Source: Candidatus Falkowbacteria bacterium RIFOXYC2_FULL_36_12 (GTDB lineage Bacteria > Patescibacteriota > Patescibacteriia > UBA11705). Taken from it: 64,000 nucleotides of DNA. The DNA is taken from positions 69,302 to 133,301 of the forward strand of contig MFGJ01000001.1 of the NCBI GenBank assembly GCA_001778235.1, in the 5' to 3' direction. The translations under genes and the position numbers were made by a program. A model generated the notes under the pieces. That model did not search any database, was not told the origin of the DNA, and was given only the letters and a program-made list of their open reading frames with translations. Positions 1 to 64,000 of this stretch are shown piece by piece. How positions within the stretch are numbered: position 1 is the stretch's first letter; every line of letters starts with the position of its first letter.

Positions 1-378
1 TCAAAACCAAAAAATTTCAACAAGTCGTTTTTTTTCCAACTCAAAACTTGAAAAAATGCTTTTGTTTCAACAATAGCTGTAATCTGTTTGCGACCAATCC
101 AATATGAAGAAAAAACAGCCAACATTAACTTAACAAAAAACAACATACCAGCGACCATCAAAGAACCAACTGGATAATAAATCGTGAAATAAAATCCAGA
201 GAAAAACAATAAGTAGGCGATAACATTCAAAGCCAAATCAGTTTTTTCAAAAAAGATATATACTTTCTTATATTTTTCAAAATCCATGGTCCCTCCTGCT
301 TCCTCTTCAGGAACAATTTATTTTTGCATAATTTAAATATCTTGTCAATAAAAAAAGTCAGTAAAATTTTACTGACAA

Positions 379-1995
379 TTATTCATAAAGTTGATGCGCA
401 TCCATCATGTAATCGCAATAATAACAACGATATTGAGTATCTCCATCGCGAACAAATCTAGCTGGGACATGTTCGTGGAATTCTTCACGCGAAATACAGC
501 CTCCAAGTACTTTGCCGTCACGACTGATGATGTTTTTGCACTTTCCTTGACCAGTAATAATGGCTGGGACTCTAACAATATCATGCTTTTCAGTTACAAC
601 GCCCTCAACAATTTTATTGATTGAAGTTGGACGACCATTGGTGAGTCGGCCGGCAACCAAAGAAGCAACTATTTTCTTTTCCTCACCTGTTAAATATCTG
701 TCTTGAACCAAGAGCATGCCTTTGTAGGTGCCAGGATGATTGGTTCGTTCAATTACTCCGCCACGATAAACATCGCCATTTTTTTCTACCTGTAAAAGCC
801 ACATCAGCTTTTGAGGAGTATCAATCGGCAAATGATCAATAACAACACCATTTTTCCGAATTGGTTTGATGTAAAAATCTTTGTCATCTACATCACGGGC
901 GACATATTCTCTTTCCTGCCAATAGACATCTTCTTCAATTACATGACCATTATACAATTCCCCATCAAAATCATCACCAATTAATCCGGACAACATACAT
1001 AAGATAGTAATACGGGTTGGGACCCCAGTACCAGCTTGCTGATAAAACTTGGCTTGTGGTAATCTGGCAACAGCTGGCTCAATCTCTGGATCATGTCTAT
1101 AAATTGGTAGAGGATGTGTTAGAATTGCAGTCGGTTTCATATGTTTGACCAGCTTTTCAGTCACAAAATATAACTTTTTAGTTCGTTCATATTCTGCTAA
1201 TGCCAAATCACCCATTCGTTCGAGTTGAGCCCGTAGAACCATTACCACATCAGCTAGTGACATTAATTCTGGTGTCAAGCCATAATGAACTTCATAAGTA
1301 CTCCCCCTTTCTTCAATTAAACGCAGATAACTCTCGGGCATTTGCATACCTTCAGGAGCAACAAAAACGAAATGTACTCCATCGTGAGAAAAATCTTCAA
1401 CATCTGAATGAGGAACACGACCATAGCGCAAATCATTAACCATCATGATTCTTAACCCTCTTAAACTATATGGATGATCACATTCATCTGTAAGTCTGTT
1501 AAAAAATTTTAGAATAGTGTAACGGTCAACAATGGTTTGAGAGGGATGTTTATGTGTACCATCTCCACCATTAATAATGCCCATAAAATACTGGCCTTGA
1601 TCTTTTAATTTATCCATCTCATCAGCAATAAATCTTGCGGAGCCGTCTAGACGATGCCTGATAACAGCAATGCGAGCTCGATATTCTCTAAACATTCTCA
1701 TTGCATCGTAAAGCGATTCACCTTTAAAAGAATATGAATTGCCTGGAGCAGATGAAACACCGAGTGGCAAAACTCCCATAAGGTGCATGGCAGTAAGGAA
1801 TGATTGTTCAGTACGAGAGCTAGGTTCAAAAAAATTGAGTGACATCATTAGTTTCAAATTTTCAGCCAAAGAATAGGCTCCTTGATCACCGGCTTCAATT
1901 GCTTTATCAAATTCTGCTGATTTTCTCATAATATATTCTACTTCATCTCTTGTCAGCTCATCATTTGAAACAAAATGACGATCCTTGAATTTCAT
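379..1995 (-). CDS. pyrB: Aspartate carbamoyltransferase, fused catalytic (PyrB) and regulatory (PyrI) chains. The likely true start is MKFKDRHF, which follows a GGAGG Shine-Dalgarno; the ORF track begins 12 codons upstream.
   Basis: N-terminal part has the SSRTEQSF carbamoyl-phosphate motif plus HPSQ and HPLP motifs of the ATCase/OTCase fold. C-terminal ~150 aa has GVVIDHLP and Cys pairs (CKN...C, CYYC) like the PyrI zinc domain. Confidence 0.8.
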   Translation of the reverse strand: MKFKDRHFVSNDELTRDEVEYIMRKSAEFDKAIEAGDQGAYSLAENLKLMMSLNFFEPSSRTEQSFLTAMHLMGVLPLGVSSAPGNSYSFKGESLYDAMRMFREYRARIAVIRHRLDGSARFIADEMDKLKDQGQYFMGIINGGDGTHKHPSQTIVDRYTILKFFNRLTDECDHPYSLRGLRIMMVNDLRYGRVPHSDVEDFSHDGVHFVFVAPEGMQMPESYLRLIEERGSTYEVHYGLTPELMSLADVVMVLRAQLERMGDLALAEYERTKKLYFVTEKLVKHMKPTAILTHPLPIYRHDPEIEPAVARLPQAKFYQQAGTGVPTRITILCMLSGLIGDDFDGELYNGHVIEEDVYWQEREYVARDVDDKDFYIKPIRKNGVVIDHLPIDTPQKLMWLLQVEKNGDVYRGGVIERTNHPGTYKGMLLVQDRYLTGEEKKIVASLVAGRLTNGRPTSINKIVEGVVTEKHDIVRVPAIITGQGKCKNIISRDGKVLGGCISREEFHEHVPARFVRDGDTQYRCYYCDYMMDAHQLYE

Positions 1996-2399
1996 TTGTC
2001 CTCCGGCTGGTTGTGGCAATGAAAAGAACAATTAACTGTATAATATCTCAACTGATATTTAAGTCAATGTGGATTTTTTGGAAATTTAGATAAATAAACT
2101 TAGTCTTGCCAAAAGCAATGATATGTGCTAAGATTTAGCTAATCAGACTGGCACTTAATGTCGTGATTTCACGATCTTAAATGCTGGAATAATAAATAAT
2201 TTTTAGATAAGAGAGTTTTAGTTAAATGGTTGATCTGGACAAATTCTAGTTAATTTCTATCTTAGCATTTAAACATCTACCATGAAATTTATTGTAAAAA
2301 TTCAACAAAATTATTCACAAAGACTACAAAAAGTTCTAAAATAATTTTTTATTACAATTTTTTCAACTCTAAAACAACTCTTACTATATAAGTAAGAAT

Positions 2400-3914
2400 A
2401 TGTACTATCTATTAACTGTTATTGGACTGGCTATTGGACTTGCTCTGGGGTATGTAATTAGAAAAACTATTGCCCAAAGTAAAGCAAATTCGATTGAAGC
2501 CAAGACACAGTTGCAACTTGAAGAAGCAAAAAATAAAGAACGAGAAATATTGCTAAAGGCAAAAGATAAATCACTGCAAATTATTGAAGAAGCAAAAAAA
2601 GATGAGGTTTCTAGACGACGAGAACTAAATAATGTGCAGTCAAGGCTCGAAAAACGAGAAGAATTGTTTGACAAAAAATTGCTTGAACTTGAATCAAAAC
2701 AAACAAAAATTCAAGACAGAGCCAAGGAAGTTGAACAAATCAAGGAACAAATTAAAAAAATTAAACAAGACCAACTTAATAAACTGGAAAGAATTGCGGG
2801 GCTTGATAAAGAAAAAGCACTACAGGTATTGCTAGACAATGTTGAAAAAGAAAACGAAGAATCCTTGATGATAAGGATGAAAAAACTCCAGAACGAATCA
2901 GCAACAGAGCTAGAAAGAGAAGCAAAAAAAACTCTGGCAAATGTTATTCAAAGATGCTCTGTAAATCATTCATCTGAAATGACAACCACTACCATTGATC
3001 TACCAAGTGATGAAATGAAAGGTAGAATTATTGGTAGAGAAGGTAGAAATATCAGAGCGATTGAACAATTGACCGGGGTAGAAATCGTTGTAGATGATAC
3101 ACCTAATGTAATTACAATTTCAGGTTTTTCACCGATTCGAAGACATGTAGCAAAAAGAGCCCTGGAAAAATTGATTTTAGACGGCAGAATTCATCCGGCG
3201 AAAATTGAAAGCGCGATTGAAGAAGCGAAAAAAGAATTGGCACTTGAAATCCAAAAAGCTGGAGAAGAAGCTGCCTATGAAGTCGGAATTGCAGGACTTG
3301 ATCCAAAATTAATCCAGATTTTAGGCAGATTAAAATATAGAACCAGTTATGGACAAAATGTACTCCAGCACACGATTGAAGTAACTCACCTAGCAGCATT
3401 GCTGGCTGAACAATTAGGTGCTGATGTAAATGTTTGTCGAAAAGCTGGTCTACTTCACGATATTGGTAAGGCTGTTGATCATGAAATACAGGGAACTCAT
3501 ATTGAAATCGGAGTTGATATTTGTAAAAAATTTGGTATTCCAGAAGATGTTATCAAAGCAGGAATGCAACATCATGATGATAAACCAGAAACTCTAGAAG
3601 GAGTAATCATAAAAACCGCTGATGCAATTTCTGGAGCTCGACCTGGAGCAAGAAAAGATACTTATGAAAGATATTTGCAAAGATTGAACGAATTAGAATC
3701 AATAGCCAAAGGCTTTGAAGGGGTAGAGAAAACTTATGCGATCCAAGCTGGACGAGAAGTAAGAGTATTTGTTAATCCGACTGAAATCTCTGACTTGCAG
3801 GCTGAAAAATTGGCTCAAGCTATTGCTAAGAAAATTGAAGCTGAACTCAAGTACCCAGGTGAAATCAAAGTTGCGGTTATACGAGAAAATAGAATTATAG
3901 AATATGCGAGGTAA
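2400..3914 (+). CDS. rny: Ribonuclease Y (N-terminal TM helix, coiled coil, KH domain, HD domain)
   Basis: KH motif GRIIGREGRNIRAIEQLTGVEIVVDD; HD motif LLHDIGKAVDHE; N-terminal hydrophobic anchor. Confidence 0.9.
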   Translation: MYYLLTVIGLAIGLALGYVIRKTIAQSKANSIEAKTQLQLEEAKNKEREILLKAKDKSLQIIEEAKKDEVSRRRELNNVQSRLEKREELFDKKLLELESKQTKIQDRAKEVEQIKEQIKKIKQDQLNKLERIAGLDKEKALQVLLDNVEKENEESLMIRMKKLQNESATELEREAKKTLANVIQRCSVNHSSEMTTTTIDLPSDEMKGRIIGREGRNIRAIEQLTGVEIVVDDTPNVITISGFSPIRRHVAKRALEKLILDGRIHPAKIESAIEEAKKELALEIQKAGEEAAYEVGIAGLDPKLIQILGRLKYRTSYGQNVLQHTIEVTHLAALLAEQLGADVNVCRKAGLLHDIGKAVDHEIQGTHIEIGVDICKKFGIPEDVIKAGMQHHDDKPETLEGVIIKTADAISGARPGARKDTYERYLQRLNELESIAKGFEGVEKTYAIQAGREVRVFVNPTEISDLQAEKLAQAIAKKIEAELKYPGEIKVAVIRENRIIEYAR

Positions 3915-3994
3915 GTGATAACAGCGAGTACAGCGAGTACAGCAAGTAAAGCGAATACAGTAAGGGAATATAATTGAAAAAGATCAAGATTCAA

Positions 3995-4032
3995 ATAAAC
4001 AAATTAAGCTGGGGTTTTCCAGCTTTTTTTGT
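3995..4032 (+). terminator. Intrinsic terminator after rny
   Basis: Hairpin aagctggggttttccagctt followed by a T-run. Confidence 0.6.
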
Positions 4033-4091
4033 TTTGATAAATTAATACTAAACAAAAAAATAGAATACGATGATTCTATTTGTTTTTTTGA

Positions 4092-4493
4092 TTACCGGCT
4101 AAGCAGAAAGCACGCTGGAAAAGTTCGAGTTGTCTTTTGGCGAAGTTGAATATCTTGCCATTCTTTTACTGGCACAAGAACGAATACCACTTCCGTGACA
4201 TTGGCGCGACCTGGACTGGCTCCAAGACAGCATCGCTGAATAAATTTTACTGTTTCCAGATCATCACAATACAACATGAATTGTTGTTTACCCACGATTA
4301 ATGTAAACAGGGCGACAATACAATAGCCTTTGATAGCATCGGCATCAGGTAGCGCTCTTGTAATTTGTCCGTAATAATCTGTTTCTGACTTATTCACACA
4401 ATACATATGATTTAAAAGCGAATACAAAGCTCCGGGAAAAACGACAGGGACATCTTTATGGAGACGAGGATAAGTTTCGACAAAATCAATCAT
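4092..4493 (-). CDS. Hypothetical protein (Cys-containing, 133 aa)
   Basis: Clean ORF on the minus strand with a bidirectional hairpin terminator at 4057-4091. No recognisable motif. Confidence 0.45.
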   Translation of the reverse strand: MIDFVETYPRLHKDVPVVFPGALYSLLNHMYCVNKSETDYYGQITRALPDADAIKGYCIVALFTLIVGKQQFMLYCDDLETVKFIQRCCLGASPGRANVTEVVFVLVPVKEWQDIQLRQKTTRTFPACFLLSR

Positions 4494-4498
4494 GACAG

Positions 4499-4966
4499 CT
4501 AGCCTCTTTGCAAGTGCTTGGCTGCTTGACGATCAAGTTCGTGCTCATCAATCTTGAAATACATGGTGACAAAAAAGACTTTTTTATTCGGACTTTCAAG
4601 TTTAACATCAAGCCAAGGAGCAACAATGACTTGGACAGCCCAGTTCCAAGTATTTTCTAGTTTGCGAAATGCATTAATGGCAGTGTCAAAACTGGTGAAA
4701 ATACCTCTTGGATCAATATTATCAATAAATTCGAATGCAAACGAAGCGTCTGGTGAATTAGGCGAACAGGTCTTAGCATATTTCACAAAAAGAGTGCCAG
4801 CAAGAAACTGAATAAAAGTTTCTAGATTGTGGAATAAATGATTTTTTTCACGAAAACCATGTAATTCAATTGGCATTTGTGTCCAAAGCATTTGAGCGAA
4901 TTGATTTAATTCTCGTTCAGCTTGACGACGATAGCCAACAACACTGGTAGCGGTCGGCTGATCCAT
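4499..4966 (-). CDS. Hypothetical protein, paralog of 5151..5582
   Basis: Shares blocks with the 143-aa neighbour (NQFAQMLW.Q.P..L and G.FTSF...I..F..L...W...IQV.I). Confidence 0.5.
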   Translation of the reverse strand: MDQPTATSVVGYRRQAERELNQFAQMLWTQMPIELHGFREKNHLFHNLETFIQFLAGTLFVKYAKTCSPNSPDASFAFEFIDNIDPRGIFTSFDTAINAFRKLENTWNWAVQVIVAPWLDVKLESPNKKVFFVTMYFKIDEHELDRQAAKHLQRG

Positions 4967-5150
4967 GTTTTTTCCCTTTCCGCTTGGTCAAAGGTCAAGA
5001 AACAAGGATATCATTAATTGTCTTTTTTGTCAACAGTAAAGAAAAAACTGCTTTTTTTCTTGGGATGATTAAAAAAATTATGGCAAATATTTGAATTTAT
5101 CACTTTTGAAGTAAAAATTCATAAATAAAAAAGACTTAGAGGTTTCTAAG

Positions 5151-5582
5151 TCAAACTATAAGTCTAAACCTGATTCTCACACATGGTAGAGAATATCTAT
5201 CATGTTGTGATTGATGATGTGATTCAATCGTTACTTGAATACTACAGGCCCAAGCCTGTTTCAAGGCGTCAAATTTTACGATAACATCATTGAAACTGGT
5301 AAACCCTGTTTCTGGGCCAATGTTTTCCGCTTGGATAGAAAGACAAGTTTCACTACTAACCACATCGGATCCTCGGGCAATGTCTCGAAACATTGACTCA
5401 ATCCAGGCTGAAAATTTTTGTTTTGATTGCCAGTAATCACAAGCAAACTGCTGAAGTGATCTAGGAATTTGACCCCATAAGTTGTCAACCAATTGGCTAA
5501 ATTCTTGATTGAACTGTTTTTTTAGACCTTCAACAAAAATAATAAAGGCTCGAGGTGTAATCATTTCTCGGTTGTCTGACAT
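5151..5582 (-). CDS. Hypothetical protein, paralog of 4499..4966
   Basis: Same conserved blocks as the 155-aa neighbour. Confidence 0.5.
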   Translation of the reverse strand: MSDNREMITPRAFIIFVEGLKKQFNQEFSQLVDNLWGQIPRSLQQFACDYWQSKQKFSAWIESMFRDIARGSDVVSSETCLSIQAENIGPETGFTSFNDVIVKFDALKQAWACSIQVTIESHHQSQHDRYSLPCVRIRFRLIV

Positions 5583-5733
5583 CGTGCTCCTCCCCTTCTA
5601 ATTGATGACTTCAGAGCATATCACAGAATTAAAATTTGTCAATTGGAACACTGATTTGTTATTAAACTATTTGTCCTATTTTACAAAATTTGTTATGATA
5701 ATAATATGATAAATAAATCTAGAATTTTTTCAT

Positions 5734-6540
5734 ATGGCCAGTTTCAATGTGCTAGTAATCGGCGATGTTGTTGGACGACCTGGACGAAAAGCCTTAAAAG
5801 AACTTTTACCAGAACTGAAAGTAAAATATAAACCTGATTTAACAGTTATCAATGGTGAAAATCTGGCTCACGGCTATGGTGTGACTGATGCAATTTTGAA
5901 AGACCTGCAAGAAAGTGGTGTTGATTTCTTTACATCGGGTAATCATATTTTCCAGAACCAGAGAGATCTTAACCAAATATTCAAAAATAACCCAGTTATT
6001 AGACCAGCAAATTATCCGGATGATAAACCGGGTAAAGGCTATAAAATTTTTGATGTTGGTATGGTCAAAGTAATGATTGTTAATTTGCAGGGACAAGTTT
6101 TTTTTCCGCTTGACGAACAAGTCGATAACCCATTTCTGACTTTGGATAAAATATTAAAAGAAGAAAAAGCAGAAAAACCAAAAATTATAATTGTTGACTT
6201 CCACGCTGAAGCAACAAGTGAAAAAAAAGGCTTCGGAGCCTATGCTGATGGAAGAGTAAGTCTGGTTTTTGGGACACATACTCATGTGCAGACTTCGGAT
6301 AATTATATTATGCCAAAAGGCACTGGTTATATTAGTGATATTGGGATGACCGGCATAAAACATTCAAGCCTTGGGATGGATTTTGAAAATGTAATAAGTA
6401 ATTTTGTACATGAAACAACCCTACCAAAACAGATTTCCACAAATGGAAATTGCATTGTTAATGGAATTTTTGCTAAAATAGATGTAGAAAGCGGACAAGC
6501 ATTAGATATTCAGAGAATTGCAGAAGAAGTGGAGGTTTGA
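5734..6540 (+). CDS. ymdB: YmdB-like metallophosphoesterase (2',3'-cyclic-nucleotide phosphodiesterase family)
   Basis: N-terminal VLVIGDVVGRPGR...INGEN metallophosphoesterase signature. Conserved neighbourhood with rny, as in Firmicutes. Confidence 0.75.
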   Translation: MASFNVLVIGDVVGRPGRKALKELLPELKVKYKPDLTVINGENLAHGYGVTDAILKDLQESGVDFFTSGNHIFQNQRDLNQIFKNNPVIRPANYPDDKPGKGYKIFDVGMVKVMIVNLQGQVFFPLDEQVDNPFLTLDKILKEEKAEKPKIIIVDFHAEATSEKKGFGAYADGRVSLVFGTHTHVQTSDNYIMPKGTGYISDIGMTGIKHSSLGMDFENVISNFVHETTLPKQISTNGNCIVNGIFAKIDVESGQALDIQRIAEEVEV

Positions 6541-6685
6541 GTCTGGTACAAAAATAGAGAATATTGGATAAAAGATATTAAAGTATAATTTAATAAAGAT
6601 AAACATATTTGAAATAAAATTACGACTGCGATTTTTGGCAAAATATATTTTGTAAAAATTTGTGACTCGTAAAATTAATAAACCT

Positions 6686-7027
6686 ATGAATAAAGCATCT
6701 CTTGCAGCAGCGATTGCTGACCAAGTAGGGGTAACAAAAAAACAAGCGGAAGAAATGATTGACGCAATGGTCGAGATTGTAATCAAACAATTAAAAAATG
6801 GTAATGAAGTAACTATCACAGGATTTGGAAGCTTTTCAGCTTTTGTTCGAAAAGGACGAGAAGGTGTCAACCCACAAAATCCATCAGAAAAAATTACAAT
6901 CAATCCGACAAAAGTTGCAAGATTCAAGCCAGGTAGCAATTTGAAATCGGCAATGAAAGATTCAAAAGTCGAAACTGTATCAGCAATCGGAGGACAAGCA
7001 GATAGTGGTGAAGGTGCACAAGTTTAA
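6686..7027 (+). CDS. hup: HU-family DNA-binding protein with a C-terminal extension. The ORF could start earlier, at GTG 6662.
   Basis: MNKASLAAAIA...TITGFGSF...RKGRNPQT-like beta-arm (GREGVNPQNPSEKITI). Confidence 0.8.
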   Translation: MNKASLAAAIADQVGVTKKQAEEMIDAMVEIVIKQLKNGNEVTITGFGSFSAFVRKGREGVNPQNPSEKITINPTKVARFKPGSNLKSAMKDSKVETVSAIGGQADSGEGAQV

Positions 7028-7115
7028 AACATTGTTCAATAAAAAAATCTCCAGCGATGGAGATTTTTTGACAAATCAAGCAAATATTCGTATAATTTTA
7101 ATATAATTTTCACTA

Positions 7116-7640
7116 ATGAAAAAAAGAAAAATACAAATTGAGCCAGAACTGTGGCAACAACATTTAAGTGAATTAAATGCAGAAGATTCTGCTGATAATT
7201 TTTTTATCAAACAAATAAAATATCCGAGTAAAAGCAAATTTCTTGAGCCAGAGCACGACTATTTTGTTTCGCCTTTTTTATCAGATGAGATTGAAGCAGA
7301 GAATGAAGGACAACTGGCACTTGATGTTTATGAAAAAGATGAACAAATAGTGATTGTTGCGACAATGGCTGGAGCAAATTTGGATGATTTGGAGGTATTG
7401 CTTGAAGGAGATGTATTGACAATAAAAGGTGAACGAAAGAATGAAGAAACCAAGTCTGAATGCGACTATTTTTATAAAGAATGTTATTGGGGAAAATTTT
7501 CCAGATCAATTATATTACCGACAGAAGTCAATGCTGATGATATTGATGCAAAATACAAGAACGGAATTTTGATTATCAAATTAAAAAAAATAATAAAAAA
7601 TATTAGCGTTAAAATAAAAGTTGATGAAATTGAAGAATAA
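7116..7640 (+). CDS. Small heat-shock protein, Hsp20/alpha-crystallin family
   Basis: Alpha-crystallin domain pattern (LALDVYEKDEQIVIVATMAG...DVLTIKGERK...GKFSRSIILP...YKNGILIIKL). Confidence 0.75.
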   Translation: MKKRKIQIEPELWQQHLSELNAEDSADNFFIKQIKYPSKSKFLEPEHDYFVSPFLSDEIEAENEGQLALDVYEKDEQIVIVATMAGANLDDLEVLLEGDVLTIKGERKNEETKSECDYFYKECYWGKFSRSIILPTEVNADDIDAKYKNGILIIKLKKIIKNISVKIKVDEIEE

Positions 7641-7644
7641 TTAT

Positions 7645-9498
7645 ATGAAAAAAATAAGTATAAATACTTTACCAAAAAATTTAAAGTACTCTCTGATAAT
7701 ATTAGGGGTATTTTTGGTAATACTGTTTATTGTCAATCTGGGTCTGATTGGGTTGGCCCATCTATACAGTGGGAAAATTATGTCAGGAGTAAAAGTAGAT
7801 GACTTAAATCTATCAGGGATGACACCAGAACAAGCTGAACAAATCATCGGAAATAAAATAAGCAAGATCTATGATAGTGGTTTAAAATTCAAATACAATG
7901 AGGTTGAAAAGGACATACCAATAATTGGTGAGAATAATTTAGTTATAATAAATGTCCAAAAAATTATAGCTGAAGCCTATAATACAGGGCGGAATGGGAA
8001 TATTTTCATAAAAAATTTAGACAGACTTCAATTAGTTTTATTTGGTAAAACTGTGCAGGTAAACTATGAGCTAAGTAAAAATAAACTCCAAGAAAATTTA
8101 ATTTATGAATTTGCCGGCTTTGCATCTCCAGCAAAAAATTCCGAACCAATTATTCAAATCACTAATGAAAAAAATAAAAAATATACACTTGATTTTTCAG
8201 AGGAAAGCGCTGGGACAACTTTTAATTTCAATAAATCTTTCCAAGAGGTTGAACAACAGATTTCACAGCTTGAAAATAACCCAATACAATTAGTTCTGAT
8301 TTCCGAGGAACCAACTGTAACAAAAGCAATGGCAGAAAAACAAGAAGATGAAATTAGAGGATTAATTGATAAATTTGAATCATTGACTTTTGACTTCGAA
8401 GATAATAAATATGAAGTCTTGTGGAAAAATTTTATTTATTGGATCATTCTAACAAAACAGGACGATGAGGCTCTAACAACACTAAATCCCGAGATTATAT
8501 CTGGTCAACTTGAGGCTTTTGGTCAGCAGATAGAAAAAGAACCAAGGAATGCTAAATTCCAAATGAAAGATGGCCGAGTAACTGAATTTGAAGCTAGTGA
8601 AACTGGAGTGAAAATATTGAAGGATGAAAGTATTGAAAAAATAAAGGCAGAAATTTTTAAAAATGGAAATTTTGAGATAGAAATAGTGACTGAAAAAACT
8701 GAACCAGCCATTTCAATGGACACAATTAATGATTACGGGATAAAAGAATTAGTTGGTGTTGGGAAATCAAACTTCAGCGGGAGTCCTGCGAACAGAAGAC
8801 ATAATATTGGAGTCGGAGCGGCAGCTTTGAATGGAGTATTAATTGCTCCAGGTGAAGAGTTTTCTCTGGTCAAAGCTCTAGGAAATATTGATGGCTCAAA
8901 TGGCTACTTGCCGGAATTGGTAATTAAGGGCAACAAAACTATTCCTGAATATGGTGGTGGACTATGCCAGGTTGGGACAACAATTTTTAGAGCAGCACTT
9001 GATACAGGGGTAAACATTACTGAAAGAAAAAATCATTCTTACCGAGTATCCTATTATGAACCTGCGGGGACAGATGCAACTATTTACTCACCAAAACCTG
9101 ATTTCCGATTCGTGAATGACACAGCAAAACATATATTAATTCAGACTAAAATTGAAGGCAATGAATTGATTTTTGAAATTTATGGGACTGATGATGGCAG
9201 AACTGTGGAGCAAACATATCCTCAAATTTTCAATATTACCTCACCTGGGCCAACAAAATATATTGACTCTGAAGATTTGGCACCAGGACAAACTAAGTGT
9301 ATTGAAAGTGCTCATGCTGGAGCTGATGCTGTTTTTTATAGAACCATAACTTATGCTACTGGTGAAGAAAAAACCGAGACATACAGAAGTCATTATGTAC
9401 CGTGGCAACAGGTGTGTTTAAGGGGTGTTGATCCAGTGGCAAAAGAAGCTGAAGCTAAAGAAAAAATTGCTGAACAAACACCACCTACAATTGAATAA
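7645..9498 (+). CDS. VanW-like (YoaR-like) protein with N-terminal TM anchor
   Basis: C-terminal GGGLCQVGTTIFRAALDTGVNITERKNHSYRVSYYEPAGTDATI matches the VanW domain. N-terminal hydrophobic helix. Confidence 0.7.
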   Translation: MKKISINTLPKNLKYSLIILGVFLVILFIVNLGLIGLAHLYSGKIMSGVKVDDLNLSGMTPEQAEQIIGNKISKIYDSGLKFKYNEVEKDIPIIGENNLVIINVQKIIAEAYNTGRNGNIFIKNLDRLQLVLFGKTVQVNYELSKNKLQENLIYEFAGFASPAKNSEPIIQITNEKNKKYTLDFSEESAGTTFNFNKSFQEVEQQISQLENNPIQLVLISEEPTVTKAMAEKQEDEIRGLIDKFESLTFDFEDNKYEVLWKNFIYWIILTKQDDEALTTLNPEIISGQLEAFGQQIEKEPRNAKFQMKDGRVTEFEASETGVKILKDESIEKIKAEIFKNGNFEIEIVTEKTEPAISMDTINDYGIKELVGVGKSNFSGSPANRRHNIGVGAAALNGVLIAPGEEFSLVKALGNIDGSNGYLPELVIKGNKTIPEYGGGLCQVGTTIFRAALDTGVNITERKNHSYRVSYYEPAGTDATIYSPKPDFRFVNDTAKHILIQTKIEGNELIFEIYGTDDGRTVEQTYPQIFNITSPGPTKYIDSEDLAPGQTKCIESAHAGADAVFYRTITYATGEEKTETYRSHYVPWQQVCLRGVDPVAKEAEAKEKIAEQTPPTIE

Positions 9499-9510
9499 TA
9501 AAATAAAAGA

Positions 9511-9538
9511 AAAAAGTGTGAAAACACTTTTTTTTAAA
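9511..9538 (+). terminator. Intrinsic terminator after the vanW-like gene
   Basis: aaaagtgtgaaaacactttttttt. Confidence 0.6.
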
Positions 9539-10016
9539 CACAAAACCTGCTATAAAAGGCAGACAAGAAATTTTCATTTAGGATATACCGAGCCGGAGCC
9601 TGGCATTACCTAAAACAAAAATCCCATGCTTGTCGTGTCTGCCTATCAAAACAGGTTTTATAACTAATTCTTGCGAATTAACAGTTAATAATATCATTAA
9701 ATTTTGACATTGTCAATAGAGTTTTTTTCTCTAAAACTAGACAATTTATTTTAGCTTGATTGTCTACTTGTATTATATCATTTAAATCATAACCAGCCAA
9801 ATAACAATATTTAATTTTCTATTCACACTTTATACACAACAAGACATTACTTATATGATTTTATAAGTATTTTTTATAAAGATAGTATTTTTTCTGAATT
9901 TTTAGCCTTTAGAGAAATATTTGAATTTAGACGGAAATAATACTTGATTAAATAAATGTTTATTTTTCTAATATAAAAACCAGCGAAAAGCTGGTTTTTG
10001 AAATTCTTTGAGTAGA

Positions 10017-10598
10017 TTATTTATTTTCAATAATTTTATCAATCAAGCCGTATTTCTTGGCATCGTCGGCAGTCATAAAATTGTCTCTATCAGAATCTTT
10101 TTCAATTTTTGCTAAAGTTTGTCCCGTATGCTTGGATAAAATTTTATTTAATCTAACTTTGGTATCTAAAATATGCTCGGCGGCAATCTTTATATCTGAT
10201 GCTTGCCCCTGCGCACCACCCATGACTTGATGAATCATTACTTCTGAATTCGGCAAAGAAAATCGTTTACCCTTTGTACCAGCTGCAAGCAATACCGAGC
10301 CCATACTAGCGGCAAGACCAATACAAATGGTTGAAACATCAGGTTTGATATACTGCATTGTATCATAGATTGCTAATCCAGCTGAAACTGAACCACCTGG
10401 GGTATTTAGATATAATTTAATATCTTTTTTTGGATCTTCGCTTTCTAAAAATAAAAGCTGGGCAATAATAGTATTGGCGACTGCATCAGTAATCTGGGTA
10501 CCAAGAAAAACAATTCTATCTTTTAATAAACGAGAATAAATATCATAGGCGCGCTCGCCATTGTGGGTTTTTTCTATAACTGTTGGTATTAAATTCAT
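10017..10598 (-). CDS. clpP: ATP-dependent Clp protease proteolytic subunit
   Basis: Ser-His-Asp catalytic triad context ([11 protein letters not shown]...MIHQ) and overall ClpP pattern. Confidence 0.9.
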
Positions 10599-10806
10599 AG
10601 TAGTGAATTATGTTAAATGATTATAGTTGTTAATTGATATATGGAAATAATTAAATAGTGAAATATTGGGGGAATAAGATGGAAAACAGAATAAATCAGG
10701 ATAATTATGAAAATTTACTACTTTTATTAAAATAAAATATAACATTTCATTTTAACCCTGTCAATGAAAAATAAAAAACTGTGACGAGGCACAGGATTTT
10801 TTCTTT

Positions 10807-11580
10807 TTACTTTTTTTTCACAACAAGTCTAAGGCGCGGGTAAACTAATTGGTGATGTTTGTCTTGTTGTTTGAGATTAATTTCCACTCGGGATTCTACC
10901 ATAATATAACCTGGCATGAAACTTGAGCTGGAAATCGTAGTTGACACATTGGACAATATATTAGCGACAATTACAGAGACATCGTTTGAAGTATAAACTT
11001 CAAATTTAAGCCTACGCTTCAATTCAAGAACTTCAGAATCGTCTCCAAACAACGGATCACTTTGTTTCAAAGCGGAAAAATTAATCGTGAGAAATTTACT
11101 CATCAAATATGATCTAACATCAATCGGAATAAAGCTAAGACTATTGCGGACAATGTAATCTTTACCTGCGAACTGGCACTCAATATTACGAAAAAATTGT
11201 AAAGCATCAAAGGCAGAATCAATTGAATATAATTTTGTCATCGGATCGAACTGATCAAGAACTAACAATCGATTGCCTGAAGACAACTCATAAACAGCAA
11301 ATAGATATTGTGTTTGCCCATTGTCAACATATTTAATACGAACAATATTGAAATTTTTCAAGAAAACTCTAAAAAAAAGAAAATATGTGAAAGCAACAAA
11401 TAAACATAAAATTGAATAAACAAATACTATGACGATATTAACTTTTGTCGCCAGAATCATAATAAGCAAAATCAGGGCGAGACCGACAACTTCCATGATT
11501 CTCGGTATTAGCAGATTAAACAAATATTTCATCTTAGCGAGATTCTCATATTTTTCAATGAACTTGGCAGTCTGGTCCAT
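10807..11580 (-). CDS. Hypothetical membrane protein
   Basis: Two or three N-terminal hydrophobic helices; no known motif. Confidence 0.45.
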   Translation of the reverse strand: MDQTAKFIEKYENLAKMKYLFNLLIPRIMEVVGLALILLIMILATKVNIVIVFVYSILCLFVAFTYFLFFRVFLKNFNIVRIKYVDNGQTQYLFAVYELSSGNRLLVLDQFDPMTKLYSIDSAFDALQFFRNIECQFAGKDYIVRNSLSFIPIDVRSYLMSKFLTINFSALKQSDPLFGDDSEVLELKRRLKFEVYTSNDVSVIVANILSNVSTTISSSSFMPGYIMVESRVEINLKQQDKHHQLVYPRLRLVVKKK

Positions 11581-11730
11581 GGCGCCTCCTGTTTCAGGGT
11601 AAAAATAACCTTATAACAATCATTTAAGTATGTCAAACTAAATTTGAGCGCTCCAAGCATTTGTCATCTTTTTCTGACATTGTTTTGTGGCTAATTTTAG
11701 CAGAAAAGAACAAGGCTCCGTCAGCACCTA

Positions 11731-11759
11731 TTGACATTTATTCAAATTTATGATATAAT
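11731..11759 (+). promoter_or_regulatory. Consensus sigma70-type promoter (TTGACA-17-TATAAT)
   Basis: ttgaca at 11731-11736, an exactly 17-nt spacer, tataat at 11754-11759. Confidence 0.6.
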
Positions 11760-11766
11760 GCTTAGT

Positions 11767-12395
11767 TAAATGATCAATACAACTTAGCATAGTCAGTAGC
11801 ATGATGTAGAGGAGAGAGCTCTATTTACTCGCTTTATCGACTCGTCGATTACGCAAGTTTATAGTTATAAACACTGCCTTACCAAGGTATTAAGTTATAT
11901 CCAAGACCTTAATTAAGGCAAAAAACTTCTTCTATGTCATTGTACTGATTATATACATTCTCCAAATATTAACACTATTGTGATGTGGAGGAGAGAGATT
12001 CGTTAGCTAAATTTGGTTTCAACACCGTATTTGGCAATGAATTAAATACTTCCATAGTTTTGCGAGGCTTTAAAATTTCTTTTATTGGCCAGATACAAAA
12101 CTATATTATTTTCCTCTACCTCACAATATTGTTAAGTTCATCAAAATATACGGTAGTAGAGATGTGGGGGGGAGATACGGGGATATTATTTATTTTAATT
12201 GATCCCACGAGACTCCTTCTCATCTGTGCTACTGTTATTTTTTCTTGAAATGGGCAGGCAAGCTTCTCTCTCCTCTATTTTCTAGTTCTTTTACTAGAGA
12301 ATAACTTGTCTGCTCATTTGAGGGAGAAATCCCTTTTACAAAAGGAGCATTCCCGTGTGGAATCGCTTCTTTTGCTTTTAAAGGGATTTTTTATT
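11767..12395 (+). ncRNA. Candidate large structured non-coding RNA of ~630 nt. Its class is unknown; it is not tmRNA and does not look like RNase P RNA by eye.
   Basis: No credible ORF across ~940 bp. A consensus promoter lies upstream and a hairpin plus T-run terminator sits at ~12340-12395. A long-range complement pairs gaggagagag (~11808) with ctctctcctc (~12266), and gatgtggaggagagag-like motifs recur. Confidence 0.4.
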
Positions 12396-12524
12396 TAGAC
12401 AATAAAGACATTTGCTGTGATTAATCTTGCCAATTTCTTCATTTATGTTCAATTTTATGATAAAATATTAGTACATTAAATAATAACCTAACTCATAGAT
12501 TAAGCCTATTGAGTATTTATTAAT

Positions 12525-14861
12525 ATGGCGAAACGAGGAAGACCCAGAAAAAATAAAGTCCAAGTCGAAGAAGAATATTATTCACTTAGCCCTGAAACAA
12601 AAAAAGCAATTTTTATCGTTGTTTTATTTGCCCTTGCAGTTATTAGCAGTTTAAGCTTTTTAGACCTTGCGGGTTCAGCCGGACAGCTTATAAGCATGGC
12701 ACTAGCTATTGCTTTTGGACTGACAAAATATTTATTCCCGATTATTTTAATTTGTTTGGCGTATGTTCTAACCCAACCGAGCAAATATGCACCTACATGG
12801 ATTAATTATCTTGGTATACTAATCTTTATACTAAGTTTTAATGGATTAATTCATTTAATTGTTACTAGAAATATTTTGGATACAGCAACTGATTATGCTT
12901 TTGCCGGACTGGGTGGAGGACTATCAGGGTTGGCCTTGAGCTACCCATTAAATCAAGGATTAGGCTTCTGGGCGAGCGTTGTACTGCTACTGGCCTTTAC
13001 CATTATTTCAATTTTATTAATATTTAATACAACCCTTGAAACACTATTAGACCGAACAAAACTTTCTAATATCGGGAGCTTTGTGTCAAATCCGCTAAAA
13101 CGAAATTCCGGAGATGATGATGATTTTGATGAAGAAGATGATGACGACGATGAAGAAGAAAGTGAAACAAATGAAACTGAAGAGATTGAGCTTGAAGAAG
13201 ATGAAAACGAAGGTCTTGAAACGATTGGACAACCAATTAAAACAAGTGGAATATTTAAAAAAACACCAACTGCAGTTGAAAATAAATTTGCTGAAAGTAA
13301 ATTTAGGAATCTGCAATATGATTTGCCACTGGGCTTACTTAATGGTAAATCAACAAAGCCAAAAAGTGGTGATGTAAATCTGGCAATGGAAAGAATTGAA
13401 AGTACTTTGCATAATTTTGGTATAGATATAGAAATGGGAGAGGTTAATGTCGGACCAACAGTTACCCAGTATTCATTTAAACCAGCTGAAGGAATTAAAC
13501 TATCTAGGATAACAACCTTAAACAATGATCTTGCGCTCGCTCTTGCAGCTCACCCAATCAGAATTGAAGCTCCAATCCCTGGAAAATCCCTTGTCGGAAT
13601 AGAAGTTCCAAATCACCAGCCCGCGCTGGTACCACTTCGACCAATTATTGACAATAAAGATTTCCAAGAACAAAAATCAAAACTTTCACTAGGTCTAGGC
13701 AAAGATGTAAGCGGAAAAAATTGGCATTGTGATTTAGGGAAAATGCCACATTTACTAGTTGCAGGAGCCACTGGTTCAGGTAAAAGTGTTTGCTTGAATA
13801 CTATAATTTTAAGTTTGGTATATCAAAATAGTCCTGAAACATTGAGATTAATATTAGTTGACCCAAAAAGAGTTGAGTTTACTGTATATAATGGGATTCC
13901 ACATTTATTAACACCGGTGATCACTGATGTCACAAAAACAATCAATGCTTTGCGCTGGGCAATACATGAAATGGATCAAAGATTTGATATTTTGTCCAAA
14001 GCAGGAAAAAGAAACATTGAAAGTTATAATGAACATAGTCAAGTGAAAATGCCCTACATTGTCATTGTGATTGATGAACTGGCTGATCTAATGACTGCGG
14101 CATCAGCAGAAGTTGAAGGAAGTATAATCAGACTAACTCAAATGGCACGAGCTATTGGTATTCATTTGGTAGTAGCGACCCAAAGACCATCGGTTGATAT
14201 TATTACTGGCTTGATTAAAGCTAATATACCAGGACGAATTGCTTTTTCTGTTGCCTCATCAATGGATTCAAGAACTATTCTTGATTCAATTGGTGCTGAA
14301 AAATTAATTGGAAAAGGCGATATGTTATTCCAAACGGCTGAACTATCAAAACCAAGACGATTACAAGGGGCATTTGTAAGTGACAGAGAAATAAAAAATG
14401 TGGTAAACTTCCTAAAGCAACTGGCTGGAGAACCTGAATATGATGAATCAATCGTAGAAAAACAAAGTAATAAATCAAGTTTTGATTTTGGTGGTGATGA
14501 AGCTGATGATGAATTGTTTGATGAAGCAAAGAGCGTTGTACTTCAAGCCGGGAAAGCCTCTGCCTCACTGCTTCAAAGACGATTGAGAATCGGATATGCC
14601 AGAGCTGCCAGACTGATTGATATTTTGGAAGAAAAAGGCATTGTCGGCGCAGCTGATGGAGCTAGGCCAAGACAAATCCTAATGTCAGAAGAAGATTTTG
14701 ATCAACCAACTCCATCTGTTTTTCGTGGAAGAGACCAAAAACAAGATGATAAAATCAATATCGCAGATGATGAGACTGATTTAGATGAAGAAAAAGATGA
14801 TGATGAAGATAATGAGATAAATCAACTTGACTATACAGATGACGAGGACAAAAACCAATAA
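12525..14861 (+). CDS. ftsK: DNA translocase FtsK/SpoIIIE
   Basis: N-terminal TM helices, acidic linker, Walker A GATGSGKSVCLN, C-terminal gamma winged-helix (LLQRRLRIGYARAARLIDILEEKGIVG). Confidence 0.9.
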   Translation: MAKRGRPRKNKVQVEEEYYSLSPETKKAIFIVVLFALAVISSLSFLDLAGSAGQLISMALAIAFGLTKYLFPIILICLAYVLTQPSKYAPTWINYLGILIFILSFNGLIHLIVTRNILDTATDYAFAGLGGGLSGLALSYPLNQGLGFWASVVLLLAFTIISILLIFNTTLETLLDRTKLSNIGSFVSNPLKRNSGDDDDFDEEDDDDDEEESETNETEEIELEEDENEGLETIGQPIKTSGIFKKTPTAVENKFAESKFRNLQYDLPLGLLNGKSTKPKSGDVNLAMERIESTLHNFGIDIEMGEVNVGPTVTQYSFKPAEGIKLSRITTLNNDLALALAAHPIRIEAPIPGKSLVGIEVPNHQPALVPLRPIIDNKDFQEQKSKLSLGLGKDVSGKNWHCDLGKMPHLLVAGATGSGKSVCLNTIILSLVYQNSPETLRLILVDPKRVEFTVYNGIPHLLTPVITDVTKTINALRWAIHEMDQRFDILSKAGKRNIESYNEHSQVKMPYIVIVIDELADLMTAASAEVEGSIIRLTQMARAIGIHLVVATQRPSVDIITGLIKANIPGRIAFSVASSMDSRTILDSIGAEKLIGKGDMLFQTAELSKPRRLQGAFVSDREIKNVVNFLKQLAGEPEYDESIVEKQSNKSSFDFGGDEADDELFDEAKSVVLQAGKASASLLQRRLRIGYARAARLIDILEEKGIVGAADGARPRQILMSEEDFDQPTPSVFRGRDQKQDDKINIADDETDLDEEKDDDEDNEINQLDYTDDEDKNQ

Positions 14862-14872
14862 TTGTTTGAACT

Positions 14873-15556
14873 ATGGCAAATTTTGAAAGTAAAAGCTTGA
14901 AATCAATTGAAACTCTAGGCGAAATATTAAAAAAGCATAGATCAGAACTTAATTTGTCCATGAACCAAATCGCGAGACAGTTTCAGATCAATACTAGATA
15001 TTTGCAAGCTCTGGAAAATGATGCATACGATCAAATGCCGGCTGATATTTATACTCACAATTTTCTAAAAAAATATGCGTCTCTACTCGGACTGAATGCA
15101 TCATCATTGATTTCTCTGCATGAAAGAGAAAAAAATCTATATTTGAAAACCAAAAAAAAGGATAAATCAAAGATTAATAACTTAAGCCTAGGTTCAAAAT
15201 TTCTAAACAAAATTTTGGAGCCAAAAAAGATAAAGGCTTTTTTTATTTTGTTACTATTTGTTATAATACTTACCTATATTGGCTTTAGTATCAGTAAAAT
15301 ATTTTCACCGCCAGAACTGATTATAAAGGAACCAAGTGAAAATAGTATAATTACCCAGAATACAACCCTTGAAATCAAAGGGGTAACAGAGGAAGAAGTT
15401 GAATTAACAATAAACTCAAGACAAGTACTTTATGACCGCGATGGAATTTTCTCGGTACAGCTTGATTTGCAAAAAGGATTAAATGTGATTAAAATAACAG
15501 CAAAGAAAAAACACAGCCAATCCAATACTATTTATAAACAGATTATTGTAGAATAG
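14873..15556 (+). CDS. rodZ: RodZ-like HTH (XRE-type) membrane protein
   Basis: N-terminal HTH (LSMNQIARQFQINTRYLQALE), a central TM helix, C-terminal domain. Confidence 0.55.
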   Translation: MANFESKSLKSIETLGEILKKHRSELNLSMNQIARQFQINTRYLQALENDAYDQMPADIYTHNFLKKYASLLGLNASSLISLHEREKNLYLKTKKKDKSKINNLSLGSKFLNKILEPKKIKAFFILLLFVIILTYIGFSISKIFSPPELIIKEPSENSIITQNTTLEIKGVTEEEVELTINSRQVLYDRDGIFSVQLDLQKGLNVIKITAKKKHSQSNTIYKQIIVE

Positions 15557-15672
15557 TAATAACATTGCTTGTCGTTGTTAAATAAATAAATCCATGCTTG
15601 AAATAATTATGAAAGTGTCATTAATGATAAAATTTAAGTGAATTATAGCTTAAGTTTACATTTTCTGAACTA

Positions 15673-16722
15673 ATGAAAAATAAATTTATGGTAAAGACAA
15701 AAAATGGTGTGGAGGAAAATGAAAAAAACAAAGCAGCAAATGAAGCAATTTTGCAAATAAGAGAAAAATTCGGTGAAGGTTCAATCATGAGACTGGGGGA
15801 AGCAAAGGCGATGGAAGTTGATTCTATTCCAACGGGTTGTTTATCTCTTGATATTGCTCTCGGCGTTGGTGGTGTGCCACGAGGTCGTATAATTGAAATC
15901 TATGGACCAGAATCATCAGGAAAAACTACTTTGGCACAACACATTGCATCTGAAACTCAAAAAAGAGGCGGGATTGCGGCCTTTGTTGACGCTGAACATG
16001 CACTTGATCCAGAATATGCACAAAAGATTGGAATAAATATAAATGAGTTATTAATTTCTCAACCTGATACAGGTGAACAAGCTCTGGAAATCGTTGAAAC
16101 CTTAGTAAGATCAAATGCAGTGGATACAATAATTATTGATTCAGTTGCTGCGCTGGTACCAAAAGCTGAAATTGAGGGGGAAATGGGAGATCAACACATG
16201 GGACTCCAAGCAAGATTAATGAGTCAGGCCCTAAGAAAACTGGCTGGCATTGTTGGTAAAACACAAACCACTGTAGTTTTTCTAAATCAAATAAGACATA
16301 AAATCGGAGTTTTTTTCGGCAACCCAGAAACTACAACAGGTGGTAATGCTTTAAAATTTTATTCTTCTGTCCGAATAGAAGTTAGGAGATCGGCACAAAT
16401 AAAAAAAGGAGAAGAAATTATTGGGAACCAAGTCAAATGTAAAATTGTAAAAAACAAGGTGGCGGCGCCATTTCAAACAACAACTTTTGACATTATGTAT
16501 AATGAAGGAATTTCCATCCCTGGTGATGTACTTGATGTGGGGTTAAAGTATAAAATCTTATCAAAATCAGGCAACTCATATACATATGGCGAAGAAAAAC
16601 TTGGGGTTGGCAGAGAAACGGCTAAAGATTATTTGAGACAAAATCCAAAATTAATTGAAAAAATAAAAAAAGAAGTTTGGAAAGCAATAGAAGTTGGACC
16701 GATCGCGGAAGAGCAGATCTAA
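15673..16722 (+). CDS. recA: Recombinase RecA
   Basis: Walker [18 protein letters not shown]1/L2 loop regions, and the overall pattern. Confidence 0.95.
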
Positions 16723-16782
16723 AAGCTAACCAGGTAAGGATATTTAGACGAAAAAACACTGGTGTAATAACCGGTGTTTTGT

Positions 16783-17274
16783 TTAGGGAAACAAACTTAA
16801 TGCTTCGAAAATTACTGCCATGAATTTATCCTGATCTTTTGGTAGCAATGATTGGTCAAAATCAACAAGCGAAACCCAAACTGGTTGTCTTTCACAAAAC
16901 TCCCGAGTTTTCGAAGTATCTGGAAGCTCTCGAGTTGAGACAGAAGCAAGAAAATAGATTGATGTCAGATGATAGGCTTGGCCATCAAAATCAATAATAA
17001 AGTTTTCTGTTGGAGACAGACTTCGAATTAATTTGACGTCTAGACCACATTCTTCAAATACTTCTCGCTTCACTGCCTGCTCAAATGTCTCCCATGGCTC
17101 TTTGCCTCCACCTGGAAAAAAATGTAAACCATTGGACAATGGTGTCAGAAGAATTTCATTTTGATCAATGATTACGGCATAAACCCCGACTCTTTCTCTG
17201 ATATTATTTCGATGAACAAATTTTTCTTGCTCGGTTGATAAACAATGGCATTTGATCAGTTCGGAGGTTGGCAT
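16783..17274 (-). CDS. NUDIX hydrolase. The likely start is MPTSE, after a GAGGAG Shine-Dalgarno.
   Basis: Nudix box GGGKEPWETFEQAVKREVFEECG. Confidence 0.75.
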   Translation of the reverse strand: MPTSELIKCHCLSTEQEKFVHRNNIRERVGVYAVIIDQNEILLTPLSNGLHFFPGGGKEPWETFEQAVKREVFEECGLDVKLIRSLSPTENFIIDFDGQAYHLTSIYFLASVSTRELPDTSKTREFCERQPVWVSLVDFDQSLLPKDQDKFMAVIFEALSLFP

Positions 17275-17376
17275 TGTGGTCTCCTCGGTTGCAGGTGAAA
17301 AATAATTGTAATAATTTATCAACATAAAGTCAAGTTCTATGTTTAAAAATAAAAAATACTCGTATTTTACGAATAT

Positions 17377-17643
17377 TTAATCGTTTTCATACTTCTCAAC
17401 AGTTACAATGACTGAAACTGGGACTGGACCAAACAAAGTATTATTATTCCAAACATATCCTGTGATAACTGTCAGTGAACCAATGAAATAGTTCCTGCCA
17501 ATATGGTACAAAGCATCGGAGATCACAGGACTACGATCCAATGGAGCTTTATCATCCAGAACAACCATTACAACTAAATCATCGACAATCCAGTCAAAAC
17601 GATACAGGAGGTTCTGCTTTGCTGATTTTTCATTGGTAGTCAT
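17377..17643 (-). CDS. Hypothetical protein (88 aa)
   Basis: ORF in tandem with 17662..18102 on the minus strand. Confidence 0.35.
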   Translation of the reverse strand: MTTNEKSAKQNLLYRFDWIVDDLVVMVVLDDKAPLDRSPVISDALYHIGRNYFIGSLTVITGYVWNNNTLFGPVPVSVIVTVEKYEND

Positions 17644-17661
17644 GGTTTGTCTCCCTTCCGA

Positions 17662-18102
17662 CTAGACATAATCGGACATACCCCAGAGTTTGAATTCTGC
17701 TTCATCCCACATGCCATCAGGGTCAAGAAGTGTTTTCAAAGAGTTTTTGGTAGTTTCAAAAAAGGAAAGATCACAACTCTCAACATGCTTACCGACAAGC
17801 GGTGGGAATTCAGTTTTCGCAATCAAGCCAATAAAGACATAATTATTGACGCCTCTACCTTCTTTGAAATGAGTTTTGACCCAGGTAATATAATGAGGCA
17901 GACCAATAACACGATTGCTCTCAAAGTTAATATAGGAAACGGTTGGTTTATCTGGCCCATTGGTCCACATAGGTTTGGCACAATCAGGACAAAATCTGAA
18001 CGGTTGCAATGGATGATGACAACCTCTAATCTCGGTTGCTCGAAAGATGTTTTCCACGGGGATTCTAATACCAATAATTGCATAGGATCTCTGACTGGAC
18101 AT
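17662..18102 (-). CDS. Hypothetical protein with a putative zinc ribbon (CPDC...)
   Basis: Cys pairs CHHP...CPDCAKP. Preferred over the overlapping plus-strand ORF 17647..18258. Confidence 0.4.
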   Translation of the reverse strand: MSSQRSYAIIGIRIPVENIFRATEIRGCHHPLQPFRFCPDCAKPMWTNGPDKPTVSYINFESNRVIGLPHYITWVKTHFKEGRGVNNYVFIGLIAKTEFPPLVGKHVESCDLSFFETTKNSLKTLLDPDGMWDEAEFKLWGMSDYV

Positions 18103-18237
18103 GTCCGTCTCCTTGTCGGTGGCTTACTGACTCTATGTCATAACAAATATTTCATAAAATGTCAATACTTTAATTTTACGAAAATCAGTAAAGTTTATGA
18201 TATCAAAAAACCGCTATTGATAGCAGTTTTTCTTTAT

Positions 18238-18795
18238 TTAAGCTCGTTCTACATATAGTCCAGTTTCTGTATTGACGATAATTTCTTCACCTTCTTTGAT
18301 AAATAGCGGAGCAGAAATTTTGTGTCCTGTTTCCAGAGTTACCAGCTTGCTACCTCCTTGGGCGGTATCACCCTTTATTCCAGGAGGCGCTTCAGTGATT
18401 TTTATTTTAATTTTTGTGGGAATCTGGATGGATACTGGGTTACCTTCGAAAATCAAAACATCAACTGATGTGCCTTCAACTAAATAGTTGATTGAATGCC
18501 CGATATTTTCTTTGTCCAAACTGAATTGTTCGTAGGTATTTGAATCCATGAAATAAACTTCGGTACCTGCAAGATATAAATATGTGGCTTTACTTCTCTC
18601 GAGGTCAGCTGATTCCCATTTGTCAGCACCTTTCATGGTTTTTTCCAAAACAGCGCCGTTCAATAGATTGCGGATTTTGACGCGAAGAATCGCACCACCA
18701 CGGCCCATCTGAACATGCTGGGTCCAGATAACAACATAGGGTTCACCATCAACCTTGGCAACGGTGCCAAGCTTTACCTGACTAATGTCCAACAT
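18238..18795 (-). CDS. efp: Elongation factor P
   Basis: Typical EF-P KOW and OB pattern (VVIWTQHVQMGRGGAILRVKIRNLLNG). Confidence 0.9.
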   Translation of the reverse strand: MLDISQVKLGTVAKVDGEPYVVIWTQHVQMGRGGAILRVKIRNLLNGAVLEKTMKGADKWESADLERSKATYLYLAGTEVYFMDSNTYEQFSLDKENIGHSINYLVEGTSVDVLIFEGNPVSIQIPTKIKIKITEAPPGIKGDTAQGGSKLVTLETGHKISAPLFIKEGEEIIVNTETGLYVERA

Positions 18796-18807
18796 AAAAA
18801 ATATAAT

Positions 18808-19035
18808 TTATTTTGCAATATACGGTAGAAGTGCCATAAATCTAGCGCGTTTGATAGCGTTGGCGCTTTTTCTTTGGTGCTTTGAACATAATCCGCTACG
18901 GCGTCTCTGGGCGATTTTGCCATAAGATGAGACAAACTTCTGCAAAAGAGTTGCTTGTTTGTAATCAACTTCATTTAAACCATTGACGCAATAATAACAA
19001 GCTTTTTCGACTATTGGTTGTTTTTTATTATACAT
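18808..19035 (-). CDS. rpsR: 30S ribosomal protein S18
   Basis: KFVSSYGKIAQRRRSGLCSKHQRKSANAIKRARFMALLPY matches the S18 core. Confidence 0.9.
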   Translation of the reverse strand: MYNKKQPIVEKACYYCVNGLNEVDYKQATLLQKFVSSYGKIAQRRRSGLCSKHQRKSANAIKRARFMALLPYIAK

Positions 19036-19111
19036 AACTATTTTTAATCTAAATATTTTAATTGGCTTATTTCATCAAGCCAATGTCTGACATTAAAGAT
19101 TTATAATTGAA

Positions 19112-19576
19112 TTAAAATGGAATGTTTTCAATTTTGATATCATCACCGTTATCATCATCGGAATGTTTGTTATCATCTTCTGGAATGACTGTCCCGGCTG
19201 GTGCTGTGTCAATTTGAGTATTTGAAGCAGGAGTAAAGTTTGAAGAACCAGCTCGATCAAGCATAATCATATTTTCAGCGACTATCTCGGTTCGATAACG
19301 CTTGACTCCATCTTGTCCCGCCCAATCACGAGTCTGCAAACGACCTTCAAGATAAACTTTGCTACCTTTTTTCAAATATTGAGCACAGATTTCTCCTAGT
19401 TTCCGCCAAGCAACTACATTATGATATTCTACTCTTTCTTGTTTTTGTCCACTGGCATCATTCCAAACAAGATTGGTGGCGACAGAAAATGTTGTGACGG
19501 TTGTTCCCTGTGGTGTTTTTTTTGATTCTGGATCTCGTGTAAGATTTCCAATAATCATTGCTCTGTTTAAATTCAT
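19112..19576 (-). CDS. ssb: Single-stranded DNA-binding protein
   Basis: OB-fold pattern and a C-terminal acidic tail ending IPF. Confidence 0.9.
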   Translation of the reverse strand: MNLNRAMIIGNLTRDPESKKTPQGTTVTTFSVATNLVWNDASGQKQERVEYHNVVAWRKLGEICAQYLKKGSKVYLEGRLQTRDWAGQDGVKRYRTEIVAENMIMLDRAGSSNFTPASNTQIDTAPAGTVIPEDDNKHSDDDNGDDIKIENIPF

Positions 19577-19655
19577 AGGGATATTTTGATTCAGTTTTTG
19601 TAAAAAACCTTTGATAAGAAATTTTTACAAATGATGAAATTAATTGTTATTTTTG

Positions 19656-20324
19656 TTATAGAATGTCATCAGTCAATATCTCATCCAACTTTTTATCAAG
19701 ATCATCAAGACTGATTTTACCTTTTTCCTTTTTCTCTTTTATGATCAAGGGTTCTTCAGACTTGGTCTTTTCAATCGGTTTGGCTTCTTGTTGTTTTTTT
19801 GGCTCAACTTTTTCATCTGCCGGTTCAACGGCCAAATCTTCTACAACTGATTTTTCAACCTCTGGTTTTAATTCAACAGACTGCGGTAAGACTTCGGCAA
19901 CTACTGGCTGATCAACTTTTTCAACAACTGGCTGTTCTTTTACAGCGGTTTTGTCCAAAGCAGCCAATTCTTCTTCTTTGCCTTTTAATATTTTGTCTTG
20001 AATTTTTTGTTCCCTTTCTAATTCTTCGGTTGTTTTGACTTTTTTCTTTACAACTAAAAAGCGTAAAACTTCATTAATTAGAGTCAACTGTTTGTCTAGT
20101 TCTTTTAGATTTTCTGTTGGCATGTCAAACTCAACAACAACATATGTTCCTTGAGTCACCTTCTTTATTGGATATGCCAAACGCTGTTTGCCAAAAATTT
20201 GATTTAAGGTAATTTCACCTTTTTTATCAATAATCTGACTAGTGACTGATTCCATTACTGAATTCAGTTCGTCTCCTGTGTGTTTAATTGAAACAACATA
20301 CAGAAGCTCATAGTGATCTGTCAT
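19656..20324 (-). CDS. rpsF: 30S ribosomal protein S6 with a long charged C-terminal extension
   Basis: N-terminal ~100 aa S6 pattern (YELLYVV...) in the conserved S6-SSB-S18 arrangement. A ~120-aa K/E-rich tail follows. Confidence 0.8.
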   Translation of the reverse strand: MTDHYELLYVVSIKHTGDELNSVMESVTSQIIDKKGEITLNQIFGKQRLAYPIKKVTQGTYVVVEFDMPTENLKELDKQLTLINEVLRFLVVKKKVKTTEELEREQKIQDKILKGKEEELAALDKTAVKEQPVVEKVDQPVVAEVLPQSVELKPEVEKSVVEDLAVEPADEKVEPKKQQEAKPIEKTKSEEPLIIKEKKEKGKISLDDLDKKLDEILTDDIL

Positions 20325-20501
20325 AATTTACTTAATTTTAGCTATTTTGTGATTAACTGGAGGTTAATCAATGGCCATGAGCAAAATAGAAATAAAATCA
20401 ATATTTAATTAACTGTGGTAACATTATCACAAAAGAATAAATTTGACAAGAGCTAAATAGTAATTGACTAGTATAAATAACTGTGCTATAATCAGATTAC
20501 A

Positions 20502-20530
20502 GTATAGAAAATATACTGTTTTATTTTTTA
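20502..20530 (+). promoter_or_regulatory. Putative promoter upstream of nusA (TTGACT-17-TATAAT)
   Basis: ttgactagtataaataactgtgctataat. Confidence 0.45.
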
Positions 20531-20587
20531 AATTTTTATAATTTAGGTATTTAAAGGTATAATACCTGCGTAATAATTATCAATAAT

Positions 20588-21952
20588 ATGAATGAATTAA
20601 AAACCATTATCAAACAAATCAGTGCTGAAAAAGGGATCACAGAAGAAGCGGTCTACGATACAATCAATTCTGCTTTGGCAGCAGCTTTTAGAAAAGATTT
20701 CGGTGAACCAAATCAAAATATCGTAGCTGATTATAATCTGGAAACTGGAGAATTAAAAGTTTTTGATGAAAAAATAGTGGTTGAAAATCTGACTGAAAAA
20801 GAAATTGCGGATATTGAAAAATTAAAACAGTTAAGGGAAGCAAGAAAAGAAGAAATGGAAAAAATTGGTAAACAGGTTGAAAAAACTGAAGAAGAAATTG
20901 AACTGGAAGAAACTATAAGAAAATTTAATCCAAAATCTGAAGTTGAATTAAAAGAGGCGAAAGAAATAAAAAAATCATACAAAATTGATGATATTGTACG
21001 CACACCACTTGAAATCCCTGGAGAGTTTGGACGAATGGCGGCGCAAACTGCAAAACAGGTTATCATACAAAAGCTACGAGAAGCAGAGAGAGACATTATT
21101 TATGCTCAATACAAAAAACGCGAAGGAGAAATTTTATCTGGAATTGTTCAAAAGAGAGATGGACGAAATTTTGTTATTGACCTTGGAAACGCCAATGCTC
21201 TATTACCATTTGAAGAACAAATTAAAAACGAAAGATACCATCTTGGAGATAGAATAAAAATTGTTCTATTGTCTGCTGGTGAGGATATCAAGGCCCCAAA
21301 TTTAATTGTGTCTCGAGCGACTCCATTATTTGTAGAAAAGCTGTTTGAGACTGAAATCCCTGAAATTGCCAATCATACAATCGCGATCAAAGGGATTGCC
21401 AGAGAGGCTGGCTCCCGAGCCAAAGTGGCGGTTCATACTGATGATGAAAGCATTGATCCAATTGGGTCATGCATTGGGCAAAAAGGCTCTAGAATTCAAA
21501 CTATAATCGCTGAATTAAATGGAGAAAAAATTGATATTATTGAATTCAATACTAACCCAGTGAAATACATTGCCAATGCTCTCATGCCAGCTAGAATTAC
21601 TTCGGTTGAGGTGGATGAAACTACACAAACCGCAGTTGTAATTGTTCCAAGTGATCAACTTTCTTTGACTATTGGACGAGATGGCCAAAATGTCAGATTG
21701 GCAGTAAAATTGACTGGCCTAAAAATAAACATCAGGGAACAAGAAACTGGAAATGCTATCTTGGATAAGAACAAAATGAACGAAAAACCAGCTGAAGAAA
21801 AAGTGATTGAAAAACAATCAGAAGCAGAGCTCGCAACAAAAGAAACTGAAGAAAAAACTGTTGAAGTTAAAGCTGTTGAAGTTAAAAAAGAAAAGAAAAA
21901 GAAAACTGCAACTAAAAAAGCTTCCAAGAAAAAAAAGACTGATGAGAAATAA
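20588..21952 (+). CDS. nusA: Transcription termination/antitermination factor NusA with a Lys-rich tail
   Basis: N-terminal domain, S1 domain, two KH domains (IGSCIGQKGSRIQTI; IGRDGQNVRLAVKLTG), then a KKEKKKKTATKKASKKKK tail. Confidence 0.9.
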   Translation: MNELKTIIKQISAEKGITEEAVYDTINSALAAAFRKDFGEPNQNIVADYNLETGELKVFDEKIVVENLTEKEIADIEKLKQLREARKEEMEKIGKQVEKTEEEIELEETIRKFNPKSEVELKEAKEIKKSYKIDDIVRTPLEIPGEFGRMAAQTAKQVIIQKLREAERDIIYAQYKKREGEILSGIVQKRDGRNFVIDLGNANALLPFEEQIKNERYHLGDRIKIVLLSAGEDIKAPNLIVSRATPLFVEKLFETEIPEIANHTIAIKGIAREAGSRAKVAVHTDDESIDPIGSCIGQKGSRIQTIIAELNGEKIDIIEFNTNPVKYIANALMPARITSVEVDETTQTAVVIVPSDQLSLTIGRDGQNVRLAVKLTGLKINIREQETGNAILDKNKMNEKPAEEKVIEKQSEAELATKETEEKTVEVKAVEVKKEKKKKTATKKASKKKKTDEK

Positions 21953-22020
21953 TCAGAATTTGCCTCAATTGATTGAAAATAAATAAATAAGTATTTTACT
22001 TAATAAAAATACAAAGACCT

Positions 22021-22791
22021 ATGATTGCGTTTTACAATACGATTGTTTATGAACCAATATTAAATCTGTTAATTTATCTCTATAATATTATCCCAGGACA
22101 TGACTTAGGCGTAGCAATAATTCTATTAACAATCATTGTCAAGGCATTGTTGATGCCACTTTCATGGAAAGCCTTAAAATCCCAAAAATCCTTGCAAGAT
22201 ATCCAGCCAAAAATGGATGCACTACGAAAACAGTACAAAGATAAAAAGGAAGTCCTGGCCAAAGAAATGATGAAGCTCTATAAAGATAATAAAGTGAATC
22301 CACTTTCAAGCTGTCTACCAACCTTGCTCCAACTACCCTTCTTACTAGCAATTTATTCTGTTTTCAGACGAGATGTACTGTCAAGTGATAGCATCCAAGG
22401 AATTTATTCTTTTATACAAGTACCTGAACATCTTAATACTGTGGCATTTGGGTTTCTTGATTTGCTGGTACCAAGTCTGATTTTGGCGATAATTGCCGGT
22501 ATTGGACAATATATCCAAGCCAAGATGCTAATGACCAAAAGTGCCCCAGGCATGGTGAAATCCGGTGCAAAAGATGAAAATATTATGGCGGAAATGAATA
22601 AATCAATGGTTTATTTCATGCCCTTGATCACGATATTTATTGGTTCACGGCTACCGAGCAGTTTCACTCTGTATTGGTTAATAACAACTATTTTGACCAT
22701 TATTCAACAAAAAGTAGTGTTCTCAAAAATGAAAGCTGAATTAAATAAAAACAATATACTTGATGTTAAGTCTGAAAATAAGCAACCATAA
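22021..22791 (+). CDS. yidC: Membrane protein insertase YidC (short form)
   Basis: Conserved YidC/Oxa1 helices (PLSWKALKSQKSLQDIQPKM...LYKDNKVNPLSSCLPTLLQLP). Confidence 0.85.
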   Translation: MIAFYNTIVYEPILNLLIYLYNIIPGHDLGVAIILLTIIVKALLMPLSWKALKSQKSLQDIQPKMDALRKQYKDKKEVLAKEMMKLYKDNKVNPLSSCLPTLLQLPFLLAIYSVFRRDVLSSDSIQGIYSFIQVPEHLNTVAFGFLDLLVPSLILAIIAGIGQYIQAKMLMTKSAPGMVKSGAKDENIMAEMNKSMVYFMPLITIFIGSRLPSSFTLYWLITTILTIIQQKVVFSKMKAELNKNNILDVKSENKQP

Positions 22792-22792
22792 G

Positions 22793-23092
22793 ATGAAAAT
22801 AAAGTACACAAAAATTAAAGGTCTGCCGGTTGTTTGCCAAAAGAGCAAGACAAGGGTTGGTAAACTTTATAATCTCGAAGTTGATACTGACAGCCTAAAA
22901 ATAATTAGCCTGATAGTCGGACAAAGCTGGTTTGGTCCGAGAGTTTATGTCTCGATCGATCAAGTAATCGCAATAAAAGAAGACCAGATTGAAATCAATG
23001 ATGCTTTTATCAAAGAGGCAGAGATTAATTCTGCGGAGTCAATCAAGCAATTGAACAACTCTATTCCAGTGATTGAAAAAAGTATTGAATGA
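22793..23092 (+). CDS. PRC-barrel domain protein (YlmC/YmxH-like)
   Basis: IKGLPVVCQKSKTRVGKLYNLEVDTDSLKIISLIV resembles the PRC-barrel signature. Confidence 0.5.
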   Translation: MKIKYTKIKGLPVVCQKSKTRVGKLYNLEVDTDSLKIISLIVGQSWFGPRVYVSIDQVIAIKEDQIEINDAFIKEAEINSAESIKQLNNSIPVIEKSIE

Positions 23093-24053
23093 AAATATGT
23101 TATTAACAGAAATAGACAGAGCAACACTTCGAACAATTGTCTATTTTGATATTTTTGACTTTCCGCTAACTGCAAATGAGGTCTATAAATATCTGATTGC
23201 AAGAAATGTAACTTCAGACAAAGCAGTAATTCATAGTTTGCAAAATCTAGAATCCTTTCTGGGACACAGAGAAGGATTTTATTTTTTAAAAAACAGAGAA
23301 GATACTATTGAGTTGCGAAAAGATAATTATTTGTTGTCAGATGAAAAATATAAACTGGCGATAAATAATATAAAACTCTTAAAAAAATGTGCTTTTGTTA
23401 AAGCTATTTTTATTACTAATAAGTTAAGCTATTCAAACCCAAGGGAAAATGGTGATATTGACATTGCGATTGTTTGTCAGGCTGGGCGAATCTGGAGCTG
23501 TAGATTTTTTACAACCTTGATGATGAAATTATTAGGACGAAGACCAACAAAAATAAAACAAAAAAATAAAATTTGCTTGAGTTTTTTCCTTGATGAAAAA
23601 AATCTAAATTTAGAAAAGTTTGCAGGTGAAAACGATCTGCACTTGGCTTTCTGGGTGAGACAGTTTGTGCCTATTTTTGATCCAGAAAAAATAAACGCAA
23701 AAATCCAGCAAGAAAATATTTGGATAAATAAATTACTCCCAAATTGCCAGGAATATGTAGTGAATCAACGAAGAAGAGTCTCAAGGAGATCGTGGATGCA
23801 AGCAGTTTGGCTGATTATTTCACCAAAGCGATTGGAAAATGTATTTAGGAAAATTCAACTAAATAAGCTATCAATTGATTTGAAAAATAAATTGGGACAA
23901 AATAACAATGATGTGGTAATGAATGATGCAATTCTAAAACTGCATAGCACTGATAGAAGAAAATATTTTAACCAATTGTGGGAAAAAAGATGTAAAGAAA
24001 TCATTCCCCAATTTTCAATTACTGAACTATTTAAAACATTAATAAATAAATAA
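23073..24053 (+). CDS. Hypothetical protein, possibly nucleotidyltransferase-fold
   Basis: ENGDIDIAIV resembles an NTase motif; otherwise unknown. Confidence 0.35.
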   Translation: MKKVLNENMLLTEIDRATLRTIVYFDIFDFPLTANEVYKYLIARNVTSDKAVIHSLQNLESFLGHREGFYFLKNREDTIELRKDNYLLSDEKYKLAINNIKLLKKCAFVKAIFITNKLSYSNPRENGDIDIAIVCQAGRIWSCRFFTTLMMKLLGRRPTKIKQKNKICLSFFLDEKNLNLEKFAGENDLHLAFWVRQFVPIFDPEKINAKIQQENIWINKLLPNCQEYVVNQRRRVSRRSWMQAVWLIISPKRLENVFRKIQLNKLSIDLKNKLGQNNNDVVMNDAILKLHSTDRRKYFNQLWEKRCKEIIPQFSITELFKTLINK

Positions 24054-24063
24054 AAAAAGTGGA

Positions 24064-24294
24064 TCATTGTCCACTGGTTTTGTTAATTTGTTCGATATTA
24101 GTATCCGAAACTGATTGTTCGGGATTGTCGACTGATTGTGCGATCCCATAACAGAATAGCAAAAAAAATATTAGACTGATAATATATGCAATTATTTTCT
24201 TACGCAATTCTGTTTTGCGAGAATAAAACCCCGCTGCAACAAATGTGACCACCAGACAAGCAAAAGCTACAATCCAAACGACTACCCACCACAT
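24064..24294 (-). CDS. Small membrane protein
   Basis: Two hydrophobic helices. Confidence 0.35.
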   Translation of the reverse strand: MWWVVVWIVAFACLVVTFVAAGFYSRKTELRKKIIAYIISLIFFLLFCYGIAQSVDNPEQSVSDTNIEQINKTSGQ

Positions 24295-24314
24295 TGGTTC
24301 CTCCTGGGTGCTAG

Positions 24315-24914
24315 CTAGGGGTTACGAGACCAACCGAGATCACCAGAATATGGCTCATGAAAACAAGTATTATCATTAAAAACATGAAATATCTCAACAA
24401 TTGACTTGCCCCGACTTTTTTCTGCGGTATAATCAAATCTATCATCATAATATTCCAGTATAAACTCATAGCCTCGGGATGAATCGTCAGAATACTGACT
24501 GCTCCAATCTTCACGAGTGATAACAACAGAATTACCCTTACCGAAAGAATACCTCGGAAAAACATAGACGGATGATGATAGATTGGTGTGTAAAGCAAAT
24601 CGTTCGTCAACATCGGTTGATAATTTGATCGAGTCATTACCAGCATCAATTTTTATATTTCTCCATTCCATTGAACAGAAATTGCCCTTGATGTTGCTAC
24701 TTTGATATTTAATATTAATGAATGAGATGCTGACTAAAATTGCTGACAGAAAGGCAAGTAGAAAAAAAATTACTGACCACTTTGCATGTTTTCGATACTT
24801 GGTTAGAATAAATGATTTGTATTGTATAACGGCAATAATTAAACAAAACAAGGTAAAAAACAAAAAAACAAAGAGCAATTGTATCATCTGCGCCTCCTGG
24901 GTGTGAAGGAACAT
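24315..24914 (-). CDS. Hypothetical membrane-anchored protein
   Basis: N-terminal TM helices; no known motif. Confidence 0.4.
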   Translation of the reverse strand: MFLHTQEAQMIQLLFVFLFFTLFCLIIAVIQYKSFILTKYRKHAKWSVIFFLLAFLSAILVSISFINIKYQSSNIKGNFCSMEWRNIKIDAGNDSIKLSTDVDERFALHTNLSSSVYVFPRYSFGKGNSVVITREDWSSQYSDDSSRGYEFILEYYDDRFDYTAEKSRGKSIVEIFHVFNDNTCFHEPYSGDLGWSRNP

Positions 24915-24988
24915 AATGTTATAATATAATATAAATAGAGTAAAGTGTCAATCATGAGAGAAAATTTTAGATAATAGAAAAATAATCG

Positions 24989-26308
24989 TTGATTATGAAA
25001 AATTTGAAATATACAATCGAGTATCTTATTTACCTATTAATTTTTTTATTGCCTTGGCAGACAAGATGGATCTATAAACCAGCGGAAATCAATGGTGGGT
25101 ATTATGAATATGGGACTTTATCGCTATATGGCACAGAGATTTTACTGGGATTAATAGTACTGCTAACAATAATTTTTGTTTATACAAAAATTAGTTTGAA
25201 AAACAATAATTTTTCAGGGAAAAGACTGCTATTAGCTCTACTCGTCGTAATGGTTGCGATTTTATCAATTTTGTTAGCTCAAAATCAGGAGTTAGCTATA
25301 AATAAAATTTCACAGTTTGCACTCGGTGGAGCTCTAATCGCAGTATTTCTGGTTATAAAACCGCGACTTCTAAATATTGCTTATGTTTTTGTCGCCTCAA
25401 CTGTAGTTCAAAGCATTTTAGCAATTCAACAGTTTGTAACTCAACAAGTCGGGGCAAACAAATGGCTAGGAATGGCGAGTCAAAAACCAGAAATTCTAGG
25501 GACACCAATAATTGAGAGTAATGGCGAAAGGATATTGAGATCATTTGGTTCACTGCCCCATCCAAATATTTTGGGAGGGATGTTAATCATTGGCTTGCTG
25601 TTCATTATCTATATTTATAGTAAAGAAAAAAACTTGCTCGCAAAATATTTATTGGTAATTGGTTTTATGTTAAATAGCATTGCCTTGTTTTTCTGTTTTT
25701 CACGGTCAGCAATGCTGGCATTGTTAATGAGTCTAGCATTTTTTTATTTTCTGGTCATAAAAATGAAATTTGAGAGATTAAAATCTGTTGGAAATAAATT
25801 TCTACTGATTTTTCTAATGGTTTTTATGATTTTTTCAGCGTTTAATTTTGATTTAACGCAAACACGAATAACTGGGTTTGCCAGGCTGGAACAAAAATCG
25901 ACAGAAGAAAGATTGAGCGGATATAATGATGCATTGCAAATTTTCAAGAATAATTGGCTAGCTGGAGTTGGTCCAGGCAACTATACTGAATCACTGAAGA
26001 GCCTGACTCCAGATCAACCAAGCTGGTACTATCAACCGACTCATAATTCAATAATTTTGTTAACTGTTGAATTTGGGATTGGAGGAGGATTGTTGTTTTG
26101 TTTATCAATATATTGGCTGATTAAAAATACTTTTTTTGATAAGAAGAAAAAAATAAATGAAGAAAATCTAATTTTTGTAATTAGCTGGTTTGGCCTATTG
26201 GTAATCAGTTTATTTGATCATTATTTATATTCATTTTGGGTGGGAAATTTATTATTTTTTTCCAGCTGTGCAATAGTATTGCAAACATTATTGACAAAGA
26301 ATAATTAA
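24989..26308 (+). CDS. O-antigen ligase / Wzy-like polytopic membrane protein
   Basis: ~10 TM helices with a large periplasmic loop, the typical Wzy_C arrangement. Confidence 0.5.
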   Translation: MIMKNLKYTIEYLIYLLIFLLPWQTRWIYKPAEINGGYYEYGTLSLYGTEILLGLIVLLTIIFVYTKISLKNNNFSGKRLLLALLVVMVAILSILLAQNQELAINKISQFALGGALIAVFLVIKPRLLNIAYVFVASTVVQSILAIQQFVTQQVGANKWLGMASQKPEILGTPIIESNGERILRSFGSLPHPNILGGMLIIGLLFIIYIYSKEKNLLAKYLLVIGFMLNSIALFFCFSRSAMLALLMSLAFFYFLVIKMKFERLKSVGNKFLLIFLMVFMIFSAFNFDLTQTRITGFARLEQKSTEERLSGYNDALQIFKNNWLAGVGPGNYTESLKSLTPDQPSWYYQPTHNSIILLTVEFGIGGGLLFCLSIYWLIKNTFFDKKKKINEENLIFVISWFGLLVISLFDHYLYSFWVGNLLFFSSCAIVLQTLLTKNN

Positions 26309-26350
26309 TGACATAGCATTAAGAATTCCTTAGCGGGCAAGGAGAACCAG

Positions 26351-26611
26351 ATGAAAAACTTGCTTGATTTTTACAGTTTGCTTTTTGCTTTGCTGGTAAA
26401 GTTTGGGATTCAAAATCTTTTTTTGTCAATGGATAAAAAATATCGGACTACTTTGGCTAAATATTTTAGCTTGGTTTACCTGGCGCACAGGAATGGACTG
26501 TCAGATGATAATAATGAAAGCCAACTCAACTTACTGCGAACACGAATGAAAGAAGAAGGCTTTCCACGCCTATTGTTGGATCTGATTGAATCAACAGCAA
26601 AAAATATTTAG
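26351..26611 (+). CDS. Hypothetical protein (86 aa)
   Basis: ORF only. Confidence 0.3.
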   Translation: MKNLLDFYSLLFALLVKFGIQNLFLSMDKKYRTTLAKYFSLVYLAHRNGLSDDNNESQLNLLRTRMKEEGFPRLLLDLIESTAKNI

Positions 26612-26679
26612 GGGTTATAGAAGTCATTAATCTGACTTCTTTTTTAATAAAAAACACTGAAAATTTATCAGCGTTTAGA

Positions 26680-27318
26680 TTATTCTGCTTTTAGACAAAT
26701 ATGTTCGGGTGGAAGTTCTCGTTCAGTGAGATGACCCTTGGCGACAAGCAGTTTACCAAGCATTCTAAGTCTCCGAAGATAGGTTTTCCATTCTGAAACA
26801 ACTTCAAGCTCACCCTTCTGGCAAATAACATGAATATTAACCGCAGTATCACCAATGTCAACAGAATCTCCAGCATTTGAGTTGAATGCAGTCAAAAATC
26901 CGTACACATTTTCGACCGAATCTGAAATTGTGAATACTCCGCTAAACCCCTCATATCTCTCATCCAAAACAATTGCGCAATAATTAAGTGTAATACTAAC
27001 ATCAAAATGAGCATTTTCCTTATTTTCCTTACCGTGATGATATTCACGAAGACACTTGGCATCATCCATATCTATTTCATGGCTGACGAGACGACATAAA
27101 ATATCGTCTGGATCAGTCTCGGAAACAATAAATGGACCATTAGAAGGAACATCTTCTTTAAAGCTTTCAGGACAAGTACTATCTACCCAGAGTAGAGTAT
27201 CTGGCTTTAACATGGCGAATAAATTTTTACAGTTTGCTTCATGATCTGCACAGTCTTCCATAGTTGGGAATAGTGCGTCACATTCCTCACAGGCAAAACC
27301 ATCAACTCGCTTTGGCAT
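26680..27318 (-). CDS. Hypothetical acidic Cys-rich protein, possibly a zinc finger. The likely start is MPKRV, after an AAGGAAAGGGG Shine-Dalgarno.
   Basis: CEECDALF...CADHEANC cluster; no family assignment. Confidence 0.45.
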   Translation of the reverse strand: MPKRVDGFACEECDALFPTMEDCADHEANCKNLFAMLKPDTLLWVDSTCPESFKEDVPSNGPFIVSETDPDDILCRLVSHEIDMDDAKCLREYHHGKENKENAHFDVSITLNYCAIVLDERYEGFSGVFTISDSVENVYGFLTAFNSNAGDSVDIGDTAVNIHVICQKGELEVVSEWKTYLRRLRMLGKLLVAKGHLTERELPPEHICLKAE

Positions 27319-27466
27319 CAGACTCCCCTTTCCTTGGTGGAGGTCAGTGATAATATTTTTTAGCACAAGAAAAATATTTTGTCAATGCTAGGAACTGTTG
27401 ACAGAAGAAAGCCAATTTGCTAAAAATAGTTAAGGATTGAAATAATAATAAAATAAGTAAAAATTT

Positions 27467-27754
27467 ATGCTGAAACCATTAAATGATAATGTGGTGGTAA
27501 AACCACTAACCAGTGAAGAAACCACTGCATCAGGTATTATTATCCCAGACACAGCTTCAAAAGAAAAACCTGAACAAGGTGAAATAATTGCTGTCGGACC
27601 GGGAAAAATATCTGAATCTGGGGTGAGAGTGCAAATGAGTGTTCAAGTGGGACAAAAAATCGTATTTACAAAATATTCACCAAATGAGATCAAAATTGGT
27701 ACTGAAAATTATTTGGTTTTAAAAGAAGAAGATATTTTGGCAATTGTAGAATAA
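27467..27754 (+). CDS. groES: Co-chaperonin GroES
   Basis: MLKPLNDNVVVK...GIIIPDTA...GEIIAVG pattern. Confidence 0.95.
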   Translation: MLKPLNDNVVVKPLTSEETTASGIIIPDTASKEKPEQGEIIAVGPGKISESGVRVQMSVQVGQKIVFTKYSPNEIKIGTENYLVLKEEDILAIVE

Positions 27755-27779
27755 ATATTTATTAATCATACCCTGATAG

Positions 27780-29429
<1,650 letters not shown>

Positions 29430-29467
29430 ATAAAATTTTTAGAATAATCTGTAATTTAGATTTTTAT

Positions 29468-29497
29468 AAAAGCGGGAATATACCCGCTTTTGTATTA
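29468..29497 (+). terminator. Intrinsic terminator after groEL
   Basis: aaagcgggaatatacccgcttttgtatt. Confidence 0.6.
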
Positions 29498-29499
29498 GC

Positions 29500-29640
29500 A
29501 AAAAAACACTCCAGCGAATAGCTGGTGTGTGCGTTTAGAGGAGAGGTTGTTGAAAGTAGTGGCTAGCAATGAAATTTAAATGTAAGTTGTTGATTTGTTA
29601 AAACAAGTTTTTTTTAGAATAAGTGATTGATTACGCTTCG
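29500..29640 (+). repeat. Repeat module A, copy 1. It ends in a hairpin plus T-run. A second copy lies at 63760..63903.
   Basis: cgaatagctggtgtgtgcgtttagagg...gtagtggctagcaatg...gtaagttgttgat...tttttttagaataagtgattgatt is ~80% identical to 63764-63903. Confidence 0.7.
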
Positions 29641-29815
29641 CGTCTTACTTTTTGGTGGCAAAAAGTAAGCAAAAACCACTGGGTGAACAAATGCGAATTG
29701 TTTTTGTCAAGTTCGTGGTTTTGATGACGCGCTTGTTCACCCAGACCCGATGCTTGGCATGTTTGTGGGGTTGAATGTATAAAGTAAGTTATCATTTTGC
29801 TATAGCAGGTTTTTT
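29620..29815 (+). ncRNA. Repeat unit 1 of a tandem structured-RNA-like family. It has a 5' module, a variable stem, a 3' module and a terminator.
   Basis: 5' aagtgattgattacgcttcgcg + perfect hairpin cttactttttggtggcaaaaagtaag + caaaaaccactggg; variable stem gggtgaacaa/ttgttcaccc; 3' cccagacccgatgcttggcatgtttgtggggttgaa; terminator tgctatagca + T-run. Confidence 0.45.
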
Positions 29816-29820
29816 GAAAA

Positions 29821-30020
29821 AAGTGATTGATTGCGCTTTGCGCCTTACTTTTTGATGGCAAAAAGTAAGCAAAAACCACTGGGGGCTTTAATTGCTACTT
29901 ATGAAAATTATTTTGTGTTTTAAACACGGCAAGAAAGCCCCCAGACCCGATGCTTACCGTGTTCGTGGGGTTGAATAATAAAGTATGTGATTGGTATTGC
30001 TAAAGCAAGTTTTTTTGACA
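29821..30020 (+). ncRNA. Repeat unit 2 of the same family. Its variable stem (gggggcttt/aaagccccc) is compensatory to unit 1.
   Basis: Same 5' and 3' modules as unit 1; only the middle differs, with stem pairing preserved; terminator ttgctaaagcaa + T-run. Confidence 0.45.
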
Positions 30021-30107
30021 CCCTGCCTGAAAGCCTTAGTCTGTCTCGACTTCACGATGAAGACGGGCAAGATGCGTTAAATGTTATTGTTGTTTATATA
30101 TTTAAAT

Positions 30108-30318
30108 TTGTCACTCTGAACTTGTTTCAGAGTATAAAGGGATAGCTTGATTATACCTTGATTATACCCTGAAATCCATCTTCGTTAAAACTTCGATGGA
30201 CAAGTAAATTCAGAGCCTGCCCTGAATTAATTTCAGGGGTGACAAGTGAGAGTGTTGGTAGCGCGCATTACGCCCCCAGATTTGCCTTCATCAAGATTAC
30301 GGCAGGCAAGACCCGAGG
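30108..30318 (+). repeat. Composite of the hairpin ccctgaa-N-ttcaggg (inverted and direct copies) plus a ~100-nt conserved element, the long-form 3' module. It is homologous to 58703..58825.
   Basis: ggtgacaagtgagagtgttggtagcgcgcattacgcccccagatttgccttcatcaagattacggcaggcaagacccgaggctggtcatgttcgtggggttt matches 58724-58825 with few substitutions. Confidence 0.65.
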
Positions 30319-30433
30319 CTGGTCATGTTCGTGGGGTTTAATATTACTGAAGTTTTATTTTATTTTTGACAATCTTGCGTATATTGTGTAAGCTGAAAAA
30401 TGATTTTGTCCTTTTCACCAGACCGGAGGGAAA

Positions 30434-30961
30434 ATGATTCACCTGAAAGTAAATAAGTTTGGTATTGCCCCACTTGACACTTCAAGTGAAAATAATAAGC
30501 GAAATATAGTTGTTCCCTTGCTTGAAATAATGCAAAAAATCAGTGGTGCAACTGACAATTGGTTTAGTCCATCAATAATGAGAGAAGTAAAAATGTATTC
30601 GGCGGAAGATAGAAATATGCCTTCATCATATTTAAAATTATTTGTGGTGTCTGATTTTCTAAATTGCTATGATGACTGGAAACTATTGCTGTGTTTTATT
30701 CTTGATGTTGTTAGTGGAAAACTTTTCCTAATTCAGGTACATTTATATTTAGTACACACATTAACTGAACTTCAGCCAAGGCAAATACCTGATCTGCAAA
30801 AAGGAACTGATATTTTTGGTGTTGTTAATTTCGAGAGATCACTTGATGGGAAAATTGCATTGCAACAAACCTCAATAATTTCAGCTGTAGACCCAGATAA
30901 AAAGCGTGCGTTTCTAAGATTTTACGGGGAATTGGAGAATTATTTGCATAAACCATATTAA
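30434..30961 (+). CDS. Hypothetical protein (175 aa)
   Basis: ORF only; no motif. Confidence 0.35.
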   Translation: MIHLKVNKFGIAPLDTSSENNKRNIVVPLLEIMQKISGATDNWFSPSIMREVKMYSAEDRNMPSSYLKLFVVSDFLNCYDDWKLLLCFILDVVSGKLFLIQVHLYLVHTLTELQPRQIPDLQKGTDIFGVVNFERSLDGKIALQQTSIISAVDPDKKRAFLRFYGELENYLHKPY

Positions 30962-31016
30962 AAACCGCGATATCATCGTGGCTTTTTTATTTTCGTTCAA
31001 TTTTTTATACTTTTAC

Positions 31017-32102
31017 TCAAACACTGAAACGGAAAACACAGACATCACCATCTTTGACTTCATATAGTTTGCCTTCGAGGTGAATCAGACCTTTTTCTTT
31101 GGCAGCAACTTCGCTCCCAGCTTCAATTAATTTTTGCCAATTGACAACTTCTGCAGCAATAAAACCTTTTTCAAAATCAGTATGAATTTTACCAGCAGCC
31201 TGGGGAGTAAGGGTACCAGCTGTGATTGTCCAAGCACGAGTTTCTTTTGGTCCTGAAGTAAAATAAGTAATTAAATTCAGTTTTTTGTATGATTCAAGGA
31301 TTACGCGATCAAGTCCGGTCATGGTAATGCCTGACTGGTTCAAATATTCAGAAACTTCTTCAGGTGCAAGCTCTGCTAACTCTGATTCTAGCTTGGCACA
31401 GATTGGGATGACGATTTCATTTTGCAAAATATCAATCTGCGGAAGGGTATTTATGTCTGACTCATCAACATTCAAAATGAAAATCATGGGTTTGGCAGTC
31501 AACAAGTTGAGAGATTTGATGGCCTTGTGTTGCTCAAGCTCTAGTGAAATTTTATTTATTAAAATTCCATTTTCTAAATTCTGTTTCAAAAAAGTTAAAA
31601 GCTCAATTTGCTTATTTATAATTTTCATTTCTGATGCTGATGAACCTTTTAATTTGTCAGTGGTTTTTTTTAGTGAATTTTCAACTGTCTGCAAATCAGC
31701 AAAAATCAATTCAAAATTTATGGTTTCTATGTCTGAAGCTGGATCAACTTTGCCTTCAACATGGATAATATCACCAGCGTGAAAATCTCTAACGACTTGA
31801 GCTATTGCATCACATTCACGAATTGTAGCTAAAAATTTATTACCCAAACCTTCACCTTTGTGCGCGCCACGAACCAGACCAGCAATGTCAATAAATTCAA
31901 TCGTGGTTGGAATGATTTTTTCAGATTTTGATAATTTTGCCAACTGCTCGAGACGATCATCAGGGACTTCAACAATTCCTTTGTTGGGCTCAATGGTACA
32001 AAAAGGATAATTAGCAATATCTATTTGCTTCTTGGTTAAAGCATTAAAAGTAGTAGATTTACCGACATTTGGTAGGCCAACGATTCCGATTGAGAATGAC
32101 AT
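31017..32102 (-). CDS. ychF: Ribosome-binding ATPase YchF (Obg-family GTPase)
   Basis: G1 motif [12 protein letters not shown], a YchF-specific coiled-coil insertion, and a C-terminal TGS domain. Confidence 0.9.
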
Positions 32103-32200
32103 AAATAAATTAGGACTTAAATCTTGATAAGGTTTATAAAATTATAAAAGAGACCTGAACTAAAGTCAAGCCTCTTTTTTTAAATAAACTGAATTTTAAT

Positions 32201-33085
32201 TTACTGTGCGTCACCTGGAACAATATCTTCAACCTTGATAATCAAATCAAAAGTAGAAATAATGCTCTCAAAATCCTTGCGATAAGTCATGTAGTCTGGC
32301 AGGGTTTTATCAAGAAGATTGAATGTTGCTCTCAAAATTCGATTTTCAGTCAAGATCAGAATGGTCGGGATCTCATTGTCCTTGTCATCAAGATCAATAA
32401 AATAGAGCATTTTGCCATAAGTGAAATCTTTCTGATCAAGTAAATTCAATTCCTTGAAAATACTATATTTTTCATCAAGACTCAAACCAGCAAAATCAAT
32501 GTAATCATCTTTTATGGTAATGGCCTGAACAAAATTTGGAGTTTCCTTTGGTTGGAGGACTATTTCATACTGCAAGCGACTGGCAACTTTGGTGGCATCA
32601 GGCTCTGAAGTTGCTTCCGCAGTAGTAGCAGGCTGATCAGCGTTCAACTGCTTAGCCCTGACCACTTCCCAATTCTCTGGGAATTGCAACCGCATTCTTG
32701 CTTGATCATTGTTGTAAACCAACCAAGTTGAGACATCCAAATCTCGAGGTAATTTGCGATTGTTATCAAAAAAGTTTATCAAGAGCTCTTGATTGTCTTT
32801 TTCCAAGGTTTTAGCCTTGTCAACCAATTCGGTAATCTGATTCTTTAGATTTTCGACCTGTGTTTCCAAGGCAACTGTTTTGTCTGAACCACCTTTTTGC
32901 AATTCAGATAGTTTGTCTTTGGTATAACCAAAAACAATCCCAATTAAGCCTAATATCACAATGGCAACAACTGCCAAAGTAAAAAGAGAAACATTGTCGT
33001 TTCCCCCCCTAGACTTTGTTTTTGTCGATGTTGTAGACTTGACTTCCTCCTTCTCATCAAGCTCTTGCTTCTTTCTTGGTGACAT
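32201..33085 (-). CDS. Hypothetical membrane-anchored coiled-coil protein
   Basis: Single TM helix after a basic N-terminus, then a coiled-coil segment. Confidence 0.4.
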   Translation of the reverse strand: MSPRKKQELDEKEEVKSTTSTKTKSRGGNDNVSLFTLAVVAIVILGLIGIVFGYTKDKLSELQKGGSDKTVALETQVENLKNQITELVDKAKTLEKDNQELLINFFDNNRKLPRDLDVSTWLVYNNDQARMRLQFPENWEVVRAKQLNADQPATTAEATSEPDATKVASRLQYEIVLQPKETPNFVQAITIKDDYIDFAGLSLDEKYSIFKELNLLDQKDFTYGKMLYFIDLDDKDNEIPTILILTENRILRATFNLLDKTLPDYMTYRKDFESIISTFDLIIKVEDIVPGDAQ

Positions 33086-33246
33086 AATTTTTTTGCATTT
33101 ACTATCTTATGAACTATATTTTACCTTATCCAATAAATATCGCAAATTAGTTATATACAGGCAAATTTTCAACTTTTATTTGGCTTTAGCGTGAAAATAG
33201 GATAAAATTGATAATATCAGGATGATCTATCAACTAAAATAAATAT

Positions 33247-35001
33247 ATGAGTTCTATTGAAGAATTATTAAAAGATCCAGCAAAATTAAAATCAGGTCAA
33301 GTCAGTGATTCAACTACCAATGATGGGGGAAAAACAAGTATAAAGATAGAAGAAGTTTCAACAAAACAAAAGCTGGAGAAAAAAATGAAAGAAATTTCAA
33401 TCAAAGAAACTGAAAGCAGTGCAAAATCAATTGCGACATCTTCTGGAGTGCCATACATTGATCTGATTGGATTTCCGATCAGCCAAGAGACGATCGCTAT
33501 TATTCCAAAAGATAAATCAATATCCATGAGGGTTATTTGTTTCCTTTATATTGGAGAGGAAATGAGAATTGGGACTACTGAACCAGAGAATGAGGAAATA
33601 AAAGAATACGCATATCAACTTGGAGAAAATAACCGAGCAAAGGTGGAAATTTATAAAATTTCAGAGAATAGCCTGAAGGAAGCACAAAAAGTCTATGATA
33701 AGATTCCTGTTCGGGCAAAAAAGATTGAGGGAGTAAGTGTGTCAGAAGAAGATTTAAATAAATATACAGATATTGGCCGTGATTTCAAAAAATTAAACGA
33801 AACTGTAAAGAAAACTAATATTTCTGACATGGTTTCATTGGTTATTGCGGCGGCGCTCGAATCAGGTTCATCTGATATTCATATTGAAGCAGAAGAAAAA
33901 GATGTAAAAATCCGTTTACGAGTTGACGGGATACTGCATGATGCAGCGGAAATTGAAAAAGATAAATGGTCAAAAATTATTTCCCGTATTAAATTACTTG
34001 CAGGACTAAAAATTAATATTTCGGATAAACCACAGGATGGCAGATTTAGCATTGCAACCAAGGAAGATAAAATTGATGTCAGAACTTCAACCCTGCCAAC
34101 TGCTTATGGTGAAAGCGTGGTGATGAGAATTTTGAATTCCTCTGCCGCGGGAGTTGACTTTGATAAGCTGGGATTGATAGGATTGGCAGCCAAACGGCTT
34201 GAAGAACAGATGGCTAGACCAAATGGGATGATTATAACCACTGGTCCGACCGGTTCTGGTAAGACAACCACTTTGTACTCAATTTTATTTCAATTAAACA
34301 AAGAAGGAACTAAAATAATTACCCTTGAAGATCCAATTGAATATAAACTAAAAGGGATTAATCAAAGTCAAATTGATCATAGCAAACACTATTCATTCGC
34401 TGATGGCTTGAGATCAATTTTGAGACAAGACCCAGATATTGTGATGGTAGGTGAAATGAGGGATAAGGAAACTGCTGATGTTGCGGTAAACGCTGCCTTG
34501 ACCGGTCATTTGGTTCTATCTACTATTCATACAAATAATGCGGCTGGCGCTATCCCAAGGTTTTTAGCCATGGGAGTGAAAGGATTTTTGTTGGCTCCTG
34601 CAATAAACGCGGTTATGGGACAAAGATTGGTTAGAAGAATCTGCCAAGATTGTAAGATAGAATATGAAGCAAAACCTGAAGAATTAGAAAACGCAAAAAA
34701 AATCCTAGAATCCATTCCCGAAGGTCATCCTGATCGGCCTGATTTATCAAATTTGCAGTTCTATACTGGTAAAGGCTGTGAAAAGTGTAATGAGATGAAA
34801 TATAAAGGTAGAGTCGGTATTTATGAAATCATGGTAATGAATAAAGAAATCGAACAGGTAATTTTATCAGAAAAACTGTCTGTCACCCAAATGGAAGAGC
34901 TGGCAATAAAAAATCAAATGCTGACCATGGCACAGGATGGATTGATCAAGGCGATGAAGGGAATGACTACGCTTGAAGAGGTGTTTAGGGTGAGTGAGTA
35001 A
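33247..35001 (+). CDS. pilB: Type IV pilus / type II secretion assembly ATPase (GspE/PilB family)
   Basis: Walker A TGPTGSGKTTTLYS, Asp box, His box, and tetracysteine motif CQDC...CEKC. Confidence 0.85.
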   Translation: MSSIEELLKDPAKLKSGQVSDSTTNDGGKTSIKIEEVSTKQKLEKKMKEISIKETESSAKSIATSSGVPYIDLIGFPISQETIAIIPKDKSISMRVICFLYIGEEMRIGTTEPENEEIKEYAYQLGENNRAKVEIYKISENSLKEAQKVYDKIPVRAKKIEGVSVSEEDLNKYTDIGRDFKKLNETVKKTNISDMVSLVIAAALESGSSDIHIEAEEKDVKIRLRVDGILHDAAEIEKDKWSKIISRIKLLAGLKINISDKPQDGRFSIATKEDKIDVRTSTLPTAYGESVVMRILNSSAAGVDFDKLGLIGLAAKRLEEQMARPNGMIITTGPTGSGKTTTLYSILFQLNKEGTKIITLEDPIEYKLKGINQSQIDHSKHYSFADGLRSILRQDPDIVMVGEMRDKETADVAVNAALTGHLVLSTIHTNNAAGAIPRFLAMGVKGFLLAPAINAVMGQRLVRRICQDCKIEYEAKPEELENAKKILESIPEGHPDRPDLSNLQFYTGKGCEKCNEMKYKGRVGIYEIMVMNKEIEQVILSEKLSVTQMEELAIKNQMLTMAQDGLIKAMKGMTTLEEVFRVSE

Positions 35002-35154
35002 ATTAAAGTAGAAGGTAATTGTAAGTTTAATTTTTGTTTGAGTTGACTTTTTTACTCCACAGATTAGAATCATAACACTATCATAAAACCTAAATACTCA
35101 TATTTCATACTCCTTTTATTCACTTATTATAGCGGATATTAAATACCTAGAATA

Positions 35155-35222
35155 CAAACTTCGCATAAGGCGTAGCCCATTTTGCGAAATTTACTTTTTC
35201 TTTTCGCTACGGCGGACGCATT
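35155..35222 (+). repeat. GC-rich direct repeat, upstream copy, flanking the P-loop kinase gene
   Basis: aacttcgcataaggcgtagcccattttgcgaaatt pairs with the downstream copy aacttcgcattaggcgcagccattatacgcaattc at 35985-36022. Confidence 0.55.
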
Positions 35223-35305
35223 TCTGTAATGAATAAATTGAATTATTTATTTTAAAGAGGGGGAATAAGGAAGAAAACTTTATTAATTTATTATCAAACA
35301 AAAAC

Positions 35306-35881
35306 ATGGCCAAAAGTATATTTATATTCATTTCTGGTTTTGGTGCTACTGGGAAATCTACACTTGGGAAAATTATTTCTGAAAAATTCAATATTCCAAA
35401 CATCGGCAATGATGAAATTAAAGAAATTATTTGGTCTCAAATAGGCTGGGAACATGATAAATCCGAATGGGATAAAGTGGGCAAAATGGCATTTGAATTT
35501 ACCTATTATTTTGTTAATGCCTCCCTGTCCAAAGGGAAAAGCATTATTGCAGAAGCTAATTTCCAGCCAGATAAAAACAATGAGAGATTGAATGAACTGA
35601 AACAGAAATATGGTTGTAAATTGTTACAGATTCATTGTAAAGCCGACAGAGAGGTTATTGTTAATAGGTATAAGGAAAGGTTGGCATCTGAAGATTTTCA
35701 TACTGGGCGTAAGCATGCCATAAAAAATATTTTTGGAGAAGAAAAATTTCTATCGAAAATTGGTATTGGTAGTAGAGTTCTAGATATTGAAGGTGAGACG
35801 CTTGAGATTGATACATCAAATCCAAACACAGTCAACTATGAAGAAATATTTAAATTTATAGAAAAAAATATTAAGGAATAA
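35306..35881 (+). CDS. P-loop kinase-like protein (zeta-toxin / chloramphenicol-phosphotransferase-like NTPase fold)
   Basis: Walker A ISGFGATGKSTLGK close to the N-terminus; ~190 aa, typical of small-molecule or nucleotide kinases. Confidence 0.55.
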   Translation: MAKSIFIFISGFGATGKSTLGKIISEKFNIPNIGNDEIKEIIWSQIGWEHDKSEWDKVGKMAFEFTYYFVNASLSKGKSIIAEANFQPDKNNERLNELKQKYGCKLLQIHCKADREVIVNRYKERLASEDFHTGRKHAIKNIFGEEKFLSKIGIGSRVLDIEGETLEIDTSNPNTVNYEEIFKFIEKNIKE

Positions 35882-35984
35882 GAAAAGAATAAGGAGTCTT
35901 TGTTTTTTGGAACTTCCCGCCTCAGGCGGACAAGCGCACAACAGCGCCTATACGAAATTGCCTGTCGGATAGCTCCGCTACCCG

Positions 35985-36022
35985 TCCGCAACTTCGCATT
36001 AGGCGCAGCCATTATACGCAAT
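35985..36022 (+). repeat. GC-rich direct repeat, downstream copy
   Basis: See the upstream copy; ggcggacg/cgtccgc complementarity adjoins both. Confidence 0.55.
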
Positions 36023-36175
36023 TCAAAAAATATTTTTCTTTTAATTTACGGATCTTTTGATAGGCTTTAATAAGGAATAAATTTGATTTTTTTTTTGATT
36101 AGAGGGGAAATAAAGTGTTTTCTCCGCTATCGCACCGAAAACTATTTATAATAACAGATACTTAACTAAGTTTAT

Positions 36176-37096
36176 ATGAACAATTTACTAGAAATACAAT
36201 CTTTAAACAAAACGCAGCTTACCGCCTTAATCAACAGATCAATAGATTTTAGTAAAAACAAAAAACAGCAATTATTAAAGAATAAACGCTTAGCTCTATT
36301 GTTTTCAGAGGTCTCTTTGAGAACCAAAATGTCGTTTAAAATTGGAATGCAATTATTAGGCGGTATTGCCACAACTGTCTCAATTCCGCACTTAACAAAA
36401 GAATTTGACGGAACAAATAGAGAGGATTTCTTAGATATTTTAAAATCACTGGAAGGTTGGGTAGATGCTTTTGTAATAAGAGATTACACAGGAAAATTAT
36501 TAGAAATGTCATTAAAACATACTAATTTACCTATAATCGATGGCTTTTGCGGTCTTAATCACCCCACACAAACTATTGCAGATCTGGCTATTATTCAAAA
36601 AGAATTTAAAAAAATCAAAAATCTTAAAATATGCTGTGTCTGTCCTCCATTTGGTAGCGGTGTTATGGAATCCTTTGCATACGGTGGGATTATAATGGGG
36701 GCGGATATATATTTCTTGACTCCAGAAAGCAAATATAGTTCTAAAAACAAAAGTTTCAATAAAAAGATTAAAGCATTGGGGAAAAAATGGGGCGGAAAGT
36801 TGACCATAACAACTGATATAAAAGTAGCATTATCAGATGCAAAAATCTTATATGTTGACGAGTGGTGGAAAAATACTAAAAACTTTTTGGATATTAAACT
36901 TGGTAAACTCAAAGTTGACAATGCTTTTTTGCAAAATGCTCTCCCAAATATTAAAATAATGCATTATTTACCAGCTCACCATGATAGAGAAATAACCAAA
37001 GAAATTTTACATTCAAAAAAATCAATAGCTTTTGAGCAAGCCGAGTTCAGATTATATTCTGCAATGGCTAGCTTGGAATATATTTTTAATAGGTAA
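36176..37096 (+). CDS. Divergent transcarbamylase of the ATCase/OTCase fold; substrate unknown
   Basis: SLRTKMSF in place of the STRTR carbamoyl-phosphate motif at the expected position; HPTQ motif; HYLPAHHDREIT in place of HCLPAxRGxE. Confidence 0.6.
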   Translation: MNNLLEIQSLNKTQLTALINRSIDFSKNKKQQLLKNKRLALLFSEVSLRTKMSFKIGMQLLGGIATTVSIPHLTKEFDGTNREDFLDILKSLEGWVDAFVIRDYTGKLLEMSLKHTNLPIIDGFCGLNHPTQTIADLAIIQKEFKKIKNLKICCVCPPFGSGVMESFAYGGIIMGADIYFLTPESKYSSKNKSFNKKIKALGKKWGGKLTITTDIKVALSDAKILYVDEWWKNTKNFLDIKLGKLKVDNAFLQNALPNIKIMHYLPAHHDREITKEILHSKKSIAFEQAEFRLYSAMASLEYIFNR

Positions 37097-37101
37097 TTTT
37101 T

Positions 37102-39042
37102 ATGTCAATTATATCCAAACCATCTTCAGTACAAATTAATGATGAAATTAGATATCAAAAGAAATTAATAAATAAATTTAGATCCTTATCTAATAAATAC
37201 TCAATAAAAATTTTAGATGAAAAATTTATTGTTTATCCGAAAGTATTTGAACCCAATTTGGATTCTGAGATACTTATAAAATCCTTAAAACATTTTAAAT
37301 TTACAAATTTTTTAGAAATCGGTGGTGGGACAGGAATTGTAAGTATTTTTGCGAGTAAATATGCAAAATCTGGGTTAGTTGTTGATATAAATAAAAATGC
37401 GATAAAAAATATTCAGGATAATATAAATTTACATAATTTAAATAAAATACTAACAGTTAATCGCGGTTCTCTTTTTGACAATGTTAGTCAAAAATATGAT
37501 CTAATTATCGCCAATCTTCCATTCATGAAAATAAAATCAGAAGATGTTGTCGCATCTGCTTTTTTTGATGAAAATCTTTCCACATGGAGTACTTTCTTAT
37601 CTCAGGCTTCAGAATATCTAACAGAAAATGGTTCCATATTGACCGTTTTACCAAATTTTTGCGCATTTGATGATATTCTTGAAATGGCTAAAAAAAATCA
37701 TTTTGAATATAAAATCATTGATTCATTAAGGGAAGATTGGAGGGAATTTACGACATTTAAATTATTTAAAAAATCAAATAAAATTTTAGTTGAACAAAGC
37801 AAGAAGATTGCAATATTCCTAAGAATAAATGCACGTAAAAAAAATAAGTATACATATGATACCATTAAAAAACCCTTTTACTTTTATGTTGACGGTTATA
37901 ATGGGAAATTACCCGTGTTTATTTTTTCATCTTTTCCATGCGCTAAATATTGCCAAGGATATTGTACACCTTGTTTATATTCAAACATAACTTGCAGCAG
38001 AGCAAAAAAAGATGAAATATATAATTCATTGATAGTACAAACACAATATATAATAGATAATTTTGACAACCTCATTACTAACAAACAGACAGACGCTGAA
38101 CACAAAAATCTCCATAAAATATATCCCGAAAATAAATTAGTCACCGCAGAGCTATGTGGCGAAGGTTCTTTTTTGGCAAACCCCGAAATACCATCTGAAT
38201 TCAGAAAAAAAATTATTGATATGTTTGTTGAATACTCTCAAAAAGAAAAGCTCAACATGCAACTATTCTTTGAATCAAAAATTTCAGATTTTCTTGAGGT
38301 TTATCAAGAATTTGAAGACCAAAAAGATTTAATTAAAAAATACAATCTTACACTTCTTTTTGGTTTTGAGGCAGTGAATGATTTCACAAGGCAGGTTCTT
38401 TATAACAAGGGCTTACAATTAAGGGACTTTGAAAAAGGAATTAAAAAAGCTCAAGAATTAGGCTTTCGCACAGGCGTTTTTGTCTTTTGCGGTGTACATT
38501 CAATGACGCAAAAAGAAATCATTGAAGACACGAAACAAACCATTGAATATTGCCGAAAGAATAATATTGCCTTTTATTTAATGTTACCAAACTTACAGCC
38601 ATTCACCCTTAATCACTTATTATTTATCAACAATAGATACAATCTGTTAGACCCAAGAACAGTTTTGGAAATAATCAAAATACTTATTGCTGACTCCGAT
38701 GGTACTGACAGTTCTTATTATTTGAACGGACATAACTGGAGCATCGGCGGCTTGACAACACACCCCCAACCAGAAATGTTTCTATTTCAAAACAAAAAAA
38801 ATATTGCTTGTGAGAAATGTTCAAATAGAATCAAAAGGATGATTTATGATCTTGCCAAAAGCTATGATACAGAAAAATTCATGGCAGAAGCAAAAAAACT
38901 GGATACTTGTAAATGCAAAAAAGACTATATTGCATTTACTGAATATGAAGAGCGAAATAAAGAAACCCTGCGGAAGCGAGTAGAAGATAATTTAACTTTT
39001 GCAATGGTAGAAAAAGAAAATTACATTAATACTTTACTATGA
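37102..39042 (+). CDS. Fusion protein: N-terminal class-I SAM methyltransferase-like domain (NLPF motif, HemK/Trm5-like) plus C-terminal radical-SAM domain with extra Cys pairs
   Basis: Motif I LEIGGGTGIV; motif IV DLIIANLPF; radical-SAM CX3CX2C within FPCAKYCQGYCTPC; GGE-like LCGEGSFLANPE; C-terminal CEKC...CKCKKD. Confidence 0.6.
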   Translation: MSIISKPSSVQINDEIRYQKKLINKFRSLSNKYSIKILDEKFIVYPKVFEPNLDSEILIKSLKHFKFTNFLEIGGGTGIVSIFASKYAKSGLVVDINKNAIKNIQDNINLHNLNKILTVNRGSLFDNVSQKYDLIIANLPFMKIKSEDVVASAFFDENLSTWSTFLSQASEYLTENGSILTVLPNFCAFDDILEMAKKNHFEYKIIDSLREDWREFTTFKLFKKSNKILVEQSKKIAIFLRINARKKNKYTYDTIKKPFYFYVDGYNGKLPVFIFSSFPCAKYCQGYCTPCLYSNITCSRAKKDEIYNSLIVQTQYIIDNFDNLITNKQTDAEHKNLHKIYPENKLVTAELCGEGSFLANPEIPSEFRKKIIDMFVEYSQKEKLNMQLFFESKISDFLEVYQEFEDQKDLIKKYNLTLLFGFEAVNDFTRQVLYNKGLQLRDFEKGIKKAQELGFRTGVFVFCGVHSMTQKEIIEDTKQTIEYCRKNNIAFYLMLPNLQPFTLNHLLFINNRYNLLDPRTVLEIIKILIADSDGTDSSYYLNGHNWSIGGLTTHPQPEMFLFQNKKNIACEKCSNRIKRMIYDLAKSYDTEKFMAEAKKLDTCKCKKDYIAFTEYEERNKETLRKRVEDNLTFAMVEKENYINTLL

Positions 39043-39365
39043 TAAAAAACAATATTTGGGGATATCAATTAATCTTAGATTTTCGAAATTGTAATAAAAC
39101 TATTTTTAAAGACGAAGAAAAAATGAAAATGAAACCCTATGGACAACCATTGATTAAAGAGTTTGGCAAAGACAAACTCAAAGGATATTCAGTTTTACAA
39201 TTTATTGAAACATCATCAATTACGATTCATTTTGACAATTTTGGAAATAGAGTTTTTATTGATATTTTTAGCTGTAAAAAATTCAGTAAGCAAAGTGCTG
39301 AAAATTTTTGTAAAAAATTCTTTAACACTAACGATGTAAAGTCATATTTACTGGAAAGATATTAG
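39039..39365 (+). CDS. Pyruvoyl-dependent decarboxylase-like small protein (SpeH/AdoMetDC class 1b-like)
   Basis: IETSSITIHFDNFGNRVFIDIFSC resembles the AdoMetDC self-cleavage/pyruvoyl region (ESHISIHTWPE...VDVFTCG). Overlaps the upstream gene by 4 nt. Confidence 0.45.
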   Translation: MIKNNIWGYQLILDFRNCNKTIFKDEEKMKMKPYGQPLIKEFGKDKLKGYSVLQFIETSSITIHFDNFGNRVFIDIFSCKKFSKQSAENFCKKFFNTNDVKSYLLERY

Positions 39366-39519
39366 TCTTTTTGCTATAACTATAAAGGCAGTAATCGTCT
39401 ACAATAGAAAAATGGTCGATCCCATCGCTTCAACATTAGACCCTGAAGAGACCGGCAAACAAATTTATTAATATTGAATAAAAAACCTATCAAAATACAG
39501 TTAATTGAAAAATATTTTT

Positions 39520-39680
39520 GAACTCACTCCGCTACGCTTCGTGCCACGCTGCGCTTTCCTCCCTTCGGTCGTCAGGGCGTATAATAAGGATTATGAGGAA
39601 AATGGCTCGGCTCGCCATTTTCCCAAATTTGATCCACTTCGTTCCGCAAACTTCTCATAATCCTAACGTTGTGCAAAACA
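39520..39680 (+). repeat. GC-rich structured palindromic element
   Basis: Inverted repeat aaggattatgag/ctcataatcct enclosing the perfect hairpin aaaatggc-tcggctc-gccatttt. Confidence 0.5.
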
Positions 39681-39732
39681 ATAAAAAATGATATAATTAG
39701 AGGATAAAAATTTTTAATTAATTAAGTACAAT

Positions 39733-40044
39733 ATGGAAAGATTAACCAATGAAAAAAATGATGCCATACGTGCTGAGGCGCGACAAAAAGCATTAGAGGA
39801 AGCACGAGAACACGGTTTACAAGTTGGGACAACCGTTGGCTTTTATGACCTTAGAGATAGGATGAGCTATGAATTATTAGAAATTATAGGAGATACTGCA
39901 ATCATTGGATATGAAAATGAACGAGATGGTAAAGTCCGCATAGAAGCTCCCTTACAAGACCTAGTAGATGTAAACCGTGTTCTCAATATTGCTTCCGAAA
40001 TAATGGCCACTAGAAGTAGTATTAGGCCAGAGCAGTGGAATTAA
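39733..40044 (+). CDS. Hypothetical protein (103 aa)
   Basis: ORF with a plausible coiled-coil N-terminus. Confidence 0.35.
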   Translation: MERLTNEKNDAIRAEARQKALEEAREHGLQVGTTVGFYDLRDRMSYELLEIIGDTAIIGYENERDGKVRIEAPLQDLVDVNRVLNIASEIMATRSSIRPEQWN

Positions 40045-40094
40045 AAATTTTTATATTTGAAAGCATTTTTTATTACAGAGTACAACACTGCATA

Positions 40095-40215
40095 GCCGGT
40101 TCGGGCTTTTTACAAAAGCCCTCACCCAAATTGTGCAGGTGTAAGCCTTCGGCTATTATACGACTGCACAACTTCGGCTATGCAGGAATGTTGTGCAAAA
40201 CCGCTCGCACACGCT
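40095..40215 (+). repeat. GC-rich palindromic element
   Basis: ctgcatagccg...cggctatgcag inverted repeat; shares the aacttcgg motif with the repeats flanking the kinase gene. Confidence 0.45.
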
Positions 40216-40363
40216 CCGCGGAACATCAGTTGAGCGCAAATATTAGTGAGTATGATGAATCAAGAAGTTTTCAGGCAAATAAGCTTGACAATGTTGCTCT
40301 AATGCTGTAAGCTGGGATGTTTGATAGAAATAGAAAACACAGCCAAAGGATAGAGGGGTAAAG

Positions 40364-40534
40364 ATGACAGGAACCAAAGTAAGAGATATTCTTAAACTTA
40401 TTGCCAAAAAAAATGCTGCAGATGATTATAAGAGACAACTTTCCGATAGAAAAACTGAAATCGTTAAATTGGGACAATTACCAGCGCAACTGGCTAGACT
40501 AAAATCTTTAAGAGATCAAAAATCGAGTGATTAG
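40364..40534 (+). CDS. Small hypothetical protein (56 aa; MTGTKVRDILKLIAKKNAADDYKRQL...)
   Basis: Short ORF preceded by AGGGGTAAAG; not in the ORF track (<60 aa). Confidence 0.25.
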   Translation: MTGTKVRDILKLIAKKNAADDYKRQLSDRKTEIVKLGQLPAQLARLKSLRDQKSSD

Positions 40535-41379
40535 CTTTCACCCGATTTTTTTAATCTATTGATAACTTTTTGATAGTGCATTAGAAGTATTGGAACGCTT
40601 TCTTTCGGAATATCATCTTGCCACTTTACAATATACTCAACATATTTTTCCAATTGCAAAATAAATTCATTACGAATCATGCTAGCGTATCGACGCAACC
40701 GCTTTTTATCTCCCTCGGTACTGGTTTTTCCTCGTTCTTTTTTCATTAATTCTTCAATCTGAATGGTTGTCTGTGGTGGTAATCCTAAAATAACTTTTGG
40801 CATACGAAATTTACCACAAATATCCGGGTCAGCTTCCAATTGGAAGTATTTAACTCTTTGCAAATAACCTTTTAATATTTCATCGGTAATTTTTTCCTCT
40901 TTGGCCATAATTGTCATCACTTCATCGGTTGAAGCAACATCTACGGCTAAAAATTCGTAACCATGCTTGGCATTATCATCTTCAAGTGCAAGAACAAAAT
41001 CTACTCCATTGGTAAAATCATCATGGAGAGAAGCCGGAGTAATGCAAAACTCACCAGGGAAATCACCATAATTGGCTAATAATTCCATTGAAATGTATTC
41101 AGCTATCTCACTGGTTTCGTGGTAATTCTCTTTTACCCCTGAACCGCGTCGACGAACTGAATCATAAAAAACATCTCCTACTTGATGTCTCTGCGACATT
41201 TTTCTTACTCTTTCAATATCTTTAGCAACTTTTTCTGGTTGGTAAACCCTTTGACCATCTTCATCAATTAGACCCTGGAGGTCTTTAATTCGTGGTCTAG
41301 CTGCATTCCATTCAGAGATTAACTTTTCTGTAAATGTTTCTGGCTGAAACTCCTGAAATCTTTTTTCTGCGAATGCCAT
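40531..41379 (-). CDS. Hypothetical protein (282 aa)
   Basis: ORF only. Confidence 0.4.
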   Translation of the reverse strand: MAFAEKRFQEFQPETFTEKLISEWNAARPRIKDLQGLIDEDGQRVYQPEKVAKDIERVRKMSQRHQVGDVFYDSVRRRGSGVKENYHETSEIAEYISMELLANYGDFPGEFCITPASLHDDFTNGVDFVLALEDDNAKHGYEFLAVDVASTDEVMTIMAKEEKITDEILKGYLQRVKYFQLEADPDICGKFRMPKVILGLPPQTTIQIEELMKKERGKTSTEGDKKRLRRYASMIRNEFILQLEKYVEYIVKWQDDIPKESVPILLMHYQKVINRLKKSGES

Positions 41380-41390
41380 ATTTTTTATTT

Positions 41391-41855
41391 TTATTCAATT
41401 ATTATTTGTCTTTCTTGATCAGAAAGTTTGTTGCCTCCGGAGGCGGATGCCTTTACTTTGCGGATTTTTATTTTTGTAAAATTTATTTTAGATTTTTTGA
41501 ATTTTTTTTCAACTTTACTGCCCCATTCAATGAAAACAGCTGTTTGTGGATCATTTAAATATTCTTGTAAACCAATCTGAAACAGGTCTTCAGCCTCGAC
41601 TCGGTAGGCGTCTACATGTATCAATCTTTTGACTGAAGAATTTCTTTTTTTAACTGAATATATTTTCATTATAACAAATGTTGGGCTAGTTAGCCTATTT
41701 TTTATACCCAGTCCGGTGGCGATTCCTCGAATAAAAACGCTTTTTCCAGAACCGAGAGTTCCGTCTAATAAAAAAACTTCTCCGCCTTTTAGACTTGAGG
41801 AAAAGGTTGAAGCGAAATCAAGAGTTTTTTGTTCACAGTTAGAAAGATATGTCAT
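41391..41855 (-). CDS. tsaE: tRNA threonylcarbamoyladenosine biosynthesis protein TsaE (likely start MTYLSN)
   Basis: Walker A-like LDGTLGSGKSVFIRGI and the TsaE/YjeE pattern (LTSPTFVIMKIY). Confidence 0.7.
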   Translation of the reverse strand: MTYLSNCEQKTLDFASTFSSSLKGGEVFLLDGTLGSGKSVFIRGIATGLGIKNRLTSPTFVIMKIYSVKKRNSSVKRLIHVDAYRVEAEDLFQIGLQEYLNDPQTAVFIEWGSKVEKKFKKSKINFTKIKIRKVKASASGGNKLSDQERQIIIE

Positions 41856-41869
41856 AAAATTTAGTTGGG

Positions 41870-41995
41870 TTTCAACAAATTGCAAATCCGCTACAAATCT
41901 ACAAATAGTTGGTTTCAACAAATTGCAAATCCGCTACAAATCTACAAATAGTTGGTTTCAACAAATTGCAAATTCACTACAAATCTACAAATAGT
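41870..41995 (+). repeat. Three tandem copies of a ~41-bp repeat
   Basis: ccgctacaaatctacaaatagttggtttcaacaaattgcaaat x3, nearly identical. Confidence 0.8.
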
Positions 41996-42368
41996 TGGGT
42001 AGTATTCTTTTAAAGGTGACACCGTCATTATTAAATAGTGCCAAGATTCCAAGCTTGAGCCCCGATTGGGATAAGTAACCTTTAACTTGGTCAAAATCCT
42101 TCCTTGATAAACGATCTTTACATTTTAATTCAAGAATAATTTTGTCTTCAACAAGAAAATCAAAGTAATATTGACCTACTACTTCATCTTTAAATTTAAG
42201 CTTCGCACAAAGCTCCTTCGCATGTTTTAAACCAATATCACGAAATTCTTTTGAAACAGCACTCTGGTAATGTTTTTCTTTGTGCCCTGGCCCTAATTCA
42301 TTATAAACCTCAAATAAAACACCCACAATCTTATAACTCAATTCTTTATAAATCACTTTCTCGATCAT
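41985..42368 (-). CDS. GxxExxY-family protein (PD-(D/E)xK-like)
   Basis: GVLFEVY motif and the overall pattern of the GxxExxY family (KEFRDIGL...LELKCK). Confidence 0.6.
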   Translation of the reverse strand: MIEKVIYKELSYKIVGVLFEVYNELGPGHKEKHYQSAVSKEFRDIGLKHAKELCAKLKFKDEVVGQYYFDFLVEDKIILELKCKDRLSRKDFDQVKGYLSQSGLKLGILALFNNDGVTFKRILPNYL

Positions 42369-42415
42369 ATTTGTAGATTTGTGGCTGATTTGTTATATGC
42401 GGAATCTAGTTTTTT

Positions 42416-43468
42416 TTATACTAATTCCCAGTTGGGATCGGGTCGAAACTTTGTGGGGTCAATAAAATCATTATTTTTGAAATGGAAATAGGCCGGAAGT
42501 GTGATCATCACGGCATTGTCACCGGTAAATTGAATTTCTGGAATTTTAATTTCTACATTTGGTAATTGATGCTGACTCAAATTTTGGATTTTTGTTCGTA
42601 AAGCTTTGTTGGCGGAAACTCCACCACCAATTAATATTGATTTTACTTTCAGTTTTTCAGCAGCATTTAAAGTTTTCAAGGCTAAAACATCTGTAACAGC
42701 TTCTTGAAATTCGTGACACATTTCGATAATATCTTTGTCTTTTAGTTTTCCCATTTTTTCTAATTTGTACAAAACAGAAGTTTTGATACCTGAAAAACTC
42801 ATTTCAAAACCTGGTTTGTCAATCATTGGTCGTGGAAGTTCGATATTTTTTTCACCAAAAAATTTATCTGCAAATTTTGAAACAATCGGTCCACCAGGAT
42901 AACCGAGACCGAGCATTTTTGCAACCTTATCAAAAGCTTCACCAACTGCATCGTCTCGTGTTCCGCCGATCCATTTGTATTTGCCGTGATCAGACATGAG
43001 AATTAAATCAGTATGTCCACCTGAAACAACAAGTGCCAAGGCTGGAAAAAGTTTTTTTATATCTAATAATTTTTCATCAAGTAAACTGGAGTAAACATGA
43101 CCCTCGATGTGATTTACTCTGATTAAAGGTTTGTTCCATGCACTGGCTAGAGTTTTGGCGGTTTCAACGCCTGTCAGAAGAGCGGGCATAAGGCCTGGCC
43201 CGCCTGTAACGGCGATTGCGTCGATGTCAGATTTTTTAAGTTTTGCTTGTTTTAATGCATGATCGATTACGGGTAAAATTTGCTCAAGGTGCATACGAGC
43301 GGCGACTTCGGGAACAACTCCGCCAAATTTGGCGTGGATTTTCACTTGGCTTGATATGATGTTGCTCAAAATTTCAACTTTATCGGTGAATTCTAAAACA
43401 GCTGCGGCTGTCTCATCGCAACTTGATTCGATTCCTAGAATTTTTATTGGTTTTGTTGAGTTTTTCAT
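42416..43468 (-). CDS. tsaD: tRNA N6-adenosine threonylcarbamoyltransferase TsaD
   Basis: ILGIESSCDETAAAV N-terminus; Kae1/TsaD pattern. Confidence 0.9.
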   Translation of the reverse strand: MKNSTKPIKILGIESSCDETAAAVLEFTDKVEILSNIISSQVKIHAKFGGVVPEVAARMHLEQILPVIDHALKQAKLKKSDIDAIAVTGGPGLMPALLTGVETAKTLASAWNKPLIRVNHIEGHVYSSLLDEKLLDIKKLFPALALVVSGGHTDLILMSDHGKYKWIGGTRDDAVGEAFDKVAKMLGLGYPGGPIVSKFADKFFGEKNIELPRPMIDKPGFEMSFSGIKTSVLYKLEKMGKLKDKDIIEMCHEFQEAVTDVLALKTLNAAEKLKVKSILIGGGVSANKALRTKIQNLSQHQLPNVEIKIPEIQFTGDNAVMITLPAYFHFKNNDFIDPTKFRPDPNWELV

Positions 43469-43557
43469 GTGGTTATTATAGCTTATAATTTTAGGGAAAG
43501 AAATACTGATACAATTTTGCTAGACATAAAAATATCATCCTACGATGATATTTTTAT

Positions 43558-43631
43558 GGTACTCCCAAGGGGAATTGAACCCCTGTTTTCAGGATGAAAA
43601 CCTGATGTCCTAACCACTAGACGATGGGAGC
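43558..43631 (-). tRNA. tRNA-Glu (anticodon TTC)
   Basis: Cloverleaf on the minus strand: acceptor GCTCCCA, D-arm GTCTAGTGGTTAGGAC, anticodon loop TTTTCAT, T-arm AGGGGTTCAATTCCCCT, CCA encoded. Confidence 0.8.
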
Positions 43632-43719
43632 AGAATTGGTTAACACTATAAAATTAAGTTACTTATTATTTATTTAATACTCCAGGATGTCTGCCAGAGG
43701 CAGATCCGCCTTTGGCGGG

Positions 43720-43783
43720 AAAACCTGATGTCCTAACCACTACCTACCTATCGGCAGGCAGGGACGATGGGAGATAAAATATT
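43720..43783 (-). pseudogene. Partial duplicate of the 5' half of tRNA-Glu with a 21-nt insertion, diverging at the anticodon loop
   Basis: gaaaacctgatgtcctaaccacta[cctacctatcggcaggcaggg]acgatgggag matches the 5' half of 43558..43631; the 3' half is replaced by the palindrome gatctgcctctggcagacatc. Confidence 0.55.
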
Positions 43784-43997
43784 TGAATAAATATGCGAGA
43801 ATTATATCAAACTTTTCCTTATTAGTCAAGAATTACAATGGTATTGGATAAAAAAGCAATACAATCTTTATTAAACTAAGTCAATATTTAGAATTTTTCA
43901 GAAAAACTTGAAATATTTTTCATTTTAGGTTATTATTGGGCTAGAATACAGTATTTTTGAAATGCTGATTTTTAATTAATTATAAATGAAATAAATT

Positions 43998-44240
43998 ATG
44001 TCAGTACCAAAACGAAGAAAGACTTCATCAAAGACTAAAAAAGGCAGATCTCATCAAGCTTTGAAAAATCCAAATTACACAAAATGTCCAAAGTGCGGAG
44101 CCTCTGCTAGACCACACTATGCTTGCATAGAATGTGGTAGCTATAATTCCAGAGAAGTGCTAAAAACTCGAGCAACCAAGAAAGCTGGACAAAAAGCAAA
44201 GAAGGAAGCCCAGGCAAAAAAGGCACAAAAAACTAGTTAA
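43998..44240 (+). CDS. rpmF: 50S ribosomal protein L32 with a Lys/Ala-rich tail
   Basis: MSVPKRRKTSSKTKKGRSHQAL...CPKCG...CIECG zinc ribbon. Confidence 0.85.
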   Translation: MSVPKRRKTSSKTKKGRSHQALKNPNYTKCPKCGASARPHYACIECGSYNSREVLKTRATKKAGQKAKKEAQAKKAQKTS

Positions 44241-44318
44241 TTAAATTTTAATTAAATAGAATATGTTGGGATTACACACATATAATTGTAAATCTTAACA
44301 TTCTATATTTCCCAAACT

Positions 44319-46325
44319 ATGTCTGCAATTATGTATTTTGCTCTAGCCTGCGCTGGAGTAGCCATTATCTATGGTTTGATTCTGATCAAACAAGTTCTCA
44401 AATTAAAAGCTGGCAATGATACAATGATCTCATTGGCCAAAGCGATTCAAGAAGGGGCCAAGGCTTATTTAAACCGACAGTATAAAACAATAGCTATTAT
44501 TGGAGTAGTAATTGCCATCATTCTATACTTTGTAATTGATGGAATTACAGCGGTGGGATTTATAATTGGTGCGGTTTTGTCTGGACTAGCTGGTTATATT
44601 GGCATGAATATTTCTGTTCGAGCTAATGTAAGAACAACTGAAGCAGCAAAACAAGGACTGAAAAAAGCTTTAAATGTAGCGGTAAAGGGTGGGTCAGTTA
44701 CAGGTATGCTAGTTGTCGGTCTAGGCTTGCTAGGAGTAGCCGGATTTTATGCCTTTACCAATGATGTCCATGCCTTAATTGGATTAGGATTTGGAGGAAG
44801 TTTGATTTCAATTTTTGCCAGACTCGGTGGAGGAATTTTTACCAAAGCTGCTGATGTTGGGGCTGATCTAGTTGGAAAAGTTGAAGCTGATATCCCAGAA
44901 GATGATCCACGAAATCCTGCTGTAATTGCTGATAATGTTGGTGACAATGTTGGTGACTGCGCAGGAATGGCAGCTGATTTATTTGAAACCTATGCCGTGA
45001 CTGCTGTCGCAACCATGTTACTTGGTTCACTTATTTTTCAAAATTTTAATAACGGAATACTGTTCCCTCTACTACTTGGCGGAATTTCAATTCTAGCCTC
45101 AATCATTGGAACATTTTTCATGAAGCTCGGGCCAAAGAAAAATATTATGGGGGCGCTGTACCGAGGATTGTTGGTTGCAGGGTTGATTTCAGCGGTTGCA
45201 TTTTACTTTGCAACAAACTGGGCAATGGCAAACAATGGCCTTTTTACAACAATCAATATTTTTCTGGCATCATTGATTGGACTACTAGTTACTGGGGCGT
45301 TGGTCGTAATTACTGAATATTATACTTCAACAAAATATAAACCGGTAAAATCCATTGCCGAAGCTTCTACAACTGGACATGGTACAAATATAATTCAAGG
45401 ATTAGCTATTTCAATGAAATCAACTGCTTTACCTATTATTGTGATTGTAGCTGGGATTCTTGGCTCATATTATTTTGCAGAATTGTATGGAGTGGCAATC
45501 GCAGCCATGGCCATGCTATCTATGGCAGGGATTATTGTTACCATTGATGCCTATGGACCGATTACGGATAATGCTGGCGGAATTGCAGAAATGGCAAAGC
45601 TACCGGCTGAAGTAAGAAATGTCACAGATCCACTTGATGCTGTGGGAAATACAACAAAAGCTGTTACAAAAGGTTATGCAATCGGTTCAGCTGGACTGGC
45701 AGCGATTGTACTTTTTGCTGATTATACTCATGCATTAACTGCTGGCGGAGCTAATATACAATTTCTTCTAAGTGATCCAAAAGTTTTAGTTGGTTTATTT
45801 ATTGGTGGACTACTACCTTATTATTTTGGGGCTTTATCAATGCAAGCTGTTGGCAAAACTGCTGGCAAGGTGGTAGAAGAAGTACGAAGACAATTTAGAG
45901 AAATTAAAGGGATTATGACTGGCGAAGAAAAACCTGATTATTCAAAAGCAGTAGACATTGTGACTAAAGATGCAATTAAACAAATGATTGTTCCAGCGCT
46001 GATTCCTGTTGTTCTGCCAATATTAGTAGGGTTGCTACTTGGACCTGAAGCGCTCGGCGGATTGCTAGTAGGATGCATTGTTACAGGATTGTTTGTGGCG
46101 ATTTCTATGACAACCGGTGGTGGTGCTTGGGATAATGCAAAAAAATACATTGAAAATGGAAACTTTGGAGGTAAAGGATCAGAGGCTCACAAAGCAGCTA
46201 TTACCGGTGACACGGTTGGAGATCCTTATAAAGATACTGCTGGACCAGCAATTAATCCAATGATTAAAATTATCAATATCGTTGCTTTACTGATTGTCGG
46301 ATTAATAATTAAATTCTGGATATAA
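44319..46325 (+). CDS. hppA: Membrane-bound proton/sodium-translocating pyrophosphatase
   Basis: [18 protein letters not shown] and [18 protein letters not shown] motifs of V-type H+-PPases; ~16 TM helices. Confidence 0.9.
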
Positions 46326-46378
46326 TAAATTAAATAGAAAAGAGCTGCTTATTTGGCAGTTCTTTTTGGTTTCAAATT

Positions 46379-46732
46379 TTAATTTGTGAAACTTGATAAA
46401 GCTTGGATTTCTGACTCACTAGTTTTCAGTAATTTCAAATCCATTTGACCTAGTAACCTCAAATAATGGTTAAATTTATCTATTTCATAATGAACAGTCA
46501 AACCAATTGATTTACGATACCTAGCCAGATGAAGCCAATTCTTGGCGGATGCAATTCGGGATATTTTCAGCAGTCTCATAAGTTCCTGGCTAGAAACACC
46601 AATTTCCACTGATTTACCGGGATTTGTTGTCAAAAATTGGTAAATTTCTCTAACAAGTATTTCCACATCTTCGTTTTGATACCTTTGTTTGACCAATTCA
46701 TACAATATTTTCATTTTTCTTTGTAATGTCAT
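46379..46732 (-). CDS. Small putative regulator (possible HTH). The likely start is MTLQRK, after an AGAGAGGA Shine-Dalgarno.
   Basis: C-terminal region LMRLLKISRIASAKNWLHLARY resembles an HTH; divergently oriented to the downstream operon. Confidence 0.35.
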   Translation of the reverse strand: MTLQRKMKILYELVKQRYQNEDVEILVREIYQFLTTNPGKSVEIGVSSQELMRLLKISRIASAKNWLHLARYRKSIGLTVHYEIDKFNHYLRLLGQMDLKLLKTSESEIQALSSFTN

Positions 46733-46872
46733 GTTTTCCTCTCTTTCGGGTGAAACTTGACATTTTTCGCTAAAATTGGTAAGTTGTAGCATTAATCGGA
46801 CTTTGAAAAATGAATACTGTTATTTTAGCTTTTTTCCAAATGCAAAGCAAACGAAGGCAGAGGAGGAAGCTG

Positions 46873-47979
46873 ATGGCCAAAAATAAAAAAGACTTGAGTT
46901 TAAATCAAGCATACCGAGATTATTTGGTTGAAATTGGATGCATGGACAATGATGGTAACTTTGATGAAGGCAAGCTTAGTAGCTTTGCAGTTTCTCTGCA
47001 TTCTGATAAATGGGGATTGAAACAAATTGCTATGGATGTAAAAGGACTTGGTGTCCGAATTCAATCCAAACTTTATTTGTTAACGAAGGACAAGCGATTT
47101 GCACCGCGATCCCTTGATGAACTAAGAAAACTAACCGAGCTGGCACCTGAATTTGGTGAGGATCCAAATCAATTCAATGATTTGAAAAATCAGATTGATA
47201 GAAATATAAATGAATTCTTACCTGAATTTGCTGATAATAGAGTTTATGTAAAGATTCTAAAAAAATATAGAGTTGGTCACGCTGGTGGATTTATAGAAAA
47301 ATCAGCATTGGCAAGATATTTGAGTGTTTCAAGAAGTACCTTACTTTATTATGAAACCTATAAACATCCTGTAAACCCAGAAAATAAAATGAAGCTTTAT
47401 CTGGCTTTCAAGGAAATTGAGCTGGCACCAAGCAATCCACGAGAACAAGGCTTACTAGAACATTGGGCTGAAATAATTAAAACCCTACCATTTGTTGAAA
47501 CAGAGAAAACTGATGAGGACAAAACAATAGAATCGCAGCCTATTTCCATGGATAGAGCTGAACAAATTGAGGAAATCAAAAAGCAATTACTTGGTGATCA
47601 TGAATGGCTAGAAAAACTCAAAGATGCTTTGATGCTTGAGGAAATGACAGAAAAACTATCTGAAGTCAAAGTTCATGATGTGCCAGAAACTGAATTTGTT
47701 GATGAAGAATTTCTAGTTGCTCTAGAAGGTTCTTTGCGGGATGCGACTAACAGACTACAAACAATTTCTAGTCTAGATAAAATCAAAAATCAAAATGCAT
47801 TAAACGAAATGACCAAGGTATTTGCAGCTTTTGAAGATATTGTGATTGATTTGGTAGCAAAAGTTCAAAAAATTTCTCAAGGGACAATTGGAGCGAGAAG
47901 CGCTGAATTGCTACAAGATAGCCTTCGGCTTCGCGGGCAATTCAGCGGTCAACCGCAAAGACCAAAAGGGGGAAATTAG
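46873..47979 (+). CDS. Hypothetical protein with an internal HTH-like segment; partner of the GHKL ATPase
   Basis: Start MAKNKK after GAGGAGGAAG; HTH-like KSALARYLSVSRSTLLYYE; acidic and coiled-coil C-terminal half. Confidence 0.5.
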   Translation: MAKNKKDLSLNQAYRDYLVEIGCMDNDGNFDEGKLSSFAVSLHSDKWGLKQIAMDVKGLGVRIQSKLYLLTKDKRFAPRSLDELRKLTELAPEFGEDPNQFNDLKNQIDRNINEFLPEFADNRVYVKILKKYRVGHAGGFIEKSALARYLSVSRSTLLYYETYKHPVNPENKMKLYLAFKEIELAPSNPREQGLLEHWAEIIKTLPFVETEKTDEDKTIESQPISMDRAEQIEEIKKQLLGDHEWLEKLKDALMLEEMTEKLSEVKVHDVPETEFVDEEFLVALEGSLRDATNRLQTISSLDKIKNQNALNEMTKVFAAFEDIVIDLVAKVQKISQGTIGARSAELLQDSLRLRGQFSGQPQRPKGGN

Positions 47980-47981
47980 AG

Positions 47982-49967
47982 ATGGCAAAGCCACAGAAAT
48001 CAAACTGTCTTAGAGTAAAAGCTGGGGTTTCTGATATTGTTTTTCGAAGAAGAGTTGCTCAAAATAGCGAATTATCTGCAATCAGAGAAATTCTGGATAA
48101 TGCTATGGATGCTGGCACTGCTGAAGTAATCTGCTTTCTCGATAATCCTGAAAAACCAACAAGATTTACTGTGGTTGATACAGGAACTGGTATGGCACCT
48201 GATGCTTTTGAAGCATTTTTCAATTATGGTATGTCTTCGTGGAAAAGAACTAAAACAAAAGGTAGAAACGGTGAAGGTGCAATTTTTATTTTGCATCATG
48301 TGAAAAGTGTACGATATATTACCAAGACTGCTGATATTGACTTTGCTAGAACTTTTAGACTTGACCTTGATAGCTGGCTGAATCTGGTGACTACCAATGC
48401 TGAAGTAGAAATCCAAGAAATCCCCCTCGGAACTCATCAATACGAGCCAGAAGGGGCTGAATCATTTACGATTGTTGAGATGGAGCTTTACAAAGCAAAG
48501 GCTAACGCATTTACACTAAGTAACCTGATTGAAAATCTAGCTGAATATCTGGCACCTCAATATGTTGATCGTGTTTTCATCAATGGTGAAAAAATCCAAC
48601 CGATTGAAGGATTGATTCGAGTAAATCACACAAAAGAAGATCGAGTGCTGGGAGAAATTGTTGCAACAATCTACAGACCAAAGATGCGTAGAACAAAGTC
48701 AACACGATTCAAATTGTCGATTGGAGCATTTGGTCCGATTGTTGATTTTCATAATTTTGTAAGCCGTTTCCCAAAAGACTTACAACAAGATATTCCTTCA
48801 TTGTATTCTGATCCTGATGTTTGTGGCAACATTGATGTAGCGAGATTTAATGACTGGAGAGACGGCGCATCTAATGAATTTTTGTCTGATTTGTTTAATG
48901 AGAGAGCTCTACTTGAACAGTTTGTGCGATATCTGAAAAGTTTGGCAAAAGTAATCAGTAAGGAGTTTGGTTATTCTGATAGTTCAATGGCTGACCGAGA
49001 GGTGAAAAACCTAGAGGTATTGCGAGCTCAATCTATTGCTGCTTTTGGTGAAATTCCAAATCCACAAACAGAAACTACTGGCAGAAGAATGCCCCATACT
49101 TTCAATGTGTCTCCATATTCAAGCTTTATGGTACCGGGTGAAGGCCAGATTTTTGAAGTAGCTAAGTGTAGGAGAAATGATGTTTTTCACTGGGATACCA
49201 GTCATCTACCAAAGCATTCAATCAAACCACTTGACCCTAAAAATCAAAGCGTTGAAATTACAATTCTACAAGATGCAAAATATGAACTGAAAGAACAGTA
49301 CAGAATCATTGTGACTAGAAATGATCAAGAAGCAGAAATTAAAATTGCATATGTTGAGATCCAGCCTGTAAAAAGAATGAGGCTTCAGCCAAGATTCAGT
49401 AATGATCACTTGCCCAATGATCTTCTGGTAATCCAAGTAAAGGATATGCCCGGAGCAACCTTGAAACTTGAATGGTCAGTTGAACCAGCTGACGCTGGAA
49501 CCTTTATGAGATCGAAAAATATTATGACTCAAACATTTGTTTTTAACCGACCTGGCATGTGTACGGTAACAGCAAAAGATCCAAACAATCAGGCTATTGT
49601 GGCGCAAGGGAAATATCATTGTCGAGATTCAGTAAAAGTTGGTGAATATGAATCCGGAGTGATTGTACCCCAAATCAGACTGGTAAACACAATTATGACA
49701 ATTAGAACCTATAGAGATGACCAACTACCGAAGCAAGCTTATCTACTTGGCAATGAATCAGATGGTAACCATGTTGTCTGCAGAATTAATACTGCACATC
49801 CAGCGTACAAAGATGCATCAAGGACTGACAGTGCTTGGAGAACCTATGTTTTGACTCTGCTGGTACAACAGGATGTTTTTAGGAGATTTAGTTCAGGTAG
49901 TGATCAAAGACTCCGGTCAATCAATGATGTTGCAGATGAAATTGGCGAAATTCTTTCAAAATTTTAA
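47982..49967 (+). CDS. GHKL (Bergerat-fold) ATPase-domain protein; MutL/MORC/Hsp90-like N-terminus with a ~400-aa uncharacterised C-terminal region
   Basis: N box IREILDNAMDAGTAEV, G1 box VVDTGTGMAPD, G2-like KGRNGEGAIF. Translationally coupled to the upstream gene (3-nt gap). Confidence 0.65.
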   Translation: MAKPQKSNCLRVKAGVSDIVFRRRVAQNSELSAIREILDNAMDAGTAEVICFLDNPEKPTRFTVVDTGTGMAPDAFEAFFNYGMSSWKRTKTKGRNGEGAIFILHHVKSVRYITKTADIDFARTFRLDLDSWLNLVTTNAEVEIQEIPLGTHQYEPEGAESFTIVEMELYKAKANAFTLSNLIENLAEYLAPQYVDRVFINGEKIQPIEGLIRVNHTKEDRVLGEIVATIYRPKMRRTKSTRFKLSIGAFGPIVDFHNFVSRFPKDLQQDIPSLYSDPDVCGNIDVARFNDWRDGASNEFLSDLFNERALLEQFVRYLKSLAKVISKEFGYSDSSMADREVKNLEVLRAQSIAAFGEIPNPQTETTGRRMPHTFNVSPYSSFMVPGEGQIFEVAKCRRNDVFHWDTSHLPKHSIKPLDPKNQSVEITILQDAKYELKEQYRIIVTRNDQEAEIKIAYVEIQPVKRMRLQPRFSNDHLPNDLLVIQVKDMPGATLKLEWSVEPADAGTFMRSKNIMTQTFVFNRPGMCTVTAKDPNNQAIVAQGKYHCRDSVKVGEYESGVIVPQIRLVNTIMTIRTYRDDQLPKQAYLLGNESDGNHVVCRINTAHPAYKDASRTDSAWRTYVLTLLVQQDVFRRFSSGSDQRLRSINDVADEIGEILSKF

Positions 49968-50013
49968 ATAAAAAAATCGTGAATATTATTCACGGTTATT
50001 TTTTTTCAAATCA

Positions 50014-51663
50014 TTACTCGTCTTTGTCTATTTCTTGACTTTTAGCCATAAATTCTTCACGACGAATTCTATTGGCTTCGAGAATTGATTCCATTGCTTC
50101 GGTATAAAATGCTTGGTTATTTGGAATGGATTTTTTCACTTCATCTGCAATAGTACGATTTTGGAATTCTTGCCACAAATCACTACCTGTTAGAAGATAG
50201 GCGTATAGCCGACCTTCATCAGTAAGAAAGACTTTTTCTTCAATAAATTTCTTTCTAGTGACTTTGTTGGTTTTTTCATTTCTACTAATCCTAATCAGTC
50301 TTCTATCTGCAAGAATTGAAACAACTGAAGGATGTTCCTTGCTTGAACGGAAAATCCTCGTCTTATTATCAAAGCTTAGATAACCAGCTCCAACTAAATC
50401 TTTACTGACAGATTGTGGTCTCCGACCAAAATCTCCTCGACGCCTATCAACTCGATGGCCTGGTTTAGTTTTTTCTTGAATAAATCCCCAGAGAGCACAA
50501 ACAAATATTTCGGCCAAATCTGCATCAACAATTTTACGATCAGGCTTTTTAGCTACATCTTGTTTGGAATTAATAGTGGTGGGATAAGATTTGACATCTA
50601 CGCTTCTTTGACAAAATTCAGCAAAGCTTGCTTTGGCAGAGTCATAAGTCGCAATAAATTTTTCTAGCTCATCCAGTTGAAAGTTTTTAGGGTTTAATTC
50701 AATAGTATGGTTGCTAAGATCAACAGGATTGTATGCACGAATTTCATGCAGACCTAGAACCATGCCCCAAAATCGGCCTTCTTCGCCAACCAGCTCAAAG
50801 GTTGACATGTATCGCATCAGATTTTCTTTCAAGTATTCGATTTTTTTTCTGATGTCTTCAGCTTCAATAACTCGATAAACATCAACTAATTCATTAAATC
50901 TTTCAACCTTTTGCGTGAGAAGCTTTACTTTTGTTCTGATTCTTTCAAACTTAATTTTTGTTGGTTGAATCTCTCTGAAATCTTGTTCAATAATCGGCTT
51001 CATCTCTGGCAAGGTTTCTCTGGTAATCTTTTCAATTTTTTGTCCAACATCAATCAAAATTCCCCAAGCATCATAGATTTCCTGCTCAAAATCAGTTTCC
51101 CTACATTCAGCTTCAGTGCGATCAATTTCATTTTCAATTTCATCCTGTTGTTCAGCCAAATCACTATCAATGGTCTGATAAGCTTCAACTAATTTACAAA
51201 ATTCTACATAAATTGTTGTGAGCTTGCCACAAAGTTTACGCATAAAACTTGCTTCATCAGCAATCAAACCAGTTGAAGATTGAATTTGAAGACATTTTTC
51301 AGCTTTTTCCTGCAAAGCTTGGTTCAAGCCAACAATTTCTTCAGATCCATTAATTAGGTCTTTTTCAAGCGCCTTTAGCCTGTCAACAAGACGAGAAAAT
51401 TGAGCATGAAGCTCTCTTTCATCACCCTGCAAAATCAAATTGATTGAGGCAATAAGATGTTCGATGATTGATTTTGTTTCAAGTCTATTTTCCAAAATAT
51501 TGGAATGTATAAATGTTTCTTCGAGAAACTCTACCAATCGATCCAATTTTTCCATCAAATGTGAAATTTGCCCGCCATATTGATCAGATTTTTGCGGAAG
51601 TTTTCTGTTCATACCACCTCGAGATTTCACAACTGAAGTCTTTTTATCAAGATGCTTTACCAT
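50014..51663 (-). CDS. Hypothetical coiled-coil protein (549 aa)
   Basis: Start MVKHLDKK after GGGGAGGAG; long heptad-like, E/K/L-rich segments; no catalytic motif seen. Confidence 0.45.
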   Translation of the reverse strand: MVKHLDKKTSVVKSRGGMNRKLPQKSDQYGGQISHLMEKLDRLVEFLEETFIHSNILENRLETKSIIEHLIASINLILQGDERELHAQFSRLVDRLKALEKDLINGSEEIVGLNQALQEKAEKCLQIQSSTGLIADEASFMRKLCGKLTTIYVEFCKLVEAYQTIDSDLAEQQDEIENEIDRTEAECRETDFEQEIYDAWGILIDVGQKIEKITRETLPEMKPIIEQDFREIQPTKIKFERIRTKVKLLTQKVERFNELVDVYRVIEAEDIRKKIEYLKENLMRYMSTFELVGEEGRFWGMVLGLHEIRAYNPVDLSNHTIELNPKNFQLDELEKFIATYDSAKASFAEFCQRSVDVKSYPTTINSKQDVAKKPDRKIVDADLAEIFVCALWGFIQEKTKPGHRVDRRRGDFGRRPQSVSKDLVGAGYLSFDNKTRIFRSSKEHPSVVSILADRRLIRISRNEKTNKVTRKKFIEEKVFLTDEGRLYAYLLTGSDLWQEFQNRTIADEVKKSIPNNQAFYTEAMESILEANRIRREEFMAKSQEIDKDE

Positions 51664-51829
51664 GGTTTGCTCCTCCCCTGGTTTTCAATGAACTGATTTA
51701 CCAGTAAAATTACTATATTTTTGTATTTTTGTCAAGTGTTTCTACTTTTATGCTTGATTTTGTTAAAACAGGATGCTATAATCAAAAAACTATAAAGATT
51801 ATAATTTAACTAATTTTACTAATTTTATT

Positions 51830-53212
51830 ATGAAAATTACAAAAAATTTACTGGAAAAAAGCCAAGTTGAATTAACAATTGAAATTTCACAAGAGGATTT
51901 AAAGCCATATTTAGAAAAAGCAGCAATTGAATTAACAGAGAAAAAACCTCTGCAGGGCTTCAGACCGGGCAAGGCTCCATACGAAATTGTGAGAAAACAG
52001 CTCGGAGAAATGGTTATTTTACAACAAGCTTCCAATGCGATTATTGGCGAGACTTTTTATCAAGCGATTGAAAAAGAAAAACTTGAAACAGTTGACCAGC
52101 CAAACATAAGCATTGTAAAAATGGCACCGGAAAATCCATTTATTTACAAAGCAACGGTTTCGCTACTACCTGAAATTAAATTAGTTGATTTTACTACTAT
52201 AAAAATAAAAAAATCAGCGGAAATCAAAATTACTGATGATGATGTAAACAAAGTCATTAAGGATTTACAAAATATGCGGGCGACTGAAGTTAATGTTGAT
52301 CGAGAAGTAAAAAAAGATGATAAAGTTGAAGTAAATTTTGAAACATTTATTGATGGTGTGGCGCTGGCTGGAGGTAAAGCAGAAAAATATCCGCTAGTAA
52401 TTGGTGCAGGACAGATGATACCAGGATTTGAAGAAAAGGTGATTGGAATGAAAAAAGATGAAGAAAAACAATTTGAAATAAGTTTCCCAAAAGATTATCA
52501 TCAAACAAAAATTGCTGGGAAAAAAGCAAAATTCAAAATCAAATTATTGCAAGTCTTTGAGCGACAACTACCAGAATTGAATGATGATTTTGCTAAAAAC
52601 CTTGGGGTAAAAACTGTTATTGATTTGCAAAATCAAATTAAGCATAATCTGGAACACGAAAATCAACACAAACAAGAACATGGGCAAGACATGGATATTG
52701 TAAATGCGATAATTGATAAATCTGAATTCGGACAATTACCAGAAGTTTTGATAACAGATGAAGCAAGAAAAATGATGGAAGAATTGAAGGACAATGTGGC
52801 TCATCAGGGTCTAGGATTTGAAGATTATTTAAATCATTTGAAGAAAAAAGAAAGCGATTTACTGCTAGATTTTACACCTGACGCAATCAAGAGAGTAAAA
52901 ACTGCTTTGGCGATCAGACAAATGGCAAAAGACAAAAATATTTCTGCAACTAAAGATGAAATTCAGCAAGAAAAGGAAATAACTTTAGCTTCATACAAAA
53001 TGAACCCTGCCTATGCACAACACATGGCACAGCTGGAACAAAATATGAAATCTGAATCTGCCGAGAGATATTTTGGTAATGTTATTACCAATAGAAAAGT
53101 TATGGACATGCTACGAGAAACCATGATTGAGGGCTATGCAAAACATAGTTGTGAACATGAGGAAGGACATGACCATGGTCATTCTGACGATGGTAAAGAT
53201 GGGGGTAAATAA
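51830..53212 (+). CDS. tig: Trigger factor with a His-rich C-terminal tail
   Basis: N-terminal ribosome-binding pattern (GFRPGKAPYEIV), FKBP-like middle, HEEGHDHGHSDDG tail. Confidence 0.85.
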   Translation: MKITKNLLEKSQVELTIEISQEDLKPYLEKAAIELTEKKPLQGFRPGKAPYEIVRKQLGEMVILQQASNAIIGETFYQAIEKEKLETVDQPNISIVKMAPENPFIYKATVSLLPEIKLVDFTTIKIKKSAEIKITDDDVNKVIKDLQNMRATEVNVDREVKKDDKVEVNFETFIDGVALAGGKAEKYPLVIGAGQMIPGFEEKVIGMKKDEEKQFEISFPKDYHQTKIAGKKAKFKIKLLQVFERQLPELNDDFAKNLGVKTVIDLQNQIKHNLEHENQHKQEHGQDMDIVNAIIDKSEFGQLPEVLITDEARKMMEELKDNVAHQGLGFEDYLNHLKKKESDLLLDFTPDAIKRVKTALAIRQMAKDKNISATKDEIQQEKEITLASYKMNPAYAQHMAQLEQNMKSESAERYFGNVITNRKVMDMLRETMIEGYAKHSCEHEEGHDHGHSDDGKDGGK

Positions 53213-53228
53213 ATATAGAATGATGAAA

Positions 53229-53256
53229 ATTGGCGCTTTGGCGCCTTTTTTGATAG
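53229..53256 (+). terminator. Intrinsic terminator (ggcgctttggcgcc hairpin + T-run), copy 1
   Basis: aaattggcgctttggcgccttttttgat. Confidence 0.65.
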
Positions 53257-53289
53257 AATAAATAAGTATTATTATTAACTTAGAATCGT

Positions 53290-53901
53290 ATGTCTGAAGG
53301 ATTTTTAACACCAGAGGAGAAAAAATTATTGAGTCAAGAGGTGGATGACTCTGGATCTCGGGTAATATTCTCTGATAGAGAAAACCCAAAACAAACAAAA
53401 AGGGATGCTGAAAGAACAATAGCAGAAAATGAGGGGATAATTTACGAGAATTTATTTGCTATGATTAAAATGGAAGGGCATATTTGTGTGCCACGAGAAT
53501 TTGTAAACAAATATGTGGGGCTTCAAGAGGAGTTAGCAAAATGGGAGGGAACATCCCCTAAAAAATTTCCAGCGATGGTTGAAGGAAAGTCTCTTTATTA
53601 TCTAGATGCAAATCATAGCTTGATCGAAGTTGAGATCGATCAGAACAAAATTGACCCGGTTGTTGTTAAAAAATTAATTAATGAGCAAATTCGAGAGAGA
53701 GGTATTATTACTAAACAAATTTCAATCCGTGGATATGTTTCGGAGGAAATATCCAAGAACGATCTTCCATTAGTACTAATGAACAATGCAGAAAGATTAG
53801 AAAATATGTTCTATGTAATTACAGGTGATTATAAACGCATGAAAACAGATGAAGCTAATGCAGCGCAAGCTGAAGTTGATACTAAAAGTTTAACATTCTA
53901 A
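53290..53901 (+). CDS. Hypothetical protein (203 aa)
   Basis: ORF bracketed by two copies of the same terminator hairpin. Confidence 0.4.
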   Translation: MSEGFLTPEEKKLLSQEVDDSGSRVIFSDRENPKQTKRDAERTIAENEGIIYENLFAMIKMEGHICVPREFVNKYVGLQEELAKWEGTSPKKFPAMVEGKSLYYLDANHSLIEVEIDQNKIDPVVVKKLINEQIRERGIITKQISIRGYVSEEISKNDLPLVLMNNAERLENMFYVITGDYKRMKTDEANAAQAEVDTKSLTF

Positions 53902-53908
53902 TAAACGA

Positions 53909-53937
53909 AAACTGGCGCTTTGGCGCCTTTTTTTGAT
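53909..53937 (+). terminator. Intrinsic terminator (same hairpin), copy 2
   Basis: aaactggcgctttggcgcctttttttgat. Confidence 0.65.
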
Positions 53938-54006
53938 ATACTTGAGATGTTCATAATTGAATGTTGTTGACTTTGTAACAAGTGCAGAGTGACAATTGTA
54001 ATTATA

Positions 54007-54839
54007 TGAAACTTGGTGCACATGTATCAATTGCTGGCGGAATATTTAAGGCTCCGCTCAACGCAAAAAAACTGGGGTGTGAAACCTTTCAGATATTTTC
54101 GAGATCACCAAGAGGTGGAATGCCACCTGAAATAACTGATAATATTGTTGAACAATTTAAAAATAATATGGAGCAGGCTGATATTAAAAACTTTTATATC
54201 CACGCACCATATTTTATTAATCTGGCATCAGATAAACCAAGAATTGCCAAGGGATCAATTGAAATATTAAGATCAGAGCTTGAACGAGGTAATAAACTGG
54301 GAGCGGTCGGTGTAATGTTTCACATGGGTAGTGCCAAGGATTTTGGTTCAACCAAGTCACTTAAAATGGCGATTGATGCAATCAATGAAATATTAGAAAA
54401 TTATGATGGTAAAACATTGTTATTAATTGAAAATTCAGCTGGTGCAGGAGAAATTTTGGGTGATAAATTTGATGAAATTGGATTTATAATAAAGAAAATA
54501 AAAAATAAAGCTAAAATTGGTGTATGTCTGGATACCTGTCATATGTTTGCCTCTGGTTATGATATGAGAGATAAAAAAAGTTTGGGAAAAACATTAATGG
54601 AGTTTGAAAAACATATTGGAATAAAATTTTTGCAGGTTATTCATCTCAATGATTCAAAAACCGAGCTTGGTTCAAATAAAGATAGACATGAAGTAATTGG
54701 AAATGGCTTGATTGGACAAGAAGGTTTCAAACAAATTCTGCATAATATAAAACTGAAATCAGTTGATGGGATTATTGAAACTCCAGATTTGAAAAATAAC
54801 AGTTCCACAAGCTTAAATGTTTTGAAAAAACTAAGATAA
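54007..54839 (+). CDS. nfo: Endonuclease IV (AP endonuclease, TIM-barrel)
   Basis: MKLGAHVSIAGG N-terminus; metal-binding His/Asp/Glu pattern (HAPYFINLAS...CLDTCHMFASGYD...HLND). Confidence 0.8.
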
Positions 54840-54906
54840 TATTTATAAACAGGATGAATTGTGATATAATCATATTATTATTATAATTTTCTAGCTAGAT
54901 TTAATT

Positions 54907-55605
54907 ATGTTTAATAAAAATCCCCTAAACCCGACTCAACCAATGGATAGGAAGATAAGTCTGAAAAAAATGTCAGATATAACTTGGAGAATTTTCAGAA
55001 TTATGTCGGAATTTGTTGAGGGGTTTCAATTTTTATCTGATTTTAATAAAGAAGTTACTATCTTTGGTTCAGCAAGACTCAAACCACAATCAAAATGGTA
55101 CACAGAAGCTGAAAAACTGGGTGAACTACTGGTAAAAAAGAAATTTTCTGTAATTACCGGTGGTGGACCTGGTATTATGGAAGCGGCAAACAAAGGTGCT
55201 TTCAAGGTTGACCCAAATAAATCAATTGGAATAAATATTCAACTACCGGCTGAACAAAGAACCAATTCTTATGTTGGCCAGGCTAAAGCTTTTTATTATT
55301 TTTTTACTAGAAAAGTAATGCTGGCGGCATCAGCACAGGCTTATATTTTTTTTCCTGGTGGGTTTGGAACAATTGATGAATTTATGGAAATATTGACATT
55401 GATTCAAACTAGAAAAATGCAAAAAACACCAATAATTTTGGTGGGAATAAAATTTTGGACTCCGCTTATTAAATGGTTTGAAAAATCATTTCGAGACCAA
55501 TACAAAACTATTCACTCTGAAGACTTAAAATTGTTTAATCTGGTTGATTCAGCTGAAGAGGTCATGAAAATTGTCAAAAAATCAAAGGAAAGAACAATAT
55601 TCTGA
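54907..55605 (+). CDS. LOG-family protein (cytokinin riboside 5'-monophosphate phosphoribohydrolase-like)
   Basis: GGGPGIMEAANKGA and PGGFGTIDEF signature motifs. Confidence 0.8.
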   Translation: MFNKNPLNPTQPMDRKISLKKMSDITWRIFRIMSEFVEGFQFLSDFNKEVTIFGSARLKPQSKWYTEAEKLGELLVKKKFSVITGGGPGIMEAANKGAFKVDPNKSIGINIQLPAEQRTNSYVGQAKAFYYFFTRKVMLAASAQAYIFFPGGFGTIDEFMEILTLIQTRKMQKTPIILVGIKFWTPLIKWFEKSFRDQYKTIHSEDLKLFNLVDSAEEVMKIVKKSKERTIF

Positions 55606-55717
55606 TTTTAAAATAATATTCACTTTATAAAGTCCGCTTGGCAAAAGCGGATTTTGATATTGTAAATTGGATTTTTAGTTGCTAAGATTGATTGAGATGG
55701 TAATATAATATTAATTT

Positions 55718-56239
55718 ATGTCTACAATAGCAATTTGCTCTGATTCACATGATAATATCCCAAATATTGATAAATTTTTGAATTACTGCAAAAGACACAA
55801 TATAAAACTCATGATTCATTGTGGAGATATTACTACCCTAGAAACAAAAAAGTATTTTCAAGAAAATTTCCGAGGTAAAATTTATTTTGTAGAGGGAAAT
55901 GCTGATATTACAAGTATTGAACAAGAAAAATCTATTGAAACCAAAAGAACTAATAGATTTCAAGTAATAAAAAGAGCTCCAGTCCCCTTCTTGGAATTAA
56001 TTGTTGACCAGATACAAATTGCTGTTTGTCACAAGAAAGATAAAGCAATACGATTAGCAAAAAAAGGTTTTTATCATTTTGTTTTTTTTGGGCATACACA
56101 TAAACCATGGCAGGAAAAAATTGATAAGTCATTTATTATAAATCCCGGAACGCTAGCTGGCATGTTTACCCCACCGAGCTTTGCAACATACAACACAACG
56201 ACAAAACAACTAGAATTAATTCAAGTACATAATCTATGA
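55718..56239 (+). CDS. YfcE/MJ0936-like metallophosphoesterase
   Basis: IAICSDSHDN...HCGDI...GNAD...GHTH motif order. Confidence 0.65.
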   Translation: MSTIAICSDSHDNIPNIDKFLNYCKRHNIKLMIHCGDITTLETKKYFQENFRGKIYFVEGNADITSIEQEKSIETKRTNRFQVIKRAPVPFLELIVDQIQIAVCHKKDKAIRLAKKGFYHFVFFGHTHKPWQEKIDKSFIINPGTLAGMFTPPSFATYNTTTKQLELIQVHNL

Positions 56240-56838
56240 TGATTGAAATAAACAAAGAAAATCCTGAATACCCAAAAATCAAACTGGCGGTAGAAACTTT
56301 GCGAAATGAAGGTGTTATTGTTTATCCGACTGATACAATTTATGGTTTAGGTTGTGATATTTCCAGTAAAAAAGCGATTGATAAAATTTATAGAATTAAA
56401 AATAAAAAAGCTACTGGCTTTAGTTTTATAATTCCTGATTTGAGCCAAATATCAAAATACGCCTATGTTTCAGATTATGCCTATAAATTGATGAAAAGGC
56501 TTTTGCCTGGTCCATATACTTTTATACTCAAAGCTACAAAAATTGTACCAAAGCAATTAATTCCAAATAAAAAAACTGTAGCAATAAGAATTCCTGACAA
56601 TATAATCACTGCAGAAATTGTAAAGTTGCTTGGTAACCCAATTGTTTCTACCAGTGTAAATATTACAGGCGGAATTCATTTTACTGATCCGATTGATATT
56701 GAAAAAAAATTTGGTAATGATATTGATTTAATAATTGACATTGGTCCCCTACCAAACGATGCTTCAACGGTTATTGATCTGACAAATGATGAACCAATTA
56801 TTATTCGTGAAGGCAAAGGCGATATTTCTGTAATTTAA
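56236..56838 (+). CDS. tsaC: L-threonylcarbamoyladenylate synthase TsaC/YrdC
   Basis: VIVYPTDTIYGLGCD motif and the YrdC pattern. Confidence 0.85.
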   Translation: MMIEINKENPEYPKIKLAVETLRNEGVIVYPTDTIYGLGCDISSKKAIDKIYRIKNKKATGFSFIIPDLSQISKYAYVSDYAYKLMKRLLPGPYTFILKATKIVPKQLIPNKKTVAIRIPDNIITAEIVKLLGNPIVSTSVNITGGIHFTDPIDIEKKFGNDIDLIIDIGPLPNDASTVIDLTNDEPIIIREGKGDISVI

Positions 56839-56898
56839 ATTCATTTAATTTATTTCTTTAATAAAAATTGCTACAATAATGAAGTAGTAATTTTTTAT

Positions 56899-57123
56899 AT
56901 GAAAATAAATGTTAAAGTAATCACCAAGTCAAAACTAAATAAGGTGGAAAAAATATCGGATAATGATTATAAAGTCTGGCTAAATGTGATGCCGATTGAA
57001 GGCAAAGCAAACAAATTATTGATAAAATTGTTATCTAAATTTCTAAAAGTTCCAATGAATAAAATCAGCATATTTGCTGGTTCGCGGAATAAAAATAAAA
57101 TAATCACTATTGACAAAACCTAA
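56899..57123 (+). CDS. DUF167/YggU-family small protein
   Basis: VMPIEGKANKLLIKLLSKFLKV...ISIFAGSRNKNKII pattern of the UPF0235 family. Confidence 0.55.
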   Translation: MKINVKVITKSKLNKVEKISDNDYKVWLNVMPIEGKANKLLIKLLSKFLKVPMNKISIFAGSRNKNKIITIDKT

Positions 57124-57172
57124 ACTTTTGTATATAATATGATGTTCTCCGCAGACGGGAAGGACTGGAATC

Positions 57173-57517
57173 ATGGATGAAAATCAGCCTATTTTGGCAC
57201 AATCTATTTTTGTTATTCTATGTGTTCTTGTATACATCTTTTTAGTCTGTGCTAAGGAAGGTGTTTTGGACTATACCTGGCTTGACTCCACTGATTACCC
57301 TGAATATGGAGAATGGGCATATGAACCAATACTTGGAAGTGGGAATTGTGTAGATTACCATGGTAAAAAAAGTCATTACGAGAAACTTAATATTGCAATA
57401 GACGAATACTCATCTAGATTTACTCAATTTATTTGTGATGGAACAAAGCCAAACAACAGTTATGAAGCATTTTATGTAGGAACTACATTGCTAAATCTGC
57501 TTGTGTCAACAAAATAA
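57173..57517 (+). CDS. Hypothetical membrane-anchored protein (114 aa)
   Basis: N-terminal TM helix; Cys-containing C-terminal part. Confidence 0.35.
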   Translation: MDENQPILAQSIFVILCVLVYIFLVCAKEGVLDYTWLDSTDYPEYGEWAYEPILGSGNCVDYHGKKSHYEKLNIAIDEYSSRFTQFICDGTKPNNSYEAFYVGTTLLNLLVSTK

Positions 57518-57600
57518 GTTCAAGATCGTCAAAATGACGGTTTTTTCTTTTATTTAATTTTAGGGACAAACAATACTTTTGTGTCGTAAAACTATACTTC

Positions 57601-57620
57601 AATGTTTCACGTGAAACATT
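57601..57620. promoter_or_regulatory. 20-bp perfect palindrome aatgtttcacgtgaaacatt (copy 1); putative operator or recombination site
   Basis: Perfect dyad centred on CACGTG; an identical copy lies at 58450-58469. Confidence 0.5.
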
Positions 57621-57793
57621 TTATAATGTTATTATTTTTTAGAATATTTATATAACTTGAGTAAGCATTTATAAATATTCATATAGTGATCAATTGATGA
57701 TGAGATAACACATCTAATACCTAAAATATCCACTACACTATTTTAATCATACATACTAATATTGAGTATTTTGTGATTGAATTGTTAAATGAT

Positions 57794-58135
57794 TGATTTT
57801 AAAGTAAATTTAAACAAAATTTAGCTATTTGTATAGACTATTGTAGACAAACAGAAAATAAGTTAAATCCTGTTTTTAAAGTAAATTTAAACAAAAATAC
57901 GCGTTTGTATAGACCATTGTAGACATCTATGTGATATTTTCCGAGTAAATACCTATAATTTGCTAATAATCAACATTTTTATAGTAAATTTAAACAAAAA
58001 TTAGCGTTTGTATAGACTATTGTAGACATTTATAAAATTTTCTGTTAAAAATCTGAAATAACCCTACTTTTTTGATTTTAAAGTAAATTTAAACAAAAAA
58101 TAGCCCTAGATGTATAGACCATTGTGTACAAACAT
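57794..58135 (+). repeat. Array of four degenerate ~50-bp direct repeats (iteron-like)
   Basis: Core agtaaatttaaacaaaa...tttgtatagac[ct]attgtagaca at ~57797, 57875, 57977, 58075; spacers of ~28-50 bp differ. Confidence 0.7.
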
Positions 58136-58229
58136 GCTAAATTTTGGTAGTTATCAATAGTTTATCCACAGAATTTTGGTATTTTGGCTGTAATATTGGT
58201 GGAAAAACTATATACTTATTTTTATACCC

Positions 58230-58305
58230 TGGTGACCCCACCAGGACTTGAACCTGGATCAAAGGCTTAGGACGCCCCTATTCTATCCAATTGAACTATG
58301 GGATC
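58230..58305 (-). tRNA. tRNA-Arg (anticodon CCT)
   Basis: Cloverleaf: acceptor GATCCCA/TGGGGTC, anticodon loop GTCCTAA, T-arm CCAGGTTCAAGTCCTGG, CCA encoded. Confidence 0.75.
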
Positions 58306-58449
58306 GTAGTTGGTTGTAAGCCCTGAAGTAGATGCTATGCATCACTTCAAGGCAAGCGAGTATGGTTAAACCTGTATTAATGACTGTATTTTACTGTATT
58401 CAATAAATTTATTCAAGGTAATGTTTAATTAGTTTGTGATATTAAATGG

Positions 58450-58469
58450 AATGTTTCACGTGAAACATT
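58450..58469. promoter_or_regulatory. 20-bp perfect palindrome aatgtttcacgtgaaacatt (copy 2)
   Basis: Identical to 57601-57620. Confidence 0.5.
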
Positions 58470-58618
58470 TTTTATTTATAATAATATTTTTTTATTATTT
58501 TTACTAGAATTAAACATATTAAAGTGTCGTAAAATATTAATTATTTAATTATCAAAGAGTAAAAGTTTTGAAGAGTGATAATTAATATTCAAAACGCATG
58601 AAACAAGATTTCCTTTGG

Positions 58619-58919
58619 CCATGCACTATAAACAAGTTTAAGTGCATGGCGAGTAAGCTCGCTGTGGGAAAAGTTTCGAGTGAGGAATAAAAATTAATTA
58701 TTTATACCCTGAAACAAGTTCAGGGTGACAGGTGAGTGTGTTGGTGGCGCGCATTACCGCCCCAGACCTGCCTTCATCAAGATTACAGCAGGCAATCCCC
58801 GAGGTTAGTTATGTTCGTGGTTTTATCACGAGAGAAATTGTTTATACCCTGAAACAAGTTCAGGGTGACAAATTGGGAGATACTGAAACCATGCACTATA
58901 AGCAAGTTTAAGTGCATAG
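58619..58919 (+). repeat. Nested direct repeats. The outer hairpin ccatgcactataaacaagtttaagtgcatgg occurs twice. The inner tataccctgaaacaagttcagggtgaca occurs twice. The core is a ~100-nt conserved element.
   Basis: Outer copies at 58619-58649 and 58889-58919; inner copies at 58703-58730 and 58843-58870; core 58724-58825 is homologous to 30238-30318. Confidence 0.7.
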
Positions 58920-58966
58920 AGTGTAAGCTAAGGACAGGCTTCTCATCCTGTCTGTTTAAAATAAAA

Positions 58967-59043
58967 TGGCGTCCGAGACAGGATTCGAACCTGTGACCTA
59001 CAGCTTAGAAGGCTGTTGCTCTATCCAGCTGAGCTACTCGGAC
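58967..59043 (-). tRNA. tRNA-Arg (anticodon TCT)
   Basis: Cloverleaf: acceptor GTCCGAG/CTCGGAC, D-arm GCTCAGCTGGATAGAGC, anticodon loop CTTCTAA, T-arm ACAGGTTCGAATCCTGT, CCA encoded. Confidence 0.8.
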
Positions 59044-59159
59044 ACAATTATGAGGAAATTATAGCAAGAAACCTTCAGTAAGTCAATGATATAGTTGACA
59101 ATTGTTGTTTTTCAGACTATAATATATAGTTGTGAGTCCACAAAGGGGGAGAGATACTG

Positions 59160-59561
59160 ATGATGTACGGGAGCAACGAGATAAGACCTTTTCAGTATTT
59201 CAAATTTTTTATTTTTTTTGTTGCTGGGGTTGTTCTTTTTTACGCTATAACTACTGGCATTTCATTGATTGCTCTTGCACCTGAAATCGAGCAGGTGAGT
59301 AAATTGAAAAAAACATTTGGATTTGAATGTACTTTTCAGATCAGGTGTGCAGAAAAATTGCGGGGTGAAAAAAATATCTACGAAAAAGAGCTTGATTTCA
59401 ACACTTGTTTTCAGCACCTTGAAAGCAATGCATTGCAGGAAATCCTTGAGAACCATAACAGGGTAGTTGACCTCCTGCCGTGGTGGGCATTTAAGTCACA
59501 TCTGCATGAAAAATGTATGATCCCGACCTATCCCAATCAATGGGCTGAAGCTGAATTGTAA
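59160..59561 (+). CDS. Hypothetical membrane-anchored protein (133 aa)
   Basis: ORF with an N-terminal TM helix and Cys residues. Confidence 0.35.
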   Translation: MMYGSNEIRPFQYFKFFIFFVAGVVLFYAITTGISLIALAPEIEQVSKLKKTFGFECTFQIRCAEKLRGEKNIYEKELDFNTCFQHLESNALQEILENHNRVVDLLPWWAFKSHLHEKCMIPTYPNQWAEAEL

Positions 59562-59654
59562 ACAAAAACAGTGATCGTATTCACTGCTTTTTTTATTTTA
59601 TATATATTTTGAGAAATAGGGGAGCATGAAATTATCAAGGCTTACTCGTGCTTG

Positions 59655-60629
59655 TTATTTATTTTTTTTTGATAATGGTTTGCGTTTATTGTGAAAAGCT
59701 TTGTGAACATCTCTAAGTTGTTGATTGGTAATGTGAGTATATATCTGTGTAGTTGTAATGGATGAATGGCCAAGAATTGATTGGACTGAACGAATATCAG
59801 CACCATTCATTAGTAAATCAGTAGCAAAGCTATGACGCATAGTGTGCGGTGTTACACTTTGGTTTATACCTACAAGCTGGGCGTATTTTTTTACTATTCG
59901 TTCTAAACTTCTCGGAGTTAAGCCAATAAAATCTTTTTCTTCTGCAGTTGAATTATTACGAGCTTCAGCGGCTTTATCATGACCAATAAACAAAAACAAG
60001 TTTTTATCTTTGCGAAGCTTTCGATATTCCTGTATCCAATAACGAGCTTGGTTGGATAGAAAGGCGACTCGAATTTTGCCACCCTTACCGCGGATAGAAA
60101 ATTCTGTTTTTTTTATATTTAAATCTTTTTTTAAGCTCGCAAGCTCTGATACACGCATCCCGGTTGAAAAGAATAATTCAAGAATGGCTTTATCACGAAA
60201 TTGAATTATTTTGGGATTTTTTGACTTCAGCGGAGCATCAAGCAAATTGTACAAATCACTGCCTTCAAGAAAACCAACATGGCGCATCTGCAGACGAGCT
60301 AGTTCAACCTTTTCCGGAGCCAATGAACTAATATCTCGCTTGGCTAAATATTTCAAGAATGAACGGATAGCAATCAAATGATAATTTTGAGTGTTTTTTT
60401 GTAATGATTCTTTTGTTTTTGGATCTTTGAACCGATTGAGCCAAAGGCGAAAAAGTCTAACCGCATCGAGACTGATTTTTTCTGGAGTAGTTATATTTGA
60501 GCTCTTGAGCCAACCAGAAAAACGACGCAGATAGAAGTCATAATTGCGAATAGTGCGCTCGGTGCGTCCTTTGGCGACTTCTAAATCCTGAAGAAAGTCT
60601 GTGATTAATTTATCCAGTTTTGAAGACAT
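59655..60629 (-). CDS. xerC: Tyrosine recombinase, XerC/XerD-like
   Basis: C-terminal catalytic pattern HTMRHSFATDLLMNGADIRSVQSILGHSSITTTQIYTHI with a plausible nucleophile Tyr; N-terminal SAM-like core-binding domain. Confidence 0.8.
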   Translation of the reverse strand: MSSKLDKLITDFLQDLEVAKGRTERTIRNYDFYLRRFSGWLKSSNITTPEKISLDAVRLFRLWLNRFKDPKTKESLQKNTQNYHLIAIRSFLKYLAKRDISSLAPEKVELARLQMRHVGFLEGSDLYNLLDAPLKSKNPKIIQFRDKAILELFFSTGMRVSELASLKKDLNIKKTEFSIRGKGGKIRVAFLSNQARYWIQEYRKLRKDKNLFLFIGHDKAAEARNNSTAEEKDFIGLTPRSLERIVKKYAQLVGINQSVTPHTMRHSFATDLLMNGADIRSVQSILGHSSITTTQIYTHITNQQLRDVHKAFHNKRKPLSKKNK

Positions 60630-60991
60630 TGTGTTTTTATTTTATTGATTTAATAATTTATTTACTTAATGAACGAATGTACTTTAATTTTACGACACTT
60701 TTGAATTTGGGACAAGAGGTGAGGGGTGAGAATTGTTAGATTTTAGTTGACAGATTATAGTTATGATTGGTTGATTATTTTATTTATTTATGAAATAATG
60801 CTTGCTATTGCCAAAATTTAATAGATGTGTTAGAATAATTAAAGCTTAATAAATTAACTACTCTGTGGAGCTAGCCCTGAAATCTCATAGAAGATGAAGC
60901 GGTTCTGTGGAGAAATTACAAAACTACAAAAAGTTACGAAATATTACAAAATATTTTATAACGAGCTGTAAGGTTGTAATGAAGTAAAATT

Positions 60992-61369
60992 ATGTTGGAT
61001 CAAAAGAAAAAGCAACGAATCATTGCTAAGTTCAAAACACATGAAAATGATACTGGTTCACCTGAAGTGCAAATTGCTATTTTAACAGAAGAAATCAAGG
61101 AATTAACAAAGCATCTTCAGATGCACAAACAAGACCATTCATCACGAAGAGGTTTGCTAAAAAAACTGGGTGAAAGAAAAAGATTACTACGATACCTTGA
61201 GGCAGAAAACCAAGAAAGCTATGAAAACCTTATCAAAGAACTAAAACTGAAAATTTCTAAAAAGTACCAAGAGAGAAAAGAAGAAATTGCTAGACTTTTG
61301 GCTGAAGACGAAGAAGCTGAAAGAGCTGAAGAAGAAAGCGTTGAAGAACCTGTAGTTGAAGAAGAATAA
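60992..61369 (+). CDS. rpsO: 30S ribosomal protein S15 with an acidic C-terminal extension
   Basis: GSPEVQIAILTEEIKELTKHLQMHKQDHSSRRGLLKKLGERKRLLRYL; conserved rpsO-pnp order. Confidence 0.85.
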   Translation: MLDQKKKQRIIAKFKTHENDTGSPEVQIAILTEEIKELTKHLQMHKQDHSSRRGLLKKLGERKRLLRYLEAENQESYENLIKELKLKISKKYQERKEEIARLLAEDEEAERAEEESVEEPVVEEE

Positions 61370-61382
61370 ATTTTTTACATAA

Positions 61383-61410
61383 AAAGCCTCCTCTTCGGAG
61401 GCTTTTTGGA
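61383..61410 (+). terminator. Intrinsic terminator after rpsO (attenuator before pnp)
   Basis: aaaaagcctcctcttcggaggcttttt. Confidence 0.65.
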
Positions 61411-61563
61411 AAAATACTTTTAGATTATAATATAAGTATAATTAATAAATTAACAATTAATAAAAATGCTTGGGCATTAGACACATTGGCTATTAGCTTG
61501 AATCAATAATTCAACTTTAATAATAGTCGTTAGTTTGATGGTCAAGCATTTGACCAAATTCAT

Positions 61564-63717
61564 ATGAATAAAAAACATGAATTCAAACTTGAATGGGCAG
61601 GCAAGGAGTTGAAAATCTCAACTGGAGTCCTAGCTCATCAAACAAATGGTAGTTGTCTAGTTCAGTATGGAGATACTGTTATATTAGCAACGGCGGTAAT
61701 AAATAAAGAAAAAAATGAGGGAATGGATTTTTTCCCACTGATGGTAGAATTTGAGGAAAAAATGTATGCGGCTGGAAGAATCAAGGGTTCTAGATTTATC
61801 AAAAGAGAAACTAGACCAACTGATGAAGCGATTTTGACTGCCCGACTGATTGACCGAGGATTGCGACCACTTTTTGATGAAAGAATTCGTCAAAATGTAC
61901 AAATCGTTGTGACTGTATTGCAACATGATGGAGAAAACGATCCAGATATTCCATCAATCATCGGTGCTTCTTGTGCCCTAGAATTATCTGACATCCCTTG
62001 GGACGGACCGATTGCTGGAATCAGAATCGGTAAAATTGAAAAAGAGTGGGTTCTAAATCCAAGCTATGAAGCACGGGACAAATGTGAATTTGAACTGACT
62101 GCTTGTTATTTTGGCGATAAAGTTATCAATATTGAAGCTAGCGCCAATGAAACTGATGAAAAAACAATGTATGAAGCATTTAAGTTTGGGTCAAAACATA
62201 TAAAAAGTGTTTTGCAACTACAAGAACAAATCAGAAAAGAACTTGGAAAAGAAAAATTCAAAATTGATTTTACTGAAGAAATTGATAGCGACGAAGTGCT
62301 TGATAAAAATCAAAAAGCTAGCTTGAAACAATTTGAAGATTTGAAAGCTGAAGCAATTGCATATGCTGACAAACATATTGATAAATATTTATTCGATGTG
62401 CCTGTAGGAACAAAAACTGAAAGAAAAGAAAAGGTAAGTGCTGTAAAAGAAGAAATGATTGAAATGCTGAAGAAAAAAAATGTTGGTAAAGAAAAAATAA
62501 AGAAAATATTAGAATTTTTTGACACTTTCATTGAAGAAAGGGTCAGCGAAGCTATTATCAAGAAATCAAAACGAATTGATGGACGAAAACTGGACCAAAT
62601 CAGAACATTGAACTCTGAAGTAGGCCTGATGAATAGACTTCATGGATCAGCATTGTTTGAAAGAGGTGAAACTCAAGTGCTTTCAATCGTAACATTGGGT
62701 GCGCCCGGTGATGAGCAAATGCTTGACGGCATGGAATTAACTGGGAAAAAAAGATTTATGCATCATTATAATTTTCCGCCATATTCTGTGGGTGAAGCAA
62801 GACCGATGCGAGGTGCTGGACGAAGAGAAGTTGGACATGGTGCACTAGCAGAGAAAGCGATCATGCCCGTATTACCAAAAAAAGAAGATTTTCCTTATAC
62901 AATCAGAGTTGTATCTGAAGTAATGGGTTCAAATGGTTCAAGTTCAATGGCTTCAACCTGCGGATGTTCACTAAGTCTGATGGACGCAGGCGTGCCGATC
63001 ACAACTCCGGTTGCGGGTGTGGCAATTGGACTGGCTTCAAATGAAAAAGGTGAATATAAAGTTATCACTGATATTCAAGATCTCGAAGATGGACAAGGTG
63101 GAATGGACTTCAAAGTTACTGGAACAAAAAACGGTATTACAGCTATTCAAATGGATACCAAAACCAGAGGTTTGAGCCTTGAGATTATTGAAGAAGCGTT
63201 GGAAAAAGGAAGAAAAGGACGAATGGAAATTTTAGAAGTAATGAGCAAGGCAATAGATAAACCAAGAGCTGAAATGTCAAAATATGCACCAAGAATAATT
63301 ACAATTAAAATTAATCCAGATAAAATCAGAGATGTTATTGGTCCTGGAGGAAAAATGATTAATGAAATCATTGATAAAACCGGTGTTTCAATTGACATTG
63401 AAGATGATGGAACAGTGTTTATTACTTCTGTTTCAGAAAATGGTAGCAAGGAAGCGGTTGAATGGATTGAAAGGTTGACCGAAGAAGCAAAAATCGGAAA
63501 AGTTTATGAGGGAACAGTCGTAAGACTAATGGACTTCGGAGCTTTTGTAGAAATTTTTCCAGGAACTGATGGGATGGTTCATGTTTCTGAAATTTCAAAA
63601 ACAGAGAGAGTTAATGATATAAAAAAATATTTGAAAGTTGGTCAAAAGGTTAAAGTTAAAGTAATGAAAATTGATGATCAAGGCAGAATAAACCTTTCAA
63701 TCAAGCAAGCTGAATAA
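61564..63717 (+). CDS. pnp: Polyribonucleotide nucleotidyltransferase (PNPase)
   Basis: Two RNase PH domains, KH (IGPGGKMINEII) and S1 (GKVYEGTVVRLMDFGAFVEI) domains. Confidence 0.95.
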   Translation: MNKKHEFKLEWAGKELKISTGVLAHQTNGSCLVQYGDTVILATAVINKEKNEGMDFFPLMVEFEEKMYAAGRIKGSRFIKRETRPTDEAILTARLIDRGLRPLFDERIRQNVQIVVTVLQHDGENDPDIPSIIGASCALELSDIPWDGPIAGIRIGKIEKEWVLNPSYEARDKCEFELTACYFGDKVINIEASANETDEKTMYEAFKFGSKHIKSVLQLQEQIRKELGKEKFKIDFTEEIDSDEVLDKNQKASLKQFEDLKAEAIAYADKHIDKYLFDVPVGTKTERKEKVSAVKEEMIEMLKKKNVGKEKIKKILEFFDTFIEERVSEAIIKKSKRIDGRKLDQIRTLNSEVGLMNRLHGSALFERGETQVLSIVTLGAPGDEQMLDGMELTGKKRFMHHYNFPPYSVGEARPMRGAGRREVGHGALAEKAIMPVLPKKEDFPYTIRVVSEVMGSNGSSSMASTCGCSLSLMDAGVPITTPVAGVAIGLASNEKGEYKVITDIQDLEDGQGGMDFKVTGTKNGITAIQMDTKTRGLSLEIIEEALEKGRKGRMEILEVMSKAIDKPRAEMSKYAPRIITIKINPDKIRDVIGPGGKMINEIIDKTGVSIDIEDDGTVFITSVSENGSKEAVEWIERLTEEAKIGKVYEGTVVRLMDFGAFVEIFPGTDGMVHVSEISKTERVNDIKKYLKVGQKVKVKVMKIDDQGRINLSIKQAE

Positions 63718-63730
63718 ACATAGCAAAAAT

Positions 63731-63754
63731 ACCGCTTCACAGCGGTTTTTTGTT
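63731..63754 (+). terminator. Intrinsic terminator after pnp
   Basis: accgcttcacagcggtttttt. Confidence 0.65.
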
Positions 63755-63759
63755 AACCT

Positions 63760-63945
63760 TAAAACCCACCGACGAATAGCCGGTATGTGCGTTTAAAAGA
63801 AAAACAATTGAATGTAGTGGCTAGCAGTGTAATTTAAGTGTAAGTTGTTGATGTTGCTATGGCAAATTTTTTTGAGAATAAGTGATTGATTTCGCTTTGC
63901 GTGGTCCACCGAAACCACGCACTATAAACAAGTTTAAGTGCATGG
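63760..63945 (+). repeat. Repeat module A, copy 2, followed by a cgtgg...ccacg hairpin and a copy of the cactataaacaagtttaagtgcatgg hairpin
   Basis: ~80% identical to 29500-29640; terminal hairpin shared with 58619-58649 and 58889-58919. Confidence 0.7.
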
Positions 63946-64000
63946 CAAGCAAGTTCGGTGCATGTTTTTGTAACCAGTTCTATTGAGATATAGTGATATT

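What the first reader, a model, noticed from the sequence alone, without database searches (positions are those of the whole stretch)
11731..12400. ~630-nt ORF-free transcript unit with a perfect sigma70 promoter and intrinsic terminator: candidate large structured RNA
In a gene-dense genome, ~940 bp upstream of ftsK lacks any credible ORF. The only ORF is 87 aa of low-complexity junk. The region has an ideal TTGACA-17-TATAAT promoter and ends in a long hairpin plus T-run (~12340-12395). It also contains long-range complementarity, gaggagagag at ~11808 pairing with ctctctcctc at ~12266, and repeated gatgtggaggagagag-like motifs. Size and organisation resemble large ornate ncRNAs (OLE-, GOLLD- or ROOL-like), but I see none of their signatures. 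I also see none of tmRNA (no GGUUCGAAUCC T-loop) or RNase P RNA (no GGAAAGUCCGG).
Basis: seen in the sequence. Interest (0 to 1): 0.6.

Follow-up and report, generated by a model that had tools for sequence, protein, structure and literature searches.

The report
New modular structured RNA before ftsK
The gene-free stretch before ftsK is a real, strongly promoted gene for a ~630-nt tightly folded non-coding RNA of a family matching nothing in Rfam 15, found at this spot in 16 of 16 examined Falkowbacteria-like ultra-small bacteria; its function is unknown.

Summary
Window 11731-12397 (+) is a stand-alone non-coding RNA gene. It has a perfect TTGACA-17-TGnTATAAT promoter and a terminator hairpin with a U-run. 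Its predicted fold is far more stable than shuffles (-219 vs -136 kcal/mol, z = -17.6) and much weaker on the other strand. There is no Rfam 15, tRNA/tmRNA or Pfam match. Homologues lie just upstream of ftsK in all 16 Falkowbacteria-like loci examined (FtsK identity 54-69%). The architecture is modular: 0-3 long "A" hairpins (~150-170 nt), one short "B" hairpin, a 3' "C" domain, a small hairpin D and the terminator T. Stems covary strongly: 93-94% of cells paired against 35-55% in slid controls, with 15/23 and 18/27 pairs carrying compensatory changes. Every module keeps GAGGAGAGAG above its closing stem. The single C-domain internal loop keeps the exact complement CUCUCUCCUC. Function is unknown. 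My best inference (confidence about 0.4) is a trans-acting modular scaffold or decoy RNA whose purine and pyrimidine loops dock on each other. Rivals are a base-pairing regulator, an RNA-only multimer, a processed precursor, or an ftsK leader. I rate it a new RNA family, of high interest to RNA biologists.

The parts
11731..11759 (+). Sigma-70-type promoter: -35 TTGACA (11731-11736), 17-nt spacer carrying the extended -10 TG (11751-11752), -10 TATAAT (11754-11759). The predicted transcription start is about 11764-11767.
   Evidence: 12/12 consensus match. Four perfect sites in 64 kb against 0.04 expected. A perfect TTGACA with 16-18 nt and TAnAAT sits at the equivalent position in 11 of the first 13 loci and in L160; L156, L157 and L159 have one mismatch in the -10.
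11789..11952 (+). Module A1: a 164-nt hairpin made of a closing stem, the purine motif GAUGUAGAGGAGAGAG (11803-11818) and two inner arms.
   Evidence: MFE decomposition. Closing-stem covariation over 19 A units: 93.8% of cells paired against 35-55% in slid controls, and 15/23 pairs with compensatory changes.
11969..12135 (+). Module A2: a 167-nt hairpin with purine motif GAUGUGGAGGAGAGAG (11982-11997). Its closing stem is the 24-nt inverted repeat 11969-11992 / 12112-12135.
   Evidence: Inverted repeat I1, 88% complementary. MFE. Covariation as for A1. The apical arm is GGC-[AU-rich 19-nt loop]-GCC at 12066.
12143..12241 (+). Module B: a 99-nt hairpin with motif GAUGUGGGGGGGAGA (12161-12175) and apical GGG-[22-nt AU-rich loop]-CCC. 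One B-type module is present in all 16 loci.
   Evidence: MFE. RNAalifold on 14 loci: base-stem pairs at columns 27-38/97-108, up to 8 of 14 sequences with both sides changed at one pair.
12244..12323 (+). Domain C. P1 is CUUGAAAUGGGCAGGCAAG / CUUGUCUGCUCAUUUGAGG. The 5'-side internal loop CUUCUCUCUCCUCUA lies at 12263-12277. The nested hairpin P2 spans 12277-12302, with pyrimidine loop UUCUUUU at 12286-12292.
   Evidence: Covariance model R1 scores 88 bits here and 57-96 bits in 15 further loci, against 19-34 bits on the reverse strand. Covariation: 92.7% paired against 40-52% slid, 18/27 pairs with compensatory changes, 0/500 shuffles reaching the observed score.
12263..12277 (+). C-loop: a single-stranded pyrimidine tract, the exact complement of the purine motif of each module.
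   Evidence: 12/12 complement to 11807-11818. Duplex energies are -18 to -25 kcal/mol with each window module. At least 10-15 consecutive possible pairs with at least one module in all 16 loci. Predicted unpaired probability is 0.84.
12322..12333 (+). Hairpin D (GGGA-GAAA-UCCC). It overlaps the 3' end of P1 by 2 nt.
   Evidence: Read from the sequence. Equivalent small hairpins with different sequences occur in the relatives, e.g. GAGGAAG-GAAA-CUUCCUC and GGGAGGC-CCCUCC-GCCUCCC. Covariation was judged by eye only.
12340..12397 (+). Terminator T: hairpin 12340-12373 with loop CCCGUGUGG, followed by U-run 12370-12379. An optional outer helix 12327-12336/12380-12389 precedes a second U-run at 12388-12397.
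   Evidence: RNAfold and inverted repeat I11. A hairpin plus U-run closes the RNA in every sequence read. The loop CCGUGUGR recurs in L001, L149, L151, L152, L155, L159 and L160. The consensus terminator scan itself found none.
12457..12484 (+). Not part of the RNA: ftsK's own promoter, with extended -10 TGATAAAAT at 12458-12466. It sets the boundary of the RNA gene. The ftsK ATG is at 12525.
   Evidence: Weak consensus hit. A TGnTAAAAT box lies between the RNA terminator and ftsK in 14 of the 15 loci that extend to ftsK; L158 has TGATAAAAA. L141 ends before ftsK.

Best explanation
**Shown.** Window ~11765-12397 (+) is an independently transcribed, non-coding, highly structured RNA of about 615-633 nt. 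It belongs to a family not represented in Rfam 15. The family sits immediately upstream of, and co-oriented with, ftsK in Falkowbacteria-like Patescibacteria.

The RNA is modular:
- 0-3 'A' modules. Each is a three-way-junction hairpin of about 150-170 nt.
- One 'B' module of about 90-100 nt.
- A 3' domain C, a small hairpin D and a terminator hairpin T.
- Each module places GAGGAGAGAG at the top of its closing stem, with the AGAGAG part in an internal loop. Each also carries an apical G/C-closed hairpin with a 15-25-nt AU-rich loop.
- Domain C displays the exact complement (C)UUCUCUCUCCUCU as an internal loop, plus a second pyrimidine loop GUUCUUUU.

**Inferred.** The RNA acts in trans as a multivalent scaffold or decoy.
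- The repeated modules are equivalent binding sites for an abundant partner, a protein or protein complex not yet identified. Duplication or loss of modules tunes capacity, as in other protein-sequestering RNAs.
- The C-loop docks by Watson-Crick pairing on the exposed purine internal loop of one module. This would be a loop-loop or pseudoknot contact, within one molecule or between molecules. It would either fix the overall architecture or occlude one site.
For: **Gene status**
- Perfect extended promoter and a terminator hairpin with U-run.
- Fold z = -17.6 on the + strand against -6.2 on the - strand.
- No conserved ORF and no Pfam hit.

**Conservation**
- The family is found upstream of ftsK in all 13 loci examined whose FtsK is 57-69% identical to the window's, and in L160 (54%); L141 and L143 came from the DNA-pattern scan. 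That is 16 loci with the window, all holding the same modules.
- It is absent next to ftsK in L161 (Komeilibacteria, 54%) and in loci at 43-50% identity.

**RNA-level selection**
- Domain C: 92.7% of cells paired against 40-52% in slid controls; 18/27 pairs with compensatory changes.
- A closing stem: 93.8% against 35-55%; 15/23 pairs.
- B stem.
- R1 scores 57-96 bits on the sense strand and 19-34 on the antisense strand.

**Modularity**
- A copy number is 0 (L004, L143, L155), 1 (L141, L152, L153, L156-L160), 2 (window, L151) or 3 (L001, L002, L149).
- Unit sizes are tightly held at 151-172 nt for A and 87-104 nt for B.
- Units of L001 and L149 match one to one. For example, only the third A unit of each has GAGGAGGGAG. 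This points to old duplications kept by selection.

**Docking idea**
- GAGGAGAGAG and CUCUCUCCUC are the most conserved single elements.
- At least 10-15 consecutive potential pairs exist in all 16 loci, at -20 to -25 kcal/mol.
- Coordinated changes: L158 (GAGAGAA with UUCUCUC), L155 (both sides shortened), and L004 (CAGAGG/CCUCUG against UAGAGG/CCUCUA in the window).
- The C-loop is predicted about 0.8 unpaired in 5 of 6 loci tested.
- The motif is not enriched elsewhere: 4 near-matches in 185 kb of flanking DNA against 4.1 expected. The complement therefore most plausibly serves the RNA itself.
Against: - No partner protein is identified, and none is encoded in a conserved position next to the RNA.
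- There is no expression data.
- The two motifs are almost invariant, so covariation for the long-range contact rests on three lineages. One change is not compensated: the L001 C-loop has CCGC.
- As an ordinary nested helix the contact costs +10 to +32 kcal/mol relative to the MFE. It can only be a tertiary or intermolecular contact, which these tools cannot evaluate.
- GGA lies at stem junctions rather than in apical loops, unlike CsrA-type sponges.
- The idea that the AU-rich loops mimic -10 promoter elements failed: 15/21 loops against 13.4 +/- 2.1 in shuffles.
- The strict linkage to ftsK (16/16) could instead point to a cis role.
Confidence: 0.4

Rival explanations
1. Base-pairing regulatory RNA. 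The single-stranded pyrimidine loops of domain C (CUUCUCUCUCCUCU and GUUCUUUU) would be a seed that pairs with purine-rich, Shine-Dalgarno-like sites on mRNAs or on another RNA. The purine motifs of the modules would act as built-in decoys or auto-inhibitors.
For: The C-loop is predicted unpaired (about 0.8) and is the best-conserved single-stranded element. It contains CUCC/CCUC, complementary to GGAG/GAGG. C/U-rich seed loops that mask ribosome-binding sites are established for Gram-positive sRNAs such as RsaE/RoxS and RNAIII (general knowledge).
Against: Only 7 of 45 genes in the window have any SD-like sequence. No 8-mer or longer complement to the C-loop lies at a start codon in the window. 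Near-matches to GAGGAGAGAG outside the RNA are at chance level: 4 against 4.1 expected in 185 kb from 15 genomes. This reading does not explain why whole 165-nt modules are conserved and duplicated.
Confidence: 0.2
2. RNA-only architectural particle. Molecules would join through intermolecular purine-loop/pyrimidine-loop pairing (n+1 donors, one acceptor per molecule) into defined oligomers or networks. This would resemble the homo-oligomeric assemblies reported for large ornate RNAs such as ROOL, GOLLD and OLE (from memory, not checked here).
For: There are several purine sites but a single complementary pyrimidine loop per molecule. The contact is disfavoured as a nested helix within one molecule. 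The RNA is large, has long rigid helices and a very strong promoter.
Against: The minimal members (L004, L143, L155) have only one donor and one acceptor. No structural data exist, and no similarity to those families was found.
Confidence: 0.12
3. Polycistronic precursor. The transcript would be cut in the short linkers into separate ~165-nt (A) and ~90-nt (B) hairpin RNAs plus a C-D-T RNA, each acting on its own. GAUGURGAGG would then mark the processing or recognition site.
For: Unit sizes are tightly conserved and linkers are short, 1-17 nt. Each unit closes on itself with 16-25 bp. A conserved motif sits at a fixed place in each unit.
Against: No evidence of processing is available. The complementary C-loop suggests the parts work together. 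Single-unit members exist.
Confidence: 0.1
4. Cis-acting leader of ftsK. The structured RNA would control read-through of terminator T into ftsK, as an attenuator or riboswitch-like element.
For: The RNA lies directly upstream of, and co-oriented with, ftsK in 16/16 loci, even where clpP is replaced by other genes (L159). The GAGG strand at the C/D junction can pair with two alternative partners (read).
Against: A conserved extended -10 box (TGnTAAAAT) lies between T and ftsK in 14 of the 15 loci that extend to ftsK, and L158 has a close variant. Leaders of 200-850 nt with duplicated modules are not known for riboswitches (general knowledge). No Rfam cis-regulatory family matches.
Confidence: 0.05
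5. DNA-level element rather than an RNA: protein-binding iterons, or tandem MITE-like insertions with terminal inverted repeats.
For: A 15-nt motif recurs at 179-nt spacing. Units carry terminal inverted repeats and vary in copy number.
Against: G-U pairs make the + strand fold much better than the - strand, and R1 scores are strand-specific. Compensatory changes keep the helices. The promoter and terminator are conserved. The motif occurs nowhere else in the window, nor above chance in 185 kb of related DNA. Units are orthologous between genomes, not near-identical copies.
Confidence: 0.02
6. Decayed or small protein-coding gene, i.e. the 87-aa ORF.
For: An 87-aa ORF exists at 11985-12248.
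Against: It has no Pfam hit. It is not conserved: the best tblastn hit in homologous loci covers 20 residues at E = 0.25. It runs across modules A2 and B, whose substitutions are RNA-type.
Confidence: 0.01

Closest known systems
Protein-sequestering multi-site RNAs (CsrB/CsrC, RsmX/Y/Z, CrcZ)
   Same: Stand-alone, strongly expressed RNA ending in an intrinsic terminator. Built from repeated hairpin units that all carry one short conserved purine motif containing GGA. Unit number differs between species.
   Different: Units here are 90-170 nt three-way-junction hairpins, not ~20-nt stem-loops. GGA sits at the stem/internal-loop junction, not in apical loops. There is an extra unique 3' domain carrying the exact complement of the motif. 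No CsrA/Crc-type partner is known for these genomes, and there is no Rfam match.
6S RNA (RF00013 and relatives)
   Same: Abundant housekeeping-type RNA at a syntenic locus. The individual A modules are about the size of a 6S RNA (150-170 nt) and are irregular hairpins with large AU-rich loops.
   Different: No match to any 6S model, even at E <= 10. Modules are three-way junctions, not a rod with a central bubble. The -10-like hexamers in the loops are not enriched. The minimal members lack A modules altogether.
Large ornate bacterial ncRNAs of unknown or emerging function (OLE, GOLLD, ROOL, raiA)
   Same: Size class (0.2-0.85 kb), dense conserved secondary structure, own promoter and terminator, narrow phylogenetic range, no coding potential.
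   Different: No sequence or structure similarity. This RNA is a string of repeated modules with variable copy number, not one intricate multi-junction fold. It sits in a core syntenic locus of Patescibacteria, not on phage or mobile DNA: none was found in IMG/VR.
C/U-rich-loop base-pairing sRNAs (RsaE/RoxS, S. aureus RNAIII hairpins)
   Same: A conserved unpaired pyrimidine tract (CUCUCUCCUC) complementary to GGAGG-type purine sequences.
   Different: The best complementary sites are inside the RNA itself, and candidate external sites are at chance level. The host genome rarely uses Shine-Dalgarno sequences.
Tandem RNA arrays (CRISPR, TIGR arrays, type III toxin-antitoxin ToxI repeats)
   Same: A short conserved motif recurs at a regular distance within one transcript that ends at a terminator upstream of a protein gene.
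   Different: No near-identical tandem repeats (TRF finds none). The 'spacers' are conserved between species and fold with the motif into hairpins. No cas, tas or toxin gene is adjacent: the neighbours are clpP, ftsK, an HTH_25 gene and recA. The TIGR-Tas paper (PMC12045711) surfaced; only its abstract was seen.

Membership tests
Any Rfam 15 family (including OLE, GOLLD, ROOL, raiA, HEARO, 6S, tmRNA, RNase P, SRP, riboswitches) | Match to the family covariance model at or above its gathering score. | tested here: not met
   The whole window gives only 3 tRNAs elsewhere. Region 11500-12600 at E <= 10 gives a best hit of 23 bits, E = 0.13, to plant/animal miRNA hairpin models. Homologous loci give no hit at gathering and no recurrent weak hit.
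tmRNA / tRNA-like | tRNA-like domain and tag reading frame detectable by ARAGORN. | tested here: not met
   0 genes in 11400-12700.
6S RNA | A single ~180-nt rod with closing stem, large central bubble and terminal stem. | tested here: not met
   The MFE and consensus structures give tandem three-way-junction hairpins plus a distinct 3' domain. No 6S model hit.
6S RNA | Binds sigma-70 RNA polymerase holoenzyme and templates pRNA. | not testable with these tools
   Needs biochemistry. The proxy test, enrichment of -10-like hexamers in the loops, was negative.
CsrB/RsmZ-type sponge | Many GGA motifs exposed in apical loops of short hairpins. | tested here: not met
   GGA occurs once per module, inside GAGGAGAGAG at the top of the closing stem. 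Apical loops are AU-rich and G-poor.
CsrB/RsmZ-type sponge | A cognate CsrA/RsmE protein encoded in the genome. | not tested
   Only a 64-kb window and 8-14-kb loci are held. No whole-genome protein inventory was made.
CRISPR / TIGR arrays | Near-identical short direct repeats separated by variable spacers, with associated cas/tas genes. | tested here: not met
   TRF finds no array. Only a 15-nt motif is shared. The intervening sequence is conserved between genomes and base-paired. The neighbours are clpP, ftsK, an HTH_25 gene and recA.
Type III TA antitoxin array (ToxI-like) | Tandem ~34-36-nt near-identical repeats followed by a toxin endoribonuclease gene. | tested here: not met
   Units are 90-170 nt and divergent. 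The downstream gene is FtsK, with all four Pfam FtsK domains.
Riboswitch / transcription-attenuation leader of ftsK | The structured element lies in the 5' UTR, with no promoter between it and the regulated ORF. | tested here: not met
   A conserved TGnTAAAAT extended -10 box lies between the terminator and ftsK in 14 of the 15 loci that reach ftsK, with a variant in L158. Promoter activity itself is inferred from sequence only.
MITE / REP-type repeated DNA | Copies dispersed at many genomic sites. | tested here: not met
   The motif is absent from the rest of the 64-kb window and at chance level in 185 kb of related DNA. Complete genomes were not scanned.
New family proposed here (clpP-ftsK modular RNA) | Domain C: P1 GAGURGRCAAG/CUUGUCURCUC enclosing the loop UCUCUCCUC and hairpin P2, preceded by at least one module carrying GAGGAGAGA at the top of its closing stem. 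| tested here: met
   The window scores 88 bits with model R1. It has three modules with the motif. The same layout occurs in 15 other loci.

The most novel reading that the evidence does not exclude
A housekeeping RNA machine specific to one lineage of ultra-small, probably symbiotic bacteria. It would be a multivalent RNA whose copy-number-variable modules each capture a core cellular complex, such as RNA polymerase, ribosomal subunits or a global RNA-binding protein. A built-in complementary loop would let the RNA switch between, or assemble into, higher-order (possibly RNA-only) particles. On this reading it is a new class of global regulator or architectural RNA, standing in for regulators such as 6S or CsrB; whether these genomes lack those was not checked. 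The small conserved RNA on the other side of clpP shares one helix motif and could belong to the same system.
Probability: 0.15. Interest if true: 0.9.

Novelty: categorically new. Interest (0 to 1): 0.7.

Why it matters
- **Cost to the cell.** Patescibacteria (CPR) are described as having genomes of about 1 Mb (general knowledge), and this window is densely coded with few ORF-free gaps. In that setting, a 0.2-0.85-kb non-coding gene under a perfect-consensus promoter, held at one syntenic position down to 54% FtsK identity with its helices maintained by compensatory mutations, argues for an important function.
- **Rarity.** Large structured bacterial RNAs are few, and each one characterised so far has revealed new biology. 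None was found described for this lineage in the held literature.
- **A built-in experiment.** Natural variants with 0, 1, 2 or 3 modules give a ready-made dose series. A 215-nt minimal version (L004) is suitable for structural work.
- **Annotation.** Public gene calls place spurious or over-extended ORFs across this RNA.

Tried and rejected
- **Rfam searches.** Gathering and permissive searches on the window and on homologues gave nothing meaningful.
- **ARAGORN.** No tRNA or tmRNA.
- **Tandem Repeats Finder.** No array, so CRISPR-, TIGR- and ToxI-like readings were dropped.
- **First viral scan.** A loose C-domain pattern gave 58 hits. All are one unrelated gut-phage coding sequence or chance matches.
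- **Second viral scan.** The module motif gave 20 hits at about chance level, and none holds domain C.
- **Metagenome pattern scan.** 10 hits, of which only 3 are real. An exact pattern is too strict for this family.
- **More distant FtsK loci.** L003, L005-L013 (43-50% identity) and L161 have no ORF-free gap and no R1 hit. The family may lie elsewhere in those genomes or be absent.
- **Sigma-factor decoy idea.** -10-like UAUAAU in the AU-rich loops is not enriched.
- **Anti-SD/SD mimic idea.** It is weak, because the genome rarely uses SD sequences and only GGAGG/CCUCC-length complementarity to a canonical 16S tail would exist. No 16S sequence is held in the window to check this.
- **Alternative nested secondary structure.** Pairing the purine motif with the C-loop as a nested helix costs +10 to +32 kcal/mol.
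- **Trans targets.** None found above chance.
- **K-turn and hammerhead.** The UGAUGAG resemblance was checked by eye. The residues are paired in the closing stem, and Rfam ribozyme models do not hit.
- **Literature.** Searches for a described CPR/Patescibacteria ncRNA of this kind found nothing relevant.
Full report
**1. What is in the window**

The 944 nt between the minus-strand ORF 10807-11580 and ftsK (12525-14861) hold no ORF longer than 87 aa. That ORF (11985-12248) has no Pfam match and no counterpart in homologous loci.

A perfect TTGACA-17-TATAAT promoter with an extended -10 TG lies at 11731-11759. Such perfect sites occur four times in the 64-kb window against 0.04 expected, so they are real signals in this genome.

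The motif GATGTRGAGGAGAGA-like occurs at 11803, 11982 and 12161. Its reverse complement CTCTCTCCTCTA occurs once, at 12266-12277.

The consensus terminator scan finds nothing. RNAfold, however, gives a hairpin at 12340-12373 followed by UUUUGCUUUU, and an outer helix 12327-12336/12380-12389 followed by a second U-run.

Folded as RNA, 11765-12400 gives -219 kcal/mol on the + strand against -136 +/- 4.7 for dinucleotide shuffles (z = -17.6). The - strand gives -170 (z = -6.2). The asymmetry is what G-U pairs in a + strand transcript would produce. G+C content does not stand out.

Rfam 15 finds only three tRNAs elsewhere in the window. At E <= 10 the region gives only chance-level matches to miRNA-precursor hairpins. 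ARAGORN finds nothing and TRF finds no tandem array.

**2. It is conserved**

The FtsK protein places the window in Falkowbacteria-like Patescibacteria. The best genome hits are at 60-65% identity and include a Candidatus Falkowbacteria MAG.

The three closest genomes all have an ORF-free gap of 0.5-1.3 kb upstream of ftsK. Each holds the same promoter, the same purine motif one to four times, and the same pyrimidine motif once.

A pattern scan of JGI metagenomes added three loci. FtsK homologues at 54-69% identity, traced to their contigs, added ten more.

In total 16 loci including the window carry the element, always directly upstream of ftsK and co-oriented with it. The block is usually clpP(-) / RNA(+) / ftsK / HTH_25 gene / recA.

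Loci whose FtsK is 43-50% identical, and a Komeilibacteria locus at 54%, have neither the gap nor a model hit. None was found in IMG/VR viral contigs.

**3. Architecture**

Independent MFE folds of 13 loci give the same chain of domains:
- 0-3 long A hairpins of 151-172 nt
- one B hairpin of 87-104 nt
- domain C
- a small hairpin D
- the terminator hairpin T

Window coordinates are A1 11789-11952, A2 11969-12135, B 12143-12241, C 12244-12323, D 12322-12333 and T 12340-12397.

A copy number by locus:

| A modules | Loci |
|---|---|
| 0 | L004, L143, L155 |
| 1 | L141, L152, L153, L156-L160 |
| 2 | window, L151 |
| 3 | L001, L002, L149 |

Total RNA length therefore ranges from about 215 to about 840 nt.

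Each module has these parts:
- A closing stem of 16-25 bp. Its outer part is free in sequence.
- An inner part formed by GAUGURGAGG pairing with CCUCYRCYUCAY. RNAfold leaves a conserved U unpaired there (U opposite C in A2, U opposite U in B of L001).
- The purines AGAGAG, which continue from the stem into an internal loop.
- An apical arm with G/C pairs closing a 15-25-nt AU-rich, G-poor loop, often ending in AUUG.

A modules have one extra arm, making a three-way junction.

Domain C is a hairpin. Its stem P1 (GAGURGRCAAG/CUUGUCURCUC plus an outer extension) encloses the 13-15-nt loop (C)UUCUCUCUCCUCU on the 5' side. It also encloses a nested hairpin P2, whose loop is GUUCUUUU in most loci.

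The loop of T (CCGUGUGR) is conserved as far as L159 and L160.

**4. Evidence for selection on RNA structure**

| Element | Data set | Cells paired | Slid controls | Pairs with compensatory changes | Covariation score | Shuffles reaching it |
|---|---|---|---|---|---|---|
| Domain C | 14 loci aligned to model R1 | 92.7% | 40-52% | 18/27 | 0.547 vs 0.09-0.15 | 0/500 |
| A closing stem | 19 units | 93.8% | 35-55% | 15/23 | 0.438 vs 0.06-0.10 | 0/500 |

The B closing stem shows the same pattern in RNAalifold. Model R1 scores 57-96 bits on the sense strand and 19-34 bits on the antisense strand.

These alignments derive in part from the structures tested, and the sequences are related, so the numbers overstate independence. 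The slid-partner controls and the many different pair types per column still leave little doubt that the helices are maintained.

**5. The purine/pyrimidine pair**

GAGGAGAGAG in every module and CUCUCUCCUC in the single C-loop are the most conserved elements of the family. In all 16 loci the C-loop can form at least 10-15 consecutive pairs with at least one module, at -20 to -25 kcal/mol.

Three lineages show coordinated changes:
- L158 A1 has GAGAGAA opposite UUCUCUC.
- L155 is shortened on both sides.
- L004 and L143 have CAGAGG/CCUCUG where the window has UAGAGG/CCUCUA.

One change is not compensated: CCGC in L001.

Forcing this helix as an ordinary nested helix costs +10 to +32 kcal/mol, because it breaks the covarying local stems. 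The C-loop is predicted mostly unpaired (0.67-0.85 in five of six loci tested, 0.46 in L004), and the AGAGAG loop partly so. If the contact forms, it is a loop-loop or pseudoknot contact, or an intermolecular one.

In L156-L160 an extra purine stretch (GGAGGGA or AGAGAGA) sits just 5' of the C-loop. This again suggests that pairing of this loop matters.

The motif is not used elsewhere. There is none in the rest of the window, no C-loop complement at a start codon, and 4 near-matches against 4.1 expected in 185 kb of flanking DNA from 15 genomes.

**6. What it most likely does**

*Shown:* a stand-alone, probably abundant, structured RNA with repeated modules.

*Inferred:* modules whose number changes by duplication and loss, while each keeps the same motif and geometry, are typical of RNAs that offer several equivalent binding sites to one partner (the CsrB/RsmZ logic, from general knowledge). 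The unique 3' domain with the complementary loop would dock on one module, either to set the architecture or to occlude a site.

I give this about 0.4. The main rivals are:
- a base-pairing regulator using the pyrimidine loops as a seed (0.2), weakened by the rarity of SD sequences (7 of 45 genes) and the lack of candidate sites
- an RNA-only multimer through intermolecular purine/pyrimidine pairing (0.12)
- a precursor cut into unit RNAs (0.1)
- an ftsK leader (0.05), weakened by the conserved TGnTAAAAT promoter between T and ftsK
- DNA-level repeats (0.02)
- coding (0.01)

A 6S-like RNA-polymerase decoy was considered. It found no support: no model hit, a different shape, and no enrichment of -10-like hexamers.

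**7. Comparison with known families and novelty**

Every tested membership criterion failed for Rfam families, tmRNA, 6S, CsrB-type sponges, CRISPR/TIGR/ToxI arrays, riboswitch leaders and MITEs (see the membership table). Full-text searches found no description of such an RNA in Patescibacteria.

I therefore treat it as a new RNA family with an architecture I cannot match to a described one. Its mode of action may still turn out to be of a known general type (scaffold, sponge or antisense).

**8. Limits**

- There is no expression or probing data.
- Only 16 loci were examined, several of them closely related.
- Internal arms of the A modules were aligned poorly by MAFFT and were not tested for covariation.
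- D and T covariation was judged by eye.
- The phylogenetic range is inferred from FtsK identity, not from a genome-wide RNA search, because the genome and metagenome scans were capped.

Noticed in passing
window 9540-9714, minus strand (promoter TTGACA 9714-9709, TATTAT 9691-9686; RNA about 9679->9540). Also L001 about 2245->2105 (-), and L004, L143, L151, L153, L156, L157, L158, L160.: A second unannotated small RNA lies on the other side of clpP. It is a rod-like hairpin of about 120-140 nt ending in a U-run. It has near-invariant stretches GCAGACACGACAAGCAUGGGAUUUUU and AAAAAUUUCUUGUCUG, and an invariant 10-nt internal loop CGACAAGCAU. RNAalifold gives 50 pairs, 17 of them with compensatory changes. 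There is no Rfam hit. It shares CAGACA..CAAG / CUUGUCUG with stem P1 of domain C of the large RNA and is weakly hit by model R1 (21-22 bits).
   Followed up: partly
window 29610-30342 (+), downstream of groEL (27792-29429): Another ORF-poor kilobase holds two ~200-nt modules and a partial third. Each has a conserved 74-nt head (29610-29683 and 29810-29883, 91% identical), a variable middle and a conserved 37-nt tail CCCAGACCCGATGCTTGGCATGTTTGTGGGGTTGAAT (at 29740, 29940 and 30306). One module folds with z = -3.2. There is no Rfam hit at gathering score.
   Followed up: partly
window, all 45 ORFs of at least 150 aa: Only 7 of 45 genes have a Shine-Dalgarno-like sequence within 20 nt of the start. 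Many starts follow a TATAAT-like box closely, which suggests short leaders or leaderless mRNAs.
   Followed up: partly
L160 3073-3303 (-), L152 3001-3130 (+): Public gene calls overlap the RNA. In L160 a 76-aa ORF is called on the opposite strand across domains C, D and T. In L152 ftsK is called from a GTG inside the RNA terminator, whereas the conserved N-terminus starts at the ATG at 3131, after a TGATAAAAT box.
   Followed up: yes
L155 1516-2508 and L151 898-2188: About 1 kb or more of additional ORF-poor DNA lies between clpP and the RNA promoter in these two relatives. L151 has one called 151-aa gene without Pfam hits there. Content not examined.
   Followed up: no
window 12457-12484 and the equivalent positions in the relatives: ftsK is preceded by a conserved extended -10 box (ATGCTAAAAT or TGATAAAAT) with a poor -35, 45-110 nt upstream of the start codon, in 14 of the 15 loci that reach ftsK.
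   Followed up: partly
window 12315-12333; L141 1247-1268; L156 2703-2730: The GAGG/GGGA strand at the junction of domains C and D can pair either with the 5' end of P1 (CUUC/UUCC) or with the 3' strand of hairpin D (CCUC/UCCC). This is a possible three-strand switch.
   Followed up: no

What the first reader, a model, noticed from the sequence alone, without database searches (positions are those of the whole stretch)
29500..30345. Tandem ~200-nt units with shared 5'/3' modules, own terminators and compensatory stem changes: a family of structured small RNAs or miniature elements
Downstream of groEL there are two head-to-tail units, 29620-29815 and 29821-30020. Each starts with aagtgattgatt-cgc-ttgcg, followed by a perfect 10-bp hairpin (cttacttttt...aaaaagtaag) and caaaaaccactggg. 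Each ends with cccagacccgatgctt...gttcgtggggttgaat plus a hairpin and T-run terminator. The ~60-nt middle is unrelated in sequence but forms a stem in both. In unit 1 it is gggtgaacaa/ttgttcaccc; in unit 2 it is gggggcttt/aaagccccc. This is textbook covariation and argues for a functional RNA structure rather than junk. A preceding module A (29500-29640) and a following long-form element (30238-30318, containing the hairpin ttgcct...aggcaa) belong to the same family. Each unit has its own terminator, so the locus resembles an array of independently terminated small RNA genes. I cannot assign them to any RNA family I know.
Basis: seen in the sequence. Interest (0 to 1): 0.7.

Follow-up and report, generated by a model that had tools for sequence, protein, structure and literature searches.

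The report
Mosaic hairpin repeats after groEL
The two 200-base units after groEL are real copies of a previously undescribed, hairpin-rich modular repeat family found in a few Falkowbacteria (candidate-phyla-radiation bacteria), and they look more like a mosaic intergenic repeat family than an array of separately expressed small RNA genes.

Summary
Two head-to-tail units of exactly 200 nt (29621-29820, 29821-30020) share 5' and 3' modules. Each has a 56-nt divergent middle closed by different, perfectly complementary stems.

Module A and a shortened unit (30244-30342) belong to the same family. More copies lie after pnp (63743 to the window end) and between two tRNA-Arg genes (58600-58935).

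The host is Candidatus Falkowbacteria RIFOXYD2_FULL_35_9. The family also occurs in metagenome contigs with other gene contexts. It is absent from about 170 kb sampled from the nearest relatives, from Rfam, and from the phage and plasmid collections.

Stem covariation is strong: 95% of cells are paired and 12 pairs carry double changes. Every change in the three strong stems is Watson-Crick to Watson-Crick.

The "own terminators" are hairpins of only -0.3 to -3 kcal/mol, and no sigma-70-type promoter-like site precedes the units on the + strand.

Units are built from optional, nested and reshuffled hairpin modules, and one array differs between strains.

Best reading: a lineage-restricted composite intergenic repeat family of the BOX/BIME/NIME kind, probably folding as + strand RNA when transcribed. 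Independent small RNA genes remain possible.

The parts
29465..29494 (+). Intrinsic terminator of groEL (AAAAGCGGG-AATATA-CCCGCTTTT). The array begins just after it.
   Evidence: Inverted repeat I3. Folding energy -15.5 kcal/mol. groEL is 27792-29429.
29500..29620 (+). Module A, the first element of an array. It has hairpin CCAGC-GAATA-GCTGG (29511-29525), then a 'tail' (weak hairpin 29593-29608 and T8 at 29608-15) and AGAAT.
   Evidence: 79% identical copy at 63743-63902 after pnp. Further copies in L005, L007 and L017. The hairpin covaries between copies (CCAGC/GCTGG against CCAC/GTGG), as read.
29621..29776 (+). Unit 1 core, 156 nt. Parts: AAGTGATTGATT; P1 29633-29643; P2 29644-29669; linker; P3 hairpin 29679-29744 (type a); 3' module CCCAGACCCGATGC..GTTTGTGGGGTTGAAT.
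   Evidence: Covariance model R1 scores 148.6 bits. Counterpart L005 785-971 has a 96.8% identical P3.
29777..29820 (+). Unit 1 tail: AAAGTAAGT.., a 4-bp hairpin TTGC-TATA-GCAG, T6, GAAA. It resembles a truncated unit start (5' module, small hairpin and the 5' arm of P2).
   Evidence: Repeat family D2. Folding energy -2.0 kcal/mol. Compared with L009 and L017, where the same tail runs straight into a complete P2 hairpin.
29821..29976 (+). Unit 2 core, 156 nt. Parts: P1 29833-29843; P2 29844-29869; P3 29879-29944 (type b); 3' module 29940-29976.
   Evidence: R1 scores 153.2 bits.
29977..30020 (+). Unit 2 tail: weak hairpin TTGC-TAAA-GCAA, then T7 at 30010-30016.
   Evidence: -2.1 kcal/mol.
30021..30243 (+). 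Composite stretch of other hairpin modules of the same repeat system. It holds palindrome TTGTCA-CTCTGAA-CTTGT-TTCAGAG-TATAAA (30108-30138), an 11-nt tandem repeat (30142-30172), a palindrome interrupted by hairpin TCCATC..GATGGA, and palindrome CCCTGAATTAATTTCAGGG (30220-30238).
   Evidence: The pieces recur at 58701-58730, 58841-58870, 53970-54010 and many times in L002. The 11-nt repeat is present once in other strains.
30244..30342 (+).
   Evidence: R1 27.4 bits, E = 4e-4. nhmmer with the 3' module E = 7e-12. 85% identical copy at 58707-58820.
58600..58935 (+). Second locus of the family, between tRNA-Arg(CCT) and tRNA-Arg(TCT), which are both on the - strand. It holds two CATGCACT..AGTGCATG hairpins, two palindromes and one shortened unit (58730-58828).
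63743..64000 (+). Third locus, after the pnp terminator: a module A copy, then a unit starting at 63880 that runs off the window. The full array is seen in L018 12198-12690.

Best explanation
This is a lineage-restricted family of composite (mosaic) intergenic repeats built from stem-loop modules.

Anatomy (shown). A complete unit has a 156-nt core. It consists of the single-stranded AAGTGATTGATT, small hairpin P1, hairpin P2 (10-11 bp, A/T-rich), a linker, a 60-64-nt hairpin P3 whose sequence comes in several types, an optional 26-nt hairpin, and a short hairpin ending in GGGGTTGAAT. A 44-nt tail follows, which looks like a truncated unit start.

Placement (shown). Units stack head to tail in non-coding DNA next to genuine gene terminators, usually just downstream of one and behind a leader-like module A.

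Origin of the arrays (inferred). They grow, shrink and reshuffle through DNA-level processes at the hairpins and short direct repeats: slippage, template switching, unequal or ectopic recombination, and possibly an unidentified enzyme acting in trans. The same processes, or strong selection for stable stems, keep the long stems perfectly Watson-Crick.

Expression (inferred). The units are probably not autonomous genes. Where they are transcribed, by read-through or weak internal signals, the + strand would fold into the hairpin series. It could then act like REP or BOX elements, as 3' structures that buffer read-through or mRNA decay.
For: Modularity:
- Unit length ranges from about 37 nt (array in L002) to more than 300 nt (after pnp), always bounded by AAGTGA.. 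and ..GGTTGAAT.
- The optional hairpin is flanked by AGACC direct repeats. It is present in L005 unit 1 and absent from the otherwise near-identical window unit 1.
- L009 carries a 39-nt palindromic insertion inside the P2 loop.
- One palindrome is split by another hairpin.
- The tail runs into a full P2 hairpin in L009 and L017.

Strain variation:
- An 11-nt repeat is doubled only in the window.
- In L017 the array has a different module order and a different upstream gene.
- L007 unit 1 is flanked by a duplicated terminator.

Distribution:
- Five loci lie in roughly 95 kb sampled from this organism.
- The family occurs on metagenome contigs with other gene contexts (L002/L006/L007 and L005).
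- There are no convincing matches (best 16 bits) in about 170 kb from relatives at 80-84% GroEL identity or 71-77% GAPDH identity.
- The 5' motif gives only one chance hit among the GTDB representative genomes.

Gene signals:
- No + strand sigma-70-type promoter-like site and no terminator passes the scan in 29350-30500.
- Tail hairpins fold at -0.3 to -3.1 kcal/mol.

Stems and composition:
- 95.1% of cells are paired, against 78.3% in shuffles. 42 cells show double changes and none shows a one-sided change.
- Orientation relative to flanking genes is not fixed. The units are co-oriented after groEL and pnp, and antisense at the tRNA and rpsP-KH loci.
- Unit cores have 42-44% GC, against 24% in ordinary spacers.

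Precedent: pneumococcal and S. suis BOX elements are modular, range from 67 to 637 bp, form stem-loops, have a patchy distribution and are expressed when co-transcribed (PMC3049150).
Against: - No terminal inverted repeats or clear target-site duplications bound the units.
- No candidate mobilising enzyme was found near the arrays in this organism. tblastn with a RAYT-like protein and with a GIY-YIG protein from related loci gave nothing.
- Several features suggest constraint beyond selfish spread. Core length is 150-156 nt once the optional inserts are removed, and P3 length is 60-64 nt. The single-stranded 5' motif and the 14-nt loop UUCAUCAAGAUUAC are close to invariant. P3 types are conserved at 91-98% between loci and contigs.
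- Wobble pairs in the weaker stems favour the + strand, 16 G.T against 2 A.C. T-runs of 6-8 follow nearly every tail hairpin. Both fit an RNA-level role on the + strand.
- No expression data were available.
Confidence: 0.5

Rival explanations
1. The units are a paralogous family of independently expressed structured small RNAs of about 160-200 nt on the + strand. They would share a scaffold (5' single strand, P1, P2 and the 3' hairpin) and carry an exchangeable central hairpin (P3) that gives each paralogue its specificity, with a weak terminator at each end.
For: - Stems are compensated.
- Wobble pairs in the weaker stems fit the + strand, 16 against 2.
- T6-T8 runs follow every tail hairpin.
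- Core length and P3 length are conserved, and P3 types are 91-98% conserved between loci and contigs.
- The single-stranded 5' motif and the loop sequence are conserved.
- GC content is higher than in ordinary spacers.
- A -10-like TAGAAT or GAGAAT sits directly before AAGTGATTGATT.
Against: - No -35 element and no promoter-like site passes the scan on the + strand.
- Terminator hairpins fold at only -0.3 to -3.1 kcal/mol.
- No complement of the 5' motif or of the conserved loop was found in the window beyond chance.
- The three strong stems show no one-sided changes at all.
- Module shuffling, nested insertions, 37-nt mini-units and absence from sister lineages are unusual for a functional RNA gene family.
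Confidence: 0.27
2. The elements act as double-stranded DNA or through the - strand. They would be arrays of protein-binding dyads or promoter-like sites, such as the TTGTCA-N19-TATAAT palindrome or TTAGCA-N17-TATTAT in the tails, that drive or block transcription, or that serve as recombinase sites.
For: - All four promoter-like hits in 29350-30500 are on the - strand, and three of them sit in repeat tails or modules.
- The palindrome has near-consensus -35 and -10 hexamers around a dyad with a 19-nt spacer. It precedes a GIY-YIG ORF in L002.
- The only terminator-like hit in the region is on the - strand, at the module A hairpin.
- Strictly Watson-Crick stems fit a duplex or dyad constraint.
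Against: - The number of promoter-like hits equals what shuffles give (4 against 3.5 +/- 1.9).
- The hairpins are asymmetric, with internal loops and long non-palindromic apical parts.
- Wobble positions would be A.C mismatches on the - strand.
- No T-runs follow hairpins between units on the - strand.
Confidence: 0.1
3. The region is something already classified: a CRISPR-like array, a type III toxin-antitoxin RNA repeat upstream of the 175-aa ORF, type I toxin peptide cassettes, or decayed coding sequence.
For: - The spacing is regular at 200 nt, with a variable 56-nt segment.
- An ORF of unknown function follows directly (30434-30961).
- Short ORFs exist inside the units: 27 and 25 codons on the + strand, and 82 aa on the - strand (and reading).
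Against: - There are no cas genes nearby.
- The 'spacers' are self-complementary and recur on other contigs.
- The conserved part is 144 nt long.
- The 175-aa protein matches no Pfam family and has only a marginal PADLOC hit (E = 0.029). It is absent next to the other arrays.
- The small ORFs read the shared 3' module in different frames and are missing from other units.
- Rfam's best CRISPR hit has E = 0.34.
Confidence: 0.03

Closest known systems
BOX-type composite repeats of Streptococcus pneumoniae and S. suis (boxA-(boxB)n-boxC; boxE/boxF families)
   Same: - Both are composite elements with fixed boundary modules and a variable number and kind of internal modules.
- Both have a wide size range (BOX 67-637 bp; here about 37 to more than 300 nt per unit, with arrays up to about 1 kb).
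- Both are predicted to fold into a series of stem-loops in which internal modules can be added without disturbing the rest.
- Both are intergenic and vary in length between strains.
- Both are patchy, present in a few close lineages and absent from relatives.
- In both, chance ORFs arise on both strands of large copies (PMC3049150).
   Different: - BOX elements have terminal inverted repeats and target-site duplications and are thought to be MITE-like. Neither feature was found here.
- Here whole units repeat head to tail, each with a 44-nt tail.
- There is no sequence similarity to BOX.
- The host is a candidate-phyla-radiation bacterium with a very small genome.
REP / BIME elements of Enterobacteria and Pseudomonas (REPINs, mobilised by RAYT transposases)
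   Same: - Both are extragenic, hairpin-forming, GC-richer than the surrounding spacers and clustered into mosaics with other motifs.
- Both often sit just after the 3' ends of genes (PMC2817692).
   Different: - REPs are 20-40-nt imperfect palindromes with a GTAG or CGTC head, and they alternate in orientation within BIMEs (PMC2817692, PMC3733652). These units are 156-nt multi-hairpin blocks, all in one orientation within an array.
- No RAYT gene was found in the sampled DNA of this organism. A RAYT-like gene does occur in relatives that lack the family.
Neisseria intergenic mosaic elements (NIMEs: repeat units of 50-150 bp separated by dRS3 inverted repeats). This comparison is from my own knowledge; I did not check it in a paper.
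   Same: Both are arrays of medium-sized repeat units in intergenic DNA downstream of genes. In both, a short palindrome serves as an alternative junction between units; here that is TATACCCTGAA-N5-TTCAGGGTGACA in the L002 and tRNA-locus arrays.
   Different: There is no sequence relation. In the groEL array the junctions are tails ending in T-runs, not palindromes. dRS3 is a known integration target for phage, and nothing comparable is shown here.
Tandem 'sibling' small RNA genes (for example LhrC1-4, OmrA/B, SibA-E). This comparison is from my own knowledge.
   Same: Both are head-to-tail paralogous units of 100-200 nt in an intergenic region, each ending in a hairpin plus a U-run.
   Different: - Sibling sRNAs have recognisable promoters and strong terminators, and they usually conserve the targeting region while other parts drift.
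- Here the signals are weak or absent.
- Here the scaffold is conserved and the central hairpin varies.
- Here the modules are shuffled and nested.

Membership tests
Any Rfam 15 RNA family | Covariance-model score at or above the family's gathering threshold | tested here: not met
   In the window only three tRNAs reach threshold. In 29350-30500 nothing scores above 25 bits, all far below threshold, best E = 0.07. The arrays in L005, L006, L007, L009 and L018 give nothing either.
Independently expressed small RNA gene | Own promoter upstream of each unit | tested here: not met
   No + strand sigma-70-type promoter-like site in 29350-30500. Only a -10-like TAGAAT or GAGAAT without a -35 is present (reading). 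The same scan finds strong promoter-like sites next to ychF and groES. A promoter scan is only a proxy for real promoters.
Independently expressed small RNA gene | Intrinsic terminator at the 3' end | tested here: inconclusive
   A T6-T8 run follows a hairpin in every tail. The stems are only 4-6 bp and fold at -0.3 to -3.1 kcal/mol, against -6.2 and -15.5 for the pnp and groEL terminators. None passes the terminator scan.
Independently expressed small RNA gene | Discrete transcript of unit length | not testable with these tools
   No expression data are available.
Structured RNA family (generic) | Conserved secondary structure supported by compensatory changes | tested here: met
   On alignment A4, 95.1% of cells are paired against 78.3% in shuffles, and 35-59% when partners are slid. 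12 of 23 pairs carry changes on both sides (0 of 500 shuffles reach this). Caveats: there are few independent sequence types, the alignment was fitted to the model, and there are no one-sided (G-U) changes.
REP / BIME | A 20-40-nt imperfect palindrome with a conserved GTAG or CGTC head | tested here: not met
   The hairpins P1, P2, P3 and the optional hairpin carry no such head, and P3 is 60-64 nt long.
REP / BIME | Successive palindromes in alternating orientation | tested here: not met
   All units in an array are direct repeats on one strand.
REP / BIME | Cognate RAYT (Y1 transposase) gene in the genome | tested here: inconclusive
   tblastn with the RAYT-like protein of L023 finds nothing in the window or in other loci of this organism. 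Only about 95 kb of the genome was sampled.
BOX-type composite repeat / MITE | Modular build: fixed end modules with variable internal modules, and length variation between strains | tested here: met
BOX-type composite repeat / MITE | Terminal inverted repeats and target-site duplication | tested here: not met
   No inverted repeat joins the unit or array ends. Only the optional 26-nt hairpin is flanked by a 5-nt direct repeat (AGACC), and slippage deletion explains that equally well.
BOX-type composite repeat / MITE | Many dispersed copies in one genome and a patchy distribution among relatives | tested here: met
   Five loci in about 95 kb of this organism. No convincing matches in about 170 kb from the nearest sampled relatives.
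CRISPR array | Short (about 24-48 nt) identical repeats separated by unique spacers, with cas genes nearby | tested here: not met
   The conserved part is 144 nt. The 56-nt variable parts are self-complementary hairpins that recur on other contigs. No cas domains are found in the neighbouring genes.
Type III toxin-antitoxin (ToxIN-like) | Tandem RNA repeats of about 34-45 nt directly upstream of a ToxN-family endoribonuclease gene | tested here: not met
   The repeat period is 200 nt. The downstream 175-aa ORF has no Pfam hit and no meaningful PADLOC hit. Arrays elsewhere lack such an ORF.

The most novel reading that the evidence does not exclude
The units are true RNA genes. They would form a family of about 160-200-nt structured RNAs specific to some Falkowbacteria, with a conserved four-hairpin scaffold and a swappable 60-64-nt central hairpin. 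The sequence types of that hairpin are kept at 91-98% identity between loci and contigs, so it could act as a built-in specificity module for an unknown protein or nucleic-acid partner in organisms with minimal genomes.
Probability: 0.2. Interest if true: 0.65.

Novelty: new member of a known kind. Interest (0 to 1): 0.36.

Why it matters
Candidate-phyla-radiation bacteria have genomes of about 1 Mb that are thought to be streamlined. This organism nevertheless carries kilobase-scale arrays of hairpin repeats at several loci. One of them has a different upstream gene in another strain. That points to an active source of genome plasticity in an uncultivated lineage, and I found no description of it.

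In practice, such arrays can mislead gene callers and RNA-discovery pipelines. Here an 82-aa ORF spans two units, and the units show 'covariation'.

If the units turn out to be expressed RNAs, they would be a new structured RNA class with a modular specificity hairpin.

Tried and rejected
- Rfam at gathering thresholds and at E up to 10, on the window and on five other loci: no family.
- ARAGORN: only the three known tRNAs.
- Exact 5' motif in the GTDB representative genomes: one chance hit in an Acetobacteraceae genome. In viral contigs: none.
- blastn of the whole array against the phage and plasmid collections: no match.
- Coding hypothesis. The small ORFs in units 1 and 2 read the shared 3' module in different frames, and other units have no ORF. 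Rejected.
- Target search. Complements of the 5' motif and of the conserved 14-nt loop occur in the window only at the level expected by chance.
- CRISPR, type III toxin-antitoxin and defence-system readings: rejected.
- Link to a RAYT or GIY-YIG enzyme: no homologue in the sampled DNA of this organism.
- Strand assignment from folding z-scores: not discriminating (+ strand -3.1 and -2.95; - strand -4.9 and -3.0).
- Column-wise pair counting on plain MAFFT alignments (A1-A3). The stems were out of register by one column between sequences. I used the model-fitted alignment A4 and a hand tally instead.
- Alignment A2 contained two sequences with grafted 5' parts. I did not use it for any count or model.
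- Relatedness of the organism behind L002/L006/L007 to the window's organism. No shared genes lie in the sampled stretches. Its GAPDH is 71% identical to that of its best named relative, a Falkowbacteria genome.
- Literature search for such repeats in Patescibacteria: nothing relevant.
Full report
**1. What is in the sequence**

groEL (27792-29429) follows groES and ends with a strong terminator at 29465-29494. The next gene, a 175-aa ORF of unknown function, starts at 30434. The 1 kb between them is filled with repeats.

Two units of exactly 200 nt lie head to tail at 29621-29820 and 29821-30020. Their first 62 nt and last roughly 37 core nt are 89-95% identical. The 56 nt between these parts differ.

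Each 156-nt core contains, in order:
- AAGTGATTGATT;
- a 4-bp hairpin, P1 (ACGC/GCGT in unit 1, GCGC/GCGC in unit 2);
- a perfect 11-bp hairpin, P2;
- CAAAAACCA;
- a long hairpin, P3, closed by CTGGGTGAACAA/TTGTTCACCCAG in unit 1 and CTGGGGGCTTT/AAAGCCCCCAG in unit 2;
- AGACC;
- a short hairpin ending in GGGGTTGAAT.

A 44-nt tail follows each core. It consists of AAAGTAAGT.., a 4-6-bp A/T-rich hairpin and a run of 6-8 T.

Shuffled versions of the window give 0 expected matches to the 5' or 3' motifs, against 3 observed for each. The corrections are minor: P2 has 11 bp rather than 10, and the 3' module of unit 1 reads GTTTGTGGGG.

**2. The family is larger and modular**

Module A (29500-29620) has a 79% identical copy after the pnp terminator at 63743-63902. 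A new unit starts there at 63880 and runs off the window. The complete pnp array is visible in another contig of the same organism (L018 12198-12690).

A third locus lies between two tRNA-Arg genes at 58600-58935. A fourth lies next to the rpsP-KH genes in a strain variant (L014 19818-20468, identical to L009).

The stretch 30021-30345 is a composite. It holds other hairpin modules of the same repeat system, then a shortened unit at 30244-30342 that carries an extra hairpin, TGCCTTCATCAAGATTACGGCAGGCA.

Signs of modular build across loci:
- Unit size ranges from about 37 nt (a tandem array in L002) to more than 300 nt (after pnp), always bounded by AAGTGA.. and ..GGTTGAAT.
- The extra hairpin is optional. 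It is flanked by AGACC direct repeats and never occurs outside units.
- One copy carries a 39-nt palindromic insertion in the P2 loop (L009).
- A palindrome, TTGTCA-CCCTGAA-N5-TTCAGGG-TATAAT, can replace the tail as the junction between units, and can itself be split by another hairpin.
- In L009 and L017 the tail runs straight into a complete P2 hairpin. The 'terminator' therefore looks like a truncated unit start: a 5' module, a small hairpin and the 5' arm of P2.

**3. Host and distribution**

The GroEL protein is 100% identical to that of Candidatus Falkowbacteria bacterium RIFOXYD2_FULL_35_9. The same DNA occurs in assembly GCA_001778075.1 and in several groundwater metagenomes.

A metagenome scan with the 5' motif returned true relatives on contigs with other gene contexts: L002/L006/L007 and L005. 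The GAPDH on L002 is 71% identical to that of its best named relative, a Falkowbacteria genome.

I built a covariance model (R1) from nine units. It recovers every known copy, always on the unit strand. It finds nothing convincing (best 16 bits) in about 170 kb from the nearest sampled relatives, which stand at 80-84% GroEL identity or 71-77% GAPDH identity (blastn and nhmmer agree).

In those relatives, the groEL-ychF interval holds several small ORFs instead of an array.

The 5' motif is absent from the GTDB representative genomes apart from one chance hit. The whole array has no match in the phage or plasmid collections or in Rfam.

The density is high in this organism (five loci in roughly 95 kb), and the phyletic distribution is patchy.

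**4. Structure and covariation**

RNAalifold and the model-fitted alignment support P1, P2 and the base of P3:
- 95.1% of cells are paired, against 78.3% in shuffles and 35-59% when partners are slid.
- 12 of 23 pairs carry changes on both sides, which none of 500 shuffles reaches.

My hand tally, transcribed from the sequences, gives eight distinct versions of P2 and six of the P3 base, all fully Watson-Crick as tallied. One copy, L006 unit 1, was trimmed for that tally: it carries an extra A in P2 and a single unpaired G in P3.

The 'variable' middle is constrained. P3 is 60-64 nt in every unit. It keeps an inner stem (TTGC/GCAA or TGCG/CGCG) and falls into types that recur at other loci or on other contigs at 91-98% identity: window unit 1 with L005 at 96.8%, L006 with L009 at 98.4%, and L007 with L018 at 90.6%.

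Two facts limit what the covariation means:
- In the three strong stems all 42 changed cells are double Watson-Crick swaps, and none is a one-sided G-U change. RNA families usually show such intermediates. A DNA palindrome kept perfect by template switching or conversion would not.
- Only about six independent sequence types exist.

Some evidence points to the + strand. In the weaker stems (the tail hairpin, the inner P3 stem and the optional hairpin), non-Watson-Crick pairs are G.T 16 times and A.C twice. The + strand is rich in G and T. T-runs follow hairpins only on the + strand. This is suggestive but not decisive, because the copies are related and base composition already favours G.T by about two to one.

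**5. Are they independent genes?**

The promoter and terminator scan finds no + strand promoter-like site and no + strand terminator in 29350-30500. The four promoter-like hits are all on the - strand and match the number expected from shuffles.

The same scan finds strong promoter-like sites next to ychF and groES in this genome. Only a -10-like TAGAAT or GAGAAT, without a -35, precedes AAGTGATTGATT.

The tail hairpins fold at -0.3 to -3.1 kcal/mol, against -6.2 for the pnp terminator and -15.5 for the groEL terminator.

Arrays lie next to genuine terminators, in most cases just downstream of one, so read-through would be limited. Their orientation relative to neighbouring genes is not fixed: same sense after groEL and pnp, antisense at the tRNA and rpsP-KH loci.

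Folding z-scores are similar on both strands. No expression data could be consulted.

**6. Dynamics**

- Strains differ by an 11-nt duplication (30142-30172).
- In L017 the array after module A has a different module order and a different upstream gene block (rnpA-yidD and following genes in place of groESL).
- In L007 one unit is bracketed by a duplicated terminator.

These are the marks of slippage and recombination among repeats.

**7. Interpretation**

The best-supported reading (about 0.5) is a lineage-restricted family of composite intergenic repeats built from stem-loop modules. It is of the same kind as pneumococcal and S. suis BOX elements, BIMEs and NIMEs.

BOX elements share the fixed end modules with variable internal modules, the wide size range, the predicted stem-loop series, the strain variation, the patchy distribution, and expression only when co-transcribed (PMC3049150).

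This family is not a member of any of those families. It lacks terminal inverted repeats, a GTAG-type REP head, alternating orientation and any sequence similarity to them.

The following keep it alive:
- the length constraints;
- the invariant single-stranded motif and loop;
- the conservation of P3 types between loci and contigs;
- the + strand wobble bias;
- the T-runs.

The two readings are not exclusive, since interspersed repeats are often transcribed and can affect neighbouring genes. DNA-level or - strand function (about 0.1) and the already-classified systems (CRISPR, toxin-antitoxin, coding; about 0.03) are less likely.

**8. Verdict**

The family is real, new to the databases I could search, and resides in an uncultivated candidate-phyla-radiation lineage. 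It belongs to a known kind of genomic feature. The specific claim of independently terminated small RNA genes is not borne out by the sequence signals. Interest is moderate. RNA-seq with end mapping and a whole-genome, whole-clade census would decide between the two leading readings.

Noticed in passing
window 30108-30138 (+), 58730-58701 (-), 58870-58841 (-), degenerate copy 54010-53970; L002 5445-5990 and 6250-6290: A repeated palindrome, TTGTCA-CCCTGAA-N5-TTCAGGG-TATAAT. It has near-consensus -35 and -10 hexamers around a perfect dyad in a 19-nt spacer, the geometry of MerR-type promoters (from my own knowledge). It is tandemly repeated about 8 times in L002 and sits directly upstream of an 86-aa GIY-YIG-like ORF there. 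Compensated arm variants exist (CTCTGAA/TTCAGAG).
   Followed up: partly
window 57518-58229: A 712-nt non-coding stretch with 24% GC. It holds four direct repeats of about 80-100 nt (TTTTAAAGTAAATTTAAACAAAAATTAGCGTTTGTATAGACYATTGTAGACA, 57784-58134) and a perfect DnaA-box sequence, TTATCCACA, at 58162-58170. It may be a replication origin or an iteron region.
   Followed up: no
window 57601-57640 and 58450-58492: Two copies of a perfect 20-nt palindrome, AATGTTTCACGTGAAACATT, each followed by a T-run. They bracket the AT-rich repeat region next to tRNA-Arg.
   Followed up: no
window 41862-41998; also L006 ~4760-4800: A 43-nt tandem repeat, 3.2 copies at 96% identity (TAGTTGGTTTCAACAAATTGCAAATCCGCTACAAATCTACAAA). 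The CTACAAATCTACAAA motif also appears just upstream of the unit array in L006.
   Followed up: no
window 58617-58650, 58888-58920, 63913-63945: Another recurring hairpin module, CATGCACTATAAACAAGTTTAAGTGCATGG, always found inside these mosaic arrays.
   Followed up: partly
window 29631-29879 (-): An 82-aa ORF on the minus strand spans the junction of units 1 and 2. It is almost certainly a by-product of the repeats, as is reported for large BOX elements, and could be miscalled as a gene.
   Followed up: partly
L023 8114-8644, L025 8132-8662, L028 17391-17987: Related Falkowbacteria that lack the unit family encode RAYT-like Y1 (HUH) transposases (motifs MPNHFHGIL and SFYDHIIRD). In L023 and L025 the gene lies between wzy and groES. 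The groEL-ychF interval in those genomes is a variable island of 2-6 small ORFs.
   Followed up: partly
L018 15400-15600 (same organism, about 3.4 kb beyond the window's right end): A GC-richer non-coding stretch in a 570-nt spacer that also contains TTATCCAC-type boxes (15140-15165). It looks like a structured RNA, but no Rfam family reaches threshold.
   Followed up: no

What the first reader, a model, noticed from the sequence alone, without database searches (positions are those of the whole stretch)
35080..39400. Compact cassette: P-loop kinase, divergent transcarbamylase, methyltransferase/radical-SAM fusion, and SpeH-like pyruvoyl decarboxylase
Four plus-strand genes in tight order at 35306-39365, the last two overlapping by 4 nt. 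Together they combine chemistries that do not form any standard housekeeping pathway I can name: a kinase, an ATCase/OTCase-fold carbamoyltransferase with an altered carbamoyl-phosphate motif (SLRTK for STRTR), a Rossmann SAM-binding domain fused to a radical-SAM domain, and a small protein resembling self-processing SAM/arginine decarboxylases. The kinase gene is bracketed by GC-rich direct repeats, and GC-rich palindromic elements follow the cassette, in an otherwise ~35% GC genome. This points to an acquired accessory module. Plausible roles are a hypermodified nucleoside or base pathway, or a carbamoylated polyamine-like metabolite. One analogy, by inference only: phage thymidine hypermodification clusters pair a P-loop kinase with decarboxylase and radical-SAM enzymes, and wyosine-type tRNA pathways pair a Trm5-like SAM-fold enzyme with a radical-SAM enzyme. 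This is the strongest candidate in the window for an undescribed system.
Basis: partly seen in the sequence, partly recalled or inferred. Interest (0 to 1): 0.8.

Follow-up and report, generated by a model that had tools for sequence, protein, structure and literature searches.

The report
Rare transcarbamylase–radical SAM–decarboxylase operon
Three of the four flagged genes form a rare, undescribed operon, shared patchily by ultra-small bacteria and archaea, that most likely modifies an ornithine-type amine by carbamoylation, radical chemistry, methylation and decarboxylation; the kinase is only a neighbour.

Summary
The four ORFs exist exactly as described. The window is Candidatus Falkowbacteria RIFOXYD2_FULL_35_9, a CPR bacterium.

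Only three genes form a unit:
- a transcarbamylase (36176-37096)
- a methyltransferase/radical-SAM fusion (37102-39042)
- a small pyruvoyl decarboxylase (39039-39365)

The order transcarbamylase, then rSAM, recurs with overlapping or nearly abutting genes in 7 of 8 related lineages from CPR/DPANN-type contigs. The decarboxylase follows in 4 of them. The kinase has no homologue near the module anywhere else.

'SLRTK' still fits the family motif SxRT, so the carbamoyl-phosphate site is intact. What diverges is the second-substrate site.

The rSAM belongs to a rare family with no curated model. Its only detectable relatives are RaSEA and MnmL/YhcC, tRNA enzymes that cleave C-N bonds beside a transferase or an N-methylase.

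The decarboxylase resembles proven pyruvoyl ornithine decarboxylases (SpeDC) more than AdoMetDC.

The methyltransferase is a separate gene in one relative and absent in the closest ones.

The window copy is partly eroded. A Roadblock/LC7 partner gene survives as a 28-codon remnant, and the decarboxylase has an 11-residue deletion.

The function is unproven. My best model is tailoring of an ornithine-derived diamine. An RNA or protein modification role is a serious rival.

The parts
36012..36175 (+). Conserved 5' leader or promoter region of the module. It includes the motif GAATAAATTTGA...AGAGGGGAAATAA and a small hairpin, GTTTTC (36117-36122) ... GAAAAC (36137-36142).
   Evidence: 87% identical to the region upstream of the same gene in L033, as high as the coding DNA. 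Homology with L033 starts here. The motif AGAGGGGRAAWAA has only two exact copies in 64 kb; the other lies upstream of the kinase.
36176..37096 (+). Divergent transcarbamylase, 306 aa. The carbamoyl-phosphate site is intact: FSEVSLRTK at residue 47, HPTQ at 129, HYLP at 263, AEFRLY at 290. The second-substrate site is new: VDEWWKN replaces the DxxxSMG loop, and GSGVMES replaces the Asn-Asn segment.
   Evidence: Pfam OTCace_N and OTCace, E about 1e-28. All NCBIfam OTC, PTC and ATC equivalogs score far below cut-off. Alignment to B. anthracis OTCase. Motif positions. Subfamily motifs are conserved in L001, L007, L012, L016 and L018.
37102..37767 (+). N-terminal class I SAM methyltransferase domain of the fusion, residues 1-222. 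HemK2/Mtq2/RsmC type, with motif I EIGGGTG at residue 72 and an NPPY-like motif IV, NLPF, at residue 138.
   Evidence: PF05175 MTS scores 56.6 bits against a cut-off of 23. NF011529 gives E 8.9e-31 and TIGR00537 E 4e-19, both below cut-off. It is 52% identical to a stand-alone 221-aa gene lying between the transcarbamylase and the rSAM in L018. It is absent in L016 and L033.
37768..39042 (+). Radical-SAM domain of the fusion, residues 223-646. Family-invariant Cys280, Cys288 and Cys291 form a Cx7Cx2C pattern. The window also has Cys284, which gives a CxxxCxxC. There is a GEGS motif at residue 353 and a C-terminal invariant Cys4 (570, 573, 603, 605).
39039..39365 (+). SpeDC-like pyruvoyl decarboxylase proenzyme, 108 aa. 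The predicted self-cleavage site is Thr58/Ser59 in QFIETSSITIH. Catalytic His64 and Cys79 are conserved. It has an 11-residue in-frame deletion in helix 1 relative to its 118-119-aa relatives.
   Evidence: PF02675, E 2.5e-11. Gly, Ser, His and Cys are invariant across AdoMetDC, phage and module homologues. It is 34-36% identical (E 1e-22 to 1e-25) to the ODC-active SpeD2 domains, against 24% (E 2e-5) to T. maritima AdoMetDC. The deletion is shown.
39382..39465 (+). Pseudogene remnant, 28 codons, of the Roadblock/LC7-fold partner gene that flanks the module in relatives.
39515..39680 (.). GC-rich intergenic repeat element that replaces the 3' part of the Roadblock gene.
   Evidence: Two diverged copies in L033, at 10950-11120 (reverse strand) and 14610-14800. 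Modest folding z of -1.6 to -1.7. No Rfam match.
35306..35881 (+). Stand-alone P-loop kinase-fold protein, 191 aa. It is a neighbour, not a conserved member of the module.
   Evidence: Only sub-threshold Pfam and NCBIfam hits. PDB 2RHM 'putative kinase', E 4.6e-18. No homologue in any related locus.
35895..36030 (.). GC-rich hairpin element between the kinase and the module. It holds the 21-nt repeat copy at 35990-36010, whose mate is at 35157-35177.
   Evidence: Folding z = -5.9 on the minus strand and -3.2 on the plus strand. The repeat matches 19/21 with E about 0.1.

Best explanation
The unit is a rare, horizontally moving operon of CPR bacteria and DPANN-type archaea. Its order is transcarbamylase, then (methyltransferase), then RaSEA/MnmL-like radical SAM enzyme, then SpeDC-like pyruvoyl decarboxylase. 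A Roadblock/LC7 protein often flanks it. I think it most likely tailors an ornithine-type diamino acid or diamine.

Proposed steps (all inferred):
1. The self-processing decarboxylase removes the alpha-carboxyl of ornithine or a close analogue.
2. The transcarbamylase transfers a carbamoyl group from carbamoyl phosphate to one amino group, giving a ureido-amine.
3. The radical SAM enzyme is translationally coupled to the transcarbamylase and probably complexed with it, as RaSEA is with ArcS. It abstracts a hydrogen next to a nitrogen and cleaves or rearranges a C-N bond.
4. Where the HemK-like methyltransferase is present (fused in this window), it N-methylates the exposed amine or amide nitrogen. 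This parallels MnmL with MnmM.

Shown: the gene order, its conservation, the family assignments and the conserved catalytic residues.
Inferred: the substrates, the order of steps and the product.

The kinase is an unrelated neighbour. The window's copy has lost its Roadblock partner gene.
For: - Conserved coupling. The transcarbamylase lies directly upstream of the rSAM (overlapping by 4 nt in five lineages, 6-9 nt apart in L016/L033) in L001, L007-10, L012-15, L016/17/33 and L020, and with a methyltransferase gene between them in L018 and the window. The decarboxylase overlaps the rSAM's 3' end in four lineages.
- Transcarbamylase. The CP motifs are intact. The Asp of the 240s loop is kept, while the ornithine alpha-carboxylate contacts are replaced.
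- Decarboxylase. Ser, His and Cys are invariant. It shares the QxIETS motif and 34-36% identity with SpeD2 domains whose ODC activity was shown by mutagenesis.
- rSAM. All 11 family members hit only RaSEA, and weakly MnmL. Both are C-N cleaving enzymes. One works in an obligate complex with a transferase (PMC11298593). The other is in an operon with, or fused to, an N-methylase.
- Amino-acid context in relatives. RimK-type ATP-grasp genes lie within 0-3.3 kb in three lineages, and aminotransferases lie next to the rSAM in L003.
- Distant parallel. A distant rSAM operon (L005) again carries a methyltransferase plus a non-homologous pyruvoyl decarboxylase, PvlArgDC.
Against: - No substrate was tested, and nothing identifies the amine.
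- The rSAM's only relatives, and the methyltransferase's nearest families (HemK2/Mtq2, PrmC, RsmC, TrmN6), act on tRNA, rRNA or proteins, not small molecules.
- The decarboxylase belongs to a very large CPR/DPANN family with 4377 hits. Most members cannot be linked to the rare rSAM, so its adjacency may reflect general polyamine metabolism.
- The decarboxylase is absent next to the pair in L001 and L012.
- No source of carbamoyl phosphate is visible in the 64-kb window.
- Only two of the four SpeDC diagnostic residues are clearly present, with positions inferred from an alignment.
- The window copy shows signs of erosion.
Confidence: 0.4

Rival explanations
1. The module modifies a macromolecule. 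The rSAM and its methyltransferase act on a tRNA, rRNA or protein nitrogen, as RaSEA, MnmL/YhcC-MnmM and Elp3 do. The transcarbamylase and decarboxylase only make the small amine or ureido donor that gets attached and then trimmed.
For: RaSEA (11 of 11 members) and MnmL (3 of 11) are the only curated families the rSAM resembles. MnmL occurs fused to N-methyltransferases, the same architecture as the window's fusion. The methyltransferase domain's best hits are protein and RNA N-methylases, plus a DNA-methylase-type PADLOC model at E 1e-19. GNAT-rSAM fusions among the wider family recall Elp3. A distant relative lies beside a dnd DNA-modification cluster.
Against: All these similarities fall far below family cut-offs: 55 bits against 212 for RaSEA. 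No ArcS, TGT or MnmE/G-type partner and no RNA-binding domain accompanies the module in any locus. No transcarbamylase is known to feed a nucleic-acid modification. The neighbours in relatives are amino-acid enzymes.
Confidence: 0.3
2. This is ordinary arginine/polyamine catabolism. The transcarbamylase works phosphorolytically, splitting citrulline or N-carbamoylputrescine to carbamoyl phosphate for ATP. The decarboxylase turns ornithine into putrescine. The rSAM is a passenger.
For: The best NCBIfam scores are to ornithine and putrescine carbamoyltransferases. The decarboxylase is SpeDC-like. CPR bacteria are fermenters, for which such pathways give energy (general knowledge).
Against: The protein scores 178 bits against 281 for OTC and 144 against 500 for PTC. 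The ornithine-binding DxxxSMG and Asn-Asn elements are replaced. No carbamate kinase, arginine deiminase or agmatine deiminase lies in the window or in any related locus. The rSAM is the most tightly coupled partner, overlapping or nearly abutting the transcarbamylase gene in 7 lineages, which does not fit a passenger.
Confidence: 0.1
3. One reading: a four-gene nucleoside or base hypermodification cassette that includes the kinase, analogous to phage thymidine hypermodification or wyosine synthesis.
For: The kinase weakly resembles polynucleotide and thymidylate kinases in PHROGs, E about 1e-5. Its upstream region shares a 39-nt motif with the module's leader.
Against: No kinase homologue occurs in any of the related loci. 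The rSAM has no viral or plasmid relatives. There is no TYW1 or Trm5 family-level match. The kinase is separated from the module by 294 nt and a hairpin element.
Confidence: 0.05
4. In this particular genome the module is a decaying remnant with no current function.
For: The Roadblock partner gene is reduced to 28 codons. There is an 11-residue deletion in helix 1 of the decarboxylase. A repeat element has been inserted at the 3' end.
Against: The transcarbamylase and the 646-aa fusion ORFs are intact, with all catalytic motifs. The identical fusion protein was recorded on 7 contigs. The leader is conserved. The Roadblock protein is not an obligate partner elsewhere: it is not adjacent in the L003 context, and the L020 and L018 contigs end too soon to tell.
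Confidence: 0.1

Closest known systems
ArcS-RaSEA (archaeosine synthesis, Euryarchaeota)
   Same: A group-transfer enzyme is paired with a TIGR01210-type radical SAM enzyme. The rSAM acts on the transferase's product by cleaving a C-N bond, and the two proteins form an obligate complex. RaSEA is the only curated family matched by all 11 members of the window's rSAM family.
   Different: The score is 55 bits against a cut-off of 212. The partner here is a transcarbamylase, not an ArcS/TGT-like protein. No PUA or tRNA-binding domain is present. The cysteine motif is Cx7Cx2C, with an extra C-terminal Cys4. The hosts are CPR bacteria and DPANN-type archaea.
MnmL/YhcC with MnmM or MnmC2 (mnm5s2U tRNA pathway)
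   Same: An Elongator-like-clade rSAM removes an alkyl group from a nitrogen, and an adjacent or fused SAM N-methyltransferase methylates the freed amine. The methyltransferase+rSAM fusion architecture is the same.
   Different: TIGR01212 is matched weakly by only 3 of 11 family members, and not by the window protein. The methyltransferase is of the HemK/MTS type, not MnmM or MnmC2. A transcarbamylase and a decarboxylase play no part in that pathway.
SpeDC, pyruvoyl-dependent L-ornithine decarboxylases derived from AdoMetDC (Li et al. 2023, PMC10407285)
   Same: Small class 1b AdoMetDC fold. Conserved Gly, Ser, His and Cys. The QxIETS processing motif. 34-36% identity to the ODC-active SpeD2 domains. 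Abundant in CPR and DPANN.
   Different: The SpeDC diagnostic Tyr is Phe here, and the diagnostic Phe is variable in the family. Known speDC genes cluster with polyamine genes (hss, speY, speE, casdh/casdc), not with a transcarbamylase or an rSAM. Activity is untested.
Ornithine and putrescine transcarbamylases (arginine/agmatine deiminase pathways)
   Same: The two-domain fold and the SxRT, HPxQ and HxLP motifs. These are the best HMM scores among curated families.
   Different: It falls below every equivalog cut-off. The 240s loop is VDEWW(K/E)N instead of DxxxSMG (OTC). The Asn-Asn segment is replaced. No deiminase or carbamate kinase is nearby.
Elp3 (rSAM plus acetyltransferase, tRNA cm5U)
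   Different: The domain order is reversed. There is no family-level sequence match. The window protein carries a methyltransferase, not a GNAT.

Membership tests
Transcarbamylase superfamily (ATCase/OTCase fold) | Two Pfam domains plus the Fx(E/K..)xSxRT, HPxQ and HxLP motifs | tested here: met
   PF02729 and PF00185, E about 1e-28. FSEVSLRT, HPTQ and HYLP are present. Motif definition from PMC4581275.
Ornithine carbamoyltransferase (ArgF/ArcB) | Equivalog score, plus the ornithine-binding DxxxSMG loop and Asn-Asn segment | tested here: not met
   TIGR00658 scores 177.7 bits against a cut-off of 280.85. The loop is VDEWWKN and the segment is GSGVMES.
Putrescine carbamoyltransferase | Equivalog score (TIGR04384) | tested here: not met
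   144.2 bits against a cut-off of 500.
Radical SAM superfamily | Partial TIM barrel with a three-Cys cluster motif and a SAM-binding GGE-like motif | tested here: met
RaSEA (TIGR01210) | Equivalog score, and an ArcS partner | tested here: not met
   55.2 bits against a cut-off of 212.15. All 11 family members are below cut-off. No ArcS-like gene occurs in any locus.
MnmL/YtqA/YhcC (TIGR01212) | Equivalog score, and an MnmM/MnmC2 partner | tested here: not met
   No hit for the window protein. Three of 11 relatives reach only E about 0.004. The fused methyltransferase is MTS/HemK type.
HemK2/Mtq2 or PrmC glutamine N5-methyltransferases | Equivalog score, and the NPPY motif | tested here: not met
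   NF011529 scores 106.8 against 162. TIGR00537 scores 69 against 87. TIGR03534 scores 55 against 199. The motif is NLPF. The generic MTS domain PF05175 is met, 56.6 against 23.
Class 1b AdoMetDC family (PF02675), self-processing pyruvoyl enzymes | Pfam score, and conserved Ser, His and Cys (T. maritima S63, H68, C83) | tested here: met
   44.3 bits against a cut-off of 25. S59, H64 and C79 are invariant in alignment A5. Actual self-cleavage was not testable.
Bona fide AdoMetDC (SpeH, TIGR03330) | Equivalog score, and the conserved Pro of HTWPE | tested here: not met
   22.7 bits against a cut-off of 75.65. The sequence is HFDNFG, with no Pro.
SpeDC pyruvoyl ornithine decarboxylase | Four diagnostic residues Gln, Thr, Phe and Tyr around the processing site | tested here: inconclusive
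   Gln54 and Thr58 are present. Phe65 is present in the window but variable in relatives. The Tyr position is Phe. Positions were inferred from alignment to SpeD2 sequences because the paper's figure is not held. Identity is 34-36%.
Roadblock/LC7 | An alpha-beta-beta-alpha-beta-beta-beta-alpha fold of about 120 aa | tested here: met
Phage thymidine hypermodification / wyosine (TYW1-TYW2) clusters | A conserved kinase or Trm5-like partner and the matching rSAM family, with viral or tRNA-pathway relatives | tested here: not met
   The kinase is not conserved with the module. No viral, phage or plasmid relatives. PF02475 reaches E 0.0018, below cut-off. No TYW1 hit.

The most novel reading that the evidence does not exclude
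The transcarbamylase and the RaSEA/MnmL-like rSAM form a complex that carries out a previously unknown reaction type: carbamoyl transfer followed by radical C-N chemistry, optionally capped by N-methylation. The product would be either a new ureido or N-methyl-ureido polyamine-like metabolite, or a new carbamoyl-derived modification on tRNA, rRNA or a translation factor, in host-dependent CPR bacteria and DPANN archaea. This would define a new rSAM family and a new use of carbamoyl phosphate.
Probability: 0.3. Interest if true: 0.8.

Novelty: new variant of a known kind. Interest (0 to 1): 0.6.

Why it matters
CPR bacteria and DPANN archaea have very small genomes and few biosynthetic pathways, so a conserved accessory operon that moves between them is likely to matter for their lifestyle.

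The rSAM family has no curated model, no solved relative and only about 70 representative clusters in 1.84 billion proteins. Its fixed coupling to a transcarbamylase is unreported. Working out the reaction would do four things:
- assign a function to a new rSAM family;
- add a new second substrate to the transcarbamylases, several of which are still orphans;
- extend the recently found pyruvoyl ODC/ADC family to a new context;
- test whether the 'transferase plus C-N cleaving rSAM plus N-methylase' logic of archaeosine and mnm5U synthesis also operates outside tRNA.

Tried and rejected
- Rfam on the whole window and, permissively, on 34990-40560. Only three tRNAs were found, and nothing in or near the module.
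- Promoter and terminator scan. No enrichment over shuffles.
- PDB sequence search with the rSAM profile. No hit even at E = 1.
- The AlphaFold-database fold library was not available.
- Scans of genome and metagenome contig collections with the rSAM profile added only a few loci. The viral, phage and plasmid collections gave none.
- PADLOC. No defence-system identity. The only hits were a methylase-domain match to mad2 and a weak VakA match for the kinase.
- The idea that the ~121-aa partner is a carrier protein or a peptide substrate was dropped. It has a Roadblock/LC7 fold and also occurs alone in other genomes.
- The idea that SLRTK marks a changed carbamoyl-phosphate site was dropped after reading the family review.
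- The 'direct repeats' around the kinase are a single 19/21 match with E about 0.1.
- Literature searches for any described combination of these enzymes found nothing relevant.
- Pfam on 20 further window ORFs found only housekeeping genes and no carbamoyl-phosphate or polyamine enzymes.

Full report
**What is in the sequence**

The window is from Candidatus Falkowbacteria bacterium RIFOXYD2_FULL_35_9, a CPR/Patescibacteria bacterium. The 646-aa protein is 100% identical to that organism's A2533_04710.

- 35306-35881, 191 aa
- 36176-37096, 306 aa
- 37102-39042, 646 aa
- 39039-39365, 108 aa

The last three are packed tightly, with a 5-nt gap and then a 4-nt overlap. The first is separated from them by 294 nt, and that gap contains a 120-nt GC-rich hairpin element.

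The surrounding genes are housekeeping: YidC, GroEL, YchF, PilB, TsaE, TsaD, H+-PPase, trigger factor and Sua5.

**Domain assignments**

*Kinase.* The 191-aa protein has only sub-threshold P-loop kinase hits (AAA_33, zeta toxin, shikimate kinase and others). Its best solved relative is the uncharacterised 'putative kinase' 2RHM, E 4.6e-18.

*Transcarbamylase.* The 306-aa protein is a clear member of the transcarbamylase superfamily (OTCace_N plus OTCace, E about 1e-28). It falls far below the curated cut-offs of every ornithine, putrescine, aspartate, acetylornithine and YgeW equivalog.
The family-defining motifs are Fx(E/K..)xSxRT, HPxQ and HxLP (PMC4581275). The protein has FSEVSLRT, HPTQ and HYLP, plus the C-terminal Arg in AEFRLY.
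- The second-substrate site is what diverges. The OTCase DxxxSMG loop is VDEWWKN, so the Asp is kept. The Asn-Asn segment that holds ornithine's carboxylate is GSGVMES.
- These substitutions are conserved in the orthologues of five other lineages.

*Fusion protein.* The 646-aa protein has two parts.
- Residues 1-222 form a class I methyltransferase of the MTS/HemK2/Mtq2/RsmC type. It has motif I EIGGGTG and an NPPY-like NLPF.
- Residues 223-646 form a radical SAM domain.

*Decarboxylase.* The 108-aa protein matches PF02675 (AdoMet_dc) at E 2.5e-11, but not the AdoMetDC equivalog.

**Do the genes travel together?**

Homologues of the rSAM domain are rare. A word-indexed search of 5.8 billion proteins found 12. 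An exhaustive profile search of 1.84 billion representatives found 68 clusters at E<1e-30.

For the close subfamily (>50% identity) I recovered genomic context in eight lineages. The table summarises it.

| Lineage | Source | Transcarbamylase and rSAM | Decarboxylase after the rSAM |
|---|---|---|---|
| Window | Falkowbacteria | methyltransferase fused in between | yes |
| L016/L017/L033/L034 | closest relatives | adjacent, 6-9 nt apart | yes |
| L007-L010 | Tara ocean contigs | adjacent, overlapping by 4 nt | yes |
| L020 | - | adjacent, overlapping by 4 nt | yes |
| L001 | Staskawiczbacteria | adjacent, overlapping by 4 nt | no |
| L012-15 | - | adjacent, overlapping by 4 nt | no |
| L018 | - | separate methyltransferase gene in between | contig ends |
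| L003 | - | no transcarbamylase; an aminotransferase instead | no |

So the transcarbamylase is paired with the rSAM in seven of the eight lineages. The decarboxylase follows, overlapping the rSAM gene, in four.

Other partners:
- *Methyltransferase.* It is a separate 221-aa gene in L018, 52% identical to the window's domain. It is absent from the closest relatives, L016 and L033. All 11 homologues are unfused.
- *A ~121-aa protein.* It flanks the module in L001, L007-10, L012-15 and L016/L033.
- *RimK-type ATP-grasp.* A gene lies within 0-3.3 kb in three lineages.
- *Kinase.* It has no homologue in any related locus.

The conserved unit is therefore transcarbamylase-rSAM, usually with the decarboxylase and optionally with the methyltransferase. 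The kinase is not part of it.

**Mobility and state of the window's copy**

L033 is a 305-kb contig from a close relative. Its proteins are 81% (transcarbamylase), 87% (rSAM) and 76% (decarboxylase) identical to the window's.
- Only the module, about 165 nt of its upstream leader (87% identical) and one GC-rich repeat family are shared with the window. The flanks are not syntenic.
- In L033 a tyrosine recombinase gene lies directly upstream of the module.
- Together with the patchy spread over Patescibacteria and DPANN-type contigs, this supports an accessory, horizontally moving module.

The window's copy is partly eroded:
- A ~100-nt deletion removed the start of the 121-aa gene.
- Homology ends after its codon ~48, where a GC-rich repeat begins. 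This leaves a 28-codon remnant at 39382-39465.
- The decarboxylase lacks 11 residues of helix 1 that all its 118-119-aa relatives have.
- The transcarbamylase and fusion ORFs are intact.

**What the parts most resemble**

*The rSAM.*
- The family-invariant cysteines are Cx7Cx2C plus a C-terminal CxxC...CxC.
- At sequence level, all 11 family members match only TIGR01210 (RaSEA), best E 8.8e-26 and all far below cut-off. Three weakly match TIGR01212 (MnmL/YtqA).
- Both of these are tRNA enzymes that cleave a C-N bond. RaSEA converts preQ0-lysine to archaeosine and works in an obligate complex with the transferase ArcS (PMC11298593). MnmL/YhcC removes the carboxymethyl group from cmnm5s2U, and is encoded with, or fused to, the N-methylase that then methylates the freed amine.
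- The window's methyltransferase+rSAM fusion therefore has a precedent in architecture and logic, though not in family membership.

*The decarboxylase.*
- It is 34-36% identical (E 1e-22 to 1e-25) to the C-terminal SpeD2 domains of the D. phosphitoxidans and Omnitrophica fusion proteins. Mutagenesis of Ser229 proved the ornithine decarboxylase activity of the D. phosphitoxidans domain. Identity to T. maritima AdoMetDC is only 24%.
- It shares their QxIETS processing motif, which places cleavage at Thr58/Ser59.
- It belongs to a very large CPR/DPANN family with 4377 hits. Only some of the SpeDC diagnostic residues are clearly present, so the substrate is likely a basic amino acid but is unproven.

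**Most likely mechanism**

What is shown:
- an operon with translational coupling;
- an intact carbamoyl-phosphate site, with a new amine site that keeps the Asp contacting a distal amino group in OTCase and PTCase;
- a self-processing-competent, SpeDC-like decarboxylase;
- an rSAM whose only relatives do C-N cleavage next to a transferase or an N-methylase;
- an N-directed methyltransferase.

What I infer is that the module tailors an ornithine-type diamino acid or diamine:
1. Decarboxylation.
2. Carbamoylation of one amino group, giving a ureido-amine.
3. Radical hydrogen abstraction next to a nitrogen, with C-N cleavage or rearrangement.
4. N-methylation, where the methyltransferase is present.

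Two observations in relatives favour small-molecule amino-acid chemistry. Amino-acid enzymes lie near the rSAM (aminotransferases and RimK-like ligases). A distant operon again combines an rSAM, a methyltransferase and a non-homologous pyruvoyl decarboxylase (L005). I put this model at about 0.4.

**Rivals**

- *Macromolecule modification, about 0.3.* The rSAM and methyltransferase would act on tRNA, rRNA or a protein, and the other two enzymes would make the donor. Everything the rSAM and the methyltransferase resemble acts on macromolecules. The wider family also includes Elp3-like GNAT fusions.
- *Plain catabolic OTC/PTC plus ODC, about 0.1.* This is unlikely because the ornithine site is replaced, there is no deiminase or carbamate kinase, and the rSAM is the most constant partner.
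- *The four-gene kinase-containing hypermodification cassette, about 0.05.* The evidence does not support it.
- *Decay in this genome, about 0.1.* Not exclusive of the others.

**Novelty**

I found no description of this gene combination. The rSAM family has no curated model. Each component belongs to a known superfamily, and the transferase / C-N-cleaving rSAM / N-methylase logic is known from tRNA pathways. I therefore rate it a new variant of a known kind, with a real chance (about 0.3) that the chemistry is new.

Interest is moderate to high. It is a well-supported, rare, mobile operon of unknown function in organisms with minimal metabolism, and it is directly testable. No function has been demonstrated, however, and the copy in this window is partly eroded.

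Noticed in passing
window 40075-40224: A 150-nt GC-rich, nearly perfect long hairpin. MFE is -64.6 kcal/mol, with z = -7.15 on the + strand and -5.96 on the - strand. It lies in an intergenic stretch and overlaps a spurious ORF at 40035-40310. It has no Rfam match. It could be a structured RNA or a palindromic mobile element.
   Followed up: partly
window 35895-36030: A GC-rich hairpin element between the kinase and the module, with z = -5.9 on the minus strand. It carries one copy of the 21-nt repeat whose mate lies upstream of the kinase at 35157-35177.
   Followed up: partly
window 39515-39680; L033 10950-11120 (reverse strand) and 14610-14800: A dispersed GC-rich intergenic repeat family shared by the window and a related 305-kb contig. 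In the window, one copy sits where the 3' part of the Roadblock gene used to be.
   Followed up: partly
window 35227-35265 and 36071-36109: A 39-nt leader-like motif, GAATAAATT..GA...AGAGGGGRAAWAA, lies upstream of both the kinase and the transcarbamylase. The AGAGGGGRAAWAA core has only these two exact copies in 64 kb. The motif is conserved upstream of the module in L033. This may mean shared regulation, even though the kinase is not conserved with the module.
   Followed up: partly
L005/L006, L011, L021, L028, L030: Distant relatives of the rSAM (27-35% identity) form a different operon: a double rSAM of about 800 aa, a flavodoxin-like protein and a protein of about 940 aa. They occur in Firmicutes-type mobile or defence-like islands. 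In L021 the operon lies beside dndBCDE and a cysteine desulfurase. In L005 it comes with a methyltransferase and a pyruvoyl arginine decarboxylase, next to an integrase and a Mob relaxase.
   Followed up: partly
P0048, P0049, P0054 (representative library): N-terminal GNAT acetyltransferase domains fused to the same rSAM family. This is an Elp3-like pairing in reversed order.
   Followed up: partly
L022 190-2705 and 4854-7955: Two tandem rSAM genes of this wider family, followed by adenylate-forming-enzyme-like ORFs and a 1033-aa TIR-domain STAND-like protein. This suggests a defence-island context for another branch.
   Followed up: no
window 59655-60629 (-), 58230-59043: A tyrosine recombinase gene (Phage_integrase, E 5.5e-37) next to two tRNA-Arg genes. 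It is 47% identical over 76 residues to the recombinase that flanks the module in L033. It may be XerC/D-like or may mark an integrated element.
   Followed up: no
L023 8001-8366 and 9921-10286; L024-L026: The Roadblock/LC7-fold 121-aa family (32 members) is a CPR/DPANN-specific small protein missed by Pfam. It occurs singly, possibly in two copies, away from the module.
   Followed up: partly
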